Assembly (NCBI RefSeq): GCF_011947365.2
Contig: NZ_JAAVSH020000001.1
Location: 3,356,697 to 3,380,628, forward strand
Length of the DNA stretch: 23,932 nt
Direction: 5' to 3'
Source of the DNA: an endosymbiont of Lamellibrachia barhami
GTDB lineage: Bacteria > Pseudomonadota > Gammaproteobacteria > Chromatiales > Chromatiaceae
Position numbers and translations under genes: made by a program. Shown here in pieces: positions 1 to 23,932 of this stretch (position 1 is its first letter; every line of letters begins with the position of its first letter). The notes below the pieces were generated by a model. That model saw only the letters and a list, made by a program, of their open reading frames with translations, ran no database searches and was not told the DNA's origin.

Positions 1-282
1 AATGCCTATCGGGGCGTACTTTCCACGATTAGCCGGGTAGGGGCTCTCAAGGCTGCCACAGTCTCCGCCAAGAGTGCGCTGGACTCCACCCAGGCTGGCT
101 ACGAGGTCGGTACCAGAACCATCGTTGATGTGCTGAACGTGCAACGAAATCTCTTCTCATCCCAGAGTGACTATGCACGCTCACGCTATGATTACATCCT
201 CAATGGCCTGCAGTTGAAGCAGGCTGCGGGTAATCTGACCCAGTCGGATCTGGAAGGCATCAACGCCTGGTTGGAGCGATAA
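1..282 (+). CDS. tolC: TolC-family outer-membrane channel protein, C-terminal fragment (5' end lies outside the window)
   Basis: Frame +1 is open from base 1 to TAA at 280-282. The translation ...[61 protein letters not shown] resembles the last helical repeat of TolC/OMF proteins (compare E. coli ARYNYLINQLNIKSALGTLNEQDLLALN). Confidence 0.7.
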
Positions 283-286
283 CCTT

Positions 287-1372
287 ATGTCGGGCAACAG
301 CTTCGGCAAACTCTTCAGCGTAACCTCGTTCGGCGAGAGCCACGGACCGGCAATCGGCTGTATCGTCGACGGGTGCCCCCCTGGTCTGGAATTGAGTGAG
401 GCGGATCTGCAGCGGGATCTTGACCGAAGAAAGCCGGGGACATCGCGCCACACCACACAACGCCGTGAAGCGGATGAAGTGCAGATCCTCTCCGGTGTCT
501 TCGAAGGCAAGACCACGGGTACGCCCATCGGTCTGATCATCCACAATACGGACCAGCGCTCCAAGGACTACTCGGAAATCATGGATCGTTTCCGTCCGGG
601 ACATGCTGACTACACCTATACTCAGAAATACGGATTTCGTGACTACCGGGGTGGTGGACGCTCCTCTGCGCGGGAGACCGCCATGCGCGTGGCTGCCGGC
701 GGCATTGCGAAGAAGTATCTCAAAGTGCGTTATGGCATCGAGATTCGCGGTTACCTGGCGCAGCTCGGCCCCATCAAACCGGGGAAGTTTGTTTGGGACG
801 ATGTGAATGAAAATGCTTTTTTCTGCCCCGATCTCTACAAGGTGCCGGAACTCGAGGCCTACATGGATCAACTGCGCCAGGAGGGGAACTCCATCGGTGC
901 GCGGATCAATGTGGTTGCCACTGGTGTGCCACCGGGATTGGGCGAACCGATTTTCGACCGTCTTGACGCAGAGATCGCCCATGCGATGATGAGTATCAAC
1001 GCGGTGAAGGGTGTGGAGATAGGTGACGGATTCGCCTGTGTGGAACAGAAGGGTACCGAACATCGGGACGAGATGACGCCGGATGGTTTCAAGAGTAACC
1101 ATGCCGGTGGTGTGTTGGGTGGTATCTCAAGCGGTCAGGATATTCTCGCCAGCATTGCGCTGAAACCCACTTCCAGCCTGAGGCTACCGGGACACACGGT
1201 GAACAAAGAAGGCAAATCGGTCGAGGTGGTCACCAAGGGGCGTCATGACCCATGCGTCGGGATTCGCGCCACCCCCATCGCTGAGGCCATGATGGCGATG
1301 GTGCTGATGGACCATATGTTGCGCCATCGTGGACAGAATATGGACGTGCATTCGGGTACGCCTGTTATTTAA
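287..1372 (+). CDS. aroC: Chorismate synthase
   Basis: 361-aa ORF. The N-terminus [33 protein letters not shown] and the internal [17 protein letters not shown] and RHDPCVG motifs are typical AroC signatures. Confidence 0.97.
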
Positions 1373-2508
1373 TGCCGTACTGGCGCCTTTCCGGTTTCTA
1401 CCTCTTCTACTTCGCCTCGCTCGGGGCGCTATTGCCGTTCTGGGGACTCTATCTAAAGGACCGCGGTTTCGCCCCCTCAGAGATAGGGGAGTTGATGGCA
1501 GTGATCATGTTTACCAAACTGGTCGCGCCCAACGTCTGGGGCTGGATCGCCGATCACACCGGTCGGCGTATGCCCATCGTCCGTCTTGCATCATTGATGG
1601 CGCTGATCATCTTTGGCGGCGTCTTCTACGCCGAAGGGTTCTGGATGCTGGCGCTGGTGATGATGCTGTTCAGTTTCTTCTGGAACGCATCGCTGCCCCA
1701 GTTTGAAGCGGTGACCCTCAGCTATCTGGGTGACCAAATCCAGCAGTACAGCCGTATACGTCTCTGGGGTTCCATCGGTTTTATTATTACGGTCGTCGGG
1801 CTCGGTTATCTCATCGACAGGATGGAGGTCGGGTTGGTGCCGATGGTGGTGCTGGTGTTCTATCTTGGTATCTGGCTAAGCAGTCTCGTGGTGCCGGAGC
1901 GGGGCGCAAAAATGCCCCACCATGAACAGGGTTCGATACTGGCGGTATTGAAGCGCAAGGAGGTCATTGCGTTTCTGGCCGCCTGCTTCCTCATGCAGGC
2001 GAGTCACAGTGCCTACTACGCCTTCTACTCGATCTACATGGAAGAGCACGGTTATTCCAGTACCCTCATTGGCCAACTCTGGGCGCTGGGAGTGGTTGCT
2101 GAAGTCCTGGTATTTCTGGTGATGCACCGGCTGTTGCATCGCTGGGGCGCTCGAAAAGTGGTGATCGCAAGCCTGATTATTGCAGTCGTGCGCTGGGTGA
2201 TCGTCGGCAGCGCGCCTGACCAGTTGTTCCTGGTATTGCTTGCCCAAGTTATGCACGCAGCCACCTTTGGTACCTTTCACGCGGCGGCCATCCACCTGGT
2301 CCACCACTTTTTTGTCGGTAAGCATCAGGGGCGGGGACAGGCCCTCTACAGCAGTATCAGCTTTGGTGGTGGCGGTGCCTTCGGCAGTCTGCTCAGTGGA
2401 TATCTCTGGACTGGGATCGGACCGGGACCCACCTATTGGGTCGCGGCGGGTTATGCGTTCCTGGCGATGTTGATCGTTTGGCGTTGGCTCAATCATGAAG
2501 CGGCCTGA
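1372..2508 (+). CDS. MFS transporter, HcaT/PPP-family-like (MFS_1_like)
   Basis: 378-aa highly hydrophobic ORF. Its start overlaps the aroC stop (TAATG at 1370-1374). Blocks such as [26 protein letters not shown]...[13 protein letters not shown] and VRWVIVG align with E. coli HcaT. The substrate is unknown. Confidence 0.8.
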
Positions 2509-3226
2509 TTCGCATCCGCTGGAGCAGCTGGTCAAATCTCTGGATGGGGCTGCGACGGATATGCAACTGGTCAAAACCCCACAACGTCTGGAACTGCATC
2601 AGGCATCGGATGGTGGAGTGCTCTATATCGATTTTGTCTCAGGCAAAAATGCGCATCGCCGTCAGTTCGGCGGCGGCCGGGGACAACCGCTGGCCAGAGC
2701 GGTCGGACTCAAGAAAGGCTTAAATCCAAAAGTGCTGGATGCCACGGCGGGACTTGGTCGAGATGCGTTTGTACTGGCGACATTAGGTTGTAAAGTTCAG
2801 CTGCTTGAACGCTCTCCCGTTATCGCTGCTTTGTTGCAGGATGGTCTTGATCGTGCGTCGCAGGATGCCGCCGTCGGACAGATTGCCGCGCGGATGGAAC
2901 TGTTTGCGGCTGATGCCATTCTATTCATGCGGGGTTTGAAAGAGGCCTACAGACCGGATGTGGTCTACCTGGATCCGATGTATCCCCACCGCAAGAAATC
3001 GGCCCTGGTGAAAAAGGAGATGCGAGTCTTCCGCACTCTTGTGGGTGATGATCCGGATGCGGCTGAATTGTTGTGGGCCGCGCGGGAGTGCGCCCTGGCC
3101 AGAGTCGTGGTGAAACGCCCGGCCAAGGCGGGTTTTCTTGGTGAAGCCGAGCCAAGCATGTCGATCAAAAGCCCGAACACCCGCTACGATGTCTACATCA
3201 AATGCGGGCTACAGGCGGTCGATTGA
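2495..3226 (+). CDS. rsmJ: 16S rRNA (guanine1516-N2)-methyltransferase RsmJ
   Basis: 243-aa ORF with [19 protein letters not shown] (SAM motif I), [29 protein letters not shown] and RVVVKRP, matching E. coli RsmJ (YhiQ) blocks. The ATG at 2495 overlaps the MFS gene end by 14 nt. Confidence 0.9.
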
Positions 3227-3227
3227 G

Positions 3228-4355
3228 ATGGAGCGTTTTGCCACACTCTTTGGTGAATTTTCACTCAGCCGCTATCCAGTGCGCGCTAAAGAGAAGCTGC
3301 GTGCCTGGGATGCAGCGGACGAGTATCTTCTTAACTTTCTTGCCGATGAGGATCTGCTATCACAAAGTCGCAAACTCCTGATCCTGAACGATAGTTTTGG
3401 CGCCCTTGGAACAGCCTTGGCGCAATTTGCACCGGTGAGTCAGGTTGATTCTTTTCTCGCTGAAGAGGCTACACGGCAGAATCTGTCAAACAATGGATTG
3501 TCGGTGGACGCGGTATCACTTATCGATTCACTCCAAACCCACCGAACCCGCTACGATCTGGTGCTGGTCAGAGTCACCAAGACCCTCGCGCTTCTGGAGG
3601 ATGAACTGCTACGGCTGAGGCCCCATCTGGCGGATAACTGCCGCATCATCGGCTGCGGTATGGTGAAGCAGATCCACAGCTCCACTCTGAAACTGTTTGA
3701 GTCGGTCATCGGGCCGACCAGGACCTCTCTGGCAAAGAAGAAGGCGCGCCTGATCTTTTCCGATCCAGACACGACACTGCCGGTTTCATCCTCTCCCTAT
3801 CCGCTCTCTTATTCGTTGGAAGATAGCGAATATCGACTGATCAACCACGCCAATGTATTTTCCCGCGACAGGCTTGATATCGGCACTCGGCTCTTGCTGC
3901 AACATATTCCGGCGCAGGGGTTGTCAGAGATTGTGGATCTGGGTTGCGGCAACGGTGTGGTGGGTCTCATCGCGGCGGAAAGAAATCCCCATGCACGGAT
4001 CCATTTCGTGGACGAGTCCTACATGGCGGTTGCAAGCGCCAAGGCGACCTTTGTGGCTTCCGGCATGGGAAATAGCGCGGTGTTCAGAGTGGCGGATGCA
4101 TTGAGCGGTTTCACCCCTGAAACCGTGGATCTGGTTCTCTGTAATCCCCCCTTTCACCAGCAGCAGGTGGTGGGTGATTTCATCGCCTGGCGTATGTTCA
4201 GTCAGGCGGTGAAGGTGTTAAAACGCGGGGGAGAGCTGCGTATCGTCGGTAATCGTCACCTCAACTATCACGCCAAACTGAAACGTCTGTTTGGTAATGT
4301 GGAACAGCTCTCCGTTGATCCGAAATTCGTCATACTGCGGGCGGTTAAACGATAA
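3228..4355 (+). CDS. rlmG: 23S rRNA (guanine1835-N2)-methyltransferase RlmG, paralog 1
   Basis: 375 aa from the ATG at 3228, which lies 1 nt after the rsmJ TGA (tgagatg). Matches to E. coli RlmG (YgjO): LRAWDAADEYLL, LILNDSFGAL, HANVFSRDRLDIGTR, VDLGCGNGVVG (motif I), FVDESYMAVAS, LCNPPFHQQ (motif IV) and FVILRAVK. The track ORF start at 3138 is an out-of-context extension overlapping rsmJ. Confidence 0.9.
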   Translation: MERFATLFGEFSLSRYPVRAKEKLRAWDAADEYLLNFLADEDLLSQSRKLLILNDSFGALGTALAQFAPVSQVDSFLAEEATRQNLSNNGLSVDAVSLIDSLQTHRTRYDLVLVRVTKTLALLEDELLRLRPHLADNCRIIGCGMVKQIHSSTLKLFESVIGPTRTSLAKKKARLIFSDPDTTLPVSSSPYPLSYSLEDSEYRLINHANVFSRDRLDIGTRLLLQHIPAQGLSEIVDLGCGNGVVGLIAAERNPHARIHFVDESYMAVASAKATFVASGMGNSAVFRVADALSGFTPETVDLVLCNPPFHQQQVVGDFIAWRMFSQAVKVLKRGGELRIVGNRHLNYHAKLKRLFGNVEQLSVDPKFVILRAVKR

Positions 4356-4424
4356 TCTTTCGCCACTGTCTTTATCGGTGCTGCATCACCTGCGCACATT
4401 GGACAAAGTACGCTCCTACGGGTT

Positions 4425-4835
4425 TTACTCTGACCCCAAACTGCAGAGTTTCCTTAGGTGGATATCAATCCTGCATCGCCTGCGCCGCGTTCGATAAAGT
4501 CCGCTGCCGGTGTGTCACCAAACCCAACGCGCGCTCAGTCGGATCTGCTCAACATTAGGTGATCAGTCCTGGCGTCAATAGGGTCTCCGGCAGCAGAGCC
4601 AGCCCAATCCGATCGACGCCAGCATCTTCAATGTCTCAGATAGTCGGTAGGCTGCAGTTGATCTTATATCCCTCTGCTTCGAGGCGATCTTTCAGCAGTG
4701 TTCGCGTGTAGGTGCCGGTCGGAGGACCGCAGGATGTTGGATAAGCTTCAATCGATGTTGGCCGACCGGCCAGCGGGTGCTCTCCCCACGATGAAACAGA
4801 GTGGGTCGTGCCAAACCTGCTGCGTCAGCAGATTT
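4425..4835 (-). pseudogene. Orphan 3' remnant of the LysR-family regulator gene (copy of 6512-6925), disrupted by many frameshifts
   Basis: Nucleotide-level alignment to the 3' part of the intact lysR gene, but with at least 12 small indels in about 410 nt. Examples: gcgctcagtc vs gcgctccagtc; tcggtaggctg vs tcggtggagaggctg; ggtgccggtcgg vs ggtgcccagggtcggg. No - strand ORF of 60 aa or more survives here, and the 5' HTH-encoding part is absent. Confidence 0.85.
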
Positions 4836-4838
4836 TCA

Positions 4839-5307
4839 TCGAGATGCGTTTGTACTGGCGACATTAGGTTGTAAAGTTCAGCTGCTTGAACGCTCTCCCG
4901 TTATCGCTGCTTTGTTGCAGGATGGTCTTGATCGTGCGTTGGAGGATGCAGCCGTCGGACAGATTGCCGCGCGGATGGAACTGTTTTCGGCTGATGCCAT
5001 TCTGTTCATGCGGGGTTTGAAAGAGGCCTACAGACCGGATGTGGTCTACCTGGATCCGATGTATCCCCATCGCAAGAAATCGGCCCTGGTGAAAAAGGAG
5101 ATGCGAGTCTTCCGCACTCTTGTGGGTGATGATCCGGATGCGGCTGAATTGTTGCGGGCCGCGCGGGAGTGCGCTCTGGCCAGAGTCGTGGTGAAACGTC
5201 CGGCCAAGGCGGGTTTTCTTGGTGAAGCCGAGCCAAGCATGTCGATCAAAGGCCCGAACACCCGCTACGATGTCTATATCAAACGCGGGCTACAGGCGGT
5301 CGATTGA
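4839..5307 (+). pseudogene. Truncated rsmJ (3' 156 codons only). The frame is intact and lies within a 168-codon ORF starting at GTG 4801
   Basis: 12 nt differences and no indels against rsmJ 2758-3226. It lacks the first ~88 codons, including most of the [11 protein letters not shown] motif. The 13 N-terminal codons of ORF 4801-5307 (MGRAKPAASADFH) come from the antisense of the lysR remnant. No Shine-Dalgarno sequence is evident before GTG 4801. Confidence 0.8.
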
Positions 5308-5308
5308 G

Positions 5309-6436
5309 ATGGAGCGTTTTGCCACCCCCTTTGGTGAATTTTCACTCAGCCGCTATCCAGTGCGTTCTAAAGAGAAGCTGCGTGCCTGGGATGCAGCGGA
5401 CGAGTATCTTCTTAACTTTCTTGCCGATGAGAATCTGCTTTCACAGAGCAGCAAACTCCTGATCCTGAACGACAGTTTTGGCGCCCTTGGAACAGCCTTG
5501 GCGCAATTTGCACCGGTGAGTCAGGTTGATTCTTTTCTCGCTGAAGAGGCTACACGGCAGAATCTGTCAGCCAATGGATTGCCGGTGGACGCGGTATCAC
5601 TTATCGATTCACTCCAAACCCACCAAACCCGTTACGATCTGGTACTGGTCAGAGTCACCAAGACCCTCGCGCTGCTGGAGGATGAACTGCTGCGACTGAA
5701 GCCCCATCTGGCGGATAACTGCCGCATCATCGGCTGCGGTATGGTGAAGCAGATCCACAGCTCCACTCTGAAACTGTTTGAGTCGGTCATCGGGCCGACC
5801 AGGACCTCTCTGGCAAAGAAGAAGGCGCGCCTGATCTTTTCCGATCCAGACACGACACTGCCGGTTTCATCCTCTCCCTATCCGCTCTCTTATTCGTTGG
5901 AAGATAGCGAATATCGACTGATCAACCACGCCAATGTATTTTCCCGCGACAGGCTTGATATCGGCACTCGGCTCTTGCTGCAACATATTCCGGCGCAGGG
6001 GTTGTCAGAGATTGTGGATCTGGGTTGCGGCAACGGTGTGGTGGGTCTCATCGCAGCGGAAAGAAATCCCCATGCACGAATCCATTTCGTGGACGAGTCC
6101 TACATGGCGGTTGCCAGCGCCAAGGCGACCTTTGAGGCTTCCGGCCTGGGAAATAGCGCGGTGTTCAGAGTGGCGGATGCATTGAGCGGTATCACCCCTG
6201 AAACCGTGGATTTGGTTCTCTGTAATCCCCCCTTTCACCAGCAGCAGGTGGTGGGTGATTTCATCGCCTGGCGTATGTTCAGTCAGGCGGTGAAGGTGTT
6301 AAAACGCGGGGGAGAGCTGCGTATCGTCGGTAATCGTCATCTCAACTATCACGCCAAACTGAAACGTCTGTTTGGTAATGTGGAACAGCTCTCCGTTGAT
6401 CCGAAATTCGTCATACTGCGGGCGGTTAAACGATAA
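5309..6436 (+). CDS. rlmG: 23S rRNA (guanine1835-N2)-methyltransferase RlmG, paralog 2
   Basis: 375 aa, 11 aa differences from paralog 1, with all catalytic motifs (VDLGCGNGVVG, NPPFHQQ) intact. The same tgagatg stop/start junction (5305-5311) links it to the upstream truncated rsmJ ORF. Confidence 0.9.
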   Translation: MERFATPFGEFSLSRYPVRSKEKLRAWDAADEYLLNFLADENLLSQSSKLLILNDSFGALGTALAQFAPVSQVDSFLAEEATRQNLSANGLPVDAVSLIDSLQTHQTRYDLVLVRVTKTLALLEDELLRLKPHLADNCRIIGCGMVKQIHSSTLKLFESVIGPTRTSLAKKKARLIFSDPDTTLPVSSSPYPLSYSLEDSEYRLINHANVFSRDRLDIGTRLLLQHIPAQGLSEIVDLGCGNGVVGLIAAERNPHARIHFVDESYMAVASAKATFEASGLGNSAVFRVADALSGITPETVDLVLCNPPFHQQQVVGDFIAWRMFSQAVKVLKRGGELRIVGNRHLNYHAKLKRLFGNVEQLSVDPKFVILRAVKR

Positions 6437-6511
6437 TCTTTTCGCCACTGTCTTTTATCAATTGCTGCATCACCTGCGCACATTGGACAAAGTACGCTCC
6501 TACAGGGGTTT

Positions 6512-7396
6512 TTACTCTGACCCCAAACTCCTAGGTGGGAGTATCAATCCCTGCATCGCCTGCGCCGCGTTCGATAAAGTCCGCTGCCGGTGTGTCACCA
6601 AACCCAACGCGCGCTCCAGTCGGATCTCTTCAACATTGAGTCTGATCAGTCCTGGCGTCAATAGGGTCTCCGGCAGCAGAGCCCAGCCCAATCCGATCGA
6701 CGCCAGCATCTTCAATGTCTCCAGATAGTCGGTGGAGAGGCTGCAGTTGATCTTATATCCCTCTGCTTCGAGGCGATCTTCCGGCAGTGTTCGCGTGTAG
6801 GTGCCCAGGGTCGGGAGGACCGCAGGATGTTGGATAAGCTCTTCAATCCCGATGTTGGCCCGACCGGCCAGCGGGTGCTCCTCCCCCACGATGAAACAGA
6901 GTGGGTCGTGCCAAACCTGCTGCGTCAGCAGATTTCGGGAGGGCTGCAGAGGCAGTGTGACCACGCCCAGTTCCAGCTCTCCACTCTCCACTGCAAGGCA
7001 GGCCTTTTCCGATCCCATGAAACGGATATCAAGTGTGACTGCGGGGTAGCTGTCAGCATAGCTTCTAAGAAAGGGCGGTAGACGATGCAGGCCGATATGG
7101 TGGCTGGTGCCCATGGCCAGTGTGCCTCCGACCTCGCCGCTCAGATTGGAAAGCTCACGCCGGATGTCGGTGATCTCCTCGACTATCTGTTCTGCCCGCG
7201 GCAATAGCTGTCTCCCCGCTTCGGTAAGGACAATCTGCCGCCCGATGCGATCAAACAACCGGCAGTTGAGTTCCGTCTCCAGCCCGGCGACCCGCTTGCT
7301 GACCGCCGGCTGGGTGATGAATAAGATCCCGGTAGCTTGGGAGAATGAGCCGGAGCGGGTGACCTCTACAAAGGCGCGTAGATTGGCGAATTCCAC
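6512..7396 (-). CDS. LysR-family transcriptional regulator, divergent from leuC
   Basis: 294-aa ORF with a GTG start at 7396. N-terminal HTH: MEFANLRAFVEVTRSGSFSQATGILFITQPAVSKRVAGLETELNCRLFDRIGRQIVLTEAG. The C-terminal part is a LysR substrate-binding domain. A LysR gene divergent from leuC is also known in Pseudomonas. Confidence 0.9.
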   Translation of the reverse strand: MEFANLRAFVEVTRSGSFSQATGILFITQPAVSKRVAGLETELNCRLFDRIGRQIVLTEAGRQLLPRAEQIVEEITDIRRELSNLSGEVGGTLAMGTSHHIGLHRLPPFLRSYADSYPAVTLDIRFMGSEKACLAVESGELELGVVTLPLQPSRNLLTQQVWHDPLCFIVGEEHPLAGRANIGIEELIQHPAVLPTLGTYTRTLPEDRLEAEGYKINCSLSTDYLETLKMLASIGLGWALLPETLLTPGLIRLNVEEIRLERALGLVTHRQRTLSNAAQAMQGLILPPRSLGSE

Positions 7397-7400
7397 ATGT

Positions 7401-7415
7401 ATTCCTAAATAGAAT
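7401..7415. promoter_or_regulatory. Candidate LysR-type T-N11-A binding box (ATTC-N7-GAAT) in the lysR/leuC divergent spacer
   Basis: attcctaaatagaat is a 4+7+4 dyad fitting T-N11-A. It lies 5 nt upstream of the lysR start in a very AT-rich 96-bp spacer and is followed by a 9-bp tandem aaaaatatg x2 (7417-7434). Confidence 0.4.
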
Positions 7416-7492
7416 AAAAAATATGAAAAATATGAATTTGTATTATATATCAGGACATCCTATGGTTTCACAATCATGATGAGGCAAGGCTG

Positions 7493-8905
7493 ATGACTAA
7501 CAAGACCCTTTACGACAAACTCTGGGATTCACATGTAGTGCGTTACGCTGAAAACGACACTGCACTGCTCTATATCGACCGGCAACTGGTGCATGAGGTG
7601 ACTTCACCCCAGGCCTTCGAAGGGTTGCGACTTGCAGGCCGTAAACCCTGGCGTGTCGAGGCCAATCTGGCCACGCCTGATCACAACGTACCCACCACGA
7701 GTCGTCCCAACGGAATCGCGGATATCTCCGATCCGATTGCACGCATACAGGTGGAGACCCTGGATACCAATTGCGAAGAGTTTGGTTTGACCGAATTCAC
7801 CATGAACGACATCCGTCAGGGCATAGTGCATGTGGTTGGGCCGGAGCAGGGTGCTACCCTGCCGGGCATGACGGTGGTGTGTGGCGACTCCCACACCTCC
7901 ACTCACGGTGCCATGGGTGCACTGGCATTCGGCATCGGAACCTCGGAGGTTGAGCATGCGCTCGCTACCCAGTGCCTGATCCAGAAGAAGTCGAAATCGA
8001 TGTTGATTAGCGTCGACGGCAAGACCGCCCCCGGCGTTACTGCCAAGGACATCGTATTGGCGGTCATCGGTGAGATCGGCACCGCCGGCGGTACCGGTTA
8101 CGCCATTGAGTTTGGTGGTCAGGCAATCCGTGACCTCTCCATCGAAGGTCGGCTGACGGTCTGCAATATGGCGATCGAGGCGGGTGCCAGGGCCGGTTTC
8201 GTGGCAGTGGATGAGAAGACCATCGACTATGTCAAAGGCCGTCCCTATGCACCGGAGGGTGAGGTACTGGAGCTGGCCATCACCAACTGGCAGACCCTGC
8301 ACAGTGATGAAGGTGCTGAGTTCGATAGGGTCGTCAACATCGATGCGGCAGGGATCAAACCTCAGGTTACCTGGGGCACCTCTCCCGAGATGGTGGTCTG
8401 CGTGGATGCGCGGGTGCCGGATCCGGATCAGATCGATGATCCGGTCAAAGCGGAAGGCATGCGCCGGGCGCTGGACTATATGGGACTCGAAGCGGGCACG
8501 CCGATCAGTGAGATCGATGTGGACAAGGTCTTTATCGGCTCCTGCACCAACTCCCGTATCGAGGACATGCGCGAGGCTGCAAAGGTAGCCAAGGGTAGAC
8601 GGGTAGCAGACAACATCAAACTGGCGCTGGTCGTTCCGGGATCCGGACTGGTGAAGCAGCAGGCGGAAGCCGAAGGACTCGACAAAATCTTCGTTGATGC
8701 AGGATTTGAGTGGCGTGAGCCGGGCTGCTCCATGTGTCTGGCCATGAATGCCGACCGGCTGGAGCCGGGTGAGCGTTGTGCATCGACCTCGAATCGCAAT
8801 TTCGAGGGCCGGCAGGGGCAGGGTGGGCGCACCCATCTGGTCAGTCCTGCGATGGCTGCCGCGGCTGCGATTGCCGGGCACTTCGTGGATGTGAGGGATT
8901 TCTGA
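7493..8905 (+). CDS. leuC: 3-isopropylmalate dehydratase large subunit
   Basis: 470 aa. Motifs: [68 protein letters not shown] and the Fe-S Cys ligands. An aagg Shine-Dalgarno sequence lies upstream. Confidence 0.97.
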
Positions 8906-8907
8906 TT

Positions 8908-8976
8908 CACCACGAAGGACGTAATGAGAGAAAAACTATTTGTTTTTCTTTATCTTACTCGGCGTTCTTCGCGTAC
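8908..8976. repeat. Inverted-repeat element E1 (cargo-less hairpin) in the leuC-leuD spacer
   Basis: The left arm cacgaaggacg (8911-8921) pairs with the right arm cgttcttcgcg (8963-8973) at 9/11 positions. An inner perfect 8-bp hairpin is agaaaaac (8929-8936) / gtttttct (8942-8949). The right arm is two 9-mers, gcgttcttc gcgtacttt, of the same family as E2/E3. leuC and leuD are normally adjacent, but here they are 88 nt apart. Confidence 0.55.
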
Positions 8977-8993
8977 TTTATGGCTATCTGATT

Positions 8994-9632
8994 ATGAAAA
9001 AATTCGAGACATTTACCGGCCTCGTCTGTCCATTGGATCGTTCCAATGTGGACACCGATGCCATCATTCCCAAGCAGTTTCTTAAGTCGATCAAACGTTC
9101 CGGGTTTGGTCCCAACCTGTTTGATGAATGGCGCTATCTGGATCATGGCGAGCCGGGTATGGACAACAGCAAGCGCTTGTTGAATGAGGATTTTGTCCTC
9201 AATGACCCCCGCTACCAGGGGGCGGGCATCCTTCTGGGACGCGATAATTTTGGTTGTGGTTCTTCCCGTGAGCATGCGCCCTGGGCGTTGGAAGATTATG
9301 GGTTTCGGGTCATAATCGCCACCAGTTTTGCGGATATATTCTTTAATAACTGCTTTAAGAATGGAATATTACCTGTTGTTTTATCAGAAGAAATAATAGA
9401 TAACCTGTTTGCTGTGGCAGGTGGAGAGAAGCCTCTGGAGATAGCTGTGGACCTAGAGGCACAGCAATTGAAGGTAGCAGAGAATGGGGTCATTCCATTT
9501 GAGGTGGATGCATTCCGCAAGCACTGCCTGCTCGATGGGCTCGATGATATCGGCCTCACCCTGCAGCATGTGGATGCCATCAAGGCCTATGAAGTACGCC
9601 GGCGCCAGGAAGCGCCCTGGTTATTTGGTTGA
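8994..9632 (+). CDS. leuD: 3-isopropylmalate dehydratase small subunit
   Basis: 212 aa from the ATG at 8994 ([31 protein letters not shown]..., [13 protein letters not shown]). The track start at 8940 is a TTG reading through the E1 repeat. Confidence 0.95.
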
Positions 9633-9634
9633 AG

Positions 9635-10094
9635 AACCGCAAAGTGCGCTAAGAGCGCTAAGAAAAACAGTTACAAGGATGTAAGGGATGGATATCGAAA
9701 AGAGCGGGCGTCAGGTCGTAGATTCAGCGGTCAAGGTTCATCGAGAGATGGGGCCTGGACTGTTAGAAAAAACCTATGAGACATGCCTGGAATATGAGCT
9801 GCGCAAAAGAAACATCCCAACCGCGAGGCAGGTTGAATTGCCAGTGGTTTATGATGGACTCAAGCTTGATGGCGGTTACAGGATAGACTTGCTTGTCGAT
9901 CAAATGATCGTCATAGAGATCAAAGCGGTCCGATTGCTAAGCGAGATACACGATGCACAGTTGTTGAATTACCTGAAGTTAGGTGATTTTAGACTGGGTT
10001 ATTTATTAAATTTCAATGTTAGGAGAATGAAGTTCGGGATAAAACGCATGGTGAATAATCTTTAAACTTTGCGTTCTTTGCGTTCTTTGCGGTT
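9635..10094 (+). mobile_element. Inverted-repeat-bracketed cassette E2 carrying the GxxExxY gene (putative selfish or mobile insertion in the leuD-leuB spacer)
   Basis: The 28-nt left arm is aaccgcaaagtgcgctaagagcgctaag (9635-9662). The 28-nt right arm is ctttgcgttctttgcgttctttgcggtt (10067-10094). The arms are complementary at 23/28 positions, including a perfect terminal 10-mer aaccgcaaag/ctttgcggtt. Each arm contains a tandem 9-mer. The ORF stop lies 1 nt from the right arm. Mobility itself is inferred, not shown. Confidence 0.45.
9688..10065 (+). CDS. GxxExxY protein (PD-(D/E)XK nuclease-fold, PDDEXK_3-like)
   Basis: 125 aa. It contains [10 protein letters not shown] (the G-x-x-E-x-x-Y motif) and a D...E-x-K core (RIDLLVD...IVIEIK). 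The size and YLLNFN C-terminal block fit the GxxExxY family. Confidence 0.85.
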
Positions 10095-10100
10095 AATAAT

Positions 10101-11174
10101 ATGAGCAAAAATATACTGATTCTACCGGGTGACGGCATTGGCCCTGAGATTGTTACCGAGGCGGTAAAGGTGATGGCCGCACTGCGTGACGATTTTGGCC
10201 TGGATATCGAGATGGACGAGGCGCTGGTCGGTGGCGCTGCCATCGATGCCACCGGTAGTCCGTTGCCTGAAGCAACTATGGAACTGGCGCAGGAGGCGGA
10301 CGCGATTCTGCTTGGTGCAGTCGGTGGCTACAAATGGGAAGGGCTGGACATCTCCATCCGTCCTGAGAAGGGGCTGCTGGGTCTGCGCGCCGGTCTCAAT
10401 CTCTTTGCCAATCTGCGTCCCGCGATCCTCTACCCGCAACTGGCGGATGCCTCGACCCTGAAGCCGGAAGTGGTTTCGGGTCTCGATATTATGATCGTGC
10501 GCGAGCTGACCGGCGGCATCTACTTTGGCCAGCCCCGGGGCGTGCGTGAGCTCGATAATGGCGAAAAACAGGGCTTCAATACCCTGGTCTACGCCGAGTC
10601 CGAGGTCGACCGCATCAGCCGCGTCGCCTTCGACATCGCCATGAAGCGTGACAAACGGGTCTGTTCCGTGGATAAGGCCAATGTCTTGGAGTGCACTGAG
10701 TTGTGGCGTGAGGTCGCCACCCGTGTGGGCGACGACTACCCGGATGTTGAACTGAGTCACATGTATGTGGATAACGCTGCGATGCAGTTGGTGCGGGCGC
10801 CGAAACAGTTTGATGTGATGGTTACCACCAACATGTTCGGTGATATTCTGTCAGATTGCGCCGCCATGCTCACCGGTTCCATCGGCATGCTGCCCTCCGC
10901 CTCGCTGGATGAGAACCGCAAGGGCATGTATGAGCCGATCCACGGCTCTGCGCCGGATATCGCCGGGCAGAACAAGGCGAACCCGCTGGCCACCATCCTC
11001 TCGGTATCGATGATGCTGCGTTACAGTCTGGACGAAGCCGCGATGGCGGATCGTATCGAGGCGGCGGTCAACAAGGTGCTGGACGATGGCTTGCGGACCC
11101 AGGACATCATGTCCGAGGGAAAAACCGAGGTCAGCTGCGACGCCATGGGCGATGCGGTGGTCGCGGCGCTGTGA
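10101..11174 (+). CDS. leuB: 3-isopropylmalate dehydrogenase
   Basis: 357 aa. Motifs: [48 protein letters not shown] and [16 protein letters not shown]. Confidence 0.97.
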
Positions 11175-11180
11175 TGTTGT

Positions 11181-11262
11181 AACCACGAAGAACGCAAAGG
11201 CTGTAATAAAGTCATTGTTCACGCCGATAAGGATCTTTGCGTACTTCGCGTTCTTTGCGGTT
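11181..11262. repeat. Inverted-repeat element E3 (cargo-less) in the leuB-asd spacer
   Basis: The left arm aaccacgaagaacgcaaag (11181-11199) pairs at 16/19 positions with the end of the right arm ctttgcgtacttcgcgttctttgcggtt (11235-11262). That right arm plus the following aat differs from the E2 right arm at only 2 of 31 positions. The loop is 35 nt. Confidence 0.6.
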
Positions 11263-11284
11263 AATTGAAATAGAGACGAGACAG

Positions 11285-12403
11285 ATGAAACGAGTTGGAT
11301 TTGTAGGTTGGCGTGGCATGGTCGGATCGGTCCTGATGGGCCGTATGCGCGAAGAGAACGATTTTGCCGATATCGAAGAGCCGGTCTTCTTCACCACCTC
11401 CCAGGCGGGCCAGAAGGGTCCCGACATCGGCAGAGAGATTCCGCTGCTCAAGGATGCGACGGATATCGATGAACTGAAGAAAATGGATGTAATCCTTACC
11501 TGCCAGGGTGGCGGTTACACCAATGAGGTCTTCCCCAAGTTGCGTGCTGCGGGTTGGGACGGCTACTGGATCGATGCGGCATCCAGCCTGCGTATGAAGG
11601 ATCACACCATTATCGTGCTCGATCCGGTCAACGACAACGTCATTCGCGATGGCCTGAGCAGTGGCGTCAAGGACTACATCGGGGGCAATTGCACCGTCAG
11701 TCTGATGCTGATGGCGCTGGGTGGTCTCTTCCGGGAGGATCTGGTGGAGTGGACGACTGCTATGACCTATCAGGCTGCATCCGGCGCCGGTGCCAAAAAC
11801 ATGCGGGAGTTGATCAAACAGATGGGCGCAGTAAAGGCGGCTGTCAGCAATGAGCAGCTGGATGATCCCTACTCGCCGATTCTCCCCATCGACCAGGCGG
11901 TGGCGGATGTCATCCGCAGCGACAGCTTCCCCACCGAGAATTTTGGTGCGCCGTTGGCGGGTGCTCTGATTCCCTGGATCGATGTGGCACGGGAGAATGG
12001 CCAGAGCAAGGAGGAGTGGAAAGGTTTTGCCGAGACCAACAAGATCCTGCGCCGTACCGACAATCCTGTGCCCATCGACGGAACCTGTGTGCGCATTGGC
12101 GCGATGCGCTGTCACAGTCAGGCACTGACGGTCAAACTGCGCAGGGATGTGCCGATGGATGAGGTGGAAGAGATCCTCGGTTCCGCCAATGACTGGGTCA
12201 AGGTAGTGCCCAATGAACGGGACATCACTGTACAGGAGTTGACGCCGGCCAAAGTGACCGGTTCCCTGGTGGTGCCGGTGGGTCGTCTGCGCAAGATGAA
12301 TCTCGGTGCGAAATACCTGAATGCCTTCACGGTGGGTGATCAGCTTCTCTGGGGTGCGGCGGAACCCTTGCGACGGATGTTGCGTATTCTCATAGAGAGC
12401 TGA
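11285..12403 (+). CDS. asd: Aspartate-semialdehyde dehydrogenase
   Basis: 372 aa from the ATG at 11285 ([21 protein letters not shown]). The catalytic-Cys motif [16 protein letters not shown] is present. The track start at 11237 runs through repeat E3. Confidence 0.95.
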
Positions 12404-12585
12404 TTGATTAAATGCTTGGGGCCGACTTTGCTCCAATGCCCGGAAGAAGATGGCCCCGGCGCGCAAATAGCGTGTACGGGGTTCTTCATGAATAGTGGAA
12501 ACTGAACACGGCCCCGCCGCTCCCGGTGTTTCTTCGTAACGAATTGCGGGGAACCGAACCCTATAATTTAGAGATTGAACAGAAT

Positions 12586-13605
12586 ATGAACCCTGAAGTG
12601 GATATTGCACTGGTCGGCGCGACCGGTCTGGTTGGTGAAGCCTTACTGGAGGCCATCTCTTCGCATCCCATGCTTGCCGGTAGCGTGCAGGTGCTCGGGG
12701 ATGAGGAGGCGGCGGGAGATACGGTTGAGTTCGGGAAACGGGCATTGACCATTGCTGATCTGTCGCTGTTCGATTTCACCCAAGTCCGTATTGTTATTTC
12801 GACCGGCGAAGACTCCTCTGCTGGAGACTGGCTTGATCTCGCACAGGATGCCGGTTGTATTATTCTGGATATCGGTGCCCGGCTGCTGGAGGCGACAGAT
12901 CTGCCACCTGTGGTCGGCTGGGTCAATCCTGAGTCAATGGAAGTTGTATCGAAAGGGGGCATCATTACCCTGCCGGACGCAGGCACAAGCCAGTTGGTCA
13001 GGATTCTCAAACCCGTGCTGGACAGGGTGGGGCTTGAACAAGTCTCGGTGGTCAGTTATCAGGCCGTTTCAGATTTCGGTCATGCCGGCGTGGAAGAGAT
13101 GGCGAGGCAGACTGCGCAGTTGCTCAACGCCAAACCGATAACTCCAGTACTGTTTCCCCAGCAGATTGCATTCAATCTTTTGTCGATAGTGGACGAGGTC
13201 AACGAAGACGGGAGCACCCTCGGTGAGACAAAGGCTGAGCAGGATGCCCTGAATGTCCTTGGATGCGATGATCTTTCGTTAACCGTGACAACTGCCATAG
13301 CGCCTGTTTTTTACGGACACTCACAGGTGGTTCAGTTTCAAACTTCCCGGCCGCTAACATTGAAGAACCTGCAGTCGCTGTTGGCAGAGACTGAGGGTGT
13401 AACGCTTGTGGATAGTGAAAACGATGCCTGTGTCAGTCCAGTGAGCCATGCTTCAGGCAAGGAAGAGATCACAGTCGGCAGGATCAGGTCTGTAGGGAAA
13501 AACGCAACGCAATTCTCACTTTTTACAGTGGCTGACAATCTGCGTTCAGGTATTGCGGCAAATGTTGTGAAGATTGTTGAAGTTTTGGTAAAAGACTATT
13601 TATAA
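12586..13605 (+). CDS. usg: USG-1-like protein (Asd paralog without the catalytic cysteine)
   Basis: 339 aa from the ATG at 12586 (MNPEVDIALVGATGLVGEALLEAIS, compare E. coli Usg NIAVLGATGAVGEALLETL). At the Asd P-N-C-S-T-I-Q site it reads LPDAGTSQL (E. coli Usg has PDSLTSQ). The APVFYGHSQ His motif is retained. Its position between asd and fimV/truA fits usg synteny. Confidence 0.8.
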   Translation: MNPEVDIALVGATGLVGEALLEAISSHPMLAGSVQVLGDEEAAGDTVEFGKRALTIADLSLFDFTQVRIVISTGEDSSAGDWLDLAQDAGCIILDIGARLLEATDLPPVVGWVNPESMEVVSKGGIITLPDAGTSQLVRILKPVLDRVGLEQVSVVSYQAVSDFGHAGVEEMARQTAQLLNAKPITPVLFPQQIAFNLLSIVDEVNEDGSTLGETKAEQDALNVLGCDDLSLTVTTAIAPVFYGHSQVVQFQTSRPLTLKNLQSLLAETEGVTLVDSENDACVSPVSHASGKEEITVGRIRSVGKNATQFSLFTVADNLRSGIAANVVKIVEVLVKDYL

Positions 13606-13731
13606 GCTATAGTTATGCGGATAATATTAAGTTTATTCTATCATTCATAATGTTCCATCTGGATTTAAATAAACCCTTTGTATCTGCTTCTCATCCACGG
13701 GTGAGTGGGGTGGTTCAGGCAAGGAGGAAGC

Positions 13732-16533
13732 ATGATTCGTAAGCTGTCCCTGGCAGTGGCTATAGCAACAGCCCTGTCACCACTGGGCGCCTATGCGCTT
13801 GGATTGGGTGAGATTCATACTCAATCGTCTCTCAACCAATATTTCAAAGCGGATATCGATCTGATATCAGTGAAATCTGATGAGGTGCAGGACGTCAGGG
13901 TAGAGCTGGCTTCTCAAGCAGCCTTTGCTCGGGCCGGTGTTGAGCGTCCCTTTATGCTTTCCGGCTTGACCTTTAAACCGACTCTACGCAGTGATGGCAA
14001 AGTGGTCATTGTGGTGAGCAGTCGGGACCCCGTGCGTGAACCTTTCCTCAATTTCCTTATTGAGGTTAACTGGCCGAAGGGTCGTCTGGTCCGAGAGTAC
14101 ACAGTACTACTGGATCCGCCGGTTACGGTGAAACGCAAACCGGCGCCGGTTATTGCTCCGATTGTGCAGACTGCGCCTGCGAGCAGACCAACACCCGTGC
14201 AGAGCAGGAGGACGGTTACATCCCGCCAGCCGGCTGCTACCAGCAGGAGTGATACTGGTGCCCGCGAATACGGTCCCATCAAGAGTAATGACAATCTTTG
14301 GATTATCGCCAAGTCGATGCGCCGCGAAGGTGAAACCAACGAGCAGGTTATGATGGCGCTGCTGGAACATAATCCGCGGGCTTTTATCCGAAATAATGTC
14401 AATGGTCTGAAGGTTGGCAAGATCCTGCGTCTTCCAGACGGTGCTGATCCATCCGCGCTTGCACCCCGTGAAGCTAGGTCCGAATTCCTGGCCCAAACAC
14501 GCGCCTGGAAAGAGAATCGTGGTCGCGGCAAAGCTGCGACGGCCGACCAGTCAGACGTCAAGCCAACGCCAGCTCCTCAGGATGATCGCCTGAAGCTGGT
14601 CTCTGCCAAGCCAGAGGCCGATGAGGCCGTCGACAGGGAAGGCAAAGCCGATCAGAAAGAAGATATCCAACGTCTTGAAAAACAGATTTTGCTGGTACGT
14701 GAATCCAATGAATCCACGCGCCAGGAGAGTGAGGAACTACGCGGTCGGATCAAGGGCCTGGAAGCTCAACTGGCGGACATCCAGCGGCTTCTGACCCTGA
14801 AGAGCGATCAGCTTGCACAGTTACAGTCGACGCAGCTTCTTGAATCTCAGGTCCCAGAAGTGATAGCCGAAGAGGAAGTGCTGCCGGTTTCCGACGAACC
14901 CGTCATCGAAGAGGCAGATATTGAGTCTGCTATCGAAGAGGCCATGCAGCAAAGTGCAGACAGTGCTGCTGTTGCTGAACCGGTGCAAGAGGCGAAACCT
15001 GAACCTGTTGTTACAGAAAAGCCTGCTCCCGTGGTTGCGCCACCTGTGACTCCGACCAGGGTCGCAGAGGAGACTGCGCCAAAACCGATCGTAAAGAAAA
15101 AGCCTAAGGAGAGAGGGCTGTTGGATGCCCTGACCGGCAACACAACCCTGATGGGTATAGTGGGTGCTGTTGGGGTGCTCCTGCTCTCGCTGCTATGGCT
15201 GATCATGCGGCGCCGCAAGGAGGCTGAAGCGGAATTTGCCGAAAGTATTCTTGTCACTCCAGATGGAGAGCCTGCAGCTGAAGCGGCCCAGGTGGAGGCG
15301 GGTTCCATCAACGAACTGACAGATGAAACATCATTCCTGAGTGATTTTTCTCCCAGTGACATCGATGCACTGCAGGATGAAACCGGTGAGGTCGATCCTC
15401 TCTCCGAAGCTGATGTTTATATCGCCTATGGCCGTTATCAGCAGGCTGAAGAACTGGTCAAGCAGGCGATCGAAAAGGCCCCTGAGCGTGCGGAACTGAA
15501 GCACAAGCTGCTGGAGATTCACTATTCGGCAAAAGATACGAGTGCATTTGCCGCACTAGCCGGTGCGCTTTCTGCTGCGGGTATCGCAACCACGAACCCG
15601 GATGTCTGGAGCAGAATCTCCGCCATGGGCAGGGAACTCGATCCGGAAAACAGTCTGTTTGGTTCTGCTACGGACGCAATGCCGACGGCGGACAGTTTTG
15701 CATCGGGCATGGATGATGAACTCGACGATCTTGGTTTGAATCTGGATAGTGAGCTGCACGACTCTTCTCTCGATCTGTCGAGCCCTGCACCAGTTGCCCC
15801 AGAATCTGTCGATATCATGGATGCTCTTGATAACGACCTTGATTCCCTGGATCTGAGTGAACTCTCTGATCTGGATGATATGGAACCCAGTGCTCTGGAT
15901 TCTGGGTTATCCATAGATTCGGGAATGGCCGATGATGCGGTGGCACAAAATGATGCCGCAAACCAGACGAAATCCGACACCACTGACTCTGAACTGCTGG
16001 ATATCGATCTTGCCAGTCTGGGACTCGATTCAGGATTGCTGGAGGATGCCACGCCATCCGAAGGATTGGATGACAGTCTGCAGCTCGATACATCACCAGA
16101 TACCGAAAGTGTGCTTGCGGATCTGGACCTGGGAGACTTGGCCGACGATACGGACTCTGCAACCAGCAGCATAATAGGCATCGACGACTCCGAGTCCCTC
16201 GACGATCTTGATCTTGAGAGCCTGGAACGTGAATTGGAGTCGCTCTCCGAAGATCTGGATGCAAAAGAGAGCGAAGGGTCTGATCTGTTGGATAGCGACA
16301 GTGAGAATCTGGGTGAGGCTGACGAAGCTATCGCACCCCACTCACTGACCTTCGATGAGGAGATGGAACTGGGTGCAGAAGATGAAGTGAATACCAAACT
16401 CGATCTGGCCCGCGCTTACGTGGATATGGGGGATGAAGAGGGTGCAAGAAATATCCTCGAAGAGGTGGCCAGTGAAGGCAACGATGAGCAGCAGGAAGAG
16501 GCCACGCAATTGCTTGAAAAGATGTCATCCTGA
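13732..16533 (+). CDS. fimV: FimV/HubP-family polar scaffold protein (signal peptide, LysM, TM segment, acidic repeats, FimV C-terminal motif)
   Basis: 933 aa from the ATG at 13732, preceded by aggagga. It has a signal-like N-terminus MIRKLSLAVAIATALSPLGAYALGLGE and a LysM-like block YGPIKSNDNLWIIAKSM...GLKVGKILRLP. A coiled-coil region and the TM segment LMGIVGAVGVLLLSLLWLIM follow. The C-terminal half is extremely D/E/S/L-rich. The terminal motif is TKLDLARAYVDMGDEEGARNILEEV. Confidence 0.85.
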   Translation: MIRKLSLAVAIATALSPLGAYALGLGEIHTQSSLNQYFKADIDLISVKSDEVQDVRVELASQAAFARAGVERPFMLSGLTFKPTLRSDGKVVIVVSSRDPVREPFLNFLIEVNWPKGRLVREYTVLLDPPVTVKRKPAPVIAPIVQTAPASRPTPVQSRRTVTSRQPAATSRSDTGAREYGPIKSNDNLWIIAKSMRREGETNEQVMMALLEHNPRAFIRNNVNGLKVGKILRLPDGADPSALAPREARSEFLAQTRAWKENRGRGKAATADQSDVKPTPAPQDDRLKLVSAKPEADEAVDREGKADQKEDIQRLEKQILLVRESNESTRQESEELRGRIKGLEAQLADIQRLLTLKSDQLAQLQSTQLLESQVPEVIAEEEVLPVSDEPVIEEADIESAIEEAMQQSADSAAVAEPVQEAKPEPVVTEKPAPVVAPPVTPTRVAEETAPKPIVKKKPKERGLLDALTGNTTLMGIVGAVGVLLLSLLWLIMRRRKEAEAEFAESILVTPDGEPAAEAAQVEAGSINELTDETSFLSDFSPSDIDALQDETGEVDPLSEADVYIAYGRYQQAEELVKQAIEKAPERAELKHKLLEIHYSAKDTSAFAALAGALSAAGIATTNPDVWSRISAMGRELDPENSLFGSATDAMPTADSFASGMDDELDDLGLNLDSELHDSSLDLSSPAPVAPESVDIMDALDNDLDSLDLSELSDLDDMEPSALDSGLSIDSGMADDAVAQNDAANQTKSDTTDSELLDIDLASLGLDSGLLEDATPSEGLDDSLQLDTSPDTESVLADLDLGDLADDTDSATSSIIGIDDSESLDDLDLESLERELESLSEDLDAKESEGSDLLDSDSENLGEADEAIAPHSLTFDEEMELGAEDEVNTKLDLARAYVDMGDEEGARNILEEVASEGNDEQQEEATQLLEKMSS

Positions 16534-16559
16534 TATTGTCGTAAGAGATGTCTTCTGAA

Positions 16560-16587
16560 GGGGTGCAGTCTGCACCCCTTTTCTTTT
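16560..16587 (+). terminator. Rho-independent terminator after fimV
   Basis: Perfect 8-bp GC-rich stem ggggtgca (16560-16567) / tgcacccc (16571-16578) with a 3-nt loop, followed by ttttctttt (16579-16587). It lies 27 nt after the fimV stop. Confidence 0.8.
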
Positions 16588-16607
16588 GTATCCATGAAGA
16601 GAAATAG

Positions 16608-17387
16608 ATGAGAGTTGCCCTAGGGGTTGAATACGACGGCGCGGCATTTCACGGCTGGCAGACCCAGGATGATGTGCGCAGTGTGCAGCAGTGCGTCGAA
16701 GAAGCCGTTTCCAGAGTGGCGGATCATCCTGTGAGGCTGCACTGTGCCGGAAGGACCGATACGGGGGTTCACGCAACAGGACAGGTGGTTCATTTTGAGA
16801 CGGAGGCGGTCAGGAGTCGCCGCTCCTGGATATTGGGGACAAATGTCAATTTGCCGGGAGATGTCAGCATTGCCTGGGCACGAGAGATGCCGGACGATTT
16901 TCATGCACGTTTTTCGGCTATCGGGCGGCACTATCGCTATCACATTCTAAATCGGCCGATGCGTTCTGCTCTGTGGCGGGATCGTGCGGTCTGGGTGCAT
17001 CACCCCCTGGATGAATCGAGCATGCACCGGGCGGCGCAGGCACTGGTGGGTGAGCATGATTTCTCATCCTACAGGGCGTTGGGATGTCAGGCCAAACACC
17101 CGGTACGTACCCTTCACCGGCTAGATGTGAGCCGGGAAGGCGAGATGGTGGTGATCGATGTTCATGCCAATGCGTTTTTGCACCACATGGTGAGGAACAT
17201 TGCCGGTGTGCTGATGGCCATCGGTCGTGGAGAGCAGAGGGAATCCTGGGCACGACAGATCCTTGAGTTGCGTGATCGTACAAAAGGTGGCGTCACGGCC
17301 CCGCCGCAGGGACTCTATCTCACCAAAGTTGAGTACCCCGATAGCTATTCGTTACCTGACGCACCGGATATCTCATTGTCCGCGTAG
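16608..17387 (+). CDS. truA: tRNA pseudouridine(38-40) synthase
   Basis: 259 aa. Motifs: MRVALGVEYDGAAFHGWQTQ, the catalytic block CAGRTDTGVHATGQVVHF, RHYRY and FLHHMVRNIAG. Confidence 0.95.
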   Translation: MRVALGVEYDGAAFHGWQTQDDVRSVQQCVEEAVSRVADHPVRLHCAGRTDTGVHATGQVVHFETEAVRSRRSWILGTNVNLPGDVSIAWAREMPDDFHARFSAIGRHYRYHILNRPMRSALWRDRAVWVHHPLDESSMHRAAQALVGEHDFSSYRALGCQAKHPVRTLHRLDVSREGEMVVIDVHANAFLHHMVRNIAGVLMAIGRGEQRESWARQILELRDRTKGGVTAPPQGLYLTKVEYPDSYSLPDAPDISLSA

Positions 17388-17396
17388 CAGGGAGCG

Positions 17397-17460
17397 CCTG
17401 GTCCGCTACACTTGACCAGGCCTACATTTTGTAGGTCGGTTCAAGCGCAGCGGAACCGGC
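17397..17460. repeat. Cluster of three abutting hairpins, REP-like (…aggcctaca ttt tgtaggtcggttc…gaaccggc)
   Basis: Hairpin 1: cctggtc (17397-17403) / gaccagg (17414-17420). Hairpin 2: cctaca (17421-17426) / tgtagg (17430-17435). Hairpin 3: gtcggttc (17435-17442) / gaaccggc (17453-17460, one G-U pair). The tgtaggtcgg...ccggc form resembles enterobacterial/pseudomonad REP units. A further hairpin is tagcgc/gcgcta at 17507-17524. No T-tract is present, so this is not a classic terminator. Confidence 0.35.
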
Positions 17461-17545
17461 AACCCGATTCAGACAAACGCCACCTGACGGCGAGTTGTGA
17501 TTGGCGTAGCGCAGTCAGGCGCTATCCTGTATCTTTCCATGCTTT

Positions 17546-18172
17546 ATGAGAACCAGGATCAAAATCTGCGGTATCACCCGACCGGAAGACGCCCTTGTGG
17601 GCGTTCAGCAGGGGGCTGATGCGATTGGGTTGGTGTTCTATCCGCCCAGCCCAAGAGCGGTGAGTATGGAGCAGGCCAGGAAGATCGTCGAGGTTTTACC
17701 GGCATTTGTCACTGTAGTGGGCCTGTTTGTGGATGAGGATCGCGCGCGGATCGCAAGTCTGCTACAGGAGGTACATATCGATCTCCTGCAATTCCATGGG
17801 AAAGAGGATGCCGCGGCTTGTAAAGGCCACGGCAGACCCTGGATCAAGGCGGTGCGCATGCGCGATGGGATCGATCTGGCCGCCACGGCGAGTGAATTTC
17901 GAGGCGCAGCCGGGCTGCTGTTGGATGCCTATGAACCCGGTAAGCCAGGTGGCACAGGAACGGCCTTCGACTGGGAACGGATACCTGAGAATCTGGCCTC
18001 AAGGATCATCCTTGCCGGTGGATTGAATCCGGACAATATTGAAGCGGCTGTGCGGCAGGTTCACCCCTATGCGGTAGATGTGAGCGGCGGCGTCGAACAG
18101 TCCAAAGGCATCAAAGATGCTGGTAAAATAGCGGCCTTCATTGAAGGAGTGAAGCGTGGCGACAACAGCTGA
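17546..18172 (+). CDS. trpF: N-(5'-phosphoribosyl)anthranilate isomerase
   Basis: 208 aa. Motifs: [48 protein letters not shown] and DVSGGVE. Confidence 0.93.
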
Positions 18173-19373
18173 AAAGATTATTGGCACCCAGCCGGACGAT
18201 AGAGGCCATTTCGGTGTCTATGGCGGCTTGTTCGTGGCAGAAACCCTGATGGAACCCCTCAAGGATTTGCGCCTTGCCTATGAGAAATATATGCAGGACC
18301 CGGAGTTTCTCAAGGAGCTCGATGAGGATCTCGCCAACTATGTAGGGCGGCCCTCCCCAATCTATTTTGCGCAGCGCTGGAGCCGGGAATTGGGTGGCGC
18401 ACGCATCTATCTGAAACGCGAGGATCTGAATCATACCGGCGCGCATAAGGTCAACAACACCATCGGCCAGGCGCTGCTGGCAAAGCGCATGGGCAAGACC
18501 CGAATCATCGCCGAGACCGGTGCCGGCCAGCATGGTGTGGCGACCGCTACGGTAGCTGCCAGGATGGGGTTGGAGTGTGTGGTCTATATGGGGGCTGTCG
18601 ATATAGTCCGCCAGGAGGCCAACGTCTACCGCATGAAACTGCTGGGCGCCGAGGTCCGATCAGTGGAGTCGGGATCCAAAACCCTGAAGGATGCGCTCAA
18701 TGAGGCGATGCGGGATTGGGTCACCAATATCGATGATACCTTCTATATCATCGGCACCGTTGCCGGCCCCCATCCCTATCCGGCCATGGTGAGGGATTTT
18801 CAGACCGTGATCGGTCGTGAAGCAAGGGAGCAGATTCAACAGCAGGCTGGCCGGCTGCCTGATGTTCTGGTTGCCTGTGTCGGTGGCGGTTCCAACGCGA
18901 TAGGTCTCTTCTACCCGTTCCTCGATGATGCGGCAGTTGATATCTACGGCGTGGAAGCGGCTGGAGATGGGTTGGAAACCGGACATCACGCGGCGCCGCT
19001 CTGTGTCGGAAAGCCGGGTGTATTGCATGGAAACCGCACCTATCTGATGGAGGACAAGGATGGCCAGATCATCGAAACCCACTCCATCTCTGCCGGTCTC
19101 GATTATCCTGGTGTCGGCCCTGAACACGCCTGGCTGAAAGATACCGGGCGGGCGCAGTATGTGGCGATTACGGATGAAGAGGCGCTGGATGCCTTCCACG
19201 CTTTGACCAAAATAGAGGGGATCATCCCCGCGCTGGAGTCGAGTCATGCGCTGGCCTACGCGGCCAAACTTGCACCTGCAATGGAGAGTGACAAAATCAT
19301 CCTGGTCAACCTTTCCGGACGGGGGGACAAGGATATGCATACCGTGGCGGCACGGGAGGGCATCGAGATATGA
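18156..19373 (+). CDS. trpB: Tryptophan synthase beta chain
   Basis: 405 aa from a GTG start at 18156, overlapping trpF by 17 nt. Motifs: [36 protein letters not shown] (PLP lysine), [12 protein letters not shown] and GGGSNAIG. Confidence 0.96.
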
Positions 19374-20179
19374 GTCGTATCAGTCAGAGATTCAATGATC
19401 TGCGGGAACAGGGCAAAACCGCATTGATCCCCTTTATCACCGCCGGTGATCCGACCCCTGGGATAACTGTCGGTTTGATGCATGACATGGTTTCTTCGGG
19501 TGCTGACCTGATTGAATTGGGCGTGCCTTTTTCTGATCCCATGGCGGATGGCCCTGTCATTCAGCGGGCCAGTGAAAGGGCATTGGAGCACCATGTCGGT
19601 CTGCATGATATTTTTCAGATGGTTAAGACCTTCCGGGAGAGAGATCAGAATACTCCGGTGGTTTTGATGGGTTATCTCAATCCGATCGAGGTCATGGGTT
19701 ACGCCACCTTTGCCGGGGCAGCCAGTGCCGCAGGCGTCGACGGCGTGCTGATCGTCGATATTCCGCCGGAAGAGGGGGAAGATCTGTTGCAGTCACTGCG
19801 TGATAAGGCAATAGACCAGATCTATCTGTTGGCGCCGACGAGTACCCCTGGTCGAATTGGTAAGATCTGCAATGCGGCGAGTGGTTTTGTCTATTATGTC
19901 TCCGTCAAGGGCGTAACCGGCTCCAGCCAGCTGGATACCGCTGCGGTAGCGGAAAAGCTGGAGCAGATCAGGGAGAAAACAGCTCTTCCCGTGGGGGTTG
20001 GATTCGGCATCAAGGATGCAGCGACAGCAGCAGCAGTTTCTCAGCTTGCTGATGCGGTCGTCGTCGGTAGCGTCTTGGTATCCCGGGTTGAGGCGCTGCA
20101 AGAGACACCGGATGAAATCGGTCCTGCGCTGGCGGAAATTTTGTCCGGTATGCGCAGGGCAATGGATGCTGTTCATTAA
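19370..20179 (+). CDS. trpA: Tryptophan synthase alpha chain
   Basis: 269 aa with an ATGA overlap with trpB. Motifs: [38 protein letters not shown] and PVGVGFGI. Confidence 0.96.
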
Positions 20180-20221
20180 GGCTCCTGACTTCTGGCACAT
20201 TTATGAGGTAGAATCTCACCC

Positions 20222-21082
20222 ATGAGTTGGTTCGAAAAATTGATGCCAAGCCGCATTCGTACAGATGGCGGCAGCAAACGGGCGGTTCCCGAAGGTCTTT
20301 GGGACAAGTGTCCAGGGTGCAATGCGATTCTCTATCGTGCAGAGATGGAGCGGAACCTGGATGTCTGTCCTAAATGCAACCATCACAATCGTTTGGGCGC
20401 CCGGCGTCGGCTGGAGTCGTTTCTCGATCCGGAGCCGTTGGAGGAGATTGCATCGTCTCTTGAATCGGTCGATCCCCTGAAGTTCAAAGACAGCAAGAAG
20501 TACAAGGATCGTCTGAGTCAGGCGCAGAAAAACTCCGGTGAAAAAGATGCGCTGGTAGTGATGCGCGGCCAGCTCAAGGGGCTGGAAGTGGTTGTGGCGG
20601 CTTTTGAATTCAGCTTCATGGCTGGCTCCATGGGCTCAGTGGTCGGCGAACGCTTTGTGCGTGCGGTGAGTGTCGCTCTGGAACGCCATATCCCGCTGAT
20701 CTGTTTCTCTGCCAGTGGTGGCGCCCGCATGCAGGAGTCGCTCTTCTCTCTGATGCAGATGGCAAAAACCAGCGCTGCCCTGGATCGGTTACAGAAGCGC
20801 GGCTTGCCCTATATCTCTGTTATGACCGACCCAACCATGGGTGGTGTTTCTGCCAGTCTTGCCATGCTGGGTGACATCAATTTGGCAGAGCCTAAAGCTC
20901 TGGTCGGCTTCGCCGGTCCCAGGGTCATTGAACAGACCGTCCGGGAGACCCTGCCGGAGGGGTTTCAGCGCAGCGAGTTCCTGCTGGAGCATGGTGCGAT
21001 CGATATGATCATTGATCGTCGCGACATGCGTGACCGCATCGCCGATCTGTTAAGCATATTCATGCACAAGCCACGCCCATAG
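20222..21082 (+). CDS. accD: Acetyl-CoA carboxylase carboxyltransferase beta subunit
   Basis: 286 aa. The opening MSWFEKLMP...[37 protein letters not shown] contains the Zn-ribbon CxxC..CxxC. Also present: [14 protein letters not shown] and [10 protein letters not shown]. Confidence 0.96.
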
Positions 21083-21112
21083 CCCCCCTCTTTCTTCAAC
21101 ACCCTACCCAAC

Positions 21113-22402
21113 ATGCGTTTTAACAGTCTGGACGACTGGTTGACGTGGCAGTCGTCACTTCATCCGCACGAGATCGAGTTGGGACTCGATCGTGTCGACA
21201 GTGTCTGGCAGCGTATGAGGCCTTCAGGGCTTGCATCTCCGGTAGTGACGATCGCGGGAACCAATGGCAAGGGTTCCTCTGTTGCCATGCTGGAGTCGAT
21301 CTTCATGCAGGCAGGTTATCGCACCGGCGCTTACACCTCCCCCCATTTGGTTCACTACAATGAGCGTGTGCGGCTGAATGGCATCCCAGTGTCGGATGAG
21401 CAGTTGTGCTGTGCCTTCCAACGCGTGGATGATGCGCGGGGTGAAGTCGCATTAACCTATTTTGAGTTCGGTACCCTGGCGGCACTGGATATTTTCGCTG
21501 AATTGACGCCGGACCTGGTGATTCTGGAAGTCGGGCTTGGAGGACGTCTCGATGCGGCGAATATCATCGATGCGGATGTAGCGGTGATCACCACGGTTGC
21601 GCTGGACCATACCGATTGGCTGGGAGAGACCCTGGACCAGATCGGTGCGGAGAAGGCGGGCATCATGCGTGGCAATCGTCCGGTGATCATGGCTGATAAA
21701 GGATTGCCGGTTTCTGTCTATCAGCATGCAGAGTCGATTGGGGCGATCCAGTGTCGGGTGGACGTGGATTTTCATGCCACTCCAAGTGATGATGGATGGC
21801 ACTGGGAAGGCGGTTGCCAAGAATATCCCAATCTGCCAATGCCTGCGTTACCAGGGGCGTTTCAATTGCAAAATGCCGCTGCGGTGCTGGCGGTTGTCGA
21901 ACAACTTTCTTCCCGAATAGCTGTCGAACCACAAGACGTAACAAAGGGTTTGGCCTCTGTGCGTTTGGCTGGCCGCTATCAGTTGATAGACGGGGATGTT
22001 CCTGTGGTGCTGGATGTGGCGCATAACATTCAGGCGGCTGAGGCGCTGAGGGATAATCTACGGGAGAGTGCTGCGAAAGGGTCTGTGCTGGCCGTTTTCG
22101 CCATGCTGGCGGACAAGGATATCGCCGGGGTGATCCAGGTACTGGACCAGGACGTGGACAGTTGGTATCTGGTGGAGTTGTCCGGTAGCCGCTCTTGTAC
22201 GGCGGAGCAGCTTGAGACAGCGTTACGAAAGGCCGGTAGCGATAGCAGAGTCTGCCGATTTGCCTCGGTAAACGATGGCTTGCAGGCAGCAATGGCTAAT
22301 GCTGGCAGGGATGATCGGGTCTTGGTATTCGGTTCGTTCCTTATCGTTGGCAAAGCACTGCAATATCTGGAGCCAGTCGCCAATGTTTTTGTGGGCGCCT
22401 GA
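21113..22402 (+). CDS. folC: Bifunctional folylpolyglutamate synthase / dihydrofolate synthase
   Basis: 429 aa. Motifs: LDDWLTWQSSLHPHEIELGLDRV, the P-loop IAGTNGKGS, YTSPHLVHYNERV, EVGLGGRLDA and LDVAHN. Confidence 0.93.
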   Translation: MRFNSLDDWLTWQSSLHPHEIELGLDRVDSVWQRMRPSGLASPVVTIAGTNGKGSSVAMLESIFMQAGYRTGAYTSPHLVHYNERVRLNGIPVSDEQLCCAFQRVDDARGEVALTYFEFGTLAALDIFAELTPDLVILEVGLGGRLDAANIIDADVAVITTVALDHTDWLGETLDQIGAEKAGIMRGNRPVIMADKGLPVSVYQHAESIGAIQCRVDVDFHATPSDDGWHWEGGCQEYPNLPMPALPGAFQLQNAAAVLAVVEQLSSRIAVEPQDVTKGLASVRLAGRYQLIDGDVPVVLDVAHNIQAAEALRDNLRESAAKGSVLAVFAMLADKDIAGVIQVLDQDVDSWYLVELSGSRSCTAEQLETALRKAGSDSRVCRFASVNDGLQAAMANAGRDDRVLVFGSFLIVGKALQYLEPVANVFVGA

Positions 22403-22424
22403 TATACTCTCCTAATACGATTTA

Positions 22425-22985
22425 TTGATTTCTGACAGGTATCCGGTTTTGGAGGAGAGGCTTAAACGCAGGTTGATAGGTGGAACGGTGCTGGTTTCGC
22501 TGGTGGTTATATTTGTACCCATGCTGCTGGAAACTCCGGCCAAGCTGAATAAAGCGATCAAAGGCACCAACATACCGGCAATGCCGAAAAAGTCTGTCGG
22601 GGCTGAAGTCAATATCCTGCCATCGTTTGATCAATCGGTCTCACGAAATGAGAGCAGCCTGGAAATCGTGCCGAAAAAGCCGAAACCTGCTGCCACATCC
22701 AGCAACAATAAAACGGGGAAAATTGCGCGAACCACTCCGTCAGCCTGGATGATTCAGGTGGCTAGTTTCAGCAATAAAAAAAATGCCGACAAACTGGTCA
22801 AGCGGCTAAAAAAGGGAGATCTGCCTGCACATATCGAATTCACATCGGTTCAGGGTAAACGATTCTATCGTGTGCGGGTTGGCCCGGAAGTCGACCGAAA
22901 ACTTGCAGAGAAGATGGTTAAGCGTATAAATAGAGACTATATAGATGAGATCAGGAAGAAGGTCAGTCTGATTCGTTATCCTTAG
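22425..22985 (+). CDS. SPOR-domain cell-division protein (DedD-like)
   Basis: It has an N-terminal TM segment LKRRLIGGTVLVSLVVIFVPMLLE, a low-complexity linker and a C-terminal SPOR-like block WMIQVASFSNKKNADKLVKRLKKGDLPAHIEF....KRFYRVRVGPEVDRKLAEKM. The position after folC matches dedD. No in-frame ATG precedes the TM segment, so the start is uncertain: TTG at 22425, 22449 (after which ggaggagagg lies) or 22473. Confidence 0.72.
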   Translation: MISDRYPVLEERLKRRLIGGTVLVSLVVIFVPMLLETPAKLNKAIKGTNIPAMPKKSVGAEVNILPSFDQSVSRNESSLEIVPKKPKPAATSSNNKTGKIARTTPSAWMIQVASFSNKKNADKLVKRLKKGDLPAHIEFTSVQGKRFYRVRVGPEVDRKLAEKMVKRINRDYIDEIRKKVSLIRYP

Positions 22986-22991
22986 GAATCG

Positions 22992-23909
22992 ATGGTAGTT
23001 ATGGATTTTACAGGTACAGCTCAACGCGCGATGGGGATCTGGGGAGAGTCAGGTCGCCCCGGGTGGTTGGATCAATTGGTCAGCCGTACTTTACCCAAAG
23101 TTGCGTTGCTGGTACTTGTGGTTCTGGTTGCCTATGTTCTGGCCCAGATCACCTGGCAGGTGATACCTGTCCCCGCTGAACAGCATATCGTTCGTAGCGG
23201 GGAGGTGCTCACTGGAACGAAACACCCTGGCCGCTCCCTTAAAGATCAGTCGGACCGTCTCTCCGCTCTGCATGTGTTCGGCCGGCCAGGGGCCATAAAA
23301 AGAAGCGCCCCGATGGTTGTAGAGCGAGCACCCGAGACAAGCCTTAACCTGACGCTGCATGGCGTTTTTGCCGATACTAAACCTGAACTTGGCGCTGCAA
23401 TCATCGGCAAGGCTGGCTCAGAGCAGGAGTATTACAAGGTTGGCAAGAAGATTATGGGTGGGGTTACTCTGCAGGCGGTGCATGAAGACCGTGTTGTATT
23501 GCTCAGAAATGGTCAGTCGGAGGTGCTGCATTTCCCTAGGGCTTCCAAGTCTGTGGTAACCAGCAGCAGATCGAGATCTGCATCCAAGGCATCGTCTTCC
23601 TCTTCTCTGGGCACATACAAGGAGATGTTCAAGCGCGAACCGTTGAAGATTTTTCAACATCTTCGTTTCGTACCGGTTCGCACGGGCAAACAGTTGAAGG
23701 GTTATCGAATTTTGCCGCAGAAAAACCGGGATCTCTATAATCGTCTTGGTGTACGGCCATCCGACCTCGTCACTTCTGTCAATGGTGTTCCGTTAAATGA
23801 TGACAGGCAGGCGATGGGCCTGATCAAAGATCTGCAATCAGCGGATAGCATTGATCTGGTGGTTTTGCGTCAAGGCCAGCAGACGACGCTGTCGCTGGAT
23901 CTAAATTAA
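22992..23909 (+). CDS. gspC: Type II secretion system protein C (GspC)
   Basis: 305 aa. It has an N-terminal TM anchor LPKVALLVLVVLVAYVLAQITWQVIPVP and a central HR-like region (LNLTLHGVF..AIIG....YKVGKKIMGGVTLQAVHEDRVVLLRNGQSEVLHF). The C-terminal PDZ-like domain is KGYRILPQKNRDLYNRLGVRPSDLVTSVNGVPLND. Confidence 0.8.
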   Translation: MVVMDFTGTAQRAMGIWGESGRPGWLDQLVSRTLPKVALLVLVVLVAYVLAQITWQVIPVPAEQHIVRSGEVLTGTKHPGRSLKDQSDRLSALHVFGRPGAIKRSAPMVVERAPETSLNLTLHGVFADTKPELGAAIIGKAGSEQEYYKVGKKIMGGVTLQAVHEDRVVLLRNGQSEVLHFPRASKSVVTSSRSRSASKASSSSSLGTYKEMFKREPLKIFQHLRFVPVRTGKQLKGYRILPQKNRDLYNRLGVRPSDLVTSVNGVPLNDDRQAMGLIKDLQSADSIDLVVLRQGQQTTLSLDLN

Positions 23910-23932
23910 ATCAATGTCGATCAAGCAGTGTT

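Follow-up and report, generated by a model that had tools for sequence, protein, structure and literature searches.

Three consecutive spacers of the leu cluster in the endosymbiont of Lamellibrachia barhami contain inverted repeats that resemble each other, and in the middle spacer these repeats enclose a small gene. The question raised by this locus is what such elements are, whether they belong together, and how they came to lie between these genes. The stretch analyzed here (referred to as the window) comprises 23,932 nt of assembly GCF_011947365.2 (contig NZ_JAAVSH020000001.1, positions 3,356,697-3,380,628 of the forward strand), and its genes and elements occur in the order leuC, E1, leuD, E2 (with a GxxExxY/PDDEXK_3 gene), leuB, E3, and asd (Table 1). 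The lengths reported in a preliminary description for the leuC-leuD (88 nt), leuD-leuB (468 nt), and leuB-asd (110 nt) spacers agree with the NCBIfam gene calls.

Table 1. Coordinates of the leu genes and of elements E1 to E3 in the window.
Feature	Position	Strand	Evidence
leuC	7493-8905	+	NCBIfam TIGR00170, 792 bits; upstream of E1
E1, decayed cargo-less hairpin	8906-8976		RNA fold z = -3.46; motif match 8962-8973
leuD	8994-9632	+	NCBIfam TIGR00171, 271 bits
E2 left arm	9635-9662		Inverted repeat I1; 86% identical to the arms of loci L210 and L211
E2 leader, Shine-Dalgarno-like AAGGA for the GxxExxY ORF	9663-9687	+	Sequence; homologous leader in L210
GxxExxY/PDDEXK_3 nuclease gene, 125 aa	9688-10065	+	TIGR04256 E = 3.9e-42; PF13366 E = 3.6e-41
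E2 right arm	10067-10094		Inverted repeat I1; identity 96% to L210, 82% to L211
leuB	10101-11174	+	NCBIfam TIGR00169, 516 bits
E3, cargo-less hairpin	11180-11263		Inverted repeats I6 and I8; direct repeat D1, 94% to E2 right arm
asd	11285-12403	+	NCBIfam TIGR01745, 610 bits

The arms of E2 are 28 nt long and 404 nt apart, and are complementary at 23 of 28 positions (82%; 25/28 counting G·U), including the perfect terminal 10-mers AACCGCAAAG and CTTTGCGGTT. The left arm begins 2 nt past the leuD stop and consists of AAC followed by three 9-nt units (CGCAAAG-TG, CGCTAAG-AG, and CGCTAAG); the right arm is made of CTTTGCGTT, CTTTGCGTT, and CTTTGCG plus GTT, and ends 6 nt short of the leuB ATG. As had been noted previously, the arms bracket the ORF tightly, with only 1 nt between its stop and the right arm. 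Folding of a 491-nt RNA recovered the closing stem of E2 in both the MFE and the centroid structure (z = -4.7).

Elements E1 and E3 are hairpins of the same design that carry no gene. E1 starts 1-2 nt past the leuC stop, has the canonical left terminus TTCACC-ACGAAG and contains GCGTTCTTCGCG in its right arm; its reading as a hairpin holds, as only 1 of 200 shuffled sequences folds equally well. The motif agaaaaac, previously pointed out as common to E1 and E2, is indeed present in both, but it is a mere 8-mer and is conserved only partly in orthologues. E3 consists of a left arm (TAACCACGAAGAACGCAAAG, 11180-11199), a 35-nt loop (11200-11234), and a right arm (11235-11263) identical to that of E2 at 29 of 31 positions, so the loop and arm similarity given in the preliminary description are confirmed. 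Its arms may pair either between 11180-11199 and 11244-11263 (85%) or between 11186-11199 and 11235-11248, the latter with the 35-nt loop.

Several searches of the window support the assignment of E1, E2, and E3 to one family. The arm sequences are confined to the three leu spacers: a 19-mer arm consensus (<=3 mismatches) has five matches, all at these sites, where none is expected; GCGTWCTTYGCG (<=1 mismatch) has seven, all in the three spacers (expected 0.53); and a generic 9-mer-array detector found arms in these spacers only. The related inverted repeats of 9-mers described previously for all three spacers were thus confirmed by both motif counts and array detection. In E1 to E3 and the E2 orthologues, the element starts 1-6 nt past the upstream stop; applied to elements in general, the same test gave a broad distribution of distances contaminated by spurious ORFs. 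No intrinsic terminator (GC-rich stem plus T-run) was found at E1, E2, or E3, and no promoter-like sites within the elements. Rfam covariance models gave only chance-level matches over positions 8800-11400 (E <= 10), none of them relevant.

The protein encoded in E2 was identified as a GxxExxY/PDDEXK_3 protein, scoring 143.3 bits against TIGR04256 (cut-off 35) and 140.6 bits against PF13366 (cut-off 22). Its motif G24-L-L-E27-K-T-Y30 is accompanied by D67, E77, and K79, and G24, E27, Y30, D67, E77, and K79 are invariant among 30 homologues. To our knowledge, no function has been established for GxxExxY/PDDEXK_3 proteins. By sequence, no solved structure matched the protein. The AlphaFold model (pLDDT 93.7) has Cas4 SSO0001 as its top fold match (4ic1, TM 0.58), followed by lambda exonuclease, and PADLOC matches to Cas4 reach only E ~ 0.01-0.04. 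The protein is a minimal Cas4/RecB-like nuclease and no known transposase. The similarity is at the fold level only and includes the catalytic D…E-x-K; unlike Cas4/RecB nucleases, the protein is half the size, lacks the Fe-S cysteine cluster, and has no CRISPR context. The family is large (32,976 clusters at 50% identity, E <= 1e-3), and is nearly absent from plasmids (8/72,556) and phages (0/50,697).

The history of the locus could be traced in about 8 kb of sequence from relatives. The two closest homologues of the GxxExxY protein (P0002 and P0005, 69 and 66% identical) are both encoded between leuD and leuB, one in Sedimenticola selenatireducens and the other in another distant relative, and both loci have homologous arms and a homologous leader. 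The GxxExxY ORF has an evolutionary rate about as low as that of LeuD (pN 0.17-0.22 and 0.12-0.18 respectively, with pS saturated at 0.79-0.89), and the E2 arms are still 82-96% identical to the orthologous arms despite the saturated synonymous sites. Both the ORF and the arms of E2 are therefore kept by purifying selection, and the ancestor shared with Sedimenticola already had the cassette 2 nt past the leuD stop. In a relative at 99.4%, the elements differ by a single substitution, which lies in the loop of E3. Four relatives have kept E1, its length being 87-88 nt in L122, L123, and L124; it is absent from Endoriftia, where the corresponding spacer is 45 nt. E2 is missing in L122-L125 yet present in outgroups, which indicates loss. 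E3 is present in L122 with one unit fewer; in L123 and L124 only a right-arm remnant, TTTGTGGTT, is left at the seemingly "empty" leuB-asd site, which fits a deletion and not a site that was never occupied. The leuB-asd spacer of Endoriftia contains an E3-type hairpin made of CACAAAG units.

Taken together, the leu elements are old and vertically inherited, with no recent insertion, and sister lineages have lost the gene by deletion in situ, with at most a hairpin left behind. The truncated copy that adjoins the full copy in Sedimenticola and the Endoriftia hairpin indicate that deletions at the site itself give rise to cargo-less forms. The earlier view that normally short spacers had recently been invaded does not survive this comparison, given the conservation of the elements in relatives and the E3-type hairpin in Endoriftia. 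The spacer comparison that had been proposed did reveal presence and absence of E3, but neither a target-site duplication nor a clean empty site, and no clean filled/empty pair was found among the loci compared. As a separate observation, the corresponding spacer of L122-L124 contains a REP-like hairpin of another kind (GTAGGGTGCGC…).

Beyond this locus, E2 belongs to a very large family spread over many phyla, whose cassettes each carry a ~125-aa GxxExxY nuclease gene with a ribosome-binding site of its own; E1 and E3 are cargo-less hairpins of this family. Among 82 unrelated GxxExxY loci, in which arms were found by alignment alone, 68 had flanking inverted repeats with a score >=14, vs. 8 of 82 mismatched-flank controls (median flank scores 21.25 and 9.0 respectively). 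The suspected link between GxxExxY genes and specific inverted repeats is thereby borne out: the genes are bracketed by inverted arrays of about three ~9-nt units with the core CRCNRAG and the symmetric consensus termini TTNAC-C…G-GTNAA, and the best arm period is 9 in 38 of 58. The left arm ends a median of 29 nt before the ATG, and the right arm starts a median of 7 nt past the stop. The GxxExxY gene is co-oriented with its upstream neighbor in 38 of 45 cases. An apparent 47:2 bias of GxxExxY orientation relative to arm polarity was rejected as an artefact, since an inverted repeat reads alike on both strands.

Cargo-less hairpins with matching arms are likewise abundant in many phyla, as the preliminary description had surmised. 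One arm variant alone matched at least 120 genome loci, where about 4 are expected by chance, and the matches listed include cyanobacteria, Verrucomicrobia, Planctomycetes, Chloroflexi, Acidobacteria, Proteobacteria, and one Methanoperedens archaeon. An inverted partner within 500 nt was present for 49 of the 120 matches listed (median loop 62 nt) and for none in shuffled controls; this cargo-blind sample contains about 49 hairpins vs. 1-2 cassettes. Applied to 1.08 Mb of fetched loci, the generic detector found 150 elements; shuffled sequence gave none. Hairpin loops are 0-150 nt long, and cassettes and adjoining hairpins often have a common unit type. A search of 45 hairpin loops for GxxExxY remnants found none, so most hairpins are not recent deletion products. 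Hairpin-only elements lie between convergent (13), co-directional (13), or divergent (1) genes, with the limitation that the ORF calls are crude and place 23 of 59 elements "inside" a called ORF. No flank motif (no information content in the flanks) was seen at the element ends, and no direct repeats indicative of a target-site duplication were detected at about 138-146 ends. In Rfam and the literature searched, we found neither a description of the GxxExxY-repeat link nor a mobile-element class with such arms, in line with the preliminary description; the GxxExxY-array family is apparently undescribed so far.

The closest known architecture to E2 is the 23S rRNA intervening sequence (IVS) of Coxiella, in which a 28-bp terminal inverted-repeat stem with tandem heptamers encloses an S23p ORF and is cleaved within the stem by RNase III (PMC4990558). 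The IVS-like stem that had been offered as an alternative to a mobile element closely matches this published architecture, and 23S IVS are regarded as selfish elements (PMC4990558). Both E2 and the IVS have a terminal stem of ~20-30 bp around a small ORF (28 nt in E2), lack a promoter of their own, and are embedded in a host transcript, and in both families the arms are built from short tandem repeats that vary in number among strains or relatives. They differ in location, as E2 occupies the leuD-leuB spacer of an mRNA operon whereas the IVS occupies helix 25 or 45 of the 23S rRNA, and no 23S rRNA context or motif was seen in any fetched locus. They also differ in cargo, which is a PD-(D/E)XK nuclease (PF13366 only) in E2 and an S23p/four-helix-bundle protein (PF05635) in the IVS of Coxiella burnetii, Leptospira, and others, and in their units, which are ~9 nt with the core CRCNRAG conserved across phyla in the E2 family and variable heptamers in the IVS. 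Four-helix-bundle genes outside rRNA were retrieved with a consensus query, which returned genuine PF05635 proteins; a regular expression had found none in the first 212 loci. In 21 of 34 loci, these genes have inverted heptamer arrays on both sides (period 7 in 14/17), one example lying between sdhA and sdhB.

Two other groups of repeats invite comparison. REP/REPIN sequences are short hairpin-forming inverted repeats dispersed in intergenic DNA, without target-site duplication, and flank the gene of a RAYT enzyme, which is single-copy and vertically inherited over the long term. The GxxExxY family similarly combines short hairpins at many loci across phyla and a repeat-flanked enzyme gene with a lack of target-site duplications and, at the leu locus, with vertical inheritance. 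Its enzyme is a PF13366 Cas4/RecB-like PD-(D/E)XK protein, however, instead of an IS200/IS605-like Y1 (HUH) transposase, and its arms are tandem 9-mer arrays with a core common to phyla, whereas REP sequences are lineage-specific. Correia and ERIC MITEs share with E1 to E3 a small size, inverted repeats, and a location in operon spacers or 3' regions; they fold in the transcript, affect mRNA processing, originate from IS transposases, and are flanked by target-site duplications. The GxxExxY family has neither the duplication nor the transposase. An attC/integron cassette was rejected because there is no integrase and there are two arms instead of one site, and an IS200/IS605 element because neither TnpA nor TnpB is present.

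We favor the explanation, at a rough probability of 0.6, that E2 is an old, vertically kept GxxExxY cassette that is co-transcribed and closed by a stem, and whose arms are probably recognized by the encoded nuclease. Having no promoter of its own, the cassette would be transcribed within the leu operon, and its arms would pair in the transcript into a ~25-bp stem closing it off. By analogy with the 23S rRNA IVS, this stem is probably a substrate of RNase III, whose cutting would allow an insertion between host genes to be tolerated. The nuclease probably recognizes the conserved unit sequence as DNA, and arrays and nuclease would then follow a logic like that of REP/REPIN elements with their RAYT enzyme. 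We infer both the RNase III cleavage and the nuclease-arm recognition at E2, as well as the way in which the family spreads.

The pairing statistics bear unequally on the two halves of this explanation. Arm mismatches of the G·U type are no more frequent than those of the A·C type (81 vs. 74 in cargo elements; 70 vs. 76 in hairpins), which argues against selection on the RNA stem as such and weakens the RNA half. Non-core unit positions are paired in just 50-75%. Recognition of the unit by the nuclease is suggested by the core being kept on both arms beyond pairing needs, by the missing G·U bias, and by the unit differing with the cargo. For the per-position pairing analysis, elements were picked by a regular expression that fixes the core, so core conservation is partly built in; independent support for the core comes from the orthologue comparison and from arms found by alignment alone. 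In a broader form, which is possible though doubtful, GxxExxY nucleases and 9-mer-array hairpins would constitute a phylum-spanning two-part selfish system, with the nuclease homing into or mobilizing the hairpins.

A specific homing scheme seems unlikely. A dimeric GxxExxY nuclease would cut empty near-palindromic hairpins, and repair from a filled copy, with the arms as homology, would insert the gene; a filled site would be immune since its half-sites are about 400 bp apart. Such a scheme would account for the symmetric half-sites, the sequence-specific unit core on both arms, the tight boxing of the ORF, and the lack of target-site duplications, as well as for the excess of hairpins over cassettes (about 49 vs. 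1-2 among the 120 matches listed) and the unit type often common to cassettes and neighboring hairpins, and symmetric mismatches suit a DNA-level site. It is, however, entirely inferential, as a filled/empty allele pair was not found, and leaves the spread of the hairpins themselves unexplained. Further, loops of 0-150 nt mean that half-site spacing is not fixed, and the model does not require the long persistence of E2 under purifying selection.

We consider it quite improbable that E2 is a cut-and-paste transposon with GxxExxY as its transposase and that E1 and E3 are MITE-like copies that recently jumped in, close to what the preliminary description proposed as an autonomous element with two MITE-like derivatives. 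The arms do resemble terminal inverted repeats, and the near-identity of the E2 and E3 right arms (29/31), the many cargo-less copies across phyla (often beside a cassette or several to an 8-kb locus), the tandem copy in Sedimenticola, and the presence or absence of E3 among close relatives would all fit. Apart from the terminal inverted repeats, however, the features expected of a MITE are missing: there is no recognized transposase, the 125-aa Cas4/RecB-like nuclease core having no known strand-transfer activity, and neither target-site duplication nor flank motif was found at the ends examined. E2 is moreover syntenic in distant relatives under purifying selection, E1 is conserved in four relatives, the elements are nearly unchanged in the 99.4% relative, and the "empty" leuB-asd site of L123 and L124 retains TTTGTGGTT, as a deletion would leave it.

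It is very unlikely that the hairpins are solely host-beneficial RNA signals for mRNA processing or stability, with the GxxExxY gene as an incidental passenger. Arm conservation despite saturated synonymous sites, the predicted long-range stem (z = -4.7), the near lack of hairpins between divergent genes (on crude gene calls), and the RNase III processing shown for the analogous IVS stem (PMC4990558) are compatible with it. Against it stand the missing G·U bias over A·C, the poor pairing of spacer positions within units, and a 7-nt core kept across phyla beyond what pairing requires. Unit and period also follow the cargo (~9 nt with GxxExxY, 7 nt with four-helix-bundle genes), which points to the encoded protein and not to a universal host factor. 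Leu-specific attenuator or terminator structures, or chance low-complexity repeats, have practically no probability left: all three elements do lie within one operon, but the hundreds of unrelated loci from many phyla that have matching arms, the bracketing at 68/82 loci, the zero counts in shuffled controls, and the absence of T-run terminators at E1 to E3 refute them.

These results mean that the ~33,000-cluster GxxExxY/PDDEXK_3 family is generally boxed by a specific, conserved repeat architecture, and that a like design with another repeat unit is found in classical 23S intervening sequences and around four-helix-bundle genes. For annotation, the hairpins form a dispersed repeat class without Rfam representation, and N-terminal extensions and fused "double" proteins that read through the arms are flagged as gene-calling artefacts. 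Arrays of three CRCNRAG units (3 x CGCAAAGNN) offer a concrete substrate for the biochemistry of the nuclease. If the two-part system is real, it would parallel REPIN-RAYT with a nuclease as its enzyme, CRCNRAG arrays being recognized as DNA, and the 23S rRNA intervening sequences would represent that branch of a general design which has heptamers and four-helix-bundle cargo. The 30-year-old puzzle of the nature and movement of rRNA intervening sequences is thereby tied to a larger, testable class of elements.

The spacers leuC-leuD, leuD-leuB and leuB-asd measure 88, 468 and 110 nt, as the preliminary description had it and in agreement with the NCBIfam gene coordinates, and each indeed holds an inverted repeat: the arms of E2 (leuD-leuB) and E3 (leuB-asd) were recovered by a repeat finder, and E1 (leuC-leuD) by its fold, which beats those of 199 of 200 shuffled sequences. 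The right arms of E2 and E3 share 94% identity over the 31 nt compared by the repeat finder. The GxxExxY protein encoded in the window matches one from the Lamellibrachia barhami endosymbiont at 100% identity. Within the window, the arm consensus is confined to the three leu spacers (0 chance matches expected), as is the 12-mer GCGTWCTTYGCG (0.5 expected by chance).

Coordinates of the leu cluster genes, element arms and replacement hairpins (window positions, or positions in the relatives' loci L122-L124 where indicated)
Feature	Position	Detail	Source
leuC	7493-8905		NCBIfam
leuD	8994-9632		NCBIfam
GxxExxY protein gene	9688-10065		NCBIfam
leuB	10101-11174		NCBIfam
asd	11285-12403		NCBIfam
E2 arms	9635-9662 and 10067-10094	28 nt, 82% complementary	repeat finder
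E3 arms	11180-11199 and 11244-11263		repeat finder
REP-like hairpin	L122 3699-3801, L123 4643-4711, L124 3643-3792	GTAGGGTGCGC…GCGCACCCTAC, in place of E2	

That GxxExxY genes are tied to specific inverted repeats, a link previously raised as worth establishing, turns out to be a general rule. For 82 loci with genes for GxxExxY relatives of 44-61% identity (80 metagenomic, 2 on viral contigs), we sought an inverted repeat joining the 200-nt flanks on either side of the gene, finding arms by alignment alone and using as a control upstream and downstream flanks drawn from different loci. A repeat reaching the threshold score (>= 14) was present at 68 of the 82 loci vs. 8 of 82 with mismatched flanks (median scores 21.25 and 9.0, respectively). 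Nearly all arms are built of tandem CGCAAAG, CACAGAG, CACGAAG, CGCAGAG, CACCAAG or CGCGGAG units plus 2 nt; their self-period is best at 9 in 38/58, and the core-to-core spacing is 9 nt (n = 48), 8 nt (n = 20) or 10 nt (n = 6). A median of 29 nt separates the end of the left arm from the start codon, and 7 nt the stop codon from the right arm. Both element ends have the consensus T-T-N-A-C/C-R-C-A-R-A-G in common, and in the consensus of aligned ends the flanks outside carry no information content. A generic detector found 150 such elements in the 1.08 Mb of fetched sequence and 0 after shuffling, with bimodal loop lengths (0-150 and 300-500 nt).

The arms of E1-E3 are of a repeat type with a very wide distribution. 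When one genome per species was scanned for exact copies of GCGTWCTTYGCGTWCTTYGCG, at least 120 loci matched, where about 4 are expected by chance. The matches listed span cyanobacteria, Verrucomicrobia, Planctomycetes, Chloroflexi, Acidobacteria, Proteobacteria, and one Methanoperedens archaeon; among them, 60/120 have a GGTT/GGTG/GGCT/GGTA terminus directly after the motif, and 49/120 have an inverted partner (AACCGCAAAG-NN-CGCAAAG…) within 500 nt upstream, compared with 0 in shuffled upstream sequence. The median loop of these 49 partnered loci is 62 nt, the majority being cargo-less hairpins of 130-300 nt, and just one or two elements among the matches listed contain a GxxExxY gene. Long pure (GCGTTCTTT)n arrays, with copies up to ten or more, occur in fetched loci L006, L073, L083, L098, L106, and L113, which suggests that slippage expands the 9-mer units; alongside these, the E3 copies of the window and of L122 are one unit apart in length.

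The GxxExxY family comprises 32,976 representatives at 50% identity (E <= 1e-3), and is nearly absent from plasmids (8/72,556) and absent from the phages searched (0/50,697). The motif G24…E27…Y30, together with D67, E77 and K79, is invariant across 30 homologues. Sequence search detected no solved structure for the protein; its AlphaFold model (pLDDT 93.7) has Cas4 SSO0001 as its top Foldseek match (TM 0.58), followed by lambda exonuclease and other RecB-like nucleases. From these features, the protein would most likely be a minimal, active nuclease and not a known transposase. Database entries also include "proteins" of 266-295 aa with two GxxExxY domains (P0361-P0371), and many entries of 137-140 aa with N-terminal extensions of 10-20 aa; both are probably annotation artefacts, in which gene calls cross or begin within the stop-free arms.

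Judged by comparison with relatives, E1, E2 and E3 are old at the leu locus and not fresh insertions. The genes for the closest homologues of the window's GxxExxY protein, P0002 (69%) and P0005 (66%, Sedimenticola selenatireducens), both sit between leuD and leuB, with the same 2 nt from the leuD stop to the left arm as in the window, and with arms and leader homologous to those of E2 (the orthologous locus L210 reads AACCGCTAAGGTCGCTAAGAGCGCAAAG…gaaaacaagtttacaaggatgttggaATG). Synonymous divergence across these genomes is saturated (pS 0.79-0.89), while pN lies at 0.17-0.22 in GxxExxY and at 0.12-0.18 in LeuD, and the E2 arms remain 82-96% identical; low pN and arm identity despite saturated pS indicate purifying selection on both ORF and arms. 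A 99.4%-identical genome (OY726078.1) has all three elements, the E3 loop showing the one substitution. The nearer relatives L122-L124 (LeuD 88-93%) retain E1 at 87-88 nt, whereas Endoriftia persephonae (LeuD 81%) lacks it. The earlier suggestion of an autonomous element plus MITEs, read as recent insertions, is not supported at this locus, given this synteny of the cassette and retention of E1.

The cassette itself seems to have been lost in place in several lineages. L122-L124 lack it and have an unrelated REP-like hairpin in the leuD-leuB spacer, retaining the 10-mer aaggatgtaa before leuB; all that Endoriftia has there is a hairpin of 149 nt, composed of CGCAAAG-type units, with a right flank homologous to that of L210. 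In the leuB-asd spacer, E3 is present minus one unit in L122 and, in L123 and L124, has shrunk to leave a spacer of 28-30 nt still starting TTTGTGGTT; Endoriftia has a hairpin of CACAAAG units there. In S. selenatireducens, a deleted copy (L211 2267-2500), in which both arms, the leader, and the final ~20 codons survive but the middle is gone, lies in tandem directly upstream of the intact cassette; this pair can be read as a snapshot of a route by which cargo-less hairpins form in place. Among the fetched loci at large, none of 138 elements inspected had a target-site duplication.

The leu spacers of this clade gather several repeat families. The leuB-asd spacer of S. selenatireducens has a different REP-like hairpin (GTAGGTTGGGAT…). 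In L210, the leuC-leuD spacer (1692-1805) contains a hairpin of CGCNAAT units, a variant core with a final T, and the 296-nt leuB-asd spacer (3998-4293) one complete hairpin and two additional right-type arms of CACAGAG units. The gamma-type asd is followed directly by another aspartate-semialdehyde dehydrogenase paralogue, of asd_B type (12526-13605), which every relative examined retains. The window also has, upstream of the leu cluster, a direct duplication of ~1.6 kb (2750-4365 and 4831-6446; ~97% identity, 49 mismatches, offset 2081 nt) holding an RlmG-like 23S rRNA methyltransferase ORF (3138-4355 and 5219-6436). This region is single-copy and adjoins a LysR gene in L123; in OY726078.1 an IS110-family transposase (L209 333-1463) stands in its place upstream of the LysR gene, and the stretch preceding the leu cluster is rearranged between near-identical strains.

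Whether the elements act as RNA or DNA can be weighed from several features. An RNA role is favored by the lack of any promoter-like or terminator-like site in the element, by the arm-arm stem that closes the cassette in both MFE and centroid structures of the 491-nt RNA (z = -4.7), by the shared orientation of 38/45 GxxExxY genes with the upstream gene, and by the avoidance of divergent spacers by hairpin-only elements in a crude analysis. Sequence recognition is favored by four other observations: arm-arm mismatches have no wobble bias (G·U-type vs. A·C-type, 81 vs. 74 in cassettes and 70 vs. 76 in hairpins); unit positions 4, 8, and 9 are paired just 50-75% of the time, in a detector that fixes the core positions; substitutions between orthologues hit exactly these positions, C-R-C-x-A-A-G being retained in both arms; and the unit type varies with the cargo family (9-nt for GxxExxY vs. 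heptamer for four-helix-bundle genes). Such recognition probably acts on DNA.

Searching with a four-helix-bundle consensus, whose matches are true PF05635 proteins, we found inverted repeats of tandem heptamers flanking 21/34 loci, with period 7 best in 14/17 non-redundant ones. Non-rRNA genes of this family ("23S rRNA IVS protein") are bracketed by heptamer arrays of very variable sequence in L213-L253, including one widespread allele wedged between the succinate dehydrogenase genes sdhA (flavoprotein) and sdhB (Fe-S subunit) (L245-L253). In Coxiella burnetii, the 23S rRNA intervening sequence (IVS) is described as a selfish element of 428 nt with a 28-bp stem formed by terminal inverted repeats, a variable number of tandem heptamers (GACAGAT), and an ORF encoding the S23p four-helix-bundle protein, and is cut by RNase III inside the stem (PMC4990558). 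E2 has this design in common, so the "intervening-sequence-like" reading of the preliminary description fits best, although cargo, unit, and location in an mRNA differ. We file GxxExxY cassettes as IVS-like or REPIN-like hairpin-bracketed selfish cassettes; no description of a GxxExxY-repeat family was found in Rfam or the literature searched, and a database family comment might mention flanking repeats.

The window's leuD and leuB have no recognizable Shine-Dalgarno sequence (8977-8993 and 10095-10100), leuB starting 6 nt 3' of the E2 right arm; AAGGA precedes leuB in cassette-free relatives. The E2 stem, once formed, would bring the leuD stop beside the leuB start. Given the design shared with the Coxiella IVS, the most likely molecular event at E2, and our top candidate, is that RNase III processes the leu transcript there, and by the same reasoning such processing probably takes place at E1 and E3 too.
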